Positions 1 to 64,000 of a stretch of DNA of 64,000 nucleotides are shown here, in pieces. The position numbers and the translations under genes were made by a program. The notes beneath the pieces were generated by a model. The model saw only the letters and a list, made by a program, of their open reading frames with translations, had not been told where the DNA came from and did not search any database. How positions within the stretch are numbered: the stretch's first letter is position 1; each line of letters opens with the position of its first letter. Source of the stretch: an uncultured bacterium (GTDB lineage Bacteria; Krumholzibacteriota; Krumholzibacteriia; LZORAL124-64-63); assembly GCA_963732385.1 (NCBI GenBank), contig CAVSZB010000007.1:544001-608000 (forward strand), written 5' to 3'.

Positions 1-145
1 TGGTCTCGACCAGCCGCAGGACGCTGTTGAGAAAACCGAAGCAGACCGACACGGTCTCGCCGCCGGGCGCGGTGAGCGGACGGCCCGCGAACGCGAAGTG
101 CGCACGGTAGACCAGCGCCGAACCGTCGACGAGGATCAGGGACAT
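1..145 (-). CDS. polA: DNA polymerase I, N-terminal fragment (runs off the window edge)
   Basis: Manual translation MSLILVDGSALVYRAHFAFAGRPLTAPGGETVSVCFGFLNSVLRLVET matches the 5'-3' exonuclease N-terminus (L.DG..L.YRA.FA); overlaps the nadD stop. Confidence 0.9.
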   Translation of the reverse strand, partial: MSLILVDGSALVYRAHFAFAGRPLTAPGGETVSVCFGFLNSVLRLVET

Positions 146-750
146 GGCCCCCCCCCGTCGCTCCCGTCCGCCGGCGCGCCGCCGTACAGTCCATGCCGCT
201 CGATGTACGCCAGCACCGTCGGCGGCAGGAGTCCCGCCGGACGACGCCCCGCCGCCAGCGCCGCGCGGACTTCCGTGGAGGCGGCGGGGCAGGCGAAGCC
301 GGCAACGATCGTCGCGCGGGGGCGCAACTCCGCCGCCAGCACGACTGCGGCGTCGCCTCGCGGGAAGACCAGCAGATCGGCAAGCTGAAGCAGGCGCTCC
401 GGCTGCCGCCAGCGGTGGAACTCCTCCAGGTTATCGGCGCCGATGAGCAGCCGCCATACCTCGCCGGGGTACTGTTCGGTCAGCGATTCAAGCGTTTCAA
501 CGGTGAAGCTCGGGCCGGACCGTTTCGCCTCGAAATCCGACACCTCGACCGCCGCGAGTCCGGCCACTCCCAGTTCGGCCATGCGCAGGCGGTGCTCGCC
601 CGCGGCGGCCGGCGACGACTTGTGCGGATTGTGCCCCGCGGGCATGACCATGACCAGGTCCGCCAGGCCACGCTGGAGGGTCGCGCGGATCATCGCGAGG
701 TGCCCGTCATGGAACGGGTCGAAGGAACCGCCGAACAGGGCCCGTCTCAT
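136..750 (-). CDS. nadD: Nicotinate-nucleotide adenylyltransferase
   Basis: FGGSFDPFHDGH (HxGH), PHK, SFTVETL, LLIGAD..F.RW, ASTEVR, YI..HGLY. Confidence 0.93.
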   Translation of the reverse strand: MRRALFGGSFDPFHDGHLAMIRATLQRGLADLVMVMPAGHNPHKSSPAAAGEHRLRMAELGVAGLAAVEVSDFEAKRSGPSFTVETLESLTEQYPGEVWRLLIGADNLEEFHRWRQPERLLQLADLLVFPRGDAAVVLAAELRPRATIVAGFACPAASTEVRAALAAGRRPAGLLPPTVLAYIERHGLYGGAPADGSDGGGPCP

Positions 751-1523
751 GACCCTTCGCGCGGGAGGCGCGCCAGCGCTCGCTGCGCTGCGGCCGCCTC
801 AGGGCTGTCGGGGTGGTCAGCGACAAGGCGCTGCCAGGCCACCTTCGCGTCCTCAGGTCGCTTCGCCCGAAGAGCCACCTCGGCCCGGCGCAGCAGCAGT
901 CGGGGTCGCAGGCGCCCCTCCTTCTCCTGTGCCAGTACGGTGTCGAGCACCACGCCCGCCGCGAGCGGCTGACCGAGTTGCACGTACACCTCGGCTTCGC
1001 CCAGCTTCTTCTGCAATTCCAGATCGCTGATGCGCACCAGGTAGTCCCGGGCCTCGGGCGCACGGGGATCCTCCGGCCAGTCGGCCAGGAAGCGCCGGAA
1101 CCGGCTCCTCGCCTCGAGGGCCGGCGCGATATCACGTTCCATGCGCCCTACCTGCCTGTACAGCGCCACCCCCTCCAGGAACCATGACTCGCTCACGAAT
1201 TCGCTGGTCGGATACTCCTGCCGCAGAATCTGCAGTTCCACGGCCGCGAGGGGGTACTCCTTGAGTTTCATCAACGCCAGCGTCTTCAGCCGCTGCGCGG
1301 GTGCAGCGAGCGAATCGCCCGGGCTGCGCCGGAGAAACTGCTCGATCGTCGTCAAGGCCTCGCGATCGTGACCCCGCTCGTGATCGAAAAGGGCCCGCTC
1401 GTAGGTGGCGGAGGGGAGGCGATTGGAACCGGCGCACCCCCCCATGGCAAGCGCCGTCAAGGCCAGGGCAAGACCCGCGCACGCCGCGACGAACCGCGAA
1501 CAGGAATGTGATGCAGCAACCAA
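747..1523 (-). CDS. bamD: Outer membrane protein assembly factor BamD-like TPR lipoprotein
   Basis: Lipobox-like AMGGC, TPR helices, YPTSEF, RDIAPA.EA...F..FL..WP; TTG start at 1523 after GGGAGG. Confidence 0.75.
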   Translation of the reverse strand: MVAASHSCSRFVAACAGLALALTALAMGGCAGSNRLPSATYERALFDHERGHDREALTTIEQFLRRSPGDSLAAPAQRLKTLALMKLKEYPLAAVELQILRQEYPTSEFVSESWFLEGVALYRQVGRMERDIAPALEARSRFRRFLADWPEDPRAPEARDYLVRISDLELQKKLGEAEVYVQLGQPLAAGVVLDTVLAQEKEGRLRPRLLLRRAEVALRAKRPEDAKVAWQRLVADHPDSPEAAAAQRALARLPREGS

Positions 1524-1554
1524 CGTGACCTCCCGCCGCGCCGGCAGAGCCGGC

Positions 1555-2316
1555 TCAGCTGCCCGTGTTCGCGAAATAGAGCGCCACAAGTCCGGCCAAC
1601 GTGCCGAGCACGACCGTCTGCTCGACCCGCCGCCGCCAACCCACCTCCGCGACCTCGGCATCGGTGAATGTGTACGCGGAGGAACGCACGTCGTCCAAAC
1701 GATTGGCAGGCACACGATCGCCGTAGGCCCGGGTCACGCGCTCGTCGTAGAGCATCCGCCCGGTGTCGCGATCCAGGATCGTCACCAGCACGGTGACGCT
1801 CAACTCGCGGTCGACCCACTGCCGCCACAGGCCGAAGCGTCGTCCGACGCGTGGATAGACGAGCGCGATCTCCTCGCACGACAGGCGCAGTTCACTGCTG
1901 CCCGCTGGCAGACGCGAAGTGGGCGCCGACTTGCCCGCGATGTCCCGCTCATCGAGATAGATCGTGTAGCCCCGCGGCTTGAGCAGGTCCTCGACGGCAC
2001 CGATAAGGAGGGCATTGCCAGGCGCCTTGACCAGCGGCCGCACCACGACGTCGCCGGGAGCCGGGGGCAGCGCCGCCGCGATCTCCGCCACGACCTCAGC
2101 CAGCACCGCCTGCGCCAGCCACACGTTCGTGCGAACGGTATCGAACACGCCGACGCCAGGCAGGCGCGGCGTCGGCGCGCGCACCTGCGCCGTATCGCCG
2201 CCGGCGATCGCCGCGGCGCTGCACGGCCTGGCGAGCGGAAGCCACGCCAAGCCGGCCACCGCCAACACGGCCGCCAGGACCAGACCGCGCGCCACCCGCG
2301 TCAAACCGGCTCGCAT
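1555..2316 (-). CDS. Hypothetical exported/membrane protein
   Basis: Signal-like N-terminus, C-terminal hydrophobic helix; coupled between rimO and bamD. Confidence 0.65.
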   Translation of the reverse strand: MRAGLTRVARGLVLAAVLAVAGLAWLPLARPCSAAAIAGGDTAQVRAPTPRLPGVGVFDTVRTNVWLAQAVLAEVVAEIAAALPPAPGDVVVRPLVKAPGNALLIGAVEDLLKPRGYTIYLDERDIAGKSAPTSRLPAGSSELRLSCEEIALVYPRVGRRFGLWRQWVDRELSVTVLVTILDRDTGRMLYDERVTRAYGDRVPANRLDDVRSSAYTFTDAEVAEVGWRRRVEQTVVLGTLAGLVALYFANTGS

Positions 2317-3758
2317 GCCGCACCGCCTCCGTTCAGGTTCCCGTCCGGACTCGCCACCGCGAGCGCGTCCCAGGGCGTGACCGCGACGAGGTCCGCCGTC
2401 AACCATTCGCCGGGGTGGCGTCCTCTGCCATCCAGCAGAACCACGCCGTCCAGGTCATAGCCGAAATGCACCGTGCGCGCCAGGGCCACCGGGCCCGCCG
2501 CGTCGCCAACAACATCAACCCGTGTCCGGTTCCAGCCCGGTGCCCACTCCCCCTCGCGCAGCGCGTCGATCGTCTCGGCCACGTCGACCCCCGGCACCAC
2601 CGCATCGACGACGGCTAAGTACGTTCCCCCCAGCCGGCGCCGCTGCCGCCGCAGCGCCACCTCCGCCTGCAGATCGAGCAGACGCGCTTCGCGGTCCGCC
2701 ACCTCTTCATCCGGCACCCGATCCGGCAGCGCGGCCGCCGGGGTGCCCGGCTCGGGAGAATAGCGGTAGGTGCCGAGATGGTCAAACTCGACGCGGGCGA
2801 GGAAATCAGCCAGCAGCTCCACATCTTCTTCCGTCTCCCCGGGGAAACCGAGCAGGACGGTGGTGCGCAGGACAAGCTCCGGCAACTCCGCCCGCAGGGA
2901 GAGGAAGAACTCGGCCATCGCCTCCGCGTCCGGCGGACGACGCATGGCGCGCAACACCGCCGGCGACGCGTGCTGGATCGGCAGATCCAGGTACGGAACC
3001 ACCTTCGGCAGCGACAGCAGGCGCCGGACAGCCGCCAGCGACAGGTGTCCGGGGTACAGGTAGAGCAGCCGGATCCGGCGCAGATCCGGCACCCCGCTCA
3101 GGTCCGTCACCAGCGCGACCAGATCACTGCCGAGGTCACGCCCCCAGTCACTGGTGTTCTGGCTGACCAGTTGGATCTCACGCACGCCGCGCGCGGCCAG
3201 TGCGGCCGTTTCGGCCAGAATATCGATCGCGGGCCGGCTGCGCAGGGGACCGCGGATGCGGGGTATCCGGCAGTAGGAACAGGCGCAGCCGCACCCCTCG
3301 CCGATCTTCACGAACGCCACGTGGGCCGGCGTCAGCAGCGGCCGGTCGGCGAAGCCGTCGTAGCGGGCGGCCTCCGGCGCTCCGACCAGCGGTCCGGAGG
3401 CACCGTCGAGAGCGGCGTCCACGACCACGCCGAAATTCCCGACTCCGGCCACCACATCCACGGCGGGAAAACGCGCCGCGATCTCGGCCGCGTGTTCCTG
3501 GGCCAGACAGCCCATGACGACGAGCGTGCGCCGTCGGCCCTTGACCCCGGCCAGTCCCGCCAGCGCGTCCCAGCTGTCGGCGCGCGACGCGGCGATGAAC
3601 CCGCACGTGTTCAGCACCCAGATGTCCGCCTCGTCCGGCTTCCGGGCGACCGCCACCCCCCGCGCAGCGAAGCGTCCCAGCACCGCCTCGGAATCGACCA
3701 GATTCTTGTCGCAGCCGAGCGTGTGGACCCAGACGCTGCGAACGCGCGTGGGGATCAC
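2301..3758 (-). CDS. rimO: Ribosomal protein S12 methylthiotransferase
   Basis: LGCDKNLVDSE, NTCGFI, radical-SAM C..xC..C (EGCGCACSYCRIP), PYLDLPIQH, GFPGET, DLDG. Confidence 0.92.
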   Translation of the reverse strand: MIPTRVRSVWVHTLGCDKNLVDSEAVLGRFAARGVAVARKPDEADIWVLNTCGFIAASRADSWDALAGLAGVKGRRRTLVVMGCLAQEHAAEIAARFPAVDVVAGVGNFGVVVDAALDGASGPLVGAPEAARYDGFADRPLLTPAHVAFVKIGEGCGCACSYCRIPRIRGPLRSRPAIDILAETAALAARGVREIQLVSQNTSDWGRDLGSDLVALVTDLSGVPDLRRIRLLYLYPGHLSLAAVRRLLSLPKVVPYLDLPIQHASPAVLRAMRRPPDAEAMAEFFLSLRAELPELVLRTTVLLGFPGETEEDVELLADFLARVEFDHLGTYRYSPEPGTPAAALPDRVPDEEVADREARLLDLQAEVALRRQRRRLGGTYLAVVDAVVPGVDVAETIDALREGEWAPGWNRTRVDVVGDAAGPVALARTVHFGYDLDGVVLLDGRGRHPGEWLTADLVAVTPWDALAVASPDGNLNGGGAACEPV

Positions 3759-6086
3759 TCCCCCTCCTCCTGCGCCAGCGGATCGACCGTCTCCCCCAGG
3801 TCATCCGGCCGCAGCAGCACGTCGCGCGCCTTGCTGCCGGTGAACGGCCCGACGATCCCCGCCTCCTCGAGCATGTCCATCAGTCGACCCGCCCGGGTGT
3901 ATCCGACGCGCAAACGCCGCTGCAGTAGCGAGGTGGAACCGCTCTGGTGGAGCACCACCACCCGCTTCGCGGCTTCGAACAGATCGTCCTCGCCCCGTAC
4001 GTCGGAATCGCCCCCCTCGCGCTCCTCGGCCAGCTGGACCGGTCGCGTGAGGTCGGCGAAACGACGCCAATGCGTCACGATCGCTTCGCACTCCTCGAGT
4101 TCCAGGAACGCGCCGTGGACCCGCACCGGGAGAGCGCGCCCAGGCTGGAGATACAGCATGTCTCCGTGCCCAAGCAGACGTTCGGCGCCGTTGAGATCGA
4201 GAATGGTACGCGAGTCGTTCTTCTGGATGACGCGGAAGGCGATGCGACAGGGGATGTTCGCCTTGATAACACCGGTCAGCACATCCACGGAGGGGCGCTG
4301 CGTGGCCAGGATCAGATGAATGCCGACCGCCCGCGCCTTCTGCGCGAGCCGGGTGATCGGCAGTTCGAAGTCCTGGCCGAGCTGCATCATCAGGTCCGCC
4401 AGTTCATCGACGATGGTCAGGTAGTAGGGCATCGGCTCAGTGACCGTCTCCCCTTCCTCGGTCACGATCTCGCCCCGCGCCACCTTCGTATTGTAGCCCT
4501 CGATGTTGCGCACACTATGTCGCGCCAGCCGCCGATAGCGATGGTCCATCTGGGCTTCCATCCACTTCAGCGCCCGCAGGGCCTCCCGGGGATCGGTCAC
4601 GACCGGCAGCAGCAGGTGGGGAATCCCGTTGTAGACGCTCATCTCGAGCATCTTCGGGTCGATCAGCACCAACCGCACGCGTGAAGGATCGTTGCGCAGG
4701 AGCAGATTGCAGATGATCGCGTTGAGGCAGACGCTCTTGCCGCTGCCGGTCGAACCGGCCACGAGCAGGTGCGGCTGCGCCGCGAGATCGATCACCACCG
4801 GCTGGCCGACGACGTCCTTGCCCAACACCACAGAGAGCGGCGTGTTGAGGCGCTCGCCCGCACCGACCAGAACCTCCTTGAGCCGCACGATCTGCGCCTG
4901 GGGATTGGGAATTTCGATGCCGACGGCGGCCTTGCCCGGAATCGGCGCCTCCATGCGGATCGAGCGTGCGCGCATGGCCAGCGCCAGATCGTCGGCGCGC
5001 TGGACGATCTGCGTCACCTTGATGCCGGCCGCCGGCTGGTACTCGAAGGTCGTCACGACCGGCCCGGGCCGGACGTCCTTGACCTCCCCCTCCACGCCAA
5101 ACGAGCGCAACGTCCCCTCGAGCAGGTCGGCGGCACCATTGAGCGCGGCCGGATCAATCCGTACGCTCTCGGGGGTGGCGTCTTGCAGCAGCCCCAGGTC
5201 CGGCAGGGGAACCGGTCCACCGCCCCCCGCGCCCTGCGGCTCCAGTTCCGGCCACTCCGGGTCGCCGTTCTCCACGACGTTCCGCGCTGCCACCGCGCCG
5301 ACCGGCAGGGCGCCGCTCGGGTCGTCCGACACGCCCGCGTCGACATGCACCTGCCGACGACGTTTCGGCACCGCATCACCCGGGCCGTCAACTCTCCGTG
5401 CCGCAGCCGGCGTCGCCGCCGGCGATGCCGGGATGCGTACGGAACTGCCGCGCACCTCCCGCACCGCCCGCGCCGCCAACTGCCACACCCCGCGCGGGAT
5501 CGCCGCGAATCGACGGCCCACAAACGCCAGACCGGCGCCGATGACCGGTCCCAAGCGCAACCCGAGCGGCTCCCAGACCGGCCACAATGCCCAACTGAGA
5601 CCGGCCAGCGCGAGCAGGGAGAGAAATATGCCGGCGCCGTAGGGTCCGAACAGCGCGGCAAAGCCACGCCCCAGCAGCCAGCCCGGGACACCGCCCCAAT
5701 CGGCCGCGGCCGGCGAAGCGAATGGCCCCGCCGGCTGCGCCAGCCAGGCGACAGTGGCGAGCCAGGCCGGCCACCAGCGCCGCACCAAACGTCGCGCCAA
5801 TCCATGTCCGGAAGCGAGCCGTACCGTTCCGGAAAATGTCAGCAGCAGAGGCACGCCCCACTGCCAGAGCGCACCAGCGAACGCACGCAAAGCAGTCCCA
5901 ACCGCAGCCCCTACCGGCCCGCCCGGGTGCCCAAGCACCAGCAGCGGCCCCTCCTGAGCGCCGCGCCACAGGTCCAGCCAACGAGCCGCCGGGCCGGTCA
6001 GGCAGAGAAAAAGGTACAGGCCAAACGCCAACTGGAGCAGCCCCGTCAGACGCAGGGCTTCCCGCCAGCCGCGCCCGCGCCGCGGG

Positions 6087-6115
<29 letters not shown>
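3755..6115 (-). CDS. ftsK: DNA translocase FtsK (start approximate)
   Basis: N-terminal TM region, GPVVT, PHLLVAGSTGSGKSV, IDPKMLE, VDELADLMM, ATQRPSVDV, gamma domain SLLQRRLRVGYTRAGRL. Confidence 0.95.
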
Positions 6116-7469
<1,354 letters not shown>

Positions 7470-7529
7470 GGGATGCTCTCCGTGGTGCCCGCGCGGGCCG
7501 CCCCGGCGGGGCGCGTTCCCGTGCCGCCC

Positions 7530-7558
7530 ATTGTCGCCGCCAGAAGCGGGGATGGCAA
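7530..7558 (-). promoter_or_regulatory. Putative sigma70 promoter of accC (TTGCCA-17 bp-GACAAT)
   Basis: Hexamers at 7558-7553 and 7535-7530 with a 17-bp spacer; lies immediately outside the IS left end. Confidence 0.5.
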
Positions 7559-7559
7559 G

Positions 7560-8782
7560 CCTTGTGCCGTCGAAATTGTCTCTGGCGTCCCCGTTGCACA
7601 GATCCCGTCCATGGACGCCCTCAATCACCCCTCAACCTGTTTCCTCCCGCCCTTCTGTCCCAACCCCAACTGTCTGCACCACAACACCTTGACCTCAGGC
7701 TGGCGCTTCAAGCGCGCCGGCTTCTTCGCCCGTCTCATCGCCCCCCACCGTGTCCAGAGGTTTACATGTCTGCACTGCCACCGCTCCTTCAGTTCACAGA
7801 CCTTCGCCTCCACCTACTGGCTCAAACGTCCCGATCTGCCCCAACTCATCTTCTTGAAGACCGTCGGCGGCATGGCCAACCGTCAGATCGCTCGCGATGT
7901 CCGCGCCGCACCCTCCACCATCGATCGCCTCATCGCCCGCATCGGACGCCACTGCATGCTGTTCCACACCCAGCTCATCGCCGGAGTCCGTCCTCAGGGT
8001 GACCTCGTCCTGGACGGCTTCGAGTCCTACGAGTTCAGCCAGTACCACCCCTTCCACCACCACCTGCTCGCCGAGGCCGACACCAGCTTCTTCTGGTACT
8101 TCTCCGACAGCCCCTTGCGCCGCAAGGGTCGCATGACCGACCAGCAGAAACGCCGCCGCGAACAGCTCGAACTGCGCCTCGGCCGACCCGACCCCAGGGC
8201 GGTCGAGAAGGACGTCCGCCACCTGCTCGAAACCGTCCTGACCCACGAATCGGAGGTGACACTCAGGAGTGACGACCACCGCGCCTATCCGCGGGCCTTC
8301 CGCGGGCTCGACTGCCTGATCCATCACCTCATCACGCCATCAACGCAGCGGCGGGACGCGGACAACCTGCTGTTCGAGATCAACCTGCTCGACCTGATCC
8401 TCCGGCACGCCCAGGCCAACCACAAGCGGGAGACGATCGCAGCGTCGAAGCGGCGGCAGGGCTCGTCGGAGCGGATGGTGATCTTCCTGACCTGGCGCAA
8501 CTACCTGAATTACCGGCGGGAAAAGCGATGTCGACAGACGCCGGCGATGCTCAAGGGGATGCTCGATCGACCGCTGCGAGTGGAGGAGGTGCTGAAAGAA
8601 CGGCTGTTCCGGACCCGGATCAAGTTGCCGCAGAGGTGGGCGGAGTACTATGAACGGCTGGTGATCACGCCGGTACTGGGGCGCAACAGGCGGCATGAAC
8701 TGAAGTATGCGTTCTGAGCGTGATTCGAAAGTGGCTACATATGCTTATGGCTAAGCTCGGCAACAATCTCGACGGCACAAGG
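7560..8782 (+). mobile_element. IS1-like insertion sequence (~1.22 kb) with 20-bp terminal inverted repeats
   Basis: Left CCTTGTGCCGTCGAAATTGT (7560-7579) vs reverse complement of the right end CCTTGTGCCGTCGAGATTGT (8763-8782), 19/20 identical; encloses one transposase ORF oriented opposite to the flanking genes. Confidence 0.85.
7611..8717 (+). CDS. IS1/IS1595-like transposase (Zn-ribbon + HTH + RNase H-fold catalytic domain)
   Basis: CPNPNC...C.HC zinc ribbon, ANRQIAR....PSTI HTH, VLDGFES, RSDDHRAY, INLLDLILRH, TPAM. Confidence 0.82.
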   Translation: MDALNHPSTCFLPPFCPNPNCLHHNTLTSGWRFKRAGFFARLIAPHRVQRFTCLHCHRSFSSQTFASTYWLKRPDLPQLIFLKTVGGMANRQIARDVRAAPSTIDRLIARIGRHCMLFHTQLIAGVRPQGDLVLDGFESYEFSQYHPFHHHLLAEADTSFFWYFSDSPLRRKGRMTDQQKRRREQLELRLGRPDPRAVEKDVRHLLETVLTHESEVTLRSDDHRAYPRAFRGLDCLIHHLITPSTQRRDADNLLFEINLLDLILRHAQANHKRETIAASKRRQGSSERMVIFLTWRNYLNYRREKRCRQTPAMLKGMLDRPLRVEEVLKERLFRTRIKLPQRWAEYYERLVITPVLGRNRRHELKYAF

Positions 8783-8784
8783 GA

Positions 8785-9927
8785 TCAGATTCGCGAAAAT
8801 TGTGGTTCCGGCGCGGCTGGTTCCGTGGCCTCGAATCGATCCCAGCTGACATCCGAACTAGCCTGAATGCCCTTAACTCGCAACGCGAATTCATGGGGGT
8901 TCGAGCTGGCCTTGAGCGCCTCCTCCAGAGAAATGACCTTCTCGCGGTAGAGCGCCATCAGCGCCTGATCGAAGGTCTGCATCTGGTACTGGACGAAGCC
9001 GTCCTGGATCGCCTGGCGGATCATCACCGTTTTCTCCGGGTCCACGATGTACTCGCGAATCGTGCTGGTATTGATCATGACTTCCACCGCCGGATACCGC
9101 CGCGTGCCGGTTATGTCAGGAATCAAGCGCTGCGAAATGATCGCCTGCAGAGTCGAAGCCAACAGGTAGCGGATCTCCTGGTGCTGGTGTGGCGGGAAGA
9201 ACGAGATGATGCGGCTGATCGTCTGGGTGGTGTCGATGGTGTGCAGGGTGCTGAGCACCAGGTGCCCCGTGTCGGCGGCGGTCAGAGCCACCTTCATTGA
9301 TTCGGCGTCGCGAATCTCGCCGATGAGGATGGCGTCGGGATCCTGCCGCAGGATGTGGCGCAGAGCCTCCGCGAAAGACCCTGTGTCGGTGCCCACCTCG
9401 CGCTGATTGATGATGCTCATGTTGTCGCGATGCAGAAACTCGATGGGATCCTCGATGGTGATGATGTTCGACGGCTGGGTGCTGTTGATGATGTCGACCA
9501 TTGCGGCTAATGTCGTGGACTTGCCGCTGCCGACCGTACCTGTGACGAGAATAAGCCCACGCCGGCGCGTGGACAGTTCCTTTACCGCAGCGGGCAGCCG
9601 CAAGCTGTCGAAATCAGGGATTTCCACCGGGACGTGCCGGAAGACCATCGCGATGGTGCCTCGCTGCACGTAAAAGTTGGCGCGGAAGCGGGCCAGCCCC
9701 GGCACGCCGAAAGCGAAATCGATCTCGCGCGTCGATTCGAAGATCTCGCGCTGCGCCGGCGTGAGGATCTGTTGCGCGATCTGGATCATGTCCTTGGGAC
9801 CGGGAACCGCGAAGTCCACCGCGAGCAGACGGCCGTTGACGCGCAGGATCGGTTTGACGCCGACCTTCAGGTGCAGATCGCTGGCCTTGTGCTCGATCAT
9901 CGATTGCAGGATCGGCTTGATCTCCAT
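8785..9927 (-). CDS. pilT: Type IV pilus retraction ATPase (PilT/PilU family)
   Basis: ASDLHL, RFRAN, GTVGSGKSTT, TIEDPIE, LRQDPD, GEIRD, TGHLVLSTLH, MQTFDQ. Confidence 0.92.
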   Translation of the reverse strand: MEIKPILQSMIEHKASDLHLKVGVKPILRVNGRLLAVDFAVPGPKDMIQIAQQILTPAQREIFESTREIDFAFGVPGLARFRANFYVQRGTIAMVFRHVPVEIPDFDSLRLPAAVKELSTRRRGLILVTGTVGSGKSTTLAAMVDIINSTQPSNIITIEDPIEFLHRDNMSIINQREVGTDTGSFAEALRHILRQDPDAILIGEIRDAESMKVALTAADTGHLVLSTLHTIDTTQTISRIISFFPPHQHQEIRYLLASTLQAIISQRLIPDITGTRRYPAVEVMINTSTIREYIVDPEKTVMIRQAIQDGFVQYQMQTFDQALMALYREKVISLEEALKASSNPHEFALRVKGIQASSDVSWDRFEATEPAAPEPQFSRI

Positions 9928-10044
9928 CAGGTCTCCCTCGTCGCTGACGCTCGGCGCCGCTGCGGCGAGGCCCGCGGCGGACTGAACCATGTCTGCACCA
10001 TTATCGGCAGGAAGAGCGATGCGCTTGAGGGTAACGAATACGCG

Positions 10045-10076
10045 AAAAAGGACTGCCCCGGCGGAGGGCCGGGGCA
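10045..10076 (-). terminator. Intrinsic terminator downstream of accB
   Basis: 9-bp stem TGCCCCGGC/GCCGGGGCA with a 5-nt loop, followed by GTCCTTTTT on the minus strand. Confidence 0.6.
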
Positions 10077-10125
10077 ACGGGCGTGACGCTCGGAGCGCGA
10101 ACGGTGAACCGCGACCGCACGCGGA

Positions 10126-10587
10126 CTAGTGCGGCTCGATAAGGAAGAGGATGGCTTCGGCCTCCACCGGACTAGCGTTTTCGACCAGGATCTCGCGGAT
10201 GATGCCGGCCGTTTCGGCCTCGATTTCGTTCATCACCTTCATCGCCTCGATGATGCAGACGGTCTGGCCGACCGCGATGCTATCGCCCACCGAGACGAAC
10301 GACTCCGCGCCAGGGGCGGCGGCCCGATAGAACGTGCCCACGATCGGGGAGCGGAATTCCTTCCAACGCGCGCGCTCCTCGGCCACGCCCGTCAGCGCGA
10401 CCGGTACGGGTGCGGACGGGGCGAGCGGCGGCGGATTGCCAAACTGCGGCGGCGGAACGCTCAGGACCGCTTCCGCGCTCCGTCGCTTCTGGATGCGGAT
10501 CGTAGTTCCATCGCTGGAGATTTCCAGCTCCTCGATGCCACTCTCCTCGACCAGCTTGACGAGTTGGCGGACGTCGTCGATCTGCAT
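10126..10587 (-). CDS. accB: Acetyl-CoA carboxylase biotin carboxyl carrier protein
   Basis: SPIVGTFYRA, IIEAMKVMNEIEAE biotinylation motif. Confidence 0.95.
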   Translation of the reverse strand: MQIDDVRQLVKLVEESGIEELEISSDGTTIRIQKRRSAEAVLSVPPPQFGNPPPLAPSAPVPVALTGVAEERARWKEFRSPIVGTFYRAAAPGAESFVSVGDSIAVGQTVCIIEAMKVMNEIEAETAGIIREILVENASPVEAEAILFLIEPH

Positions 10588-10615
10588 GGCTTCCTTTCCG
10601 CGGGTCGGGCCGGGC

Positions 10616-11173
10616 TCAGACGCGACCAAGGTATTTTCCGGTGCGCGTATCAACCTTCAGCACTTCACCCTGCTCGATGAAAAGCGGAACCTGCACGACC
10701 AGGCCCGTCTCCATGGTAGCCGGCTTCGATCCACCCTGCGCGGTGTCCCCACGCACGCCCGGATCAGTCTTGACGACCTTCAATTCGACCGTGTACGGCG
10801 GTTCTACAGCGAGCGGACGCTCCTCGTGCATGACCAGGATGACCTTTTCCCCTTCCTTGAGGAAAGGGACGACATCCTCGATGTTCGCCACCGGCAGGTG
10901 CATCTGTTCATACGTGACCAGGTTCATGAACGTCAGGAAATCCGCTTCGCGGTACAGGTATTGGTAGTCCTGCCGATCGATGCGGACTTCTTCCACCTTC
11001 TCTCCGGCGCGAAAGGTCTCTTCCACCACCCGGCCCGATTCGACATTCTTGAGTTTCGTGCGCACGAAGGCGCCGCCCTTGCCCGGTTTGACATGCTGAA
11101 ATTCTACGATAGACCACAGTCCCTCGCGAAACCGGATCACCATTCCATTGCGGAAATCACTGGTGGAGGCCAA
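10616..11173 (-). CDS. efp: Elongation factor P
   Basis: HVKPGKGGAFVR, PGVRGDTA, KPATMETG..VQVPLFI; TTG start. Confidence 0.97.
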   Translation of the reverse strand: MASTSDFRNGMVIRFREGLWSIVEFQHVKPGKGGAFVRTKLKNVESGRVVEETFRAGEKVEEVRIDRQDYQYLYREADFLTFMNLVTYEQMHLPVANIEDVVPFLKEGEKVILVMHEERPLAVEPPYTVELKVVKTDPGVRGDTAQGGSKPATMETGLVVQVPLFIEQGEVLKVDTRTGKYLGRV

Positions 11174-11279
11174 CGCCGCCTCGCTTTCTCCCTCAAGATT
11201 CGCCTTCAACCTCTACGAGCGCGCTCATTGATAGCATTCCGCGGCGGGGTTGGCAACGTCGGGATGGTCGGCACGCCGG

Positions 11280-11732
11280 TCAGCGGCGCTGGCGCAGCAG
11301 GGCTGCCAGCCCCTCGATGGCCAGGCGGTAGCCCTCCGCACCGAAGCCCTGGACAGTCGCGGTCACGACGTCGGAGATGTAACTGGTGCGACGGAACGGC
11401 TCGCGCCGCATGGGGTTGGTCAAATGAACTTCCACGACCGGCACCTGCAGACAGAGCAGACAATCACGCAGGGCGACCGAAGTGTGGCTGTAGGCGGCAG
11501 CGTTAAGGACGATCCCGGCGCTGGTCTGGCCGGCTTCGGCCAGCCGGGCGATCAGCTCCCCTTCGGCGTCGAACTGCTCCACTTCTGCCCGCAGCCCCGC
11601 CGCCGCACCCCATTGCCGGCACAACTCCAACAGTTCGGGCCACGGGGTGGTGCCGTAAAGAGACGGTTCGCGCTGACCGAGCTGGTCGAGATTGGGACCG
11701 TTCAGGATGGAAACGGGGACCGCGCCGCTCAA
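11280..11732 (-). CDS. aroQ: Type II 3-dehydroquinate dehydratase
   Basis: ILNGPNLDQLG.REP.LYG, NAAAYSHTSVALRD, VEVHLTN..RREPFR..S. Confidence 0.95.
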   Translation of the reverse strand: MSGAVPVSILNGPNLDQLGQREPSLYGTTPWPELLELCRQWGAAAGLRAEVEQFDAEGELIARLAEAGQTSAGIVLNAAAYSHTSVALRDCLLCLQVPVVEVHLTNPMRREPFRRTSYISDVVTATVQGFGAEGYRLAIEGLAALLRQRR

Positions 11733-12649
11733 GGGCCCTCTTCCGGCTTGGCGACCCGGCCGAGCCATGCCTCGAAGTGCAGCCGGTTTTCCGTTGCAGG
11801 CGGGGGGGACGAGGCCAAGGCCTGTGGCGCAGGAGCGCCTGAGGGGGCGGAACTGGACGGCTGGCTCTGGATCTCCTCGATCTTCGCCACAACGTCCAGG
11901 CGATCGGGATGGCGGCTCAGGATCTCGCGCAGGACCGTCAACGCCTTCTCCCGGTACCCCTGGGCCAGGTAGATCTCCGCCAGGGTCCGCGTGGCGAAAG
12001 ACTGGCGCTCCTGTACGGGCGAAAGGGCATCCGGCTCCGCCGCCGCCTCGCCGGTCGCGACCGGCTCGGCCGCTGCGCAGTCCGCAACGGCATCCTCTCC
12101 GGCGAGGGGCAGCGCCGCGCCTGTGGTCGGCTCCGTCACATCCGTGGGCGCGGGCATCGCCATGGCCGCGCTGTCGGGGGACTCGTCGTCCACGGGCACG
12201 GGCTTCGACTCGGCGAACGCCGGCGTGGCCACGCCCCCACGCAACGCATCGAGGCGCGTCGCCGCGAGTTCATCCGTGGGGTCGAGGAATACCACCCGCT
12301 CGAGAAACTCGGCGCCGCGGGCGTTGTCGTCCGCGGCCAGAGCCATTTCAGCGAGGTTCTTGAGGGCGACCAGATTGTCCGGATCGAGCGCGAGGACGCG
12401 CGTGAAGGCCTCGCCCGACTCGGTCGGCCTGCCCGCGTCGACGTGGCAACGGGCCAGGATCACCAGCGCGGAGACATAGCGAGGGTGCTCGGCGAGCCCC
12501 GCTTCCAGCACTTCGATCGCCTCTTCCAGCCGTCCCGCCTTCCGGTAGAGATCGGCCAGTGGCGCAAAGGCGCGCGAATGCGGATTCAGCTCATACTTGC
12601 GCTGATAAAATTGAATCTGCTGCTCGATGTTCGTGCCGGAATCCAGCAT
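11729..12649 (-). CDS. Tetratricopeptide repeat protein
   Basis: FAPLADLYRK.G..EEA TPR repeats, low-complexity linker, TRTLAEIYLAQG C-terminal TPR. Confidence 0.85.
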   Translation of the reverse strand: MLDSGTNIEQQIQFYQRKYELNPHSRAFAPLADLYRKAGRLEEAIEVLEAGLAEHPRYVSALVILARCHVDAGRPTESGEAFTRVLALDPDNLVALKNLAEMALAADDNARGAEFLERVVFLDPTDELAATRLDALRGGVATPAFAESKPVPVDDESPDSAAMAMPAPTDVTEPTTGAALPLAGEDAVADCAAAEPVATGEAAAEPDALSPVQERQSFATRTLAEIYLAQGYREKALTVLREILSRHPDRLDVVAKIEEIQSQPSSSAPSGAPAPQALASSPPPATENRLHFEAWLGRVAKPEEGP

Positions 12650-12769
12650 GAAGCCCTCTCTGCCGCGGAGCGTCAGTCTAGGGATACAGCCCCGGGGTCG
12701 TCAACTTTATCTTCGGCTGCGCGGCGTGCGACCTGTAGCGCGGGTCCTCGCCCAACTGCACCGCCGGGC

Positions 12770-13462
12770 TCAGATCAGGCCGAGCCAGTCCCCGACAAGA
12801 AATTGCAACCTGCTTATCAACAGCGATATACGCGCCATCACAGTATAGCCGAACGAGGTTCCGAAGGTCACCATCATGAAGCCGATGCCGATCCGAGCCA
12901 TCCGGCCCAGCGGGCCGCGATGCTCGCGGGTATATGTGAAGTAGGCCAGTCCGCACAGCGTGCCGACCAGCAGCACCACATTCGACAGGCTCTCCCCCGG
13001 CTGCAGACGCCCTCCGTTGAACACCACCAGGCTCGGCGCCGCAGCGGCGCGCAACTGCAGGATAAAATCCGACTGCAAATAGCGCAGCAGATTGGTGCCG
13101 GCGCTGACACCAATCGCGAAGGCGGTCGGCCAGCGGCTCCAGATGGCCGTCCGTGGATGCAGGCGACAGAGCATCAGCAGGCCCAGGCCGACCGGGACCA
13201 GCACCACCGGATCATAAGTTCCCGGCGCCGCTTCCGGATTGATCACCCGCTCGGCCGCCGGCCATAGCTTGACGATCGCGTTCGGCCACAAGGTGGACCA
13301 GAAGTTGATGACCATCACGTAGGCGGCGGAAGCGCCGACGAGCACGTGCTCGGCGAACTTGTAGAATGGATTGTCACGCCACAGAAAACTGAAGACCATC
13401 AGCGTCAGGCAGGCGCCGACCCACACCTCCAGGCTCCCGCTCAGATGCAGCCCGCCGTTCAA
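12770..13462 (-). CDS. Hypothetical polytopic membrane protein (last gene of the GlmL operon)
   Basis: About 6 hydrophobic segments; SFLWRDNPFYKFAEH, YFTYT, MVTFG..FGYTVMARISLL; TTG start overlaps the upstream stop. Confidence 0.8.
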   Translation of the reverse strand: MNGGLHLSGSLEVWVGACLTLMVFSFLWRDNPFYKFAEHVLVGASAAYVMVINFWSTLWPNAIVKLWPAAERVINPEAAPGTYDPVVLVPVGLGLLMLCRLHPRTAIWSRWPTAFAIGVSAGTNLLRYLQSDFILQLRAAAAPSLVVFNGGRLQPGESLSNVVLLVGTLCGLAYFTYTREHRGPLGRMARIGIGFMMVTFGTSFGYTVMARISLLISRLQFLVGDWLGLI

Positions 13463-14343
13463 GCCGACTCCCGACGTCGGCGACGCCGCTCGATCAGATA
13501 GCCGGCATTTCCCACGAGAATGAAGATAATGATCACCGTATGTGCGATCGACTGCGGCCCCATGCCGTCGGTGGCGGCCATGGTGCGCTGGGGAAAGTCG
13601 GGATGTCCGCGCTCAAGCGCCGCTTCGTATTCAGCGGCCCCCTTCAGCCCTCCGAGCAGTCCGATCAATTGCCGTGGGAAATAGGGCAGGAACTCCGGCG
13701 TCCCTACCCCGGTGCAGCCCCCTGCCACGGGCACTCCGGTCACGTCTCCCGCGAAAAGGATCCACTCCTTCAGCCCCGGCGAACCGCCGGACAACGACAC
13801 GATCAGACCGCAATCCGACAAACCGCGCACATCTGCGAGGACCGGCAGCGCGGTGAGCAGGCTGTCGCGCAGATCGGTCCGGTACATGGCGCCGAAGTTG
13901 TCGCGGATGGCGTTGATCAGGATCTCATTCCCGGCCTTGTAACCCAGGGCCACCCAGGCGACCCCCTCCCGCCTGTCGGGGAACTCGACGGCCAGCACAT
14001 CGGTCCGCAGGTCCTCGATCATCGCGTTGCCGGTGTCCCAGACCGAGAGCAGGATCAGGCGGTGGCCCCGCAGCAGCGCATGCCGGGCCAGCGCCCGCGC
14101 CATCGGTTCCAGCTCCGGACGGGAATTCGGCGAATAGTCGAGCGAGAGAACGAGCGGCGTCCCCTCCGGCAGGGCCTCCACCCGGTCGTAGAGTCCCTGC
14201 GCCAGCGGCGAGGGGCTGTCGGGGAAGCGGATGCGCGCCACGATCGACAGCAGGATCGCGCCCGCCAGCGCGGCATGGATCCAGCGCCGGTCGAGCGACG
14301 AGAGCGCCGATCCGCGCGATTGACACCCTGTCTCGCCGCTCAC
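13459..14343 (-). CDS. Hypothetical membrane-anchored alpha/beta protein (N- and C-terminal TM helices)
   Basis: DRRWI N-terminal TM, LSLDYSP...PEL.PM, LGYKAG, PY...Q..GLLGGLKGAAEYE, QS.AH + TM; GTG start overlaps the upstream stop. Confidence 0.8.
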   Translation of the reverse strand: MSGETGCQSRGSALSSLDRRWIHAALAGAILLSIVARIRFPDSPSPLAQGLYDRVEALPEGTPLVLSLDYSPNSRPELEPMARALARHALLRGHRLILLSVWDTGNAMIEDLRTDVLAVEFPDRREGVAWVALGYKAGNEILINAIRDNFGAMYRTDLRDSLLTALPVLADVRGLSDCGLIVSLSGGSPGLKEWILFAGDVTGVPVAGGCTGVGTPEFLPYFPRQLIGLLGGLKGAAEYEAALERGHPDFPQRTMAATDGMGPQSIAHTVIIIFILVGNAGYLIERRRRRRESA

Positions 14344-15035
14344 GATTCCCCCCGGCCGAGCAGACCGCGCTCGATTCCCAGCAGGAGACGCAGCGACATC
14401 GCCACGGTCCCCAGCGCGATGCCAATCGTGATCGCCCTTTGCCCCGCCGTATTCGGCACCTGGACCACCCAGAGCGCCACGTTCTCCAGACGCAGGAAGG
14501 ACAGCGATGCCGGGAGCCAGTCGGTCAGCGAGTGTCCGAACGGGGTGCGACCCGACAGGATGATGAGCGCCGCCGCGAGCAGGGCCGCCGCTTCGCGGGA
14601 TCGGACGCGGAACGCACGGTAGGACGCGGACGCGATATAGAAGGCAAGCAGCGCGAAAATACTCGCCTGCAACGGGCTGATCACGGCCCGGAAGATCCAG
14701 TGCACGGTCGATCCGGCGTCCGAGGGATCCCCGCCGATGCGCGCCAGACCGGCGATCAGCACCACTGCGAAGGCGATCAGTCCGGCCAGCGAATAGGGCC
14801 AGTCGCGCTGACGCCGCAGCACGCGCCCTCCGTGCACCTTGAGCAGGCTCGCGGCCCCCAGCCCGAAGGCGAACACCGCAAGAATGTTGAACCAGACGGA
14901 GAAATTCTCGTCGACGTAGACAAAGAAGGACTGCCACTCGGTCGGGCCGGCCGGGCCGGGCCGCGGCACGAACGCCTTCAGGATCAGCAGGCTGCCGACA
15001 ATCCCGACCACGATCCGCGGCAGGCGGCGGCGCAT
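14340..15035 (-). CDS. Hypothetical polytopic membrane protein
   Basis: 5-6 TM segments; PLQASIFALLAFYIASASYRAFRVR, P..AGQRAI.IGIALG...LR.LLGIER. Confidence 0.8.
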   Translation of the reverse strand: MRRRLPRIVVGIVGSLLILKAFVPRPGPAGPTEWQSFFVYVDENFSVWFNILAVFAFGLGAASLLKVHGGRVLRRQRDWPYSLAGLIAFAVVLIAGLARIGGDPSDAGSTVHWIFRAVISPLQASIFALLAFYIASASYRAFRVRSREAAALLAAALIILSGRTPFGHSLTDWLPASLSFLRLENVALWVVQVPNTAGQRAITIGIALGTVAMSLRLLLGIERGLLGRGES

Positions 15036-15036
15036 G

Positions 15037-15855
15037 TCAGCCGACCCCCGTCTCGAAAAGGCGCAGGAATCCGGCGCGCAGCGCCACCAGCGGTCCCCAC
15101 CCGGTCAACGCGGCAGCCGTGGCAAGCAGGGCGCCGGCGATCAGGCAGGCGGCCGCGAACGCCTTGCCCAGATCCTGGCCGCGCAACGTGCCCAGCAGCG
15201 CCGGTTCGCCGGTCAGGCAGGCACTGGCGGCGAACAGTTCCTCGCCTATGAGCGTGTAGTCGCACGCGGCCACGAAGAGCGGCAGTTGGCTCTTCTCCGC
15301 GGTTCCCGCGATCTGGATCGCCCCCGCCTGTGCGCCCGCCTCCGCGATCAACAATGATTCCGCGCCGAAACATCCAAACAGCAGGCAGGCGGCGGGCTGG
15401 TCGCGCGCGATTATCCCGTCCACGCGGGCGGCAAGACCAAGTTGGTCGTCCGAGACATAGCTCACCGTATCGTCGCGCCACGCCTCAACGCGCCCGGCGG
15501 TCGCGTAGGCGTTGCGACAGGTGTCCCGCGCAGCCGCCAGCACGAGACTCCGGCTCGTCGGCACCTGCAGTTGGCACTCCAGCCGCGCCGCCAGGCCGGC
15601 CACCTCGCCCAGCACGGCCAGTCCGGCGATTGTCTGCACGTTGTCGAGGTCGCGCGAACCGGGCACGAACAGCACCGGGCGCCCCAACTCCACCGCCCGT
15701 CCGACGGCTTCGGCGATCGCATCCACGCCCGGCAACCGGCGGACCCGGGGCGGGTGTCCCCGTTCGGCCCGGTGGATGGAAAATATGATCGTCCCACCCA
15801 CGACCAGCGTGAGAAGCGCCAGGTTCCAGCTTTCCGGAGCGAACAAGGCGTCCAC
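15037..15855 (-). CDS. DUF6754-like membrane-anchored protein
   Basis: VRRLPG.DAI.EAVGRA.ELGRPV, AESLLIAE.G...GAIQIAGT, QLP.F...CDYTLIGEELFAASA, L.GQD..K; family name from recall. Confidence 0.72.
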   Translation of the reverse strand: MDALFAPESWNLALLTLVVGGTIIFSIHRAERGHPPRVRRLPGVDAIAEAVGRAVELGRPVLFVPGSRDLDNVQTIAGLAVLGEVAGLAARLECQLQVPTSRSLVLAAARDTCRNAYATAGRVEAWRDDTVSYVSDDQLGLAARVDGIIARDQPAACLLFGCFGAESLLIAEAGAQAGAIQIAGTAEKSQLPLFVAACDYTLIGEELFAASACLTGEPALLGTLRGQDLGKAFAAACLIAGALLATAAALTGWGPLVALRAGFLRLFETGVG

Positions 15856-15876
15856 GCGGCCTCCTCGCGAAACGGT

Positions 15877-16992
15877 TCAGAACAGTTCGACGTTGCTGCG
15901 CGGTACGGTCACGCGCACGCCGGACTCCAACTCAGCTTCAAGGATCCGCACCACGGCCCCGCTCGCCACGGCGCGCGGATCGGGCGGCAAGGCGACCACC
16001 GTTCCGAGCTGCCCGAAATGGGGAGCGCGGACCAGCCGCACGGAGGTGCCGATGGCGAGGCCGTCGGCTGCGATGCCGTCCGCCACGCTGTGCTCCCCCG
16101 CCGTCGACGGCACGATGATCTCGGGGCGCAGCACCCCGGAACGGATCTGGGTTGCGCCGCTCACGCTCGCCAGCAAGCCTTCGCGCTGACCGAGCAGGCG
16201 GAAGGTGCGACGGGCCATGGCGATTTCCCCGAAGCCCTCGGTCACGATCAGGGTCAGACCGACCTGCTCGGCTCCGGTCACCCCGGACCCCATCTCGCCC
16301 CCCATGAACTCACCCAGATCGAGGGCGTGCACGCCGCCGGTGATGATGGCGCCGACGCCTAACTGCGCGGCGCGCGCCAGCGCCTCCCGCGTGACCAGAG
16401 CACCTCCCACCACGACCTTTCCCCGCTGGTCGGGGGTGATCGCCGTCTCGGTAAGCCTATCGCCAGGCACCGACACCCCGAGGACGATCGCGCCCCAGGT
16501 CTCTCCGCCAATGCCGAAAATCCCCTGGATCCAGGTTCCTCCGGCGGCGATGGTCGCCCCGCGCCCCGGTCGCACCGCGATCACCGTGCCGGCCAGATGC
16601 GCCCGCACCTCCACCGGAAGCGGCGGCCCCTCGATCATCACCTGCCCCGTCGCGGCCGAAACGGAGGCCAGCGTGCCGCCGACGGGAGCGCGGCATTCGG
16701 CCCTCAGCAGCCCGAAAAAACCCTTCGTGCGGGCAAGCAGTTCCCCCTTGCGCACGGACTCGCCCATCTGCTTCAGGAGGGCTGCGGCCACCTCGGCCGG
16801 CTCCACGCCCAGGCTGGCCGCCACGTTCACAGGCGACAATGTCCCCCGCAGGATCGTACGCGCAACTACGGTGTCGGGCGCGACAACCTGCCCCTCACGC
16901 ACCAGAACCTCGCCCTCTACCGGCAGGATCCTCTCCCGCCGCAAGGCGGCCCACTCGCAGGTTCTCAGACCGGGACAGTACGCGTGGCTCAC
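15877..16992 (-). CDS. Hypothetical soluble protein with barrel-sandwich hybrid repeats, alpha/beta middle domain and KOW-like C-terminus
   Basis: VREGQVV and GESVRKGELLA...APVGGT hybrid motifs; IQGIFGIGGE; TEGFG; GATQIRSGV.RPEI; VR..R.P.FG..G.V; GTG overlaps the upstream stop. Confidence 0.8.
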   Translation of the reverse strand: MSHAYCPGLRTCEWAALRRERILPVEGEVLVREGQVVAPDTVVARTILRGTLSPVNVAASLGVEPAEVAAALLKQMGESVRKGELLARTKGFFGLLRAECRAPVGGTLASVSAATGQVMIEGPPLPVEVRAHLAGTVIAVRPGRGATIAAGGTWIQGIFGIGGETWGAIVLGVSVPGDRLTETAITPDQRGKVVVGGALVTREALARAAQLGVGAIITGGVHALDLGEFMGGEMGSGVTGAEQVGLTLIVTEGFGEIAMARRTFRLLGQREGLLASVSGATQIRSGVLRPEIIVPSTAGEHSVADGIAADGLAIGTSVRLVRAPHFGQLGTVVALPPDPRAVASGAVVRILEAELESGVRVTVPRSNVELF

Positions 16993-18827
16993 GCGATCCC
17001 CTCCGGATAGAGATCCAGCGCGGCATGCCAGCGACGCAGGCACTCCAGGCGTTCGGCTTCGCGGGCCGGCCACACCAGCGGCCGGCCGCGTCCATCCATG
17101 ATCAATCCCACTTCGCCGCCGTCCAGGTCGGTCTCGAGCAGCGCCCCCGGACCCCGCCCAACATCGAATCCGCGCCCTGGCTCGACCCGCAAGCGCGCCC
17201 GCTCGCCGCGCGCCAGCGGCAACAGCGCAAGGTCCCCCGCCTCCAGGAGCGCCTCCTGCGTGGCGCCTGTCTCCGACTCCAGCGTCACGCGAGCCAGCGG
17301 ACTGCCGGGCCTGGCTGGCGGCCCCACGGGCGCCAGACACGCCCCGAGCGGAATCAGGCAATCGCTCTCCAGCACCTCGCGCGCCGCCTCCGGCTGGACG
17401 CCGCTCAGGACCCCGAGTTGCGGCAGCATGAACACGGAATCCACCGCCAGAAGGGTCAGGCCCTCAGGCAGGAAGGCGTCCACAAGCATGAGTGCGGCCT
17501 GGGCGCGATGCGGCGCGTGCGAAAGCACACCGCCGGATCCGATGAGCAGATCGAGGTCCAGCAGATCTACCAGACTCGCGTCCCGATCGTCCTGCCGGAA
17601 AGCATCGCTGATGCTGCGCCGCCGGCGAACACCCATCAATCCCCGCGTTGCGAAGGCCTGGTGCTGAGCAAAAGCCAGGCGCAGCGCCTCCCGAGCCACC
17701 GCCTGCTCCACGAGCAGATCGCTCAACAGCTGCGGAAGCGTCGTGGGGCGAATCATCTTGTTGAGCAGGAGATCGCGCAGGTCGCGCTCCTCGATCGGCA
17801 ACGGCACCCAGCGTTTCACGTTCGCCAGTCCGGCGCAGCGGAGCACATTTGCCACGCTGTAGCTGAGACCCAGATTCGCGCTGACCGTGCGGTTGAATTG
17901 GCCGCCGAACACCGAGAAGACGTCCGTCGTGGCGCCGCCAATATCCACCGCCAATACGTTGCGCTCCCCGGCAGTCGCGATCGACTGCACCATCTGACCA
18001 ACGGCCGCGGGGGTCGGGATGATCGGATGGTCACACATGGCCATCAGGGCGAGGTAGCCCGGCGCCCTGGCCATGACGTGTTCCAGGAACACATCATGGA
18101 TCTTCTCCCTCGCCGGCCCGAGGTTCTCCCGCTCCAGGACGGGACGCAGGTTGTCGACCATCACGAGATCGACCCGTCCACCGAAGGCGGCGGCGACCGC
18201 CGGCCGCGCATCGACATTGCCGGCATAGACGACCGGCAGTTCACCGGCCCCGCCAAGCCGCGGCCGAGGCTCGGCCGCGACGACCAGTTCCGCCAGCTTG
18301 ATGACGTGGCTGGTGCTGCCACCGTCGACAGCGCCGCTGAGCAGGATCATATCGGGACGCAGTTGCCGGATCCGCTCGATCTGTTCATGGGGACGGCGCG
18401 GGTCGTTGAACGCGATGACATCCATGACGATGGCGCCCGCACCCAGCGCGGCCCGCTCGGCGCTTTCGGCCGTCATGTTCCGCACGACCCCCGCAACCAG
18501 CATCTGCAGACCGCCACCGGCGCTGCTGGTGCAGAGAAAGAGGTCCACGCCCTCGCCATCGCGCGCCGGCCGCAGCAGCGCGCCGGAGACGGGATCGAGC
18601 AGCCTTCGGCCGGACAGTTCGGCTACTTCGGCGATCGCGTTGCGCACCCCGCGCGTAACATCCGCCCAGGGCGCCTCCACGGTCGTCGGCGCTTCACCCC
18701 GGGCGGTCAGACGATAGCGACCGTTGCGACGTTCGACGAGGATCGCCTTCGTGGATGTGGACCCGCAATCGATCACTAATATTGTGCCGTGAACGACGGG
18801 AGACGCGCCGGCGGGGAGCGCGCTCAC
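16989..18827 (-). CDS. GlmL/'glutamate mutase L'-family ASKHA ATPase (reactivase-like) with C-terminal extension
   Basis: IDCGSTSTK (phosphate-1), SSAGGGL.M, PDMILLSG..DGG, VYAGN, PTP.AV, VDIGGATTDVFS (phosphate-2), RTV..NLG. Confidence 0.85.
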   Translation of the reverse strand: MSALPAGASPVVHGTILVIDCGSTSTKAILVERRNGRYRLTARGEAPTTVEAPWADVTRGVRNAIAEVAELSGRRLLDPVSGALLRPARDGEGVDLFLCTSSAGGGLQMLVAGVVRNMTAESAERAALGAGAIVMDVIAFNDPRRPHEQIERIRQLRPDMILLSGAVDGGSTSHVIKLAELVVAAEPRPRLGGAGELPVVYAGNVDARPAVAAAFGGRVDLVMVDNLRPVLERENLGPAREKIHDVFLEHVMARAPGYLALMAMCDHPIIPTPAAVGQMVQSIATAGERNVLAVDIGGATTDVFSVFGGQFNRTVSANLGLSYSVANVLRCAGLANVKRWVPLPIEERDLRDLLLNKMIRPTTLPQLLSDLLVEQAVAREALRLAFAQHQAFATRGLMGVRRRRSISDAFRQDDRDASLVDLLDLDLLIGSGGVLSHAPHRAQAALMLVDAFLPEGLTLLAVDSVFMLPQLGVLSGVQPEAAREVLESDCLIPLGACLAPVGPPARPGSPLARVTLESETGATQEALLEAGDLALLPLARGERARLRVEPGRGFDVGRGPGALLETDLDGGEVGLIMDGRGRPLVWPAREAERLECLRRWHAALDLYPEGIA

Positions 18828-19189
18828 TGCGGATTCTCCGGCCTGGCGGCCGGCGCGGACGCCGCCGTTTCGATCAGGCGAAGCAACCGCTCGAGATGCC
18901 CGCGCTCCTCGAAAATCACGGCGAGCCGCTCGAACCGGACCCCCGACGTCAATAGTTGGACGAAGGGGGTCAGCGCGTGCATCGCCTGTGCGCCAACGAA
19001 GGAGAGAGGCCGCAGGCTCTCCAGCCAGAGCACCGCGGGAGTGGCCAATCCGCGCCGCTGCACCGCCAGCGCCAGTTCGGCCAGCAGCAGATCGTCATCG
19101 GCCGCAAGGGTGGCGGGACGCGGCCCGGTCGCGTCGGCAAGCGCCGTCGCGACGGGCAGGGGCAGGGGCTGCGACCGGGGCGTTGTCAC
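18824..19189 (-). CDS. Small hypothetical helical protein
   Basis: RRGL.TPA.L.LES.RPLSF...Q, EER..LE.L...IE; GTGA overlaps on both sides. Confidence 0.72.
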   Translation of the reverse strand: MTTPRSQPLPLPVATALADATGPRPATLAADDDLLLAELALAVQRRGLATPAVLWLESLRPLSFVGAQAMHALTPFVQLLTSGVRFERLAVIFEERGHLERLLRLIETAASAPAARPENPQ

Positions 19190-19623
19190 GCGGCATCCCC
19201 CGGCTTCCCGCCCCGACAGAGCAGTCGGCGGGCCAGAATCTCCGCGAGCCGATCCCCCGCCTCGGGACACGGCACCAGCACGGCACGCCAGCGTTCCAGG
19301 GGATGCGGTCGGGCAAAGGGGGTCAGAACCACGGCGCCCCGCACCGGCACGAAGGCCCGGAAGCGATCCCATGGCCAGCGACGGCGCCACAGCCCGTAAT
19401 CGGCTTCGACCCCAGCGCCATCGAGACGCCAGCGCGTGGGGAAGTAGAACGGCCAGAGCGAGACCAGCAGCAGCAGAGCCCCCAGCCCGGTGAGTGCGAA
19501 CGTCCGCGCCCAGACGTGCACAAGCCCCAGCGCCGCGAGACTCACGCCCAGACCGGCCATTCCCCGCGCCCGCTGGCGCCGAAAAGGGTGTGTCGTCCAT
19601 GACAATTCGTCCGGGTCATCCAT
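19186..19623 (-). CDS. Hypothetical 2-TM protein with bacterial PH-like C-terminal domain
   Basis: LSWTTHP, two TM helices, YFPT.W.L...GV, R.W..F; ATG after a GGAG SD. Confidence 0.7.
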   Translation of the reverse strand: MDDPDELSWTTHPFRRQRARGMAGLGVSLAALGLVHVWARTFALTGLGALLLLVSLWPFYFPTRWRLDGAGVEADYGLWRRRWPWDRFRAFVPVRGAVVLTPFARPHPLERWRAVLVPCPEAGDRLAEILARRLLCRGGKPGDAA

Positions 19624-19730
19624 GCCACTCCTGCCGACGTCCGCCGGGTGATGCTCCGTGCGGCCGCCAGCGTAGATACATCGCGAATCCCGCCCGCGGC
19701 TTGAGCGTCGCGCGGCGCGGCGCCGCCTCC

Positions 19731-21389
19731 CTAGCCCAGCGCCCGCAGGTGATCCGCAATCAGGTCGAGGTCGCGCCACCCGCCCGCCAGCGTGCGCCAG
19801 GCCTCCGCCGGCGCCAGGCTCGCCACCGCGGGCGCGGCCTGCGCCAGTTGCGCCTCATCCGCCGGATCCACCTGACCGAGAGCGCACTGCAGGGCCCCCC
19901 GCCGTACCGTTGCCAACGCCTGCCGCGCGCATTGGCGGCTCATCGCAACGCGCGCGTCCGCGTCGGCCGCCCCGGCGTCCGCTTCGGCGGCGGTCAGCCT
20001 GCAGAAAGAGCCCGCGACCTCCGCCGCCGTGGCCATGTCGGCGAGCGTGAACTGAGCGATCTGGTGTTTCGTCGCACCCGACGCGTGGCAATGCAGGATC
20101 GCCTCGCCCAGCGTACGCAGCGCGCCTGCCGCAAAACCGGCGCCCACCTCCGGTCGCCGCGCATGCAACGCGTCGAGCACGGCCGCAGCCTCGCGGTAGA
20201 AGGCCCCCCTGGAGCGAACCGCCTCCTTCCAGCGGAACAGCCCGATGATGACCTGCTGGATCTCGCTGGTGCCCTCGTAGATGCTCGTGATGCGCACGTC
20301 GCGCCGGATCTTCTCGACCATGTATTCGCGGGTGTAGCCGTAGCCGCCGAACGCCTGCAGCGCGGCGTCGGCTGCACGGTTGCCGGCCTCGGTGCACCAG
20401 AGTTTGGCGATCGACCCCTCCACCTGCAGGTCATGCTCGCCCGAGTCGATGCGCAGCGCCACCTCCCGAACGTACGCCCTGCCGGCCGCGAGATCGATCC
20501 AGTTCGGCACGAGCAGCTTGTGAGTGTACCCCTGCTTTTCGATCAGCGGCGAGCCGAACTGGATGCGCGAACGGGCGTACGCCAGCGCCCGGTCGAGGGC
20601 CATCTGCCCCGCACCGAGCCCGAATGCGCCCACCATCAGTCGCGTGTAGCCGAAGACGGCATTGGCCTGCCTCAGCCCCCGCCCCTCCTCGATACCGATC
20701 AACTGATCCGCCGGCACGAGCACATCCTCGAGCAGGACACTGGTGGTGTTGGAGGCCCGGATGCCGTGCTTGTCCTCCTGCCTGCCGACCGACACGCCCG
20801 GCGTATCCCGCTCCACCACGAAAAAGCTCGGCCCGGCGGGAGCCTGTGCCAGGATCGTGTAGATCTGCGCCACCCCGCCGTTGGTGATGAACTGCTTGGC
20901 GCCGTTGAGACGATAGTGCGTGATCGCGCCCCCCGGATCGCGCACCGGCTCGGCGCGCGTCTGGAGAGCCGCCACGTTGCTGCCGGCCGCAGGTTCGGTC
21001 ACCCCGTAGGCGACGATCATCCCCTCGCTGGCGATGCGCGACAACCAGCGCGACTTCTGTTCCGGCGTCCCCCCCACGATGATCGGATCGGTGCCGAGAC
21101 AGATGGCCAGAAACGCCGTGGCAACGCCCAGATCGATGCCCGCCATCTCTTCCGAGACGAGACAGATGTCGCGCGCGCCGCCGCCGAGTCCGCCCACCGA
21201 TTCCGGAAGGAAGAGCAGGTGGAGCCCCACGTCGGGCGAGAGCAAAGTGCGAATGAATTCTTCCGGGAAGGTCTCGGCCTGATCGAGGGCCAGAACCCGC
21301 TCATCGGGAAGATCGCGCTTTACCACCTGGCGCAGCGTCTGCACCACCATGTCGCACATTTCGGGAGTCAGTCCGGCGAGCGTGGTCAT
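19731..21389 (-). CDS. Acyl-CoA dehydrogenase with C-terminal extension
   Basis: YGVTEP.AGSNV, LNGAKQFITNG, EDKHGIRAS.T, R.QFG, FGGYGY.REY.VEK..RD.RI..IYEGTSEIQ. Confidence 0.93.
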   Translation of the reverse strand: MTTLAGLTPEMCDMVVQTLRQVVKRDLPDERVLALDQAETFPEEFIRTLLSPDVGLHLLFLPESVGGLGGGARDICLVSEEMAGIDLGVATAFLAICLGTDPIIVGGTPEQKSRWLSRIASEGMIVAYGVTEPAAGSNVAALQTRAEPVRDPGGAITHYRLNGAKQFITNGGVAQIYTILAQAPAGPSFFVVERDTPGVSVGRQEDKHGIRASNTTSVLLEDVLVPADQLIGIEEGRGLRQANAVFGYTRLMVGAFGLGAGQMALDRALAYARSRIQFGSPLIEKQGYTHKLLVPNWIDLAAGRAYVREVALRIDSGEHDLQVEGSIAKLWCTEAGNRAADAALQAFGGYGYTREYMVEKIRRDVRITSIYEGTSEIQQVIIGLFRWKEAVRSRGAFYREAAAVLDALHARRPEVGAGFAAGALRTLGEAILHCHASGATKHQIAQFTLADMATAAEVAGSFCRLTAAEADAGAADADARVAMSRQCARQALATVRRGALQCALGQVDPADEAQLAQAAPAVASLAPAEAWRTLAGGWRDLDLIADHLRALG

Positions 21390-21427
21390 CAGGCGTCGGC
21401 TCCTTTTCGCATCAGAACGGAGTGAAT

Positions 21428-22366
21428 TCAACTCGCGAAGGGGTCACCCGGCAGCGTGATCCGCCCCTCGCCCACGACGAGACAGCGCCCACCCACCTGG
21501 ATCAGGCTGGCCTGGCCGTTCTCGATCTCGGCCTCGACGATCAGTCGGCTCGGACGACCCATCTCGAGTCCCTGTTCGCCGACGAGCCGCAGGTGAGGCT
21601 CCATGACCACCAGTCTGTGTTTGATCAGATAGGCCGCCAGCGCGCCCATGGCCGCGCCGCTGGCGGGATCCTCCGGGATGCCGAAGTGCGGCGCGAACAT
21701 CCGACAGTGCACGTCGGCGTCCTCGGCCTCGGTCTCGCAGGTGAACACGAACAGATCGCCAAAGCCGAGATCGGCGGCTATGGCTTCGGTTTCCGCCTCG
21801 TGCGGCACGATGCTCTGCACCGCGGCCAGCGAGCCGATCGGTACGATGTGGATCGGCAGGCCGGTCGAGATCACCTCGCACGGCAGCCCGGTGATGGCGA
21901 GCTCCTCGACCGGCAGGCCGAGCGCGCGCGCCACCCGGTCCCGATGGTAGTAGCAGCCGAGGAAAACCGGCGGGTTGTGCACCAGACTATACAGCGGGCT
22001 GCCCCCTTCGTCCCGGATCAATACCGGGAAATACCCCGCCTCGAGCTCCCACTCGCACAACGTGCGATCGCCGCTGCGCGCGAGCAGCCCGAGGTGGTCG
22101 AGCGCGCAGGCGGCACCGAGCACCGAATGCCCCGCGAAAGGGATCTCCACGCGCGGAGTGAAGATGCGCAGCGCCGACCAGTTCTGCCGCCGCTGTCGGC
22201 TCGGCAGCACGAACGCGGTTTCGCCACATCCCATCTCGCCGGCGATGGCCTGCATCAGGCCGCTTGAAAGCCCTTCGCCCCGCGGAAATAGAGTGAGGCG
22301 ACTGCCCCCGAAGGGACGGTCCGTGAAGACATCGAGCTGCAGGTAATCCAACCGAAGCAAAGTCAC
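21428..22366 (-). CDS. PhzF/diaminopimelate-epimerase-like isomerase
   Basis: DVFT..PFGG, ETAFV, RIFTP..E.PFAGH, RMFAP..GIPEDPASG, EQG.EMGRPS. Confidence 0.9.
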   Translation of the reverse strand: MTLLRLDYLQLDVFTDRPFGGSRLTLFPRGEGLSSGLMQAIAGEMGCGETAFVLPSRQRRQNWSALRIFTPRVEIPFAGHSVLGAACALDHLGLLARSGDRTLCEWELEAGYFPVLIRDEGGSPLYSLVHNPPVFLGCYYHRDRVARALGLPVEELAITGLPCEVISTGLPIHIVPIGSLAAVQSIVPHEAETEAIAADLGFGDLFVFTCETEAEDADVHCRMFAPHFGIPEDPASGAAMGALAAYLIKHRLVVMEPHLRLVGEQGLEMGRPSRLIVEAEIENGQASLIQVGGRCLVVGEGRITLPGDPFAS

Positions 22367-22462
22367 GCCCCTCCCGGAACGACTGCAGCGCCACCCCGAC
22401 CGTCAACTGCCGGATGATATCCGCAGGAACGGAAGCGGGCAAGCTCCCTCCGCCCGGACGTC

Positions 22463-22837
22463 TCAGTCAATCGCCACGAGCGCGGCGGCCCAGTCACCGG
22501 CCCGCGCGAGCGAGAGGTGGGCCGACCTGCCCCCCATCGCCTCCAGGGAGCCCGCCGCGGTCCCGCGCAGCCGTAACACCGGCGCTCGCCCCGCGGCCTC
22601 GTCCACCTCGATCGCCGACAGCGGCACGCCGGCAGCCGCCGCACCGAGCGCCTTGAGGAAAGCCTCCTTGGCTGCCCAGATTCCGGCCAGCGCCGCCGCC
22701 TCGTCGCCGACATTCCCGTTCCCCGCTCCACCCAGCTCTGCCGCACTGAATACCCGGTCCCGGAAGCGGGAACCGTGGCGCCGCAGGAGCGCTCCCACGC
22801 GGGAGATTTCGACGAGGTCTGCGCCCAGTCCCAGCAA
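22463..22837 (-). CDS. acpS: Holo-[acyl-carrier-protein] synthase
   Basis: GLGADLVEI.R, F...E, LAG.WAAKEA.LKALG, G.P.L, HLSL. Confidence 0.85.
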   Translation of the reverse strand: MLGLGADLVEISRVGALLRRHGSRFRDRVFSAAELGGAGNGNVGDEAAALAGIWAAKEAFLKALGAAAAGVPLSAIEVDEAAGRAPVLRLRGTAAGSLEAMGGRSAHLSLARAGDWAAALVAID

Positions 22838-22845
22838 GCGGCCCC

Positions 22846-23532
22846 CTAGTACGCGCCCTTGCGCTCGATGACCGCAGGCAGGGTACGGCCCAGGATCCAG
22901 AAGTCGAAGCCGAGGCTGCGGCGACGGACGTACTCGATATCGAGTGCCATCCACTCCCCGAAATCGAGCTGGCTGCGTCCCGAGATCTGCCACAGACAGG
23001 TCAGCCCCGGCTTGACCAGCAGACGCGCGGCCTGACGCGGCGTGTACTGCGCGACCTCGTCCGGGATCTGAGGCCGAGGTCCGACGATCGACATCTCGCC
23101 CCGCAGCACGTTGAACAGCTGAGGAAATTCGTCGAGACTGCTGCGCCGGATGAACCGGCCGACGCCGGTGATGCGCGGATCGTCCTTGATCTTGAAGGCG
23201 GCGCCGGACGCTTCGTTTAGAAACGAGATGTCCCGCTTGCGCGCCTCGGCGTCGCTCACCATGGAGCGGAATTTCCAGCAGGTGAACCGGCGCCCATACC
23301 GACCTACACGCTCCTGGCGGAAGAAGATCGGGCCCGCCGTGTCGAGCCGGATCAGGATGACCAGGAACGGAAATAGCGGCAGGAGCAGCAGCAGTCCGCC
23401 GAGGGCGGCCGTCAGATCGAACAGCCGCTTGCCCGCATGGAACCGGAATGTGTCGGCGAGCGGCAAATCGCCAGCCGCGTCGCCCAGGAAGGCCTTGAAA
23501 CCGCCCTGCGCCGCGAACAGGTCGTCCCTCAT
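22846..23532 (-). CDS. Small priming phosphoglycosyltransferase (bacterial sugar transferase domain)
   Basis: KRLFD, GPIFFRQ.RVG, KFRSM, DPRIT.VG.F.R.SSLDE.PQL.NVL.GEMS.VGPRP, KPGLT..WQ. Confidence 0.92.
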   Translation of the reverse strand: MRDDLFAAQGGFKAFLGDAAGDLPLADTFRFHAGKRLFDLTAALGGLLLLLPLFPFLVILIRLDTAGPIFFRQERVGRYGRRFTCWKFRSMVSDAEARKRDISFLNEASGAAFKIKDDPRITGVGRFIRRSSLDEFPQLFNVLRGEMSIVGPRPQIPDEVAQYTPRQAARLLVKPGLTCLWQISGRSQLDFGEWMALDIEYVRRRSLGFDFWILGRTLPAVIERKGAY

Positions 23533-25121
23533 GGCCGTCCGCCCGCCGCAGGCGGGTCGCGCCGCCATTCCATCACCCGCACGCCTGGAAACCACTGCTC
23601 TTCCACCACGTGAGCCTCGGCCGACAGGGCGGCCGGCAAGCGCCCGTCGGGATCGATCTCCCAGGCGCGCGCCAACACCAGGAAGCCGTGGGAAGCCCCG
23701 GCCATGCGGGCCGTCAGATACGCGCGCGCGGTCGCGGCATCTGCGACCGGCCGCGTTTCCCACATCGGCACGACGCGTCCCGGTCCCTGCTCATAGAGGT
23801 TCCAGACCCGGGTGATCACCGGCACGATCACCGGATCGCCCGGCTCGGCCCGCCCTCCGACCCAGACCGCCGCGTCGCGCACATCCTCCTTCGCGTAGCG
23901 GACATCGCCGTGATATCCCCAGAGCGACCAGAGGCAGAGCCCGCACAGCAGAAAACCCCCCGCCCGTCCCAGACGCCGCGGCAACCCCTCCAGTCCGCGA
24001 GCCGCGACCAGCAGCACCAGCGGGAAGGTGGCGGCCAGGTAGCGCGGGTTGAACGGTTTGACGTTTTGCAGCGCCAGCAGACTGATCGCCACCGTTGGCA
24101 GAACGATCCAGATCGCCAGCAAGATTCCTGTCCGACGGCCGAGACGCGAGATCCCGGCGGTCAGCACCAACGCGGCGGCGGCGGCAGCGGCGGCCAGCAC
24201 CGGCCAGTGCGCCCGCACAGCCGCCAAGCGGTCCGCATGGTGCAATTCCGCCAGCGACGGGCCGAGGCTGTAGCCAAACAGGAACGCGAAGAGAGTGAAC
24301 GGCAGCGCCAGGGGGGTGAAAGTCGTCTCCCCCCGCAGCGCCGTGCCGGCAGCCACCCCCGGCACCAGCCGGTCCACCGCGAGAATGCCCGCGGCCCGCA
24401 ACAGCCACGGCAGCGCACCAAGCATCACCAGAGTGAAGGCGACCACCCAGAGCCAGCGCACGCGCGCGCCCCGGGGCCGCACCACGATCACGACTGCAGC
24501 GGCCTGCGCCCCGATCAGGAACAGCCCCGACAGGTTGCTCCACACCATCGCGGCCGTCGCCAGCGCATAGCCCACCGCCCGTCCGCCGCGCGGCGCTTCA
24601 GCGAGCCGCAGGAATGCCAGCGTGGACACGATCGCGAAGAGAATCAGGAAGCTGTAGCCCCGCGCCTCCTGGCTGTACCAGAGGTGGAACGGACTGACGG
24701 CCAGCAACAACGCCAGCAAACGCCCGGTGCGCGCTCCGCACAGCCGTCGGCCGAGCAGTCCGGCCAGCGGCACCGCCAGCAGTCCGGCCAGCGCTGCCGG
24801 CGCCCGGAGCCAGAATTCCGACAGACCGAACTTCCGCGCGAGCGGCCACACCGACGCGAGATAGAGCGGCCCCTGGATTTCGTCGAGCAGCTGGCGACCG
24901 AACAACAGCCCCGCGTCCGGGCGAATCATCGCCCAGGTCATCTCCTCATCGACCCAGAGCGGCTGCCAGCCGAGGTGATAGAACCGCACGGCGGCCGCGA
25001 GCAGCGTGACCAGCAACAGGAAACCGGCGCTGATCTCCTCTTTGTCCTGCGACACGCGCTCGGGGTGGAGCCAGGCCGGATCGGGCACCCAGGCGGAATC
25101 GGCGCGCCTCCGGCTCCTCAT
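23529..25121 (-). CDS. GT-C fold glycosyltransferase (GT39/ArnT/PMT-like)
   Basis: R...LG.QPLWVDE, GPLY, E..LR.P, SPFH.WYSQEAR.Y, many TM segments, PRY. Confidence 0.85.
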   Translation of the reverse strand: MRSRRRADSAWVPDPAWLHPERVSQDKEEISAGFLLLVTLLAAAVRFYHLGWQPLWVDEEMTWAMIRPDAGLLFGRQLLDEIQGPLYLASVWPLARKFGLSEFWLRAPAALAGLLAVPLAGLLGRRLCGARTGRLLALLLAVSPFHLWYSQEARGYSFLILFAIVSTLAFLRLAEAPRGGRAVGYALATAAMVWSNLSGLFLIGAQAAAVVIVVRPRGARVRWLWVVAFTLVMLGALPWLLRAAGILAVDRLVPGVAAGTALRGETTFTPLALPFTLFAFLFGYSLGPSLAELHHADRLAAVRAHWPVLAAAAAAAALVLTAGISRLGRRTGILLAIWIVLPTVAISLLALQNVKPFNPRYLAATFPLVLLVAARGLEGLPRRLGRAGGFLLCGLCLWSLWGYHGDVRYAKEDVRDAAVWVGGRAEPGDPVIVPVITRVWNLYEQGPGRVVPMWETRPVADAATARAYLTARMAGASHGFLVLARAWEIDPDGRLPAALSAEAHVVEEQWFPGVRVMEWRRDPPAAGGRP

Positions 25122-26179
25122 GCCCGCCCCTCCCGCCTGTCCGAAGGGGCACCAGCGTCGGCGTCGTCTGCATCGACCAGCAAAGCGTGCAGCAGGGGCA
25201 CCATGATCTCGTGGTGGCCGGTCAACGGGATCGCATCGCCGCCGAGCGCGGCGGGGCGCTGCAGCACATTTTCGCGCGGACGGTAGTGCTGCAGCATGTC
25301 GAGATTGGCGGTCGTCAACTGGCGGGGACGACAGCCGAGATTGCGCGCGACCGTGTAGGCCTTCAGAAAAACCTCCGGCATGACCACGGCCGAGCCGAGA
25401 TTGACCACCACACCGACCGGTTCCAGGCCGCGCGTCACCTCGGCCAGCACGCGGAAATCGCGCATGGTCAATTCGCCGATGGCCGCCCCGTCGGCACCGG
25501 GCTGCTGGTGGATGATGTCCGTGCCGAGCGCGACATGCACCGTGCACGGGATGTCGCGCCGCCAGGCTCCGTACAGCAGGCTCCGGTCACGATGGGGCGC
25601 CGCTGCGCGCTCGAGATGCCGGGCGACGCCCTCGCCCATGCCACAGCCTTCTGCGCAGGCTTCGCGGTAGGCCGCAAAGAAGAAGTCGCCGGTTTCGGCG
25701 ACCATGCCAAAGCTGCCGTCTTCGAGATTCCGCGCCACATCCTCGCTTGTGCGGCCGAACAACGCCGTTTCCACGTCGTGAATGGAGGCCGAGCCGTTCA
25801 TCGCCACGGCCGAGAGGTATCCGCGGTCCATCAGGTCGATGAGGTAGGGCGCCAGACCGGTCTTGACGACATGCCCGCCGAGCAGCCAGAGAATGACGCG
25901 GCGATCACGCCGGGCCTCCCGCAGCCGGGCCACGAGCAGACGCAGATTATCCGCGGCCAGCAACCGGGGCAGACGATCGAGCCAGCGGCTCCACGCGCCC
26001 CCCCCGTCGCCCGGCGCGGCCAGGCGACCGAAGTCGTCGACGGACACCTTGTTCAGGCGCGCCTGGAACGGGAGCCGCCGCACTCCGTCCAGATCGACTT
26101 CCGGCCAGCCGCGCCGCGGCAAACCGCGCGACGATCCTTCGTTTCCCGATGACGACACGGATTCCTCCCGAAGGCGCAC
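25118..26179 (-). CDS. Hypothetical protein with deoxyhypusine-synthase-like fold
   Basis: LGGHVVK.GL, AMNG...IHD.E, G.TSEDV...L.DG.FG, TVHVA.GTDI.H, GSAV..PEVFLKA, HYRP..NV, GHHEI. Confidence 0.7.
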   Translation of the reverse strand: MRLREESVSSSGNEGSSRGLPRRGWPEVDLDGVRRLPFQARLNKVSVDDFGRLAAPGDGGGAWSRWLDRLPRLLAADNLRLLVARLREARRDRRVILWLLGGHVVKTGLAPYLIDLMDRGYLSAVAMNGSASIHDVETALFGRTSEDVARNLEDGSFGMVAETGDFFFAAYREACAEGCGMGEGVARHLERAAAPHRDRSLLYGAWRRDIPCTVHVALGTDIIHQQPGADGAAIGELTMRDFRVLAEVTRGLEPVGVVVNLGSAVVMPEVFLKAYTVARNLGCRPRQLTTANLDMLQHYRPRENVLQRPAALGGDAIPLTGHHEIMVPLLHALLVDADDADAGAPSDRREGRA

Positions 26180-26180
26180 C

Positions 26181-27017
26181 TCAGCGTGGCGCCTGACCCG
26201 GCACGAACTCCTTGAGCGACGCGTCGATCGAACCGACCTTGACCCTGGTCTTCATGAGCACCGGCAGTTTGCGGGCGTCATCGGTCAGCCAGATGGTCAG
26301 CTTGCCCTCGTGCTGGAACAGCCCCTCACCGATAATCACCGGTTCCACCACCAGACAGTCGAATTCCCCCGCCGGCACCTTCACCCTCTCCCGCCCGTGC
26401 ACGATGACCTCCAGCGGGTAGTTCTTGCGCGAACTGTGGGTATCGATGTGGTAGGTCCGGCCCGGTTCGAGCGCGAGGGTCCGCACATAGTAGAATGCCG
26501 AAAGCACATCGTGAATGCCCGGCATGGTATCAAAAATCCGCCCGTCGGCATAGTGCGCCTTGCCCGCCACCTGGTCGAACCGCACCTCGATGTTCTGCCG
26601 GTAGTCCCCCTCCCGCAACCGTTTGGCGAAATAGCGGGAGTAGAGGCGCGCCACATCAATGTGCGAAACCACCTTGTCCCGCACCATATAGAAGGCCGAA
26701 AAGAACCGGTTGGAGGTGGCGCGACTCTCGACCAGATAGCAGGGAAATCCGTCGGTCACGACCAGTCCCCGCACCTCCAGCGTCCCCTCGCCGGCGTTGA
26801 CCGGCCCATAGTCGATGGAGAAAACCAGCCGTTCGCCCGGCGCGAAAGGGGCCAGGGCCGCGGAATCCGGTACGGCCACCGCAGCCGGAAGACTATCGGC
26901 ACCAGCCGCCTCCGGGTCCGGCGGTTGCGCCGCTGTCGGCACCGCCCAGGTCGCCAGAAGCCACCACAGCGCCAGCAACGCCAAGGTTCGCCCCGGTCTC
27001 CGCTCCCCCCTGTTCAT
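26181..27017 (-). CDS. DUF3108-like exported protein
   Basis: Signal peptide; PF.PGE.L.F...YG...AG, F...Y.V.D, D.LSA.Y..R, VPAG.F.C, W.TDD..K.PV. Confidence 0.8.
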   Translation of the reverse strand: MNRGERRPGRTLALLALWWLLATWAVPTAAQPPDPEAAGADSLPAAVAVPDSAALAPFAPGERLVFSIDYGPVNAGEGTLEVRGLVVTDGFPCYLVESRATSNRFFSAFYMVRDKVVSHIDVARLYSRYFAKRLREGDYRQNIEVRFDQVAGKAHYADGRIFDTMPGIHDVLSAFYYVRTLALEPGRTYHIDTHSSRKNYPLEVIVHGRERVKVPAGEFDCLVVEPVIIGEGLFQHEGKLTIWLTDDARKLPVLMKTRVKVGSIDASLKEFVPGQAPR

Positions 27018-28096
27018 ACGCCCGCCCCTTCCCGCCGCCGCACGCCATTCGCCACGGACCGCGCCAGCAGATTCTGCACCTTGTCCCAGACGAAAGGCCC
27101 GGTCAAGCCGGTCATGCAGGGATGGCCGGGGATCGGGCAGAATTTGAGATCGCAGGGCGAGCACGACTCGCCGGTCCGGGCAACAACATGGCGCGGATCC
27201 GCGGGGTTCCAACCGCGGGGATCGGTGGGACCGAACAGGGTCACGGTCGGCACCTCCAGCGCTGCGGCCAGATGCCGTGGGCCGCAGTCGGTGGCCACGA
27301 GCACATCGAGCGTGGCCAGCAGCGCCGCCAGTTCGACGAGTGTCGTGGGCGGCGCCACCTCCAACCCGGGCGCGGCGGCCCGGAAGTCCGCAACCAACCG
27401 CTCCTCGCCCGGACCCGGCACCAGCAGCACGGCCCCCCCCGCCGCCGCAGCTCGTGCCGCCAGTTCGACAGCCTGCGCCAGCGGCCACCCTTTCGCGGGC
27501 CAGGTTGCGCCAAGCGCGAGGCCGATCCGGGGACCGGATCGCTCCGCCCACGCGGCGACCCAGACCGCAAACAGCGAGCCGGGTGAGCCGCTGCGCGCGA
27601 CCGCGCCGACGGCGCGCCAGGGAGCGGGAGCCAGCCCCAGAGCCCGCAGCGGATCGAGGAACGCCTCCCCGGCGAAGGCGGCCAGCGGCGTCGCGCCGTC
27701 GCGGTTGCGCGGGACACGCACGTTGTAGGCCCAGGCGCGTCCCCGCAACTCGTAGCCGACCCGCAGCGGCGCACCGGTCAACGCCGTCCAGAGCGCCGTG
27801 CGCGGATTCCCAAGGTAATCGAACACCAGATCGTACCGCGCCGCGCGCAGCCGCTCGATCCACCGGGGCCGCTGTGCCCGCGGCGGCGGCCACGGCAGGA
27901 TCGTCAGCCCCGGCGCCAGGCCTGACAGCAGTTCGGCGAAGGGGCGGTCCACGACGAAATCGATACGGGCTTCGGGAAACGCCTCCGCCAGCCGCAAGAC
28001 AGCCGGCAGCGTAACCAGCGCATCCCCCAAAGCCCGCCGTCGGATCACGAGGATGCGACGCACGCGAGCGGGGTCGGTCGCCGGTCCGCCGGTCAC
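27014..28096 (-). CDS. Glycosyltransferase family 9 (heptosyltransferase-like)
   Basis: RILVIR..ALGD....P, GATWPAK.W, TDCGP.HLAAA...PTV.LFGPT, C.PC....CP. Confidence 0.9.
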   Translation of the reverse strand: MTGGPATDPARVRRILVIRRRALGDALVTLPAVLRLAEAFPEARIDFVVDRPFAELLSGLAPGLTILPWPPPRAQRPRWIERLRAARYDLVFDYLGNPRTALWTALTGAPLRVGYELRGRAWAYNVRVPRNRDGATPLAAFAGEAFLDPLRALGLAPAPWRAVGAVARSGSPGSLFAVWVAAWAERSGPRIGLALGATWPAKGWPLAQAVELAARAAAAGGAVLLVPGPGEERLVADFRAAAPGLEVAPPTTLVELAALLATLDVLVATDCGPRHLAAALEVPTVTLFGPTDPRGWNPADPRHVVARTGESCSPCDLKFCPIPGHPCMTGLTGPFVWDKVQNLLARSVANGVRRREGAGV

Positions 28097-29319
28097 GGCC
28101 CTCTCCCCGCGTCGCCCAGGAGGGCGAGCGCCGTGGCCGCCACCTCTTCCGACTGAAGCGCGGGCAGACAGATGAACTCCGCGCAGTCGTGCCGCCCGCA
28201 CGGATGGCAGGCGGGAGCGGTCGCCAACACCCGGTGTTCGCGCCGAGCGGAGTACGGGAACCAGATCGCCGGATTGCTGGGTCCGAACAGCGCAAGGGTC
28301 GGCCGACCCATCGCCACGGAGGCGTGCATGATGCCGCCATCCACGCTCACCAGCAGGGCCGCGGCTCCCACCACGCGCAGGACCTCCACCAGCGGGAGCG
28401 GCGGCAGCAGGCCTCCCCGGCCGGGCGGCACAGCGCCGCCCAGCGGCGCGTACACCCCCCCCCGCAGCGGTGGTGAAAGCAGTACGATGGGCCGCGACTG
28501 CTGCTCGGCCAGCAGCCGGACCAGTTGCTCCCAGCGCGCCACCGGCCACTCCTTGCTCGGCCAGGTGGCGCCGGGAGCGAGCAGCACGAAGCCGTCACCG
28601 CCGTTGACGCCAAGCGCGTCGAGAGCCTGACGCGCCGCACCCCACCCCAGCGGAGGACGGGCGATGCGCGGACGCGCCGGAGCAACCGCGTACTCCTGCC
28701 GGTACCACTCCAGGAACGGCAATCCGGTCGGTCCATGCCGTAGCGGCGCCAGACGCGACAGGTGATCGCCCAGGCCCCCCGGCGCAAGGCGCCGCAGCCG
28801 AGGGTCGGCGTCGATCGCTTCAGGCCCCGCCAGATGTGTGTAGAGCCGTCGGCGCCAGCCGGCCCGCCCCCCCACCCGGGCGCCGGCTCCGGAGAGGCGG
28901 AGCAGCAGGGCGCTGCGCGGGTTGAAGAGGAGATCGACGGCCAGATCGTAGCGGGCGGTCCGCAATTCCCGCACCATCCGATAGCCGCCGTGGGGCAGGC
29001 CGACGTGCGCCCCGTCGGCCGGCTCGTAATCCTCAGGCAGGACCGGCGCCACGGCGATCGTGCGCGGATCGGCGCTGAGCAGCCGTGCTCGTGCGTCCCC
29101 CGAGCGCCGCTGTGTCTTCAGCACATGCACGCGCCGCAGGGACGGCTGGCCCGCGAGCACCGGCGCGTGGGCCTCTTCGCAGAGGAAGCCGAGGTCGACC
29201 CGCGCATCGCCGCGGCGCAGCACCTCCGCCACGACGGTCGCCATCGCCACATCCCCGAGGTAGCGCAACCGCGTCACCAGGATCGCCACGAGCGGACGGT
29301 CGTCCAGCAGCCAGCTCAC
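28093..29319 (-). CDS. Glycosyltransferase family 9
   Basis: ILVTRLRYLGD, PGATWPSKEW, VDGG.MH...A.GRPT..LFGP, C.PC...C. Confidence 0.9.
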   Translation of the reverse strand: MSWLLDDRPLVAILVTRLRYLGDVAMATVVAEVLRRGDARVDLGFLCEEAHAPVLAGQPSLRRVHVLKTQRRSGDARARLLSADPRTIAVAPVLPEDYEPADGAHVGLPHGGYRMVRELRTARYDLAVDLLFNPRSALLLRLSGAGARVGGRAGWRRRLYTHLAGPEAIDADPRLRRLAPGGLGDHLSRLAPLRHGPTGLPFLEWYRQEYAVAPARPRIARPPLGWGAARQALDALGVNGGDGFVLLAPGATWPSKEWPVARWEQLVRLLAEQQSRPIVLLSPPLRGGVYAPLGGAVPPGRGGLLPPLPLVEVLRVVGAAALLVSVDGGIMHASVAMGRPTLALFGPSNPAIWFPYSARREHRVLATAPACHPCGRHDCAEFICLPALQSEEVAATALALLGDAGRGP

Positions 29320-29918
29320 GTCTTCTCCCCGCTCAGGAGGCAGGATACCGCCTCGGCAAGGTCTGCCACGACGAGCACCGGATCACCGGGCGGGAGGTCG
29401 CGCGCCCGCGCCTCTCCCTTGCCGGTCAACACCAGAACGGCGCGCAGACCCGCAGTCCGCGCCAGTTCCGCATCCGAAAGTTTGTCCCCCACCAGCCAGG
29501 CGCGATCGGCCCGCCAGCGGAACCGGATCGCCGCCTCGTCCAACAGGCCCGGCCGCGGCTTGCGGCATGGACAGTTCTCCTGCGGCGCGTGAGGACAGTA
29601 GTAGAGCGCGTCGAGCCCGGCCCCGGCGGCGGCGAGTTCCGCATCGACGCAACGCTGCACCGCCGCGAAGTCCGCCTCACTGTAGTATCCGCGCCCAATG
29701 CCGGACTGATTGGACACTCCGATCAGCAGGTAACCGGCCGCGCGGGCGCGCGCCAGCGCCGTCGCCGAGCCGGGCAGCAGCCGCACTGCGGACGGATTTC
29801 CGGGGTAATCCGCGTCCGCGATGATCACGCCGTCCCGGTCGACGAACAAAGCCCGACCGTCCCGCCCCTCGCCCCCGACACCGGCCTCCCGACGCTCCTG
29901 CGGAAGCCACAGACTCAT
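29316..29918 (-). CDS. gmhB: D-glycero-D-manno-heptose 1,7-bisphosphate phosphatase
   Basis: FVDRDGV, VSNQSGIGRGY, YCPH....CPCRKP.PG, VGDK.SD. Confidence 0.92.
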   Translation of the reverse strand: MSLWLPQERREAGVGGEGRDGRALFVDRDGVIIADADYPGNPSAVRLLPGSATALARARAAGYLLIGVSNQSGIGRGYYSEADFAAVQRCVDAELAAAGAGLDALYYCPHAPQENCPCRKPRPGLLDEAAIRFRWRADRAWLVGDKLSDAELARTAGLRAVLVLTGKGEARARDLPPGDPVLVVADLAEAVSCLLSGEKT

Positions 29919-31021
29919 TGCTGCTCCCTGTTCGCCGTCGCGGCGAGCAGCGCCCGGGCACGGGCCAGCACCATCCCGGGCGTCACCGTTTCGAGGCAGA
30001 ACAACGGCTTCGGACAGCGGCGAAGATAGCAGGGCGAACAGGGGAATCCCTCGGCAGCGACGCACGCCACGCGCGCGCCGCGCGGCGCCGTCCAGGCAGG
30101 ACTCGTCGAGCCGAACAGCCCCACCGTCGATGTGCCGAGCGCCGCCGCCAGGTGCATGAGGCCGGAATCGTTGCCCACATAGAGGGCGCAGCCCCGCAAC
30201 AGGGCCACCACCTCGGGCAGGGAGGTGCGCCCCACGAGGTCGACCACGCCGGCCCCTCCCGCCAGCGTGTCCCGCCACGCAACGCCCCCCGCAGCCCTGG
30301 CAAGCGCCACCGCCGGACGCGCCGCCGCTTCGCCCAGCAACAGCACCCGGACCCCCTCCACGCCCACCGCCTCGGCGGCGAAGGCGGCGAGGTGACGCGG
30401 CGGCCAGCTCTTGGCGTCGCCGAAGGTGGCCCCCACCCCAAGCGCCCAGACCGGAGGTCCTCCCGCCAGTCTCGGGTCCGGAACCACCTCCACACAGGCC
30501 GGCAGCGACGGGCCTGGGCCCGCCCCGCTCCCCCCGGGCGACGGCCCGCCAACGGCGGCGAGCAGGACATCGGCCAGCTCAAGCATCTCCAGGCTGAAGT
30601 GCCGGGCGCCGCGCGGCGCCCGGGGCAGCGGGTGCGTCAGCAGGGCGCGCCGTCCATCCGAATCGAGCCCCACGCGGAGCGGAATTCCGGCCAGGCGGGC
30701 GGCCAGGGCCACACGCAGCGACGGCGGCATGAGCACCACCGCCTCCGTGCGCGCCGCGCGCCACAGCGAGGCCAGACGCGGCACCCCGAGGATCCCCCCG
30801 TGGCGTCCCTGGCGATCCCAGGAAAGCAGCTCATCGCAGCGCGGATCGCCGATAAACAGGGGAGCCCAGCGCGCGGGAAGGCTCAGCACTATCGACCACC
30901 CCGCGGTGCGCGCGGCGGCCAGACGTTCAAGCGCCGGGGTGGCCATGACCAGATCGCCGAGCCAGTTGGGCGCCACCACCAGCAGGCGCCGGCCGCGCGG
31001 CGGCCGCGCCGCGGAGCCCAT
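29915..31021 (-). CDS. waaF: Lipopolysaccharide heptosyltransferase II
   Basis: APNWLGD.VM..P, PPS.R.A, GA.FG.AK.WP, DL.G.T.L, NDSGLMHLAAA, FGST, CSPC..R.CP. Confidence 0.85.
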   Translation of the reverse strand: MGSAARPPRGRRLLVVAPNWLGDLVMATPALERLAAARTAGWSIVLSLPARWAPLFIGDPRCDELLSWDRQGRHGGILGVPRLASLWRAARTEAVVLMPPSLRVALAARLAGIPLRVGLDSDGRRALLTHPLPRAPRGARHFSLEMLELADVLLAAVGGPSPGGSGAGPGPSLPACVEVVPDPRLAGGPPVWALGVGATFGDAKSWPPRHLAAFAAEAVGVEGVRVLLLGEAAARPAVALARAAGGVAWRDTLAGGAGVVDLVGRTSLPEVVALLRGCALYVGNDSGLMHLAAALGTSTVGLFGSTSPAWTAPRGARVACVAAEGFPCSPCYLRRCPKPLFCLETVTPGMVLARARALLAATANREQQ

Positions 31022-31022
31022 T

Positions 31023-32138
31023 TCAGACCGCTCCCTCTCGCCGGGCCGCCGCCCCATCCGACGCCACAGCCCCTCGCCGGGCGACCCGGATACCGACCGC
31101 CTCCAGGGCCGCGAACAGCGCCTCCGCATCCACCCGCGCGCCCCGCGTCACCCGCAGCCCGCGCGCAGCGGGACGGCCCCGCGGCTCCCAGTCGGCGCCA
31201 TCCTCTTCGTTGAACAGCCCCACCGCCGGCACACCGAGCGACACCGCGAGGTGGAACAGATCGGTGTTGCCGCCGAGGAAAAGGTCACATTGCGACAGCA
31301 GCAGCGCCGTCTCCAGAAGATCGGCGCGCGGCAGAGCGGGGGGCGCGGCCGGCAAAGCCGCAGTGAGCTCTCGCACCCGCTCGCCGCCGTCGGCGGAGAG
31401 CGGCACAATCTGGCAGGAGAACTGCCCTAGCAACAGGGCGACCAGGAACTGCAGACTCGACAAAGCCAGCGGGGGACCGTTCTTCCCCGCACCGGGATCG
31501 ATGGCGACGAGCAGATCGTCAGGACGGTTCCGGTTGAAACGAACCAGCTGCCGCATCTGCCGCAGCCGCTCCTCCGGCAGCGGCCAACGCCAGCCGGGCA
31601 GCGGCGCCGGCAGCCCGAGCAGCGGCAGCGCCGCAGCGGGTCGGCTGCCGCGATAGGTCGCGTCGGCGGACCCGCGCCGGATCTCCAGGTTCACGGCCGG
31701 CCAGGCGTTCGCATGCGATGGCCCCAAACGCAAGGGCGCTCCGGTGGCCATCGCTACCCTGGCCAGGGCCGGCTGGGGATCGTTGCAGGCGATGATCGTC
31801 GCGTCATAATCTCCCGCCCGGACCGCCCGCAACAGCGGGAAAAAACCGCTGCGGAAGGGGCGCAACTGCGACGGACGATAGGTGAGGCAGGTCCGCGCCA
31901 GACCGCTCGCCGCCATGAACTGGGCGTGCCCCTCCGGCAGCAGCACATCCACCCGCAGGTCGGGCACCCCCGCCCGCAACCCGTGCAGCAGCGATCCGTG
32001 AAAGATGAGATCGGCCAGATCGCCGCTGTCGAGCACCAGGACGCCGGCGCCGGGGGGCAGAGCGCCCGGCAGCGTGAAAGCCGCTTCACGGCCGCGACGC
32101 GACCAGGGGTCCAGCAGGAGGTCGACGAGCGGGCGCAT
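31023..32138 (-). CDS. Divergent GT9-like glycosyltransferase
   Basis: GT-B layout with L.ETA.LL.QCDLF.G.NT..FHLAV.LGVP.VGLF; usual GD and DSG motifs altered. Confidence 0.7.
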   Translation of the reverse strand: MRPLVDLLLDPWSRRGREAAFTLPGALPPGAGVLVLDSGDLADLIFHGSLLHGLRAGVPDLRVDVLLPEGHAQFMAASGLARTCLTYRPSQLRPFRSGFFPLLRAVRAGDYDATIIACNDPQPALARVAMATGAPLRLGPSHANAWPAVNLEIRRGSADATYRGSRPAAALPLLGLPAPLPGWRWPLPEERLRQMRQLVRFNRNRPDDLLVAIDPGAGKNGPPLALSSLQFLVALLLGQFSCQIVPLSADGGERVRELTAALPAAPPALPRADLLETALLLSQCDLFLGGNTDLFHLAVSLGVPAVGLFNEEDGADWEPRGRPAARGLRVTRGARVDAEALFAALEAVGIRVARRGAVASDGAAARREGAV

Positions 32139-32160
32139 CACATTGACCTCCCCCGCCCCT

Positions 32161-34563
32161 TCAGTCCAGCCGCAGCCGCGGGAAGATCTCCCGCCAGACC
32201 GCATCGATGTGCTTCACCGGAACAAAACGGATGTCGCGCGCCGCCTCCCGCGGGATCTCCTCCAGATCGGGCTCGTTGGCCGCCGGCAGAATGATCCGCC
32301 GCACCCCCGCCCGATGCGCGGCAAGCACCTTCTCCTTGAGCCCGCCGATCGGCAGCACATCGCCGGTCAGGGTGATCTCCCCGGTCATGGCGGTGAGTCG
32401 GTCGATCGGCCGGCCGAGCAGCAGCGACAGCATCACCGACGCCAGCGCGATGCCGGCGCTCGGTCCGTCCTTGGGGGTGGCCCCCGCCGGGATGTGAATA
32501 TGCAGATCGTGGGCGCGGAAAAATTCGCGATGCTCCGGCCGCTCTCCGAACCGGCTGCGCAGGTAGGAAAAGGCGGCGCTGGCCGACTCCTGCATCACGC
32601 TGCCGAGCTGGCCGGTCAGCTTCATGGCGCCGCTGCCGTTGGGCAGCAGCACCCCTTCCAGGTAAAGGATCTTCCCGCCGACGGCAGTCCACGCGAGCCC
32701 CGTGGCCACGCCGACCCGCGCGCGGCTGCGCAGACGGTCATCCGAGTAGGGCGGCGAACCGAGATAATCGTTGAGGTTGGCGAGGCTGATGCGACGCTGC
32801 ACGCGCTTCCCGCGGACCACCTCGCGCGCCACTTTCCGACACACCGCGCCGATGCGCCGCTCCAGTTCGCGCACCCCCGCCTCCCGCGTGTGCTCGGTGA
32901 TGATCTGACGCAGGGCAGTGTCGGAAAAGCGGATCAACCCGCCGGAAAGCCCGTTCGACTCGACCTGCCGCGGTACCAGATAGCGTCGCGCGATCTCCAG
33001 CTTCTCGAGGTTCGTGTACCCCGCGAGGCTGATTATCTCCATCCGGTCGAGCAGGGGGCGCGGAATCGAGTCGAGAACATTCGCCGTCGTGATAAAGAGG
33101 ACCTTCGAGAGATCGAACGGCAGCGACAGGTAGTGATCCGTGAAGGACCAGTTCTGCTCCGGGTCGAGCACTTCGAGCAGCGCACTGGCCGGATCCCCGC
33201 GGAAGTCCTGACCGAGCTTGTCGATCTCATCGAGCATGATGAGAGGGTTGTTGGTCCCGCACTCCTTCAGCCCGGCGATGATCCGCCCCGGCATCGCGCC
33301 GACATAGGTGCGCCGGTGTCCGCGGATTTCGGCTTCGTCACGCATACCGCCCAGCGAGAAGCGGAAGAACTTGCGCCCGACCGCCTCCGCAACACTGCGC
33401 CCCAGCGACGTCTTGCCCACGCCCGGAGGTCCCACGAGGCAGAGAATGGGCCCGCGATTATCAGCCTTCAACTTGCGCACCGCGAGAAACTCGAGGATCC
33501 GTTCCTTGACGTCCGCCAATCCGTAATGGTCGCGCTCGAGCAGCCGTTCGGCGCGGCGCAGGTCGAGCTTGTCTTCCGAGGCCACGTGCCACGGCAGATC
33601 GAGCAGCCAGTCAACGTAGGTCTTGCTGACGGTGTACTCGCTGGCGCTGGGCGACATGCGCGAGAGACGTTCGTACTCCCGTTCGACGGCGGTGCGCGTC
33701 GTCTCGGGCAGGTCGGCGGCGGCGATCCGCTCCTTCAGCTCGTCCATCTCCACGGACGCCTCATCCGTGTCGCCCAACTCGCGCTGGATCGCCTTCAATT
33801 GCTGCCGCAGGTAGTACTCGCGCTGGTCCTTGTCGATCGACTTGCGCACGCGCAACTGCAGCTTGCGCCCCAGCTCCACGACCTCCAGCTCGCGCATTAC
33901 GATCTTCGCCAGCAGCTGGAGCCGCTTGCGCGGGCTCGGCTCCTCGAGAATCTGCTGCTTCTCGCCGATCTCGATGTCGAGATTGGTGGCGATCAGATCA
34001 GCAAGGCGGCCGGGATCGTCGATGTTCATGACGACGACCTTCAGCTCCTCGGACAGGTTCTCGCTGGCATCGACGATCTTCATGAAGTTGTTCGCAACGC
34101 CCCGCATGTAAGCCAGCGTGCGCGAGTCCCGGCTGTCATCCTCCGCAACGACCGATACCCGGCCCTTCAGATAAGGACGGCGCGACGTCAGTCCCCGCAG
34201 CTGCACGCGCGCGACCCCCTGCCCGAGCAGTCGCATGCTGCCGTCCGGGAAGCGCAGCATCTTCTGCAGCTTGACCGCAGTGCCGACGCTGTAGATCAGT
34301 TTTTCCTCCTCGCCGGAGGTTTCCGTCTCTTCTTCATCCTCTTCTTCCGAAGAGGGGCGCTGCGCGAACGCGCCGAGCATCTTGTCGCCCGCCAGGCAAT
34401 CGTCCGCGAGCTGGATCAGCTTGCGGTCGCTCAGGACCAGGGGCACCATCATGAAGGGGAAGATGACCGCTTCGCTGATCGGCAGGATCGGCAGCACGTC
34501 CGGGACGCGCACCTCCGCCATGTCAGGCCCGTCGGCACCGCCCCTGGTCTTTTCGCCGCTCAT
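32161..34563 (-). CDS. lon: Lon protease (endopeptidase La)
   Basis: LON N-domain, [39 protein letters not shown] (Ser), GLKEK (Lys). Confidence 0.97.
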
Positions 34564-34618
34564 CGCACGCCCGCTCCTCTCCCCGTCTGCGCGGCCGCGG
34601 GGCCGCCGCCGCCCCCCC

Positions 34619-35068
34619 TCACGCGTCGACATCTATCCGCCGTCGCGTGAACGTGCGTCGCTTGCCCTTGCGCAGCTCCACGAACAGGAATCCGTTGCGG
34701 TAGCGCGCGACCGCCCCTTGCGGATCGATCTCGATCGGGACCGCGATACGGCGCTCGAACGGCCCCACGCTGATCTCCATCTTGAAATAGTGCTTCTTGC
34801 CGGGCGGGGCGATGTCGCGCCTCACGCCCCGCACCACGAGACAGTCACCGTCGAGCGCCACCTCGATGCCGCGCGGCTCGAGTCCCGCCAGGTCTATCTG
34901 CACGACAAACGCCTCCGCGGTTTCGTAGGCATCTGTGGCCGGGCGCCAGGAAAGGTCTCCCTCCCCCGGCAGACCCGCCTCCTGCCCGGAGAACGAGGTG
35001 ACGAGGATTTCGAAAACATCCTCCGCCCCACCCCGGTTCTCGGGATTGCCCGCGCGCTCGCCGAGCAT
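34619..35068 (-). CDS. Hsp20/alpha-crystallin small heat shock protein
   Basis: W.P.TD.YET, DLAG, L.VRG.R, EI..G.FER.I..P, A.Y.NG.L...L.K. Confidence 0.88.
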   Translation of the reverse strand: MLGERAGNPENRGGAEDVFEILVTSFSGQEAGLPGEGDLSWRPATDAYETAEAFVVQIDLAGLEPRGIEVALDGDCLVVRGVRRDIAPPGKKHYFKMEISVGPFERRIAVPIEIDPQGAVARYRNGFLFVELRKGKRRTFTRRRIDVDA

Positions 35069-35112
35069 GGTCCGCCCCCTGACTGGTCCGCGACAAGACA
35101 TTTGCCGGCCGG

Positions 35113-35141
35113 ATGTTAACGGGCAACCGCGAAAGCGTCAA
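35113..35141 (-). promoter_or_regulatory. Putative sigma70 promoter of the hsp20-lon operon (TTGACG-17 bp-TAACAT)
   Basis: Near-consensus hexamers with a 17-bp spacer, 45 bp upstream of the hsp20 ATG. Confidence 0.6.
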
Positions 35142-35280
35142 CCGCGACCATGCCGCCCGCGGCATTGTCCACCGGAACGCGCAAACCTGGAATCGGTGGC
35201 CGCCCAGCCCCGGAAACTCCACCCGTTTCCGGAGCTGGTCGCGGCGGTGAGGGATCCGTTCCGACGCTGTTCCCGCCACG

Positions 35281-36345
35281 CTACGCGCCTCTGTCTCCCG
35301 GTCGGTCCCCCTCATCCCAGACGGCACCCCACTGCTGCAGCAGTTCCTCGGCGGCCGGGTGCAGCGCCCGCGGCGCGCCCACGCGGCGCCACGCCCTGGT
35401 GAGTCGTCCGTCAGCGTTGGCGGCGAAGCAATCCCCCTGCGCGCCGACACGCGCCGTGCGCCGCGCTCCCGGCGACAGCGTCAACGCGGTCACGCCGATG
35501 CGGCGCGACCGCAGACGCCGCCACAACAGCGTCAGCAGACGCCGCCAGCCGGCGAGGGTATCGGGCAGGCGCGTCCCGGCGAGCTCGCTCTGCTCCCAGA
35601 CTTCGTCCCGGCGCACGCGCAGGGTCCACGATACGCGTCCGTCCGGGCCCTCGGGAGCGGCCAACAGCGCGCGCGCCGCCACCGCCTGCAACAGCGCCGC
35701 CGTCCCCTCGACGCCGGTCAGGGGCCGCGCGAGACTGACCGTCACCACCGGCCGGCCGCCGGGGCGCTCCCGACCCAACGGCGCGACGTCGTGCCCCGAG
35801 GCGACCGCCGCGATCCCGGCCCCATCCGTTCCGAGCAGTCCGGCCAGCAACGCCGGCGGCAGCACCTGCACTTCCCCCAGCGTCCGCACGCCACGCCCCG
35901 ACAGCAGCCTCACGGAGGCGGCGTGGCAGACACCCAGCACGGTCAGCGGGTACGGCGAGAGAAAGCGGGGCACCCCGGCAAGGAGGAGGTACAGGAGCGT
36001 GCAGGCGCCGCGCTCGCCCGCCACGCAGCGCGAGGCAAGCGCTGCCGCCAGACGCGATGGTGCAGCGCCACCCGCCAGCGGACCCCAGACGCGGGACGCC
36101 TCACGGCACAGGCGGGCCGGACCATCGGCGCCTCGCCCATACAGCCGGCCGGTGCCGGTCAGGTCGAGATGAACGCCATCGTCGGCCGCCTCCCAGGCGG
36201 GAGCCCAGCGGTCGCAGTGGGCCGCCACCTCCCTGCCGGCCCAGGCGGGATCGCGGGGGCGCAGATGGAGCAGGCAGCGCGGCGCGATCTCCCGTGCACC
36301 GCCACTAGAGACGCCGGAGCACGCCGATGACGACGCCCTGCACAC
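35281..36345 (-). CDS. Reduced, probably inactive Y-family polymerase (ImuB/DinB-like); start uncertain
   Basis: P..E...DG.HLDLTG..RLYG, G.AP.RL.A.LAS, FL.P.PL..L, L...G.RTLGE; directly downstream of lexA. Confidence 0.7.
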   Translation of the reverse strand: MCRASSSACSGVSSGGAREIAPRCLLHLRPRDPAWAGREVAAHCDRWAPAWEAADDGVHLDLTGTGRLYGRGADGPARLCREASRVWGPLAGGAAPSRLAAALASRCVAGERGACTLLYLLLAGVPRFLSPYPLTVLGVCHAASVRLLSGRGVRTLGEVQVLPPALLAGLLGTDGAGIAAVASGHDVAPLGRERPGGRPVVTVSLARPLTGVEGTAALLQAVAARALLAAPEGPDGRVSWTLRVRRDEVWEQSELAGTRLPDTLAGWRRLLTLLWRRLRSRRIGVTALTLSPGARRTARVGAQGDCFAANADGRLTRAWRRVGAPRALHPAAEELLQQWGAVWDEGDRPGDRGA

Positions 36346-36907
36346 GCACCCGCTCCTCGGACAGGACCAGCGGGGAAAGCTCGTGGTTCGCCGGCTCGAG
36401 ACGGATCAGACCGCCGTCGCGGCGGAACCGCTTGACCGTGACCCCTTCGCCATCCACGAGTGCGATGACCGTTTCCCCGTTGCGCGCCGTTTCGCGTTCT
36501 TCGACGATGACGATGTCGCCGTCGCGGATCTGCTCTTCGATCATCGAATCGCCCCGCACGCGCAGGGCGAAGGTGCGGGCGCGGCCGAGCCACCCCTCCG
36601 GCAGTTCGAGCTGTTCCGTCTCGGGCAGCGGTTCGATGGGCCTTCCGGCCGCCACAGCGCCGAGCAGCGGTACTGTCCGGGCGGCGCGCGTGCCGGGGGG
36701 CGCCATCACCTCGAGCTCCCGACGCGCGTGCCGTACGTGACGCAGGCGGCCCTGCGCCACGAGCCGGCTGACGTGCTTGTGCACCGTCGCCACCGACGAG
36801 AGCGAGAGGTGCTGCGCGATCTCCACCAGCGTCGGCGCATAGCCGTGGCGACGCGTGTATTCCTCGATAAATGTCAGGATTTCCGCCTGGCGCGGCGTCA
36901 GCCCCAT
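36305..36907 (-). CDS. lexA: SOS repressor LexA
   Basis: LTPRQ.EIL.FI, G.APT..EI, PLLG.VAAG.P (Ala-Gly cleavage site), GDSM (Ser), VTVKR (Lys). Confidence 0.96.
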   Translation of the reverse strand: MGLTPRQAEILTFIEEYTRRHGYAPTLVEIAQHLSLSSVATVHKHVSRLVAQGRLRHVRHARRELEVMAPPGTRAARTVPLLGAVAAGRPIEPLPETEQLELPEGWLGRARTFALRVRGDSMIEEQIRDGDIVIVEERETARNGETVIALVDGEGVTVKRFRRDGGLIRLEPANHELSPLVLSEERVRVQGVVIGVLRRL

Positions 36908-36963
36908 GTTCCAGCCTCCGGTCGACGCGGGCCGGCGCGGTGGACCGCCGCACCTTGGCGATC

Positions 36964-37004
36964 ATTATGGGCGAAACATAGACGAAAGTCCAGCCCGAAA
37001 CATA
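36964..37004 (-). promoter_or_regulatory. lexA promoter (TGGACT-17 bp-CATAAT) overlapped by CGAAA(CATA) direct repeats (candidate LexA operator)
   Basis: -35 at 36992-36987, -10 at 36969-36964; plus-strand CGAAACATA at 36972 and 36996, CGAAA at 36983. Confidence 0.6.
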
Positions 37005-37010
37005 CCCGCC

Positions 37011-37946
37011 TCACGCCGACGAATCGCGCCAGACCGGCCGCTCCTGACGGAGCGGGCCGTCCCGCAGCAGCGCCTCGGCCTCCGCCCGGGTCGGCAGTCC
37101 CGCCCGCCCGCCGAGCGCGCGGCAGCCATGCGCCGCAACGGCGGCGCCCCACGCGAGGCAGGTGTCGAAATCGCGGCCGAGTCCCCGGGCGAAAGCGTAG
37201 CCGGCATGGAAAGCATCGCCCGCACCGGTCGTATCGACGACCGGGACGGCAAAAGCCGGCCGGTGCTCCGCCACGCCGTCGACCAGCCGCAGACAACCGG
37301 CCGCGCCGAAGGTCGAGACCACGCGCGCGGGACCGCGGCGCGCCAGCGCCCGCAGCGCGTCTCCGGGGTCGGGCTCGCCGGTCAAAGCCGGCGCGAAGGC
37401 GGCGGAGGCGATCACGTCGTCGCACAGTTCCACGAGTTCGGACAGGCCGGGTCGCACACTGCCGCCGTCGAGCACCACCGGGATGCCACGGCTGCGCGCC
37501 GCCCGCGCCAGCGCCGACGCGGCCGCCGGTTCGTGGCTGTCGCACAGCAGCACATCGATGCCGTCGAGCCAGTCCGCGTCGATCTCCGCCACGGCAAGCG
37601 GTTCGAGATCGCCCCGGCACCAGAGGATCGAGCGCGAGCCGTCGGCGTCGATCAGGCTGACGGCGAGCGGCGACGCGGCGCCCGGACGCACCGGCGAGAG
37701 GGCCAGGTCCACCCCCGCGCCGGCCAGTTCCAGCCGCTGCAAACGCCCGGCAAGATCATCCGCCAGCGGTGTGACCAGACGGACCCGCGCGCCGAGCCGC
37801 GCCAGCGCCACCGCCGCGGTGGCGGCCGGCCCGCCGCCCCCCATGGTCAGCCCAGGCGTTTCGAGTTTTGCATCGCGTGGTATCGACGCCGGCAGCGGCG
37901 CAAGGACATCCCAGGCATTGTAGCCGACCACCAGCAGTGACGGCAT
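37011..37946 (-). CDS. PfkB family carbohydrate kinase
   Basis: GGGPAATAAVALARLG, VVLDG, T.GA.G, VVDTTGAGDAFH.G. Confidence 0.92.
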   Translation of the reverse strand: MPSLLVVGYNAWDVLAPLPASIPRDAKLETPGLTMGGGGPAATAAVALARLGARVRLVTPLADDLAGRLQRLELAGAGVDLALSPVRPGAASPLAVSLIDADGSRSILWCRGDLEPLAVAEIDADWLDGIDVLLCDSHEPAAASALARAARSRGIPVVLDGGSVRPGLSELVELCDDVIASAAFAPALTGEPDPGDALRALARRGPARVVSTFGAAGCLRLVDGVAEHRPAFAVPVVDTTGAGDAFHAGYAFARGLGRDFDTCLAWGAAVAAHGCRALGGRAGLPTRAEAEALLRDGPLRQERPVWRDSSA

Positions 37947-38041
37947 GACCGCTCTCCGTTGCCGCCCGGCAAGGCGGCGTGCTAAGCTGCCCGATCGTGA
38001 CCGGATCGTTGGGAACGCCGGGGACGGCCGGGAGGGGTACG

Positions 38042-38386
38042 ATGGAAACCTGTCTGTTCTGCGCGATCGCCGCCGGCCGCATCCCAAGCCGGCAGGCGTT
38101 CAGTGACGAAGCGATCGTGGCCTTTCACGACATCGACCCGCAGGCGCCGACCCACATCCTGCTGATCCCGCGGCGCCACGTCGCCTCTCTGGCCGACCTC
38201 ACCGCGGCGGACGCCGGCCTGCTGGAACACCTCGCCACCACGGCCGCGCGACTGGCGCGCGAACTCGGCCTGGAAACCGCCGGTTACCGTCTGGTCATCA
38301 ACTGTGGCGAGGCGGCGGGTCAGACCGTTCCCCACCTGCATCTGCATCTGCTGGCCGGACGCCGTCTGGGGTGGCCGCCCGGCTGA
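38042..38386 (+). CDS. hinT: Histidine triad nucleotide-binding protein
   Basis: CLFC.I, AFHDI.PQAP.H.L.IP..H, AGQTVPHLHLHLL.GR...WPPG. Confidence 0.93.
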   Translation: METCLFCAIAAGRIPSRQAFSDEAIVAFHDIDPQAPTHILLIPRRHVASLADLTAADAGLLEHLATTAARLARELGLETAGYRLVINCGEAAGQTVPHLHLHLLAGRRLGWPPG

Positions 38387-38536
38387 CGGCGTCCCGCGGT
38401 TGCCCCGCGCGCGGCGTCGGTCACAGCCCGCAGGTCGCCCACGCGACCCGCTTGATGCGCTCGTTCGCGGAGTGCGTACGCCGGGGCGTCCCGCCATTCT
38501 CCATGTAATATTCACACGGTCGGACCGCGGCGGGAA

Positions 38537-40165
38537 TCAGTAAAGTAAATATTGATTCAGGTTGACTCCCTGCGGCAGGTTGCGGATGTAGCGCACGAGA
38601 CGCACCTCATCATCGCTGATGGCCGCCTCCATCTCGCCCTGCGTGTCGAGGCCCGGGATCGCCGGCGGGAGCGGCACATAATGCGCAGCGTACTTCATGA
38701 TGTGCAGGTCGCCGCACTCGCTGTGGCTGCCGATGCAGAGGGCGTGGCCGAACTCGTGCAACACGACCCCCTGCGCCGATCCCAGGTAATTGAAATCGCG
38801 CCTCAGCTGCATCTGCATCCTGATCGGCACCACCTTGTCGATAGTGGCGCCAGGCGGATCGACGATGGTTACCAATCCGAAGTACTCGAAGTTTCTGAAG
38901 ATGACCTTCAGGTCCGCGGCCACGCTGTCCTCGGTGCTTTCGAAGAACGCCCCGCCCAGCCGCGCATTCCAGGCGGACGCGGCGGCGTAGACGAGCGGCC
39001 CCATTTCGAATCCGCCCGGGGTCAGCCAGTCCGCGGTCGACTGCACCCAGTAGCGGATAGGGTAATGATCCCAGCGGTAGAGGCGGGCGCTGCTGACGAC
39101 GTCAGTGAACGTCATCCTTTTCAGGAAAGCGAGAAATTCCCCTCCGTAAACCGACGCGGAGCAGTACGGGTCGAGCGCCGGATCGCCCTGCGGAGTCTTC
39201 GCGGCGACGAGCAACATCGTCCGCGGATAGGGCCCCGCCGCCGACAGCGTGTCGGTCCGGATGTCATAGTACGTGCCGATCTCCGGCCCGGCTTCGTCGC
39301 GCAGCGTCAGCACGTACCGGTCGATGTCCCGGAAGCCCGCGAGACACCCCGTCGGCCCCGGCAGGGTGAAGCTGCCATCGCCGGCCGTGATGGTCTTCAG
39401 TTCCGGCGCTTCACCCACGCTCACCAGGATGCCGTCGAGCGGTTCGCCGCCGAGCCCGACCGCCGTTCCGGTGATGCGATACGCCCCGGCCACCCGCACC
39501 CGCGGCGCCACTTCCAGCGGCGACAGCCGACCGGCTTCGTCCTCCGCGCGCACCCCCGCCCAGACGGAGTCGCCGCCGGCCAGACCGGCGTATGCGTAAA
39601 CATAGCCGGCCGTCGCCTCCAGGCTCGGCACCTCTACCAGAAATTCCGCCGCGTCCCAGTTCAGCTCGGTCAACGGCACGTCATGCCTCAGCGCCACCAG
39701 ATAGCGGACGACCGGGAGCGGGTTGAGCTCCGGGGCGGCGCGCCACCAATTCACGCGCAGCGTCCCTGGACACGCGCCGATAACCGCCGTCAGCCCCGAC
39801 ACCGGCGCCGGACGATCGCCGTACACGCTCTCCACCGTGATCCGCCAGTCCTTTGCAACGGCCTCCGCCCCCGGCACCTCGGCCCGCAGCGAATCCAGGC
39901 CGGCCCGCACCGCCGCATAGGTATAGGAAAGCCCGGTGGCGAGGATCGTATCCCCCCGCCGAAATTCCGCCACCACCGCGGTCCCCTCCAACGTCCGCGC
40001 CGCGAAGGAGACCTGCCCCAGGTAGGGCACGGTTACGTCATCGCCCGCGGGCGTGAAGAGATAGGCCGGCGGCGGCGGAGGCGGCGTCGGAGCATCACCA
40101 CAACCGGCAGTCCCGAGCAGACCCAGCAGGACGCCCGAGATCAGAATAAATGCCCGTGGTTTCAT
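38537..40165 (-). CDS. Lipoprotein with FN3-like/Ig domains and C-terminal metzincin-like zinc peptidase
   Basis: Lipobox TAGC; P.PV..L...W FN3-like segment; ITG......PL.G..V carboxypeptidase-regulatory-like segment; HEFGHALCIGSH and HIM Met-turn. Confidence 0.75.
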   Translation of the reverse strand: MKPRAFILISGVLLGLLGTAGCGDAPTPPPPPPAYLFTPAGDDVTVPYLGQVSFAARTLEGTAVVAEFRRGDTILATGLSYTYAAVRAGLDSLRAEVPGAEAVAKDWRITVESVYGDRPAPVSGLTAVIGACPGTLRVNWWRAAPELNPLPVVRYLVALRHDVPLTELNWDAAEFLVEVPSLEATAGYVYAYAGLAGGDSVWAGVRAEDEAGRLSPLEVAPRVRVAGAYRITGTAVGLGGEPLDGILVSVGEAPELKTITAGDGSFTLPGPTGCLAGFRDIDRYVLTLRDEAGPEIGTYYDIRTDTLSAAGPYPRTMLLVAAKTPQGDPALDPYCSASVYGGEFLAFLKRMTFTDVVSSARLYRWDHYPIRYWVQSTADWLTPGGFEMGPLVYAAASAWNARLGGAFFESTEDSVAADLKVIFRNFEYFGLVTIVDPPGATIDKVVPIRMQMQLRRDFNYLGSAQGVVLHEFGHALCIGSHSECGDLHIMKYAAHYVPLPPAIPGLDTQGEMEAAISDDEVRLVRYIRNLPQGVNLNQYLLY

Positions 40166-40205
40166 GGTTAAAGAATACGGGAAATCAGCGTCGCCGCAAA
40201 GTTGA

Positions 40206-41825
40206 TCAGCGAACAGGAGCCGGCTCCCGCTTCCGTTCGGCGATCCACCATTGGCCAATGTTGTTGAAGGACGACAGCACGTGCGGCCGCACACCGCGCA
40301 GCCGCGGGCCGACGCCGCAGAGCGTCTCCGGGTAGAAGAGGAAGGCGAACGGCGCGTCCTCCGCCACGAACCGCTGCAGTCGGATCCAGAGCGGCCTGGC
40401 GCGAGCCCGGTCGGGACAGGCGAGAGCGGCGTCGAGCAACGAATCGACCGTGGCGTTAGCATAGCCGCCGTAATTGAAGCGGTCCGTGGCGTCGGAGCGG
40501 AGCTGGGCCGACGGATCGGGCACCAGCCGGGGCTGGAAGTAGCCGAGATAGCCGTCGAAGCGCCCCTGCCGCACCTCGTCGAGCGCGGCGCCAAATTCGA
40601 GGATCCGCGGACGCAGCTCCACCCCCACTTCCCGCAGATTCCCGGCGATGAGCGCCGCCCCATCCTCCCGCACCGGATCGCCCTTGCGTGTGATCAGCAA
40701 CAGCGACAGACGGCGGCCGTCCCGCTCGCGAATGCCGTCTCCGTCGGTGTCGCGCCAGCCGGCGGCGTCGAGCAGATCCCGCGCGCGCTGCGGATCGTGT
40801 CCATCGGGGCGCAGCGCCGTGTCGTGGGCCCAGAGACAGGGCGGGATGATGCTGGACGCCGGCACTGCGTATCCGCACAGGAGACCGTCGACGAACGCGG
40901 CGCGATCGATGGCGAACGACAGGGCGCGGCGCACCGCCCGGTCGGCCAGCAGGGGGCTGCGCATATTCCACTGCACCTGCCCCACCAACCGTCCGCCGAC
41001 CCGGAGTACGGACGCCCGGCCTGACGCAGCAAGGGCGCGCGCCGCCTGTGGCGGAATCTCGTCCACGAAGTCGACGCCGCCCGTTTCCAGTTCGATCAAT
41101 CGCGAGGTCTCGTCCGGGATGATCCGGAAGACCAGGCGATCGAGCCGCGGTCGTGGCCCGGGATAGCGTTCGTTGCGCGTCAGCACCAGCTGGCGGTTGC
41201 GCTGCCAGCTCTCGAGCACATACGCACCCGAGGCGAGCGGCTGCTGGTTGAGCGGCCATTCGCGCACGCGGGACGGTTCAAGCTCGGCGGTCCGGTGCGC
41301 CGGCAGGATCGCGTGCGCGGCGGCAAACAGCGCCTCGGTCAGCGGACGGCGGACCCGGAAATCGTAGCGCACCGTGGCGGGGTCGATCGGCGTCACCGCA
41401 GCGACATTGGCCAGGCCGCCTCCCCGCGGACTGGCAACGACCGGATCGGTCAACAGCGCAAAGCTTGTCGCCACGTCACGCGAGGTCAACGGCGCGCCGT
41501 CGGACCAGACCCAGGGCCGCAGCCGGAAGGTCACGGAGAGGCTGTCCGGGGCGAACGTCCAGTCGCTGGCGATGCAGGGATGGAACTCGAGATCCTCGCC
41601 CATCTCGACGAGGCCGTCCTGCATCAGCCCCAGGATCTGGTTCGCGTAGGCGGAACCGGTGAGCAGCGAGTTGAGAACATCCGGCTCGGCCGCCAGGGCG
41701 ATGATGGCCGTACCGCCGGCGCGCGGCTCCGGACCGGACGCCCCGCCGCAGCCGGCGCCGGTCCACACGCCCGCGAGCGCCACCCCCAGGGCGAGAATCG
41801 TAGCCCGCCATCCGCCCATGCCCAC
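40206..41825 (-). CDS. ABC transporter family 5 (peptide/nickel) substrate-binding lipoprotein
   Basis: Lipobox GAGC; EPD.LN, F.LR...WSDG.P.T..DV, G.Y....W, L.RN..Y, VRRAL..AIDR, A..LL..AGW. Confidence 0.92.
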   Translation of the reverse strand: MGMGGWRATILALGVALAGVWTGAGCGGASGPEPRAGGTAIIALAAEPDVLNSLLTGSAYANQILGLMQDGLVEMGEDLEFHPCIASDWTFAPDSLSVTFRLRPWVWSDGAPLTSRDVATSFALLTDPVVASPRGGGLANVAAVTPIDPATVRYDFRVRRPLTEALFAAAHAILPAHRTAELEPSRVREWPLNQQPLASGAYVLESWQRNRQLVLTRNERYPGPRPRLDRLVFRIIPDETSRLIELETGGVDFVDEIPPQAARALAASGRASVLRVGGRLVGQVQWNMRSPLLADRAVRRALSFAIDRAAFVDGLLCGYAVPASSIIPPCLWAHDTALRPDGHDPQRARDLLDAAGWRDTDGDGIRERDGRRLSLLLITRKGDPVREDGAALIAGNLREVGVELRPRILEFGAALDEVRQGRFDGYLGYFQPRLVPDPSAQLRSDATDRFNYGGYANATVDSLLDAALACPDRARARPLWIRLQRFVAEDAPFAFLFYPETLCGVGPRLRGVRPHVLSSFNNIGQWWIAERKREPAPVR

Positions 41826-41891
41826 TCCCGCCGCCCGGATGAACCAACGCCGCGGCCCCTCCGGCAGGGAGGGGCCGCGGGCCGGAACGTG

Positions 41892-41920
41892 ATGCTAAGG
41901 AGCGGACGCGCCGCCGTCAA
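41892..41920 (-). promoter_or_regulatory. Putative sigma70 promoter of the substrate-binding protein gene (TTGACG-17 bp-TAGCAT)
   Basis: Near-consensus hexamers with a 17-bp spacer. Confidence 0.55.
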
Positions 41921-41945
41921 CCGGCAGCGTGGCGTCCGACCGCGG

Positions 41946-44900
41946 TCATTTCACGAGCGCCATCTTCTGAGTCCGGACCTGCCCGGAAGCCTCGGCGCGG
42001 AGCAGGTAGGTCCCGCTGGCCTGCGCCTGCCCGGCGCCGTCACGACCGTCCCAGATCCAGGTCCGCCAGCCGGTTCCCGTCTGACCGGCGTTCAGGACGC
42101 GCACCAGACGACCCTGGAGGTTGTACACCCGCAGTCCGAGCGGCACCGTCTCCCCGGCCGGACCCGGCACGAACAGCCGCACCGTCGTGGCGGGGTTGAA
42201 CGGGTTCGGATAGTTCGGTGCAACCGCCAACATCACCGACGGCACTTCGCCGGGAGTGCCGGTCAGCATGGTGCGCCGATAGACGCCGTCACGCCAGTTG
42301 CTGCCCCGGAACGTTGGCCACGGCATCAGATCCGGGTTGTAGGCGAAAGGCAGACTCCAGACATGTACCTGCAGATCCCAACCGCCGTAGACGATGTTGA
42401 CGTTGCCGTCGCCGTCAAGGTCGCACAGCACCGGGCACGGCCGGATCGGCCCCCCCATGGTGAGCGGGAAGCCCGACACCAGGGCGCCATTCGCCTTGAA
42501 GGCATAGATATTATTGGGTGACGACTCGTTGCCGCCGCCGATCCCGAACACGATGTCCAGCCCGCCATCGCCGTCGATATCCCCGACAAGGGGACTCGAC
42601 TCCGAATTGCCAGGCAGGCTTATCGGCCAGCCCGGCATGGTCAGGCCGGAAGTACCGCCCGCGATGTCGGTGTCGATCAGCCGCAAAGCGGCGCTCGCGC
42701 CGTTAGCGATCGCGACCGCCGCAATCTCCAGCCGACCATCGTTGTCGAAATCGGCGAGCGCCGGACTGGGGCACGAGATGCTGCCATTGATGCTGTTGGC
42801 CACGAACGCGATCGGGAAACCGGGGTAGCGATGACCGTTCTGCCGCACGACGTAGAGCGAGTCGGCCTCGGACACGAAAACGATCTCCGCCAGCCCGTCG
42901 TTGTCGAGATCGCCAACGCTCGGACTGCAGGCTATGGCACCGGCGATGCCCGTCGCGAACGGGAACCCGGCCGCCTGGGTGCCGTCGAAGCGATAGGCGT
43001 AGAGGTAATTGGGCACACCGGAGTACTTCGAGCCGAAGATGATCTCCTTGCGCCCGTCATGATCCAGATCACACAGCGCAGGCGAGCTCCAGCTGTACTC
43101 GTAAGTCGCGTTCGAACGCGCGACGAACACGCCGTTCGTGGCCGGATTGTTGTCGCCGTCCCGCAACTCCGTGCCATCACGGTGCCAGACAAATGTACGA
43201 CCGGCGATGTCGTTGCAGACGATCTCCGGCGCGCCATCGCCATCCACGTCGCCGACTGCCGGCGTGGTCCAGTTCCAGCTTGTGCCGACCAGAGTCTGGG
43301 GCCAGCCGGGCAGCTCGCTGCCGTCGCGGCGGAAAATGTGGATCTTGTACTGGACGCGCTCGCTGGCGATGATCTCAAGGCCGGGCACATCGTCGAGATT
43401 GGCCAGCGTAACGCCCGCCGGGGAGAAGTTGAGCACGGCAGTGACGGTGCTCAGGCCCGTGAACGGCCCGAGGGTCTGCGCGTCGTTGTCGCCGTCGCGC
43501 AGTTCGCCGCCGTCAGCGGTCCAGACATAAACCTCGTCCGACGCCATCACGATCTCGAGCGAACCGTCGCCGTCCACATCTCCGACAGCGTTGTGGCCGC
43601 TCGTCTCCTTCGCCATGGGCAGCGGGAAGCCGCTCATTTCCGGTGGCGCAGTGCTCTGCGCCACCACGGCCGAAACCGGTCCTTCGTTCAGCGACGAATC
43701 CACCGCTGAAACCCGGTAGTAATACTGCGTGAGCAGGGCCAGCCCGGCATCGCGGAAGTAGGAGGTCCGCTCGATCAGATCGGTGTTCGCCCGCGTGAAA
43801 GGTCCGGAGCCGCTGGTGCTGCGATAGACATGGTAGCCGCGCAGATGGGGCGTCGTCACCGGCGGCCAGGCCAGACTGATGACGTCCGGTCCGAAGGTAA
43901 TGTTGGTCGTCGGCGGCTCTGGAGCGGCCGGCGGGTTCAGCACGAAGTTGTGCCGCACTGAGCGCCCCATCGCATCGCTGAACAGGATCCAGCAGGCATG
44001 ATCGAGGCTGACGTCGGTTTCGGCGAGCGAGAACGGGACCGACCCGGACGCCTCCTGCAGCAGCGCCAGGCTGCTGTAGGTGGCGACGGTGTCGCGCAGG
44101 ACCACCGCGGGATCCATGGTACGCAGGCGCCCGGTGATCGCCCCGGAAAGCCCGGCGCCGTAATTCTTGAGCTTCACCGCGATGGTGACGCGCTCGTTGT
44201 CCTGCTGGATCCCGTCACTGTTGCCGAAGGTCTGGTCCGACCAGGTCAGCGTGATCGGCGCCAGCTCCGGCGCCAGCAGGACAGGGTTCCACTCGCTGAC
44301 GTAGGGACCGCCCGTCAGCGCGGTCACGGTGACCGTGAACGCGACGCTCAGGCCATCGGACAGGGCTCCGTCGGCGCGCACCAGGAACGGCTCAGTGGCC
44401 GCCTTCACACCACCCGACGGCACATTGCCGACGCTGGCGGTGCCGTCGAGGATCGTCAGGCCGGTCGTGCCGCCGCTGAGGGTGGCGAGACAGTTCAAGG
44501 CCCCGCCATTGCCGGTGTCGCGATACTGCGTGAAGACCGCCACCGTTTCGCCGGCGTCGAAACGACCATCACCGTTGCCGCTGCTGCCGGCGGTGCCGTT
44601 GTCGGTGATCGTCACCGCGTCCAGCGCAATGTAGGCGCCGGCGGTGGTCACCGGCAGATCGCGCGAGTTCTGGGCCAGCCCGGCCCCGCTGACCACCAGG
44701 CGGGCCGTGCCGGAGCTGGTCGGGGTGTAGGCAAGCGCCACCTGGCCGGCGGCGTCAGTGAGACCCGAGGCATAGTCGTCGTCCGTCTTGCTGAGGCAGA
44801 CGAGCGCTCCGGCGACCGGCAGGCCGCCCGCGGTCACGGTTACCGTCACGGTCTGCGCGCCGGCCGCCAGCGAGGCCGGCGCAACCACGGTCGCCGCCCG

Positions 44901-46814
44901 CGGCGCACCGGCCCAGACCGCCAGGCCCGGATCGCCGAGCAGGGTGTAATTCAGGAAAGTCCAGCGGTCGTACGAGTTGATAACTGTGTTGGACAACTGC
45001 GGCAGGCGGCTGAGGCTCATCAGGTCGCCCAGCCGGTGGGTGCCGGTGCAGAACAGCACCCGGAAGAACTCCACCTGGTAGAAGTTCGCCGTCAGGGGGA
45101 ACGCGGCGCGGGCCGCACCGATCGCGGCCACCGCGCCGCCGTTCGGGTTCTGGACGAAGCGCTCCATCAGGCAGGAGTAGTCGAACGCGGCGGACGCGCA
45201 GTTGAGGGCGTACAGCAGGAACGGCCGTCCGGTGTTGTGCAGCGCGTCGGCGTCGGAGACCGTGAAATTGGCATCGCCCAGCGACATGTTGACGAAGAAA
45301 CCGTGGCCAACCTGGTTGACGATGCCGAAGTGACCCGTGTTGACGGAGTCGGTGAAGGCGCTGCGCGTGAGACGGATCGATCCGGGCCAGAGCGGATACG
45401 ACTCGTACAGCCGCGTCGACGTCATGTCGGTGCAGGGAAGTAGCGAGCCGTTGTACAGTTGTTCGGCGAAACTTGCTCCGTCGAGCGTGATTGTCGCCCC
45501 CGCGGTGTAGATGGACGGAGACAGCACCTCCGCCGCGAACAGCATCCGGTCGGGCCAGGCGATGCCCGCCGTCTGCTGCTCATAGCCGATGACCTTGTCG
45601 ATGAAAACATTGACCGCGTTCTCGGAACTGACTGCGGCGCGTCCCAGACGCACCTCGTCAGCCAGGTCGACAGCGTCCCCGGGGTTCAGGGCCTCGTAAT
45701 GTTCGCCATAGAAGTTGTCGGCATCGGCATTCCAGTTTCCGTCCAGGCAGGCGAAGTAGAGATCGGCTGGCACTTCGGTGCCGATCCCAGGGGGGTAGAA
45801 TGTGTTGTGGGCGTAACGTGGCGGGATCACGTCGGTGTCGCCGCCGAGCAGAACGTACTCAACTCCCCAGCGCTGGTAGGCCTCGCGGATGAACAGACGG
45901 ATCGTCTCCTGAACATCCGCACCGTGCCGGTAGTTCGCCTCTATCCATTCCACAGTCTTGACGACCGCCGGGTCTCCCAGCGCCGTGCGATAATCGGCCA
46001 GACGCTGAAAAGCCGGAGCCAGCGCCGCCCGCGTGATGATCAGGTAGCGGACCGGACTCCCCTCCAGGCTGGGCGTCTGGCTCGGCGCAAAACCGCCCGC
46101 CGGCTCCGCCACGACAGCGCCATCGGTTCGGAGGTATCCGGACAACGCCGCGGGGTTCGCGATCAGGTCGGCCAGTTCCGCCTCGGCGCGCGCGCGCTCG
46201 CCCGGCAACCGCCGCTCGCGCACGGCGATCTCCGTCGCCGCCCCGGTCTTCCCGCCTGCGGTCCCCGGCAGGAGCCGGATCGCGTAGCGATCGAGCACTT
46301 CCAGTTCACTCCACTCGCCCGCCGCGTCGCGCACCGCACGCAGCGGATAGATCCGCACCAGCGCCAGGCGGAAACCGCGCCAGACCTGCGTGCCGCCGAA
46401 TTCGCCCCACTGCGCCGGGAAGGCCGGCCCGTCGATTGCGAGCCGCGTATCGGCCAAGGCCACCCCCTCACTGCTGATGAGCGGCGGCCCCATGGCCAGC
46501 CGCCCCGGAACGTGCACGCGGTGCGTCGCCAGAGCCACCACTTCGATGCCGCCTGGCGCCGCCTCCAGCGGCACGAGCAGGCGCAGGTCGTATGCCGACA
46601 ACGCAGGGCGATCCGTCTCGGCCCACGCCCGGCTGTCGGCCAGGCGTGGCTTCAGAGTCCCTTCGGCGGTCGTTTCCCACGCCAGTTCGCCGGTGAACTG
46701 TCCTTCGAAAAAGGCGGCGGGGACGCCGGCGCCCAGAGCCACGGACCCCCAGGCCAGAGCCGTCACCGTGGAGGCGATCCGGAAGATGCGGTTGATCGAA
46801 CGCTGGTGGTCCAT
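41946..46814 (-). CDS. Gingipain-like C25 cysteine peptidase with Ig/FN3 domains, FG-GAP repeats and FlgD-Ig (T9SS-type) C-terminal domain
   Basis: YLIIT, YVLLGGD...IP, ADLYF..LDG.W, GHG (His), LNC (Cys), LLGDP; repeated GD.DGDG..EI; NYPNPFNP.T...VYN..GR.V...WDG.D..G...SG.Y; GGAGGG SD before the ATG at 46814. Confidence 0.9.
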   Translation of the reverse strand: MDHQRSINRIFRIASTVTALAWGSVALGAGVPAAFFEGQFTGELAWETTAEGTLKPRLADSRAWAETDRPALSAYDLRLLVPLEAAPGGIEVVALATHRVHVPGRLAMGPPLISSEGVALADTRLAIDGPAFPAQWGEFGGTQVWRGFRLALVRIYPLRAVRDAAGEWSELEVLDRYAIRLLPGTAGGKTGAATEIAVRERRLPGERARAEAELADLIANPAALSGYLRTDGAVVAEPAGGFAPSQTPSLEGSPVRYLIITRAALAPAFQRLADYRTALGDPAVVKTVEWIEANYRHGADVQETIRLFIREAYQRWGVEYVLLGGDTDVIPPRYAHNTFYPPGIGTEVPADLYFACLDGNWNADADNFYGEHYEALNPGDAVDLADEVRLGRAAVSSENAVNVFIDKVIGYEQQTAGIAWPDRMLFAAEVLSPSIYTAGATITLDGASFAEQLYNGSLLPCTDMTSTRLYESYPLWPGSIRLTRSAFTDSVNTGHFGIVNQVGHGFFVNMSLGDANFTVSDADALHNTGRPFLLYALNCASAAFDYSCLMERFVQNPNGGAVAAIGAARAAFPLTANFYQVEFFRVLFCTGTHRLGDLMSLSRLPQLSNTVINSYDRWTFLNYTLLGDPGLAVWAGAPRAATVVAPASLAAGAQTVTVTVTAGGLPVAGALVCLSKTDDDYASGLTDAAGQVALAYTPTSSGTARLVVSGAGLAQNSRDLPVTTAGAYIALDAVTITDNGTAGSSGNGDGRFDAGETVAVFTQYRDTGNGGALNCLATLSGGTTGLTILDGTASVGNVPSGGVKAATEPFLVRADGALSDGLSVAFTVTVTALTGGPYVSEWNPVLLAPELAPITLTWSDQTFGNSDGIQQDNERVTIAVKLKNYGAGLSGAITGRLRTMDPAVVLRDTVATYSSLALLQEASGSVPFSLAETDVSLDHACWILFSDAMGRSVRHNFVLNPPAAPEPPTTNITFGPDVISLAWPPVTTPHLRGYHVYRSTSGSGPFTRANTDLIERTSYFRDAGLALLTQYYYRVSAVDSSLNEGPVSAVVAQSTAPPEMSGFPLPMAKETSGHNAVGDVDGDGSLEIVMASDEVYVWTADGGELRDGDNDAQTLGPFTGLSTVTAVLNFSPAGVTLANLDDVPGLEIIASERVQYKIHIFRRDGSELPGWPQTLVGTSWNWTTPAVGDVDGDGAPEIVCNDIAGRTFVWHRDGTELRDGDNNPATNGVFVARSNATYEYSWSSPALCDLDHDGRKEIIFGSKYSGVPNYLYAYRFDGTQAAGFPFATGIAGAIACSPSVGDLDNDGLAEIVFVSEADSLYVVRQNGHRYPGFPIAFVANSINGSISCPSPALADFDNDGRLEIAAVAIANGASAALRLIDTDIAGGTSGLTMPGWPISLPGNSESSPLVGDIDGDGGLDIVFGIGGGNESSPNNIYAFKANGALVSGFPLTMGGPIRPCPVLCDLDGDGNVNIVYGGWDLQVHVWSLPFAYNPDLMPWPTFRGSNWRDGVYRRTMLTGTPGEVPSVMLAVAPNYPNPFNPATTVRLFVPGPAGETVPLGLRVYNLQGRLVRVLNAGQTGTGWRTWIWDGRDGAGQAQASGTYLLRAEASGQVRTQKMALVK

Positions 46815-47058
46815 GCAAACCCTCCGGTAAATAGCGGCCGCATCCGCGGCATGACGCCGCGGAAGCCGATAATTCATCACGAGATACTAAGTGAGGAAAC
46901 CGGTGCCTCCTCGGGGGACTGTGAACGCTGTTGTCAACCCGGGCGAGCCAACATGGCACGCCACTGCAGTACGTTAACCTTATGCGGTCGTCCAGCCCTC
47001 CAGGAGGTGGTAGGTGAGCGGCGCCGCCGTAGCGGTCCACTCAAGAGTGACTGTCACC

Positions 47059-47087
47059 ATTTTACCAGAGAAACGGGGCGCGGTCAA
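47059..47087 (-). promoter_or_regulatory. Putative sigma70 promoter of the C25 peptidase gene (TTGACC-17 bp-TAAAAT)
   Basis: Near-consensus hexamers with TG before the -10; implies a 5' leader of about 240 nt. Confidence 0.6.
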
Positions 47088-47100
47088 TACCCGCGCCCCG
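47067..47100 (-). terminator. Intrinsic terminator ending the parA-to-methyltransferase operon
   Basis: Perfect 10-bp stem CGGGGCGCGG/CCGCGCCCCG, 7-nt loop, followed by TTTCTCT on the minus strand. Confidence 0.6.
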
Positions 47101-47146
47101 CCAACCGACCGCAGCAGGGTAATTTTGCGCGCCGCCACAACCGTCG

Positions 47147-47824
47147 TCAGCCGCTCACGCCCAGATCCGCACCGGTCCAGCGCGCCCACCAGTACGGACC
47201 GTAGCTGATCCCGTCGCGCCGGATAGCGGCCGCCAGCCGTACGCCCTGCGCCTCCGGCCCTCCCCCCTGCCCGCCGATCAGTCGCGCCAGGGCCCCAGGG
47301 TCTGCCACGATCGCCTCGTTGGTCGCCATCCCGTGCCGCCACCCCTCCCGTCGACCGCCAGCATCGAGCCGGGCCAGGAACCGGCCCAGCGTCAGCAAAG
47401 GTCGGCGGCCCCCGGGATCGAGCCGCGCCAGCAGAGTCATCGCATCCCGGTAGTGCCGCGCGGCCGGCGGCCTGGAGACCGGCTCGTCCTCGAAGATCCA
47501 GAGCCGCCCGTCTGGTGCGAGGCAGCGTCTCCACGCCTCCGGCACAGTCTCGGAGCCCCGCGCCGGCCAGAGGTGCCGCAACAGGTTTGCAGCGACGAGC
47601 AGCGCGACACTGCCGTCGGGCAGCGGCAGGGCCCGCGCGTCGGCCACGGCGTCGGCAACCGTGCCCCGCCGCGGCGGTATGCGATCGATCCGCCACGGAC
47701 GCACGCCGCGCTCGGCGAGCACGGCGCTGAAGCGTCCGTCACCGCAGCCCACCTCGATCGTGCGGCGACCGGCGGTCAGCACCAGGTCTTCAAGAAAAAT
47801 CGCGGGTAGTGGGCAGAACGACAT
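47147..47824 (-). CDS. Class I SAM-dependent methyltransferase
   Basis: IEVGCGDG motif I, ADA.ALPL.DGS, W.R.L.P.G.L. Confidence 0.75.
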   Translation of the reverse strand: MSFCPLPAIFLEDLVLTAGRRTIEVGCGDGRFSAVLAERGVRPWRIDRIPPRRGTVADAVADARALPLPDGSVALLVAANLLRHLWPARGSETVPEAWRRCLAPDGRLWIFEDEPVSRPPAARHYRDAMTLLARLDPGGRRPLLTLGRFLARLDAGGRREGWRHGMATNEAIVADPGALARLIGGQGGGPEAQGVRLAAAIRRDGISYGPYWWARWTGADLGVSG

Positions 47825-49112
47825 CCTCGCCCATTTCCTCCGGCGCGCCGGCTTCGACCGTCCGCCGGCGCGACGCGGCCGGAGCCGGGTGCGTTACGAG
47901 TCGCCCGGGGCCGGGATCGCCAGCAACGGCGGCGACCGCCACCAACGTGCGCTGCACACGCTCCCGCTCGGCCTGCAGGTCGACGATCCCCGCCACCCTG
48001 CGCCTGGGAGCCCCCAGGCGCTGCTCCAGCCGATCGTCAAAGCCGAAAATGTAGAGGATCTCGGTCAAGGAATCGAAACCGAGCACGCGATTGCGCCGGT
48101 GCTGTGTCGCCTCCAGGTGCAGGGAAAACAGCCAGCACCCCAACGCCGGCATCCCGACCCACGGCACGCGCAGGAAATCGGACAGAGCGAACAACACCGT
48201 GCCGGCTGTGATCAGCAGGAGGAAGGCCACCGCGGCGCGCGGCGAAAAGCCGACCCGCACCAGACGGTGGTGCAGGTGATAGTCGTCGGCCTGGAAGATC
48301 GATGCGTGCTTGCGCCACCGACGGATGATCGTCGTGCCGGTGTCCCAGATCGGGACCACCATCGGCGCCAGCAGAACCGGCAGCGGCACACTCGTCCGGC
48401 GTCCCAGATCCAGAAGCAGCGTGCCGAGCACGAGCCCCATCCACATGCTGCCGGAGTCGCCCAGGAAGATCTTGCGCCGGCTGATGTTCCAATAGAAGAA
48501 GGCCACCGTCGCCCCGCACAGCGTGGCCGCGCACACCAGCGGCACGAACTCCCCCACCGCCAGCGAGATAGTGCCCAACGAGAGGAGCACCAGCACGCTG
48601 ATGCCGCTCGCCAACCCGTCGAGCCCATCGATCAGATTCATCGAATTGATGAAGCCGAGGTACCAGAGCATGGTGATCGGCCAGGCCCAGCCACCGAGAT
48701 CGATCCGGCCGAACGGCGGCAGATTCACCACCTCGAGACGCTGTCCGAAAAGCATCAGCCCCAGGATCACGAGCAACTGTCCGTAAAGCTTCTTCTCCGC
48801 GTGGATCCCGAAGCGATCGTCCCACACCCCCAGCGCCAGAATCGCCAGGCCGGCCCCGATGAGAACGCTGAGCCAGGACCACGGCATCGCATCCGTGAGA
48901 CTGAGGCGTTCCTGGATGTAAAGCGTGAAAAAGAAAGATATGAAGATGGCCATGCCGCCGGTGCGCGGCACCGGCCTCAAATGCGAACGTCGGAAACCGG
49001 GGTGATCCACGATCTTGGTCAGGAAACCGAGATTGCGGAAGTGCGGCTGCACCAGCCACGACATGCTGAAGGCCAGCAGTCCGCACAACAGCGCAACGAT
49101 CTCCCTATCCAC
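47790..49112 (-). CDS. WecA/TagO-like (MraY family) undecaprenyl-phosphate GlcNAc-1-P transferase
   Basis: VDHP..R..H..PVP..GG, G.WDD, N..N.IDGLDGLA, IFLGDSGS, P.WDT...I.RR, D..HLHHRL. Confidence 0.9.
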   Translation of the reverse strand: MDREIVALLCGLLAFSMSWLVQPHFRNLGFLTKIVDHPGFRRSHLRPVPRTGGMAIFISFFFTLYIQERLSLTDAMPWSWLSVLIGAGLAILALGVWDDRFGIHAEKKLYGQLLVILGLMLFGQRLEVVNLPPFGRIDLGGWAWPITMLWYLGFINSMNLIDGLDGLASGISVLVLLSLGTISLAVGEFVPLVCAATLCGATVAFFYWNISRRKIFLGDSGSMWMGLVLGTLLLDLGRRTSVPLPVLLAPMVVPIWDTGTTIIRRWRKHASIFQADDYHLHHRLVRVGFSPRAAVAFLLLITAGTVLFALSDFLRVPWVGMPALGCWLFSLHLEATQHRRNRVLGFDSLTEILYIFGFDDRLEQRLGAPRRRVAGIVDLQAERERVQRTLVAVAAVAGDPGPGRLVTHPAPAASRRRTVEAGAPEEMGEDVVLPTTRDFS

Positions 49113-49162
49113 GCAGCACTCCTTACCTGACGGTGAATCCGCCAGCCAGTCATCTTGGCAAA

Positions 49163-50347
49163 CTAAACATTGTCCCTGGGCGGGGCAACGGCAATCTCGT
49201 CACGCGGGACTGCCGCCGCCATCACCTCCGCGTAAACCGCTGCCGTGGCGTCAGCCGTGCGCTCCCACGACCAGGCCCGCGCCCGCTCGCGACCGCGTGC
49301 GATCAATCGCGCCCGCAGCGCCGCGTCCCGATCCAGCCGGAAGAGCGCTGCGGCGATGGCTTCGGAATCGTCGGGATCCACCAGCAGGGCCGCATCCCCC
49401 GCCACTTCCCGCATGGCGCCCCGGTCGGCCGTCAGGACCGGCAGGCCGGCCGCCATCGCCTCCAGGATCGGAAACCCGAAACCTTCGTGAAGGGAAGGAA
49501 AAAGCAACGCACGTGCCGCACCGTACAAGTCCCACAAACGAGCGGGCTGGCAGTATCCCTCCAGGCGCAGCGCCCCACGCGCCTCCAGGGCGCGGATCGG
49601 CCCCCGGAGCGGGGAATCACCCCAGCCCCGGCCACCTACCAGGTTCAGATCGGGAGGAGGCGGACCGCCGGCGGCCTCGGCCTGGTCACGGAAACGGCGA
49701 TAAGCTTCCAGAAGCCGCGGCAAGTTCTTCCGCGGCTCGAGAGTGCCCACGAACAGGAACGGTCCCCCGACATCGGCACGCTCCCCGCGGACCGGCTGCT
49801 CCCAGACCCAGGAGGGGGTGCCGAAGGGGGTGACCCGCAGACGATCCCGAACGGAGGGAAAGTGCGCTGCTACATCGTCCGCGGTCGCCGCGGAGTTGGT
49901 GACGATCCGGTCAGCCCGCCGCAACGATGCCGGCACCAGCGCCTGATAATACCAGCGCCTGGGCAGCTCCACGGTGCCGGGAAACCGCCGATACGCCAGA
50001 TCGTGCACCGTGACCACGCTCGGGCAGGGCAGGCGCAGCGGCGCCACGAACTGCAGGCTGTGCAGCACCGCGGCGCCCAGGCGCGCCGCCAAAGCCGGCA
50101 GGACGAATTGAGTGTACAGAGCTTTGCGCAGAGCCCCGCCACCGGCAGCGGGACAGGGCAGCACCCGCCAGCCTGGGACCCCCACCAGGGGGGCGAAAGC
50201 CGCGGGATGCGTGGTCAGCACGCCGAAATCAAATCCCCGGTCCCGGGCCGCAAGCGCCCGGGTCAGTTCCAGGATCGACCGCCCCACGCCGGTAGGCTCC
50301 GGCTGCACGAGCAGTCCGTCGAGGAGAATCAGCGGGCGCTCAGCCAC
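49163..50347 (-). CDS. Glycosyltransferase family 4
   Basis: TGVGR, VTVHDL, FVGTLEPRKN, PSL.EGFGFP.LEAMA.G.PV, SW...A. Confidence 0.93.
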   Translation of the reverse strand: MAERPLILLDGLLVQPEPTGVGRSILELTRALAARDRGFDFGVLTTHPAAFAPLVGVPGWRVLPCPAAGGGALRKALYTQFVLPALAARLGAAVLHSLQFVAPLRLPCPSVVTVHDLAYRRFPGTVELPRRWYYQALVPASLRRADRIVTNSAATADDVAAHFPSVRDRLRVTPFGTPSWVWEQPVRGERADVGGPFLFVGTLEPRKNLPRLLEAYRRFRDQAEAAGGPPPPDLNLVGGRGWGDSPLRGPIRALEARGALRLEGYCQPARLWDLYGAARALLFPSLHEGFGFPILEAMAAGLPVLTADRGAMREVAGDAALLVDPDDSEAIAAALFRLDRDAALRARLIARGRERARAWSWERTADATAAVYAEVMAAAVPRDEIAVAPPRDNV

Positions 50348-51734
50348 GGTCCGCCTCCCCCTCCCGCAGTGCTGCCAGCAGCAGTCCCAGCGCGACCCAT
50401 ATGTGGGGCAGATTATACTGCGAGAACGTCAGGAGCTGGCCCCAGACGCCGATCAAAGCCGCCGCGAGCAGGGCCACACGCCAGCGGGCGTCGGCCCTCT
50501 CCGCCCCCGACCAGGCAGCCCCCGTGACGCGCCAGATCTGCCGGGTCAGCAGGATCGCCCCCGCCAGAAAGACCGCGAAGCCAAGGACTCCCGTTTCACA
50601 GAGGATTTCGAGCGGGAAGGAGTTGACGACCGGCCAGTTGAACTGGCTTTGCAGGCCGATCGGCTCGACCAGCGCCACGAAGTGGAATCCGAACTGCCCC
50701 CACCCTATGCCGACGAGCGGGCTCAGCAGGAACGCGCGCCACGCGGCCTGCATCGAGTACAGACGCGTGAGGTTGGACCAGTCCTCGCGATTGACCGACT
50801 GCGCCAGTCGTCGCAGCGGCAGGGACAGGATGTCCGGACGCCAGAACAGGATGGCCAGCACCGCTCCTGCCAACACCGCCGCCACCAGCCAGGGTCGCAG
50901 CCCCGCGATGCGGCCGTTCCGGTCGCAAAACCCGATACGCCGGGCGAGCAGCGCCCAGACGACGGCGGCGCCGCCCGCGGCCAGCCAGGCCCCGCGCGAC
51001 CAGGTCAGCAGCAGCAGAAGGCCACCGCAAAGCGCCAGCCCCTGGTGCCACCGTCGCGCGCCAGGCATCAGCACGACCGGCAGGGCCAGCAGGAGATAGT
51101 TGCCAAGGTAGAGCGGTTCGCAACAGGTGCCGCGCAGGCGGGGGATTCCGGTGAACCCGTGTCCAAGATACAACTCCTCGGAGCCGGAGAGGATGGTCGG
51201 GTTGGAGGTAAAGACGCGCTCCAGGGCGGCAAAGGCGAAGGAACCGCCACCGAACAGCAGGCCCTGGATCAGCCCGTAAAGCAGTTGACCCAGCAGGGCG
51301 AGGCTGAACATCCTGCGGGTCCATTCCCAGCGGGCGGCCCCCCGGGTCCAGACCAGGGGCCAGACCACGAACACGAACATGATCAGGATCTGGCTGAACT
51401 GTTTCGCAAGGCGCAGGAGTCGCGGCGCGGCGTCAGGTCCGCCAGCCGGGGGCTGGATCACCAGCCCCAGCGATGACACCGCCACCGCCGCCGCAGCGAC
51501 CAGGCCAAAGGTGCTCCACGGGCGGGCGGCTACCCAGCCCGCCTGCAACCGCCTCCGCCCCATCGCGGCGATGGCGAACAGCGTCGCACCGGCCAGGAAC
51601 AGATAGGCCGGCTGGAAACCGGCGCCCAGATCGACCCCGCTGGTCAGGCGCACCGGATCGCAGCCGATCAGGGGCAGGGTCAGGAGACATCCGCCATACA
51701 GGAGATGGGCCGTCCCCGATCGCGTCATGTCCAT
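50340..51734 (-). CDS. O-antigen ligase/Wzy-C family membrane protein
   Basis: Multiple TM segments; R.RGT..EP, LT.SRG.W, SN.TR, P..G.G.G.F, E.G.LG. Confidence 0.85.
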   Translation of the reverse strand: MDMTRSGTAHLLYGGCLLTLPLIGCDPVRLTSGVDLGAGFQPAYLFLAGATLFAIAAMGRRRLQAGWVAARPWSTFGLVAAAAVAVSSLGLVIQPPAGGPDAAPRLLRLAKQFSQILIMFVFVVWPLVWTRGAARWEWTRRMFSLALLGQLLYGLIQGLLFGGGSFAFAALERVFTSNPTILSGSEELYLGHGFTGIPRLRGTCCEPLYLGNYLLLALPVVLMPGARRWHQGLALCGGLLLLLTWSRGAWLAAGGAAVVWALLARRIGFCDRNGRIAGLRPWLVAAVLAGAVLAILFWRPDILSLPLRRLAQSVNREDWSNLTRLYSMQAAWRAFLLSPLVGIGWGQFGFHFVALVEPIGLQSQFNWPVVNSFPLEILCETGVLGFAVFLAGAILLTRQIWRVTGAAWSGAERADARWRVALLAAALIGVWGQLLTFSQYNLPHIWVALGLLLAALREGEADRG

Positions 51735-51916
51735 CGGGCGAAGAGCCGCCCCCGGACGGTCAACGCGCCAACGATCACTGGCATTCCCAGCCCCAGCAGC
51801 AGGCCTGCGGCATCCCCCCCGGCCGCGGGCATGACCCCTCCCGGCCTGCAGGCGGCAGCGGCCAGGGCGAGCAGGCAGAACCCGACGACCGTCGAAGGCC
51901 GCGCCAAGCGGAACAC
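51725..51916 (-). CDS. Possible small membrane protein (~63 aa)
   Basis: Two hydrophobic stretches; GTG just after the upstream stop, own stop overlaps the ligase start; fills the gap exactly. Confidence 0.4.
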   Translation of the reverse strand: MFRLARPSTVVGFCLLALAAAACRPGGVMPAAGGDAAGLLLGLGMPVIVGALTVRGRLFARWT

Positions 51917-51923
51917 CTTCGCG

Positions 51924-52241
51924 TCAGGCCGGCGGCAACGGCAGGGCCGCGCCGCGCAGTTCACCGAGCAACCGCGCCAGAATGTCCACGAAATCTTCAT
52001 GCGTGCGACAGCGTACCTCGCCCCCGCCCTCGCGGCCAAGCCGAACGTGAACGGCATGCGACTGGGGATGGCATTGGCAGAGGAGACGCCCATGCAGGCG
52101 GGCCACGATCCGGAACGGTTCCTCGTGCAGCATCACGCCGGGATCCAGTTCGCCCAGCAGATCCAGGAAGCGGCGAAAATCCTCGCGCAACGGCCCGGCG
52201 CGGACCAGCCCCGTCTGCACGGCGCCATCCCCGCTGTTCAC
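51924..52241 (-). CDS. Small hypothetical protein (~105 aa)
   Basis: GTGA overlap with the upstream stop; protein-like composition. Confidence 0.55.
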   Translation of the reverse strand: MNSGDGAVQTGLVRAGPLREDFRRFLDLLGELDPGVMLHEEPFRIVARLHGRLLCQCHPQSHAVHVRLGREGGGEVRCRTHEDFVDILARLLGELRGAALPLPPA

Positions 52242-53110
52242 GCGCACGCCTCCTGCGCCGCGGTGCCCGTCCGTCGCGACCCCTCCGCTCCCAGCGCCAG
52301 GCTGATGGCCAGAGGAGCGAACGGACAGGTTGTCCCGCCGGCAACCGCACTCCGGGGGTCACGGACTTCGGCGAGCAACTCGACGGTCGCCGCCGGGGCG
52401 CTCAGAGCGGCCAGAGCCTGCCACCGTTCTTGCTGGACAGCCATTCCGACGGCACACCCCAAACCATCCGAGTAGACGAGGACCTTGAGTTGGCGGGGCT
52501 TCAGCGCCGCGGCCAGTCGGCCGAGGCAGTACGCAGTGCCGAGGGTGCCCGCCTCCTCCGCACGCACGCACCACACCAGACCGTCCACGCCTTCATCGAA
52601 CAGGCTCCCCCCATCCCAGGCATGTGCCGCCTCAAGGGCCGAGAGCGATCGTCCCACCAGCCCGCCCAGATTGATCCAGGCGCACACCGGACCCGCATCT
52701 TCCCCGGGGGACCTTCCGGTGAAACGGGGCGGGACCACCTCCACCCCGCCCATCCAGCAGCGTGTGTCACGCTCCGCGTGGCCGAAGGCCGCGGGCCTGA
52801 ACAACGTGCGCAGTCGCTCCCGATCGCCGCCCCCCAGGAAAGGCGCCGCCGCCCAGGCCTGCCGGTGCCATTCTTCCAGCGTGACCCGCATCCGTCCCTG
52901 AGGAGCAGCGGTCCCACCGAGCAGCAAACTCGAGCGCGCCAGGCCGGCGGCGGTCCAGGCGGCCAGAAACCCGTGGCCCGCAGCGGCCACCGCGAACCGA
53001 TAGGCGCGCGTTACGGCGGAGGCACGCTCCGCCAGCGGGACCGGGGGATCCAGAAAGAGATCGACGACCGCGCGGATATGGTGGTCGCGGGGGGCCAGGT
53101 CAACAGTCAC
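52238..53110 (-). CDS. Hypothetical protein, possibly a degenerate MinD/FleN-like P-loop fold without Walker A
   Basis: GVEVVP, WINLG and DGLVWCV......GTAY.L..L resemble MinD/FleN strands; directly downstream of parA. Confidence 0.6.
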   Translation of the reverse strand: MTVDLAPRDHHIRAVVDLFLDPPVPLAERASAVTRAYRFAVAAAGHGFLAAWTAAGLARSSLLLGGTAAPQGRMRVTLEEWHRQAWAAAPFLGGGDRERLRTLFRPAAFGHAERDTRCWMGGVEVVPPRFTGRSPGEDAGPVCAWINLGGLVGRSLSALEAAHAWDGGSLFDEGVDGLVWCVRAEEAGTLGTAYCLGRLAAALKPRQLKVLVYSDGLGCAVGMAVQQERWQALAALSAPAATVELLAEVRDPRSAVAGGTTCPFAPLAISLALGAEGSRRTGTAAQEACA

Positions 53111-53123
53111 AGGCGTCCCGATC

Positions 53124-54197
53124 TCACGGCACGACCAGTAGTGAATTCACACCACCGAAATCATTGGGCACGGCCTCGGCGTTCTGCGCATCGGGCCGCC
53201 AGTCGCCGTCCACGATGAAGCAATACTCATAGCGCCCCGACGGCACCGGCAGCACCGTCTCCCACTCACCGTCACCCTTCGACTCGAGCGGCTCCCCTTC
53301 CGCCTTCCAGTCCGAGAACGAGCCGGTCACCCGCACGACCCGGGCCTCTGGGAACCGGCCAACGAATCGCACCCCACCGGCAGTCAGGCACGGCCCGCCG
53401 GCCGGGACCGGCAGCGCGTCAGCAACCGGCTCGGCCAGACCGGCGCCGAGCGTGAGCATCTCCGCGGCCAAACTACGAAAATCGAGCGCCGCCCGGCAGC
53501 CGGAATCGAGACGGCCCTCGGTCAGGCCGGCCACGACCGCCTCCTTCAGCCTTACGGTGTGATGCACCACGGTGTCGAGCAGCAGATCGCCGAAGTCCCG
53601 GGCAAGATCCGCCGCGAAATTCCGCGCGAAACGTGAGCGCGGATCGTAGTTCGACAACAGCACCCGTGGCTGTGTCAGGTGGCCGCGCCGTTCGCTCAGG
53701 ACCGCAAGGGTTTCGCGGAACTTGCGCACCGCCTGGGCGCTCTGAACGCTCGCATCGACCGGGACGATCGCTTCGCCGCTCGCGAGCAGGGCGTTGAACG
53801 TAAGCAGTCCGACACTCGGCGGACAGTCGATCAGCACGACATCGTAATCCTGAGTGGATCGTTCCAGCGCCCGGCGCAGGCGCCATTCGCGGCCCGTCTC
53901 GCCCGCCAGCGCCTGTTCGACGCCACTCAGCTCGATCCCCGCCGGAATCAGGTCCAGGTTGGGAGCCACCGTCTTGCGGATGTCTTCGATGCGCGCGTCG
54001 AGAGTGAGATACAGATCGTACGCGCTGGCGGCGAAGTCCCCCTCGCCCAGCCCACTGGCCAGAGTGGCATGCCCCTGGGGATCGTTATCGAACAACAGGA
54101 CCCGCTGATCGCACTCGGCAAGCGCAGCGGCGAGGTTGGTGGCAACCGTCGTCTTCCCGCAGCCGCCTTTCTGGTTGGCTAGAGCGATGACTCTCAT
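53124..54197 (-). CDS. ParA/Soj-family ATPase fused to a C-terminal CBM48/AMPK-beta glycogen-binding domain
   Basis: NQKGGCGKTT, DNDPQG, LIDCPP; C-terminus VRF..PEAR.V.VTGSFSDW...G.W...L....GRYEY.FIVDG.W..D..N....GG.NS. Confidence 0.9.
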   Translation of the reverse strand: MRVIALANQKGGCGKTTVATNLAAALAECDQRVLLFDNDPQGHATLASGLGEGDFAASAYDLYLTLDARIEDIRKTVAPNLDLIPAGIELSGVEQALAGETGREWRLRRALERSTQDYDVVLIDCPPSVGLLTFNALLASGEAIVPVDASVQSAQAVRKFRETLAVLSERRGHLTQPRVLLSNYDPRSRFARNFAADLARDFGDLLLDTVVHHTVRLKEAVVAGLTEGRLDSGCRAALDFRSLAAEMLTLGAGLAEPVADALPVPAGGPCLTAGGVRFVGRFPEARVVRVTGSFSDWKAEGEPLESKGDGEWETVLPVPSGRYEYCFIVDGDWRPDAQNAEAVPNDFGGVNSLLVVP

Positions 54198-54314
54198 GGC
54201 CCCGTCCTTTCCGCGGCCACGCCTCGGCGGTGTGGCACAACCAGCCGATACCCTCCGGGGTCGGGAAAGCACAGTCACCCGCCCGACCGTCCGCCGAACC
54301 GACCATTGCAGTGG

Positions 54315-54342
54315 AGCTTAGGGGAGCGGTCGCGACTGTCAA
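54315..54342 (-). promoter_or_regulatory. Putative sigma70 promoter of the parA-CBM48 operon (TTGACA-16 bp-TAAGCT)
   Basis: Perfect -35 hexamer, plausible -10. Confidence 0.5.
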
Positions 54343-54370
54343 GCGGATTCCCCCGCGCAGAGAGCGCGAT

Positions 54371-54802
54371 CTACGGCAGGAAACGACGGCCCAGCAGCCA
54401 CCCCCCGACCCCACAGACCAGCCCCCCGGCCACCTCGCCCCAGGTATGTCCGGTAAGCTCGCGCAGACGACCGCGGTCGAGGGTATGAGTGGCGATCAGT
54501 GCATCGACCAGATCATTGAGGACGCGGGCCTGTTTGCCCACCTCCTGCCGCAACCCGGTCGCCTCGAAGACGACATACGCAGCGAACACCAGGGTCACCG
54601 AAAAGAGGGAGCCGCCCCAGCCGGAGCGACTCCCCACGAACAGGGCCAGCGCGGTGACCGTCGCCGTGTGCGAACTGGGCATTCCGCCCGAGGCGAACAG
54701 CAGGGAGAAGTCGAGCCTTCCACTCCTGCACAACGACACGAGCACCTTGCCCACCTGTGTGGCCAGCCCGGTCGCCACAGCCAGCAGTCCCATCAGCGGC
54801 AC
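54371..54802 (-). CDS. Divergent PAP2 family protein (DUF212)
   Basis: Q..K, SGGMPSSH, A.G.R...G.QA..LN, L.E..GHT..EV..G. Confidence 0.9.
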   Translation of the reverse strand: MPLMGLLAVATGLATQVGKVLVSLCRSGRLDFSLLFASGGMPSSHTATVTALALFVGSRSGWGGSLFSVTLVFAAYVVFEATGLRQEVGKQARVLNDLVDALIATHTLDRGRLRELTGHTWGEVAGGLVCGVGGWLLGRRFLP

Positions 54803-54829
54803 GACGGACCGCCCCCCCTTCGACGACCG

Positions 54830-56224
54830 CTAGTAGGTCGCGAGATAGCGCTCCAGCTCCCAGTCGTGGACCTGCGCATTGAAATCGGCCCAGACCGCCT
54901 CCTTGGCTTCAAGGAAATGCGTGAAGATGTGGTCGCCGAGGACTTCGCGCATCACGGTGTCTTTGCGCAGGCAGTCGAGCGCCTCCTTGAGATTGGCCGG
55001 CAGCTGTGTGATCTTCAGCCGCCGCTTCTCCCGATCGCTCATCTCGAAGATGTTCTGGTTCACCGGCGGCCCCGGATCGAGCCGTCGCTCCATGCCATCG
55101 AGACCGGATCGGAGCATCACCGCGAACGCCAGATACGGGTTACAACTCGGATCCGGCACGCGCACCTCGACCCGCGTGCCGACCCCGCGCCGCGCCGGGA
55201 CGCGCAGCAGCGGCGAGCGATTGTGCTCCGACCACGCCACGTTCACCGGCGCTTCGTAGCCGGGCATCAGCCGCTTGTAGGAGTTGACAAGCGGATTCGT
55301 GATGGCCACGAAGGCCCGCGCGTGCTCCAGGATGCCGCCCATGTAATGGAGGGCGATCTCGCTCAGCTGGAACGGAGACGCCGGGTCGAAGAACGCATTG
55401 CCCTGATCGCCCGAGGTGTGAAATAGCGACTGGTGCGTATGCATGCCGGAACCGTTGATGCCGCGGATCGGCTTGGGCATGAAGGTGGCGTGCAGGCCAT
55501 AATCGAACGCCACCTTCTTGACGATAAGCCGGAAAGTGATGACACGGTCGGCCGTTTCGAGCGCCCCCGCGTACTTGAAATCGATCTCATGCTGCCCCGG
55601 AGCGACCTCATGGTGCGCCGCCTCGATCTCGAAGCCCATGGCCTCGAGCGCGTTGACGATCTCCCGGCGCGCCTCTTCACCGCGGTCCACGGGCGACAGA
55701 TCGAAATAGCCGCCGGCGTCATGCGTGCGTACGGTGGGATCCCCAGCCGCATCGCGCTGGAAGAGGAAAAACTCGAGTTCCGGGCCGCACACCGGAGCCA
55801 GTCCGTGCTCGCTGAACAACTGCAGCGTCCGCCGCAAGGCCAGCCGCGGACAGCCGGCGAAGGGGGTGCGGTCGGCGTTGTAGACGTCGCAGATCAGCCG
55901 CGCCACCTTGCCCTGGTCGCCATCGAACGGGAAGACCGCGTACGAAGTGAGGTCCGGCACCAGCAGCATGTCCGACTCCTCGATGCGGCTGAAGCCCTCG
56001 ATCGAGGATCCGTCGAACATGATCTCGCCCTGCAGCGCCTTGGCGAACTGGCTGGCCGGAACCTCCACGTTCTTGTTCTGGCCCATGATGTCGGTGAAAA
56101 TCAAACGCAGGAACCGGACGCCGTCCCGCTGCATCCGCTCCAGCAGCGCCGACCGTTCTTCCGGCGGCGCCACCACACCGCTGGCGAACGGCCGCAAGTA
56201 ATCCGTCTTCTCTTCCCCGGACAT
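54830..56224 (-). CDS. glnA: Type I glutamine synthetase
   Basis: FDGSSIEGF.RIEESDM.L.PD, GPELEFF, HHEVAPGQHE, TFMPKP..G.NGSGMH.H, NSYKRL.PGYEAP, E.R.PD...NPYL. Confidence 0.97.
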   Translation of the reverse strand: MSGEEKTDYLRPFASGVVAPPEERSALLERMQRDGVRFLRLIFTDIMGQNKNVEVPASQFAKALQGEIMFDGSSIEGFSRIEESDMLLVPDLTSYAVFPFDGDQGKVARLICDVYNADRTPFAGCPRLALRRTLQLFSEHGLAPVCGPELEFFLFQRDAAGDPTVRTHDAGGYFDLSPVDRGEEARREIVNALEAMGFEIEAAHHEVAPGQHEIDFKYAGALETADRVITFRLIVKKVAFDYGLHATFMPKPIRGINGSGMHTHQSLFHTSGDQGNAFFDPASPFQLSEIALHYMGGILEHARAFVAITNPLVNSYKRLMPGYEAPVNVAWSEHNRSPLLRVPARRGVGTRVEVRVPDPSCNPYLAFAVMLRSGLDGMERRLDPGPPVNQNIFEMSDREKRRLKITQLPANLKEALDCLRKDTVMREVLGDHIFTHFLEAKEAVWADFNAQVHDWELERYLATY

Positions 56225-56450
56225 AGTTCCTCCTCGGCTACTGCTCCCCGCGCAGCGTGACGACGGCGCCCTGGCCAGCGCGGATTCTCATCCCACAAAG
56301 GGCCACAATCTACTAGATTCGGCCACGACCACCACCGCCTGAGCGCGATCCGCGGAAAATGCCCGTTCGAGCGGCTCAATCCGTCCGGAGCGCTGCCGAT
56401 ACGGAGACAGGACGGCCATGCCGGCCGTCGTACTTTGCCATGGAGGGACC

Positions 56451-57803
56451 ATGCCCGCATCGACTTCGGCCACCAGCGCCAACGGCGCCTGCCTCGCCAA
56501 ATTCAGCGGCCGCTGCTACCTCCTCGACACCAATGTCCTGCTGCACGACGCCACGGCGCTCGAAGCGTTCGAGCAGCGTGACATCATCCTGACCGTGGAT
56601 GTCCTCGAGGAACTGGACCGTTTCAAGCGCGAGAACGACGAGCGCGGACGCAACGCCCGGCGGGTGATCCGACAGATCGACGCTCTGCGCGCGGCCGGCA
56701 ACCTCCGCGAGGGGGTGCCGCTGCCCCACGGCGGCCGCCTCTTCGTACTCGTCGACACGTACGTCGACCAGCTGCCGCGCGGCCTCGACGGCAGCATCCC
56801 CGACAACCGCATCCTGGCGGCCGGATTATGGTTGAAGGCCCACGGCGCGGATGTTGTTTTCGTCACCAAGGACATCAACGCCCGCGTCAAGGGCGACGCC
56901 CTCGGCCTCGTCGCCGAGGATCTGCAGCGCAGCACGGTCAACTTCGACGAACTGTACACCGGGTGGTGCGAACTGGAAGTGCCGGATGCCGCCGTCGACG
57001 CCTTCTACAACGGCGAACCGTGCACTCCTGACGTGCCGCTGCTCCCGAACGAAGGGGTGCTGCTGCGCGCCGCCGGCAATGCCAAACACACCGCGCTCGG
57101 GATCTATCGCCGTGACACGGCACGAGTCGAGCCGCTGAAACACGAAGGCGCGCGCCCGTGGGGCCTCCAGCCGCTGAACCTCCAGCAGCGCTTCGCCCTC
57201 GAGCTGCTGATGCGCCCCGACATCCAGCTTGTCACCATGCTCGGCCAGGCCGGCACGGGCAAAACCCTGCTCGCCCTCGCCGTCGGTCTGCACCAGGTGG
57301 CCGAGGAGAAGAGCTACCGCAAGATCATGGTGTCGCGCCCGATCATGCCCCTCGGCCGCGACATCGGTTACCTGCCTGGATCCAAGGACGAGAAGCTTGA
57401 AAGCTGGATGGAGCCGATCTACGACAACCTGCAGTTCCTGGTCGATCCGGAGATGGAGAAATCCGCGGGCAAGGTCCAGTACCTGTTCGACGCGGGACTG
57501 ATCGATGTCGAGGCTGTTACCTACATCCGCGGTCGCAGTCTGCCCAAGATGTTCATCATCATCGACGAGGCACAGAATCTCACGCCGCACGAGGTCAAGA
57601 CCATCGTCAGCCGGGCCGGCACCGGCTCCAAGGTCATCCTCGCCGGCGACGCCTATCAGATCGACAACCCCTACCTCGACGCTTCCAGCAACGGGCTCAC
57701 GTATGTTGTGGAACGATTCAAGCAGGAGGCGATCTACGGCCACATCACGCTGGCCAAAAGCGAACGCAGCGAACTCGCGAGCCTCGCGGCGCGCCTGCTC
57801 TAG
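56451..57803 (+). CDS. PhoH2 family protein (PIN domain + PhoH ATPase)
   Basis: LDTNVLLHD, VLEELD.FK, DNRIL, TKDIN.R.K, G.AGTGKT, GYLPG...EK, YIRGRS, IDEAQN, GD..QID. Confidence 0.93.
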   Translation: MPASTSATSANGACLAKFSGRCYLLDTNVLLHDATALEAFEQRDIILTVDVLEELDRFKRENDERGRNARRVIRQIDALRAAGNLREGVPLPHGGRLFVLVDTYVDQLPRGLDGSIPDNRILAAGLWLKAHGADVVFVTKDINARVKGDALGLVAEDLQRSTVNFDELYTGWCELEVPDAAVDAFYNGEPCTPDVPLLPNEGVLLRAAGNAKHTALGIYRRDTARVEPLKHEGARPWGLQPLNLQQRFALELLMRPDIQLVTMLGQAGTGKTLLALAVGLHQVAEEKSYRKIMVSRPIMPLGRDIGYLPGSKDEKLESWMEPIYDNLQFLVDPEMEKSAGKVQYLFDAGLIDVEAVTYIRGRSLPKMFIIIDEAQNLTPHEVKTIVSRAGTGSKVILAGDAYQIDNPYLDASSNGLTYVVERFKQEAIYGHITLAKSERSELASLAARLL

Positions 57804-57818
57804 CTTGCGCGGTTCGAC

Positions 57819-58604
57819 TCAGCCGCCGGCCGGCGCCATTTCCGCGCCGGCGAGAAACTGTCGCAACTGTCCGAGCAGGCAGGCGTTACAGCGCTTGACC
57901 GCCCGCGGCAGGGTCTTCTCGGCCTGCTTCTTGTCATCCCGGGAGGTCGCCGGCACATAGATACGCCCGGCAACCTCGCCCAGGCAGGTCTGCTGCCAGA
58001 CCACTTCGCCCGCCCCGTCGCGCAGAGTCAGACGCACCTCGCATTCGGCCCGGTGCGCGGTCGGCATCGGCGCGGCGATCATCAGGGCGAGACCGGCCAC
58101 GACCCCCGTGCGGATACGGTCGGACGGCGTTTCACCGAACACCATGCCACCGAGCATGCCGGCCCCCAACGGCAGCAGATAGGCACCCGGAGAACGCTGC
58201 AGGCGGCAGGCGAGCGAGAAGATCTCGGCCGACAACGTGAATGCGGCCTGTCGGGGCAGCGGCGTCAACTCGACCATGCGGGTCTGGGTCAGATCCTGGG
58301 CCAGCGCGGCACGGTACAACTGATCGACCGGGCGCTGCCAGGTATCGTCGTCAGGGTAGGTGCGGCCGAAGAACGCACCGCGCCCCTCGTGCTGATCCGG
58401 CGCACGCCGATCCTCGATGGCCCCCAGAAATACCCGCGGAGGCGGCAAGGAATCCGCAAACACCATCCCTGCCTGCTCGTCTGGATAGGGCAGCCCGATG
58501 AGCGGCCCGCCGCAGGAACCGACCAGCAGGCCGCCCGCGCCCATCAGGAACAGGCTCAGCCAGGGCGCCACCCGCCGCGCCACCGGGGCTCGACCACCAT
58601 TCAT
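57819..58604 (-). CDS. Hypothetical lipoprotein
   Basis: Lipobox VGSC after a hydrophobic stretch; EDRR motif, internal hydrophobic hairpin. Confidence 0.65.
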   Translation of the reverse strand: MNGGRAPVARRVAPWLSLFLMGAGGLLVGSCGGPLIGLPYPDEQAGMVFADSLPPPRVFLGAIEDRRAPDQHEGRGAFFGRTYPDDDTWQRPVDQLYRAALAQDLTQTRMVELTPLPRQAAFTLSAEIFSLACRLQRSPGAYLLPLGAGMLGGMVFGETPSDRIRTGVVAGLALMIAAPMPTAHRAECEVRLTLRDGAGEVVWQQTCLGEVAGRIYVPATSRDDKKQAEKTLPRAVKRCNACLLGQLRQFLAGAEMAPAGG

Positions 58605-58643
58605 GGGAACCTCCCCGTCCGGATCAACCCGGGCGAAATGAAG

Positions 58644-59483
58644 CTACGGCGCAGACCGTCGCACCGCCATACCGACCTGCCAGCCATGACGAGCCGCCGC
58701 GTCACCCGTCCGCAGCGCGATCTCGAGCGTCCCGCCACTGCCCCAGTACCAGAAGGAACGATCCGCCGATCCGTCTGCGAAGGTGACAACCGGTCCGGCG
58801 ACCGCAATGCTGCCGACGACCACTTCGGCGCCCTCGGTCAGCCGCGCGCCGTGCGGACCATCACGTGCCACGTCGGTGATCGCATTACCGAACCGGTCGA
58901 TCCAGACGATCCGCCCGAGCGCCTGCGCCGTGGTCGAATCCGCCCCGTCGGCCCGCGCGCTGATCGCCCCGCTCGCCGCACCGAGGACCGCCGGACCAGC
59001 CGGACTGCCGAGTTGATGCAGTGGCACCCCCATCGCCAGATGGGCCGCCGCCGGCGCAAACAGATCGCGCCCCTCGAAGGTCGGCGCCGGCTTTCCCGCG
59101 CGGCCTCGCTGATAGAGCGGATTGTCGAGCCGGACTACCGACACCGGCCCGCCGCGCGCGAGGAAGCCGAACAAACCATTACCCGGGCCGACGAAAAACT
59201 GGCCGGCGGCGGCGACCGCCACGGCGGGCCGAGCGGTACCGACGCCGGGGTCCACCACCGCCAGATGCACGGTCCCGGCGGGAAACGTCGGCGCGACCCG
59301 CCCGAGCAGCCAGGACGCGCCCGAAACGTCGCCCGGAGGCAGAGCGTGCGAGATGTCGACCAGCAACGGCAGCGGGAACGGTTCGGGAAACCGATTCCAC
59401 TCCGAGAACAACATCGCCTTCATTTCGGCGACATACGGATCGGCGAGGCCGAAATCGGTCAGCAGGGTCAGCACGCGGATCAA
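58644..59483 (-). CDS. DUF62 / SAM hydrolase-halogenase family protein
   Basis: TLLTDFG..D.YV..MK, DISH, VH.AVVDPGVGT.R, GP.NG, TFEGRD.FAP.AA, IDRFGN.IT, GS.G.LEI. Confidence 0.9.
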   Translation of the reverse strand: MIRVLTLLTDFGLADPYVAEMKAMLFSEWNRFPEPFPLPLLVDISHALPPGDVSGASWLLGRVAPTFPAGTVHLAVVDPGVGTARPAVAVAAAGQFFVGPGNGLFGFLARGGPVSVVRLDNPLYQRGRAGKPAPTFEGRDLFAPAAAHLAMGVPLHQLGSPAGPAVLGAASGAISARADGADSTTAQALGRIVWIDRFGNAITDVARDGPHGARLTEGAEVVVGSIAVAGPVVTFADGSADRSFWYWGSGGTLEIALRTGDAAARHGWQVGMAVRRSAP

Positions 59484-59526
59484 CCCGGTTCCTCCCCGAC
59501 CAGAGTCTGGCCGACACCGGAGCGGG

Positions 59527-60351
59527 TCATCCGCCGGTGCCATGCCCTCCCTCCCGCAGCACATCGAGCATCACTCCGTGCAATTCCGGCGCGGCCGCCA
59601 GCACCGACTGGCCGCTCAGCAGACCTCCGACCCCCGCGAAATCGGTCACCAGCGCGCCGGCCTCGCGCGCCACCAGCGTGCCGGCCGCCGCGTCCCAGAC
59701 CCGCAGGCTCAGCTCCCAGTAACCATCCAGCTTGCCGGCGCCCACATGGCAGAGATCGAGCGCCGCACTGCCGCCGCGCCGTACGTCGGCGCACCCCATC
59801 ATGAGGAATCGCTGCAGACTGGCGGCGTTGCGCGCCACGAGCCCGTCCCGCACGTACGGAAAACCGGTGGCGAGCAGGGCGCGGTTCATCGGCACCGGCT
59901 CGCGCGGCCCCAGATCGCGCTGCCTTCCCGCCCGGGGCTGATCGAGCACCGCGCCGCCACCGCGGGCGGCGAGGTACAACTCGTCGAGGTAGGGAGCATA
60001 CACCGCGCCCAGCAGCGGCCCCGCCGCATCGGCGCAGGCGAGCGAGACGCAGTACATCGGATAGTCGTGGACGTAGTTCGTCGTGCCGTCGATCGGATCC
60101 AGATACCAGATGCGTCCCGAACCGCCCGCGCGCGAGCCCCCCTCTTCCGCCACCACGGAGTCGTCAGGATACGCGACCGCCAGAGCATCGACGATATCCC
60201 GCTCGATCAGACGATCGAGATCGGTAACCAGTTCCGTGCGCGACTTCCAGGCGATCTCACGCCGCCGTCCCTGCTCGGCCAGCAGTCGTTCCCCTGCCGG
60301 GAGCACCATCGCGCGCAATTTCGCCAGATCCGCCCCGCCCTGGTCGTTCAT
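59527..60351 (-). CDS. suhB: Inositol monophosphatase family protein
   Basis: ELVT..D, AEE, W..DPIDGTTNY, TGFPY, RR.GSAALD...V..G..DG.WE, WD.AAG....EAG. Confidence 0.9.
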   Translation of the reverse strand: MNDQGGADLAKLRAMVLPAGERLLAEQGRRREIAWKSRTELVTDLDRLIERDIVDALAVAYPDDSVVAEEGGSRAGGSGRIWYLDPIDGTTNYVHDYPMYCVSLACADAAGPLLGAVYAPYLDELYLAARGGGAVLDQPRAGRQRDLGPREPVPMNRALLATGFPYVRDGLVARNAASLQRFLMMGCADVRRGGSAALDLCHVGAGKLDGYWELSLRVWDAAAGTLVAREAGALVTDFAGVGGLLSGQSVLAAAPELHGVMLDVLREGGHGTGG

Positions 60352-60518
60352 GTGCCTCCCCGCCACGCCCCTTGGCCCCACGCTGAGGCCCGATGATAGG
60401 GCGGACGCGTCGCGCCGGCAACCGCCCGCTGCGCCGGCTGCTTGACAGCGGTGCGCCGCGCGGTAGCTTGTAGCCGATGCATGCCGCACGTTTTCCCGGG
60501 AAAGGATGCCACGATATC

Positions 60519-60737
60519 ATGGAAGAGAAGATCAAGGCCGCGCTGGAGCGGATCCGCCCCGCCCTGCAGGCCGATGGCGGCGACCTCGAATACATCGATT
60601 TCCAGGCCGGCGTAGTGACGCTGCGGCTCACCGGCGCCTGTGGCAGCTGCCCCATGTCGTTGATGACCCTCAAGCAGGGGATCGAGGCGCGGCTGCGCAA
60701 CGAAATTCCGGAGGTCCGGTCGGTCGAAGCGCTCTAG
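60519..60737 (+). CDS. NifU-C/Nfu-type Fe-S cluster carrier
   Basis: IRP.LQADGGD.E, L.GACGSCPMS..TLK.GIE; TTGACA-16-TAGCTT promoter-like sequence at 60442-60469. Confidence 0.92.
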   Translation: MEEKIKAALERIRPALQADGGDLEYIDFQAGVVTLRLTGACGSCPMSLMTLKQGIEARLRNEIPEVRSVEAL

Positions 60738-60758
60738 ACCCGGTCGACCGGCGCCTCT

Positions 60759-62770
60759 TCAATAGCCGAGGCTGCGCAGTTGACGGCGCAGATCCTCGGG
60801 GACGGCGGTTTCGCGCGCCCCCTCGTCGCCCGCGCGCAGCGCGCCGCCCGCCAACTGCCAGGCCGCGCGCAGGCGCTCTCCCGCCGCCACGATCGAATCC
60901 GCACCGGCCGGCGCCGGCGCGCCAGCCAACGCCCGGGGCGCAGCGGCCAGATCGTACCAGGTGAGGCGGCCACCAGGGTCCAATCCCACGCCCAGCCAGG
61001 GCCACTGCAACCATCCCACCTGAGGCGGTCCGTACAGCAGATTCTCCAGGACCAGAGGGGCGACCTGCGACCGCCCGGCGGACGGAGTGGCTGCCGCACC
61101 CGGCCTCAGATCGCTCCCCACGCTCCCTGCCGGCCGCGGCCAGCCGAGCACGGCGGCGACCGTGGGGACCACGTCGAGCAGCGAGACCGGATCCGTGATC
61201 ACGCGCCCTCCGTCCGTACCCCCGGGAAACCGGACGATCAACGGCACTCCGGTCACTTCCGGCAACAGGCTGTGGCCGTGGTCGAGACCGCCGTGGTCGA
61301 ACAGTTCCTCGCCATGATCGGCAGTGACGATGACCAGGGTGCGGTCCAGCAACCCCGATTGCCGCAACTCGTCGAACAGCCGACCGGCCCAGGCGTCGGC
61401 GTACTGCACCTCCCGGGCATAGAGCGAAGCGATCGCGCGGCGCGCCGCATCGTCCGGCGACCAGGCTCCCGAGCGCACCGCGTAAAGAGCCGTGAAACTG
61501 CGTCCGCGGAAGAACCCGGTATCGGGAACATCAGACACGAGCGGAGCGACCCCGTGACCGGCGGCCGGCGCCGGCGCCGGCGTCGGATCGTCCGGCAACT
61601 CGCGCCAGGTATAGGGGAGATGGGGATCGAGCAGGTGTATCCAGAGGAAGAACGGGCGCTCCCGACCGTGTCGGCGCAACCAGCGCAGCGTCTTCGGACA
61701 TCACGACGCCCGCTTCCGCCGCGTCGAAATGCAGATCGGCGTAGCGGGACAGCTCCCGGACGAACACGCAGCGTTCCGCCGGTTCGAGGAAGTTCGAGCA
61801 CGAGGGAGTGCTCGAACGTGGCGTAACCGCGATCGAAGCCGTACCAGCGCGACAGGTACGGGTTGGTGACAAAAGCCGCCGTCTGCCACCCCCGACTCCA
61901 CGCAGTGGAGGCCAGCGTGCCCAGCGTAGCGGGCAACGGACGGTACTGCCGCAGATCGAGCGCCGCGGGAGGACACCCGGTCAGCAGCGCGCCCACCGCC
62001 GGCAGGGTCCAGGGGCTGGGGGTCCACGCATTGGTGAACAGCGTCCCTTCGCCGGCGAATTCGTCGAGGTTCGGCGTGGGCGGTCCCGCCGGGTCGAGTC
62101 GGGACAGATGATCGCGTCGCCAGGCGTCGATGGTCAGCAGAACCACATTCGGCGCCCCCGCCGGTGTCGCCGCCTGCCGCACCAGTCCCAGGGTGCGGCG
62201 GCGCGGCTCGTCGGCGCGCCAATACGGCCAGGCGACCGCGCCAGCCGCGACCAGAATCAGCGGTCCGACCAGCAGCCAGGCGGGACGTCGGGCCAGACGA
62301 GCGGCCACCGGTCGCAGCGCAATGCACCCCAGCCCGGTGGCGCCGAGCCAGAGCAGTCCGAGCGCCCCCTTGCCGGCGACGACGCCGTGAGCGCTCCACC
62401 AGACCGGCACGAGACGCTCGCGCAGCAGATAGGCTGACCAGACGACCAGCAGAAAAGCCCCACTGCCGGCGACCGCCGCGGCAAAAGCGGCGCGGCGCGG
62501 TCGGCGCGCCTGCCGCAGCATCAGCCCGGCTGCCGGGAAGACTAAGACCGTCATCGCCAGGCCGGTGACGCCGCACAACACTGTCGGCGGCAGGACGGCG
62601 CGCCAGAATCCCTGGTTCGGCAGGTCCGGCGGCGGCCCGAAGCGCAGCCATTGCACGCTGGCCTCCAGGCCCCCGAGCCCGGCACCCACGACCCACGCCG
62701 CCAACAGCGCGGCCGCGCCCGTTCTCAACCAGCCGCGCAACGCGCGCCTCCCCCCGCGCCTCGGCCCCAC
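60759..62770 (-). pseudogene. Membrane-anchored sulfatase-like hydrolase/transferase broken by two frameshifts (pseudogene or sequencing error)
   Basis: N-terminal TMs, PNVVL.TID..R.D, TPNLD, SPWTLP....LLTG in one frame; a short middle segment in a second frame; FFLW.H..DPH.PY, Y..E..Y.D, TADHGE..H.H...P.I in a third. Confidence 0.8.
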
Positions 62771-62918
62771 CCGCCAGCGGGCGGCGACGGCGCGTCGTAT
62801 TGATCGACCAAAAGCCGCTGGCGGTCAAGCGGGCCTTGGGGCAGATTGGGGACTCGCGCGGCCTGCACCGGTCGCGGTCCACGGCGGGACCTGCCTTCCG
62901 GGCAGGATCGGAGGCACG

Positions 62919-64000
62919 ATGCAGACCTACCGCGGCGTCGATTTCTACGGCTTCGAGGCCCAGCTCTCCGACGAGGAACGCTCCGTCCGCGACACCGTCC
63001 GCGTCTGGGTCGAGCAGCAGTTCCTGCCGGTGGTGCGCCAGCACCACGCCGCCGGGACCTTTCCGGTCGCGCTCGGTCGCGACCTGGGCACCCTGGGGTT
63101 ACTCGGCCCGAGCGTAAAGGGACCCGGCTGTGCCGGACTTTCGTCCACCCTCTACGGCCTGATCTGCCAGGAACTAGAACGGGGCGACAGCGGTCTGCGC
63201 AGTTTCGCGTCGGTCCAGGGCAGTCTCGTCATGTGGCCTATCAGCGTCTACGGCAGCGCAGAGCAGCAACGGAAATGGCTGCCTGAGCTGGCGGCCGGAC
63301 GCCTGCTCGGCTGCTTCGGCCTGACCGAGTCCGGTCACGGCAGCGATCCGGGGGGCATGGAAACGACCGCTGTCCGCGACGGCGACCGCTGGGTCCTTCA
63401 AGGGTCCAAGATGTGGATCACCAACGCCACCCTCGCGGACCTCGCGCTGGTGTGGGCGCGCGGCCCCGACGGCGTGCTCGGCTTCCTGGTTGAGCGGGGC
63501 ACGCCCGGCTTCACTGCGCAGGAGATCCGCGGCAAGTTCAGCCTGCGGGCCAGCGACACGGGGGAACTGGCGTTCGATGCGGTGCGGCTGCCCGACAGCG
63601 CCCGACTGCCGCTGGCGCGCGGACTCAAGGCGCCGCTGGCCTGCCTCAACGAGGCGCGTTATGGCATCGCCTGGGGCGCGGTCGGCGCGGCGGCCGACTG
63701 CTACCATACGGCGCTCGCCTACGCTCTCGAACGGCGTCAGTTCGACCGCCCCGTGGCCGGCTTCCAGCTCGTGCAGGCGCGGCTGGTGGACATGCTGACC
63801 GAGATCACCAAGGCGCAGGGACTCGCGCACCAGCTGGGGCACCTCAAGGACCGGGGCGTCAACCCGGCACCGCTCGTTTCCCTCGCCAAGCGCAACAACG
63901 TCGCCATGGCGCTGGACTGCGCCCGCTCCGCGCGGGAAATCCTCGGCGCCGCCGGCATCACCGACGAGTACCCTGTAGGCCGGCACCTCACGAATCTCGA
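62919..64000 (+). CDS. Glutaryl-CoA dehydrogenase-like acyl-CoA dehydrogenase (partial, runs off the window)
   Basis: Manual translation MQTYRGVDFY...LSDEER; YGL.CQELERGDSG.RSF.SVQ.SLVM, GCFGLTE..HGSDP.GM.T, G.KMWITN, K.SLRAS.TG, LNEARYGI.WG, KRNN. Confidence 0.9.
   Translation, partial: MQTYRGVDFYGFEAQLSDEERSVRDTVRVWVEQQFLPVVRQHHAAGTFPVALGRDLGTLGLLGPSVKGPGCAGLSSTLYGLICQELERGDSGLRSFASVQGSLVMWPISVYGSAEQQRKWLPELAAGRLLGCFGLTESGHGSDPGGMETTAVRDGDRWVLQGSKMWITNATLADLALVWARGPDGVLGFLVERGTPGFTAQEIRGKFSLRASDTGELAFDAVRLPDSARLPLARGLKAPLACLNEARYGIAWGAVGAAADCYHTALAYALERRQFDRPVAGFQLVQARLVDMLTEITKAQGLAHQLGHLKDRGVNPAPLVSLAKRNNVAMALDCARSAREILGAAGITDEYPVGRHLTNL

Follow-up and report, generated by a model that had tools for sequence, protein, structure and literature searches.

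A ParA-type ATPase fused to an AMPK-type CBM48 domain and paired with a predicted activator: a candidate system for placing storage glucan in uncultured bacteria

We analysed a stretch of 64,000 nucleotides from an uncultured member of the Krumholzibacteriota, hereafter the window. Three adjacent genes of its minus strand, which we call A, B and C, and the gene upstream of them are described by the following features (positions counted from the first nucleotide of the window).

53124..54197, minus strand: gene A, 357 aa, a ParA/Soj-type ATPase with a C-terminal CBM48 (translation, Pfam, homologue coverage)
53454..54197, minus strand: ParA domain of A, aa 1-248, with K10-G-G-C-G-K15-T16, D37/D39, H43, D124, R187 and R216
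53130..53375, minus strand: AMPK-beta-type CBM48 of A, aa 275-356, with W297 (W100 in AMPK), C326 (K126), W333 (W133), F347 (L146), G349 (T148) and N351
52238..53110, minus strand: gene B, 290 aa, an N-terminal ParB-like peptide followed by a predicted P-loop fold (MinD/Mrp/ParA class) in which Walker A is eroded (profile, fold, synteny)
53051..53089, minus strand: conserved N-terminal motif of B, aa 8-20, a weakened variant in the window (motif scoring)
51924..52247, minus strand: gene C, 107 aa, a small domain of the alpha-beta type that a weak fold match likens to YdhG/YjbR/frataxin; it overlaps the stop codon of B
54371..54802, minus strand: DUF212 (divergent PAP2) gene, the upstream neighbour in 13/20 loci, conserved within Krumholzibacteriota only

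Gene A starts with an ATG just behind an AAGGA. Its residues 1-169 match AAA_31 in Pfam (E 1.4e-44) and its residues 285-356 match AMPK1_CBM (E 3.3e-12, 46.9 bits for a cut-off of 26.8). The fusion of ParA and CBM48 is genuine and not an assembly artefact: the best 120 of 2,649 homologues of A align over 99-100% of its length, all carry PF16561, and the named ones among them are Krumholzibacteria. The nearest solved proteins to the N-terminal 250 residues are chromosomal ParA/Soj proteins (8RAY, E about 2e-37 to 4e-37; 1WCV, 2e-31), and those nearest to the C-terminal 90 residues are AMPK beta CBMs (E about 2e-7). A reached none of the NCBIfam equivalog cut-offs among the 25 matches listed. 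Its C-terminus is the CBM itself, with no membrane-targeting helix.

The original prediction read in A an intact deviant Walker A (KGGCGKTT), a DPQG and a DCPP. All are present, the second as DNDPQG. It also proposed two DNA-binding arginines by comparison with R189 and R218 of B. subtilis Soj; R187 and R216 are indeed there, and in sequence alignments they fall on basic residues of 8RAY and 1WCV. Among 121 aligned A sequences, K10-G11-G12-C13, K15-T16, D37, D39, Q41-G42-H43, D124 and R187 are invariant, while position 216 has R in 109 of them and K in the other 12. In a wider alignment of 128 fusions (127 loci and the query, some genomes being duplicated), the position of R187 holds R or K in 127 and position 216 in 125. 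The alignment with 8RAY, the ParA of M. xanthus, places D58/D60 of that protein at D37/D39 and R238 at R216. The R238E change abolishes non-specific DNA binding by M. xanthus ParA (PMC12462528). Motif 2 departs from the known proteins, with His43 standing in 121/121 homologues at the position of the catalytic N64 of M. xanthus ParA (Asn in Soj). N64 is described as one of three residues holding Mg and water (PMC12462528). The pocket that receives ParB is kept in part: Y81, E82 and L150-G151-L152 of M. xanthus ParA become Y60, D61 and V129-G130-L131 in A, and the equivalents of D110 and E117 differ between lineages of the family.

There is no ParB match in the window, as the original prediction had stated. 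The canonical parAB of the genome lies on contig C3, its ParB being next to a ParA other than A, which rules out the fusion as the main chromosomal ParA. Two more orphan ParA-like genes, of 282 aa and about 380 aa and without an adjacent ParB, occur in this genome (G000; C7:294514 and C7:1240977; L140 and L141).

The ATPase had been treated as partnerless. This does not hold, as two coupled genes follow it and the first of them, B, is its likely dedicated activator. B begins 13 nt past the stop codon of A, on the same strand, and it evolves fast (mean column identity of 18%). Pfam gave no match for the window's B, and no ParB domain. A profile of 14 B proteins matches MinD (E 6e-5) and FleN (4e-4) in the PDB, and the structure model of the window's B (pLDDT 78) matches Mrp/CooC/HypB/ParA folds at Z 11-12 (VIA, Z 11.9, rmsd 3.6, 189 aligned residues; Foldseek best E 2e-3). 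The less eroded B of locus L105 scores AAA_31 at E 1e-9. Profile-profile alignments of B with A gave low probabilities (27-31%). The GKT and the signature Lys are absent from the B proteins of Krumholzibacteriota, and a GK[S/T] remnant persists in some other phyla. From these models and profiles, B is best read as having a P-loop NTPase fold that belongs to the MinD/Mrp/ParA class, and as a predicted pseudo-ATPase. That B is a shadow ORF is ruled out by its position and by a motif conserved across phyla.

This motif, the N-terminal peptide, is the only part of B conserved everywhere. Six loci outside Krumholzibacteriota (L071, L075, L082, L083, L105, L109) have exactly LGRGL there, within the motif L-G-R-G-L-x-D/E-x-S-H-x-F-L. 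It reads R-H-I-R-D-I-A-H-L-Y-L in several other families of Krumholzibacteriota and H-H-I-x-x-I-A-H-x-F-L in the window's own family. The ParB that this genome encodes opens with the variant L-G-K-G-L. With a motif score built from 20 seeds and the reverse strand as null (maximum 15.3), 61 of the 108 loci not used as seeds have the motif just downstream of the fusion with a score exceeding that maximum; the peptide of the window scores 6.5, below it. The N-terminal motif of ParB binds ParA and is sufficient to stimulate it (PMC12462528). B is therefore best read as the activator of A, a role we infer from sequence. When a complex was predicted for the A dimer, ATP/Mg and residues 1-42 of B, the median was 0.22 for a mark of 0.32, the peptide used being the weakened variant of the window.

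Gene C has a model of pLDDT 86, for which the best fold match is YdhG-like with a middling Z of 8.4. Pfam gave no match for the window's C, and the Atlas leads for it were all below 0.9. In some other lineages its domain forms the C-terminal part of proteins of about 310-370 aa, and in the window's own family C was not found downstream at the majority of loci. The nearest neighbours of the module in the window are DUF212, a glutamine synthetase, an O-antigen ligase and a GT4, with no glucan genes among them. Neither bcs nor tad genes lie near A, and no sigma-70 promoter consensus was found. Four RNA libraries of one study carry relatives at about 90% identity; one contig covers everything between a point within C and the end of A, which, for a contig of an RNA library, shows neither transcription nor a single transcript. 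Two other genes of the window deserve mention. Positions 46880 to 41946 of the minus strand encode a secreted protein of 1644 aa that looks by eye like a peptidase C25 (gingipain-type)/FG-GAP protein, and similar ones occur near the module elsewhere (L045). A PIN-PhoH (PhoH2-like) gene at 56418-57803 on the plus strand diverges from the glutamine synthetase.

The CBM of A is the only AMPK-type CBM48 in the window's genome. In AMPK, glycogen is contacted by W100, K126, W133, L146 and T148, and mutating the two Trp and K126 lowers glycogen binding (PMC2642990). The pair of sugar-stacking Trp is kept in 128/128 aligned fusions. The position of K126 is R or K in 122, Gln in 5 and Cys in 1; that of L146 is mostly F or Y, and Thr is absent from that of T148. 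Four of the five contact positions are kept in the family, and the window copy reads W, C, W, F, G. Its Cys326 (codon TGC) is the only Cys at the K126 position among the 128. P0002 and P0003 have this Cys as well, but the sister P0004 has Arg, which identifies R326C as a recent change. The window copy may thus bind glucan more weakly than the rest of its family. The original prediction of a complete AMPK-beta/CBM48 stands as far as the domain goes, which is over the cut-off, but the dot in its motif GRYEY.FIVDG covers precisely Cys326, at the K126 position. Similarly, the Pro-rich linker noticed earlier is present in the window copy but is a local feature, the majority linker of the family being D-H-W-x-x-L-L-H-G-P. 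In the window's lineage, R326C thus comes together with a linker that has been remodelled, a B peptide that is weakened and branches that are elongated.

We took a sample of 150 genomes of the phylum, each at least 80% complete, and called carriers from E-values and coverage. The fusion is carried by 110 of them, seven of these as partial or split matches; the best match in the remaining 40 is a plain ParA or none. A scan of GTDB, with at least 80 loci, retrieved the fusion also in Eisenbacteria, Omnitrophota, Planctomycetota, Myxococcota, Desulfobacterota, Acidobacteriota and Margulisbacteria. The fusions of the Omnitrophota type lack B. At these loci (L081, L100-L135), a conserved gene of about 188 aa and a GH57 lie ahead of the fusion, which is often followed by a membrane protein of about 107 aa or a Lys-rich protein of about 130 aa. 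Six sisters of A (L076, L085, L088, L091, L097, L103) have, by eye, an acidic tail of 70-150 aa in place of the CBM48, and in four of them (L076, L085, L091, L097) a gene with the B-type peptide follows. Because ParAs devoid of CBM also precede the B peptide, the A-B core needs no CBM. Judged from these sequences, the C-terminal module of A is swappable, either a CBM48 or an acidic tail.

The window's genome encodes glgA and glgC over the cut-off, in one cluster with a GH57, and also a phosphorylase. By this gene content, the genome is predicted to make alpha-glucan. Neither GlgB nor GlgE was recognised in it, nor was a GH57 branching enzyme. Across the phylum, using glgC, GT5 (glgA) or BE_C (GH57 branching enzyme) as markers, the fusion occurs in 101 of the 120 marker-positive genomes vs 9 of the 30 marker-negative ones, counts in which related genomes are not independent, so that their Fisher P is an overstatement. 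The co-occurrence with glg genes that the original prediction put forward as a check is thus positive, but it is not obligate: nine carriers lack the markers. There are also 19/120 glucan-positive genomes without the fusion. In family f2, six genomes have glg genes and these carry the fusion, whereas the four that have none lack it, and in genus g32 a single genome (G095) has a GH57 branching-enzyme cluster and it alone has the fusion. Outside the Krumholzibacteriota set, GT5, GlgC or phosphorylase are found in 45 of 50 carrier genomes; these derive from 56 fused loci, six Omnitrophota-type loci being left out.

Alpha-glucan genes lie in 14 of the 78 fusion loci of at least 9 kb (16 with two weak TreS matches), a raw count. 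They come from three lineages: 12 Omnitrophota-type loci with the upstream GH57; L105, with a GH57 branching enzyme and a GT4 near the fusion; and L038, with a stand-alone CBM48, two GT4, a GH57 branching enzyme and a phosphorylase. A compact glucan cluster without glgC, composed of a stand-alone CBM48, GT4, GH57 branching enzyme, phosphorylase, MalQ and a GlgX-like gene, is seen at L143:1376-10555, L144, L145 and L038; it is patchy in families f5 and f8 and possibly mobile. In G079, a stand-alone CBM48 sits beside the second copy of the fusion, with the enzymes absent (L037). Family f1, considered together with G000, has glgC and glgA in 56/59 genomes, a GH57 branching enzyme in 0/59 and a GlgB over the cut-off in 1/42. 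It may have an unrecognised branching enzyme, for which a GH13 protein of 1184 aa is a candidate (L137:1840-5391), or make a poorly branched glucan.

The nine marker-negative carriers (83-96% complete), which have neither glgC, glgA nor GH57 branching enzyme, deserve closer attention. Five of them (G022, G028, G035, G060, G079; 91-96% complete) lack GT5, GlgC, BE_C, GlgB, GlgE, phosphorylase, GH13, GH57, GH77 and GT3. Among these, G079 is a single contig with two copies of the fusion, one of which has Gln at the K126 position. In the four others (G111, G115, G129, G139), the markers tested, a set without GH77 and GT3, are absent too, except for a weak GH57 match in G111. Lack of glycogen synthesis had been named as an observation that would speak against the original prediction. 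By gene content it does not apply to the window's genome, but it is true of part of the family, since five carriers lack all eight glucan families searched. The use of GlgE, GT3 or MalQ as substitutes in f5 and f8 was rejected (GlgE in 0/27, GT3 and GH77 in 0/5), where only generic GT4 at 25-34% identity were found. In four Myxococcota-type carriers (G179, G187, G188, G196), GT5, GlgC, phosphorylase and GH57 are similarly absent and GH13 genes number one at most; a fifth (G165) has many GH13 genes. In the nine carriers, the CBM is not decaying, because its mean identity is 77% vs 70% for the ParA domain; the contact residues are all kept. Such strict conservation without a known glucan pathway suggests either that an alpha-glucan route has gone unrecognised or that CBM48 has a new ligand. 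The glucan-free carriers also have a recurring cluster of predicted exported CBM48 proteins (L173:6967-13416, L158-L164, L167; G079, G022, G028, G035, G060), with two small lipoprotein-like CBM48s and a protein of approximately 680 aa that has a CBM48 at its N-terminus as well as a likely outer-membrane barrel. Elsewhere, a protein of approximately 945 aa has a C-terminal CBM48 and otherwise no Pfam match (L169:3166-6000), and at L172:2757-5488 an anti-sigma-like protein with CBM48 and a CBM48-barrel protein come after an apparent ECF sigma factor.

How could these parts work together? ParA/MinD-family proteins dimerise on ATP, coat the nucleoid and are released when the N-terminus of a partner stimulates hydrolysis (PMC11407121). 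From what is known of the family, A would dimerise on ATP and coat the nucleoid through its conserved Arg. The ATP dimer would pair two CBM48s and so might raise avidity for glucan in the ATP state only, the likely target of the grip being an alpha-1,4-glucan such as glycogen or maltodextrin. The ParB-like peptide of B would then trigger hydrolysis by A, hence release. Quite possibly, though at somewhat less than an even chance, A is such a nucleoid-bound ParA switch that grips alpha-1,4-glucan and is released by B. Particles of storage glucan would in this way be held on the nucleoid and spread over it, so that they are shared at division. The wider reading, which we hold tentatively, is that of a dedicated positioning system for storage glucan that spaces or partitions granules across many uncultured phyla, its ParA binding both nucleoid and glycogen and being switched off by B.

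A difficulty for tethering is that a ratchet requires the activator to be on the cargo, and no cargo-binding part is seen in B. Because that part is on the ATPase, and because there are A-B pairs devoid of CBM, a role of glucan as signal or sink comes almost as naturally as tethering. The CBM48 would then park A on glycogen or bind maltodextrin, and the state of the carbon store would determine how much of A is available, together with B, for some other target, for instance division, the origin region or a polar complex. The same domain lets glycogen inhibit AMPK (PMC2642990), and cross-talk with chromosome segregation is conceivable given that the peptide of B is ParB-like. Such a role would still require alpha-glucan, which is apparently absent from the glucan-free carriers, and the neighbourhoods hold no second cargo that is conserved across phyla. 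We consider it less probable than tethering but a strong rival.

These same carriers keep a ligand other than storage glycogen in play. The CBM48 could bind B, C, another sugar or an unrecognised glucan while the system positions some unknown cargo, the link with glg genes being largely one of shared ancestry and lifestyle. The nine genomes in which no glucan synthesis is known show higher conservation in the CBM than in the ATPase; such genomes have 4-6 AMPK-type CBM48 matches each, mostly predicted to be exported, and no glucan hydrolase was found; and in some relatives the acidic tail replaces the CBM. Yet the conserved residues are the exact sugar-contact set, with both Trp and the basic residue, and the gene lies beside alpha-glucan enzymes in three lineages. 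In addition, GH15, GH31, GH65, GH133 and sugar import fell outside the screen of the glucan-free genomes, which are incomplete assemblies. On balance, this explanation strikes us as about as probable as the sensing one, and it too is a strong rival. We give a much smaller chance to an auxiliary role of A in chromosome segregation with the canonical ParB, the CBM being accessory, or to a module under relaxed selection in the window's lineage. The close relationship with chromosomal Soj/ParA and the partly kept ParB pocket would suit the former, and the changes peculiar to that lineage (R326C, linker, B peptide, branch lengths) the latter; against them, a complete parAB lies elsewhere, A has its own peptide-bearing partner, its frame and all catalytic residues are intact, and R326C is recent.

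We found no description of a ParA–CBM48 system in the literature, of which subscription papers were sparsely covered and in which a supplementary table of domain architectures could still list the fusion. This agrees with the statement, made at the outset, that no experimental description was known. Two reviews of ParA/MinD proteins contain no mention of glycogen, granule or carbohydrate in the text searched and name no storage polymer or polysaccharide as cargo (PMC11407121, PMC10241942), and the first 300,000 of the 445,374 characters of a review of alpha-glucans mention neither ParA nor CBM48. If glucan positioning were true, the ParA/MinD family would gain its first polysaccharide cargo, and for the first time the cargo-binding module would sit on the ATPase. 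The module bears on whether bacteria actively place or inherit their glycogen stores. Even if glycogen is not the cargo, this would be a widespread undescribed ParA system whose activator is a ParB peptide joined to a dead ParA/MinD fold.

Comparison with known systems delimits what is new. A resembles the ParA of ParABS (M. xanthus, 8RAY) in sequence class, Walker A, the equivalents of D58/D60 and R238 and part of the ParB pocket, and B starts with a ParB-like motif. In contrast, A has a C-terminal CBM48 and a His at the N64 position, the parAB of the genome lies elsewhere, and B has a degenerate MinD/ParA fold instead of the ParB/Srx CTPase and HTH. The CBM48 is the same domain as in AMPK beta, with the positions of W100, K126, W133 and L146 kept in the A family, but it is joined to a P-loop ATPase where AMPK has a kinase scaffold, the family does not conserve T148, and the window copy has Cys at K126. 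TadZ/CpaE are degenerate ATPases. They and BcsQ, which serves cellulose secretion, are ParA/MinD-family proteins tied, like A may be, to the placement of a polysaccharide or a pilus (PMC11407121); A scores 80 bits for a BcsQ cut-off of 158. Another parallel is plant PTST2 with MFP1/MRC, a non-catalytic CBM48 protein proposed to set the start sites of starch granules (PMC11772324). PTST2 is a coiled-coil adaptor without ATPase, and the likeness is an analogy, with homology limited to the CBM. McdAB, which positions carboxysomes, and the other orphan ParA/MinD systems share with A-B a predicted nucleoid-binding ATPase and an adjacent fast-evolving partner whose N-terminus is the predicted activator (PMC11407121 and PMC10241942). 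McdA itself is only a distant match to A (E about 1e-9), and in both McdAB and ParABS the activator carries the cargo-binding part, whereas in A-B the ATPase does. The module is thus neither ParABS, there being no ParB, nor McdAB, yet by analogy it appears to work like an orphan ParA/MinD positioning system.
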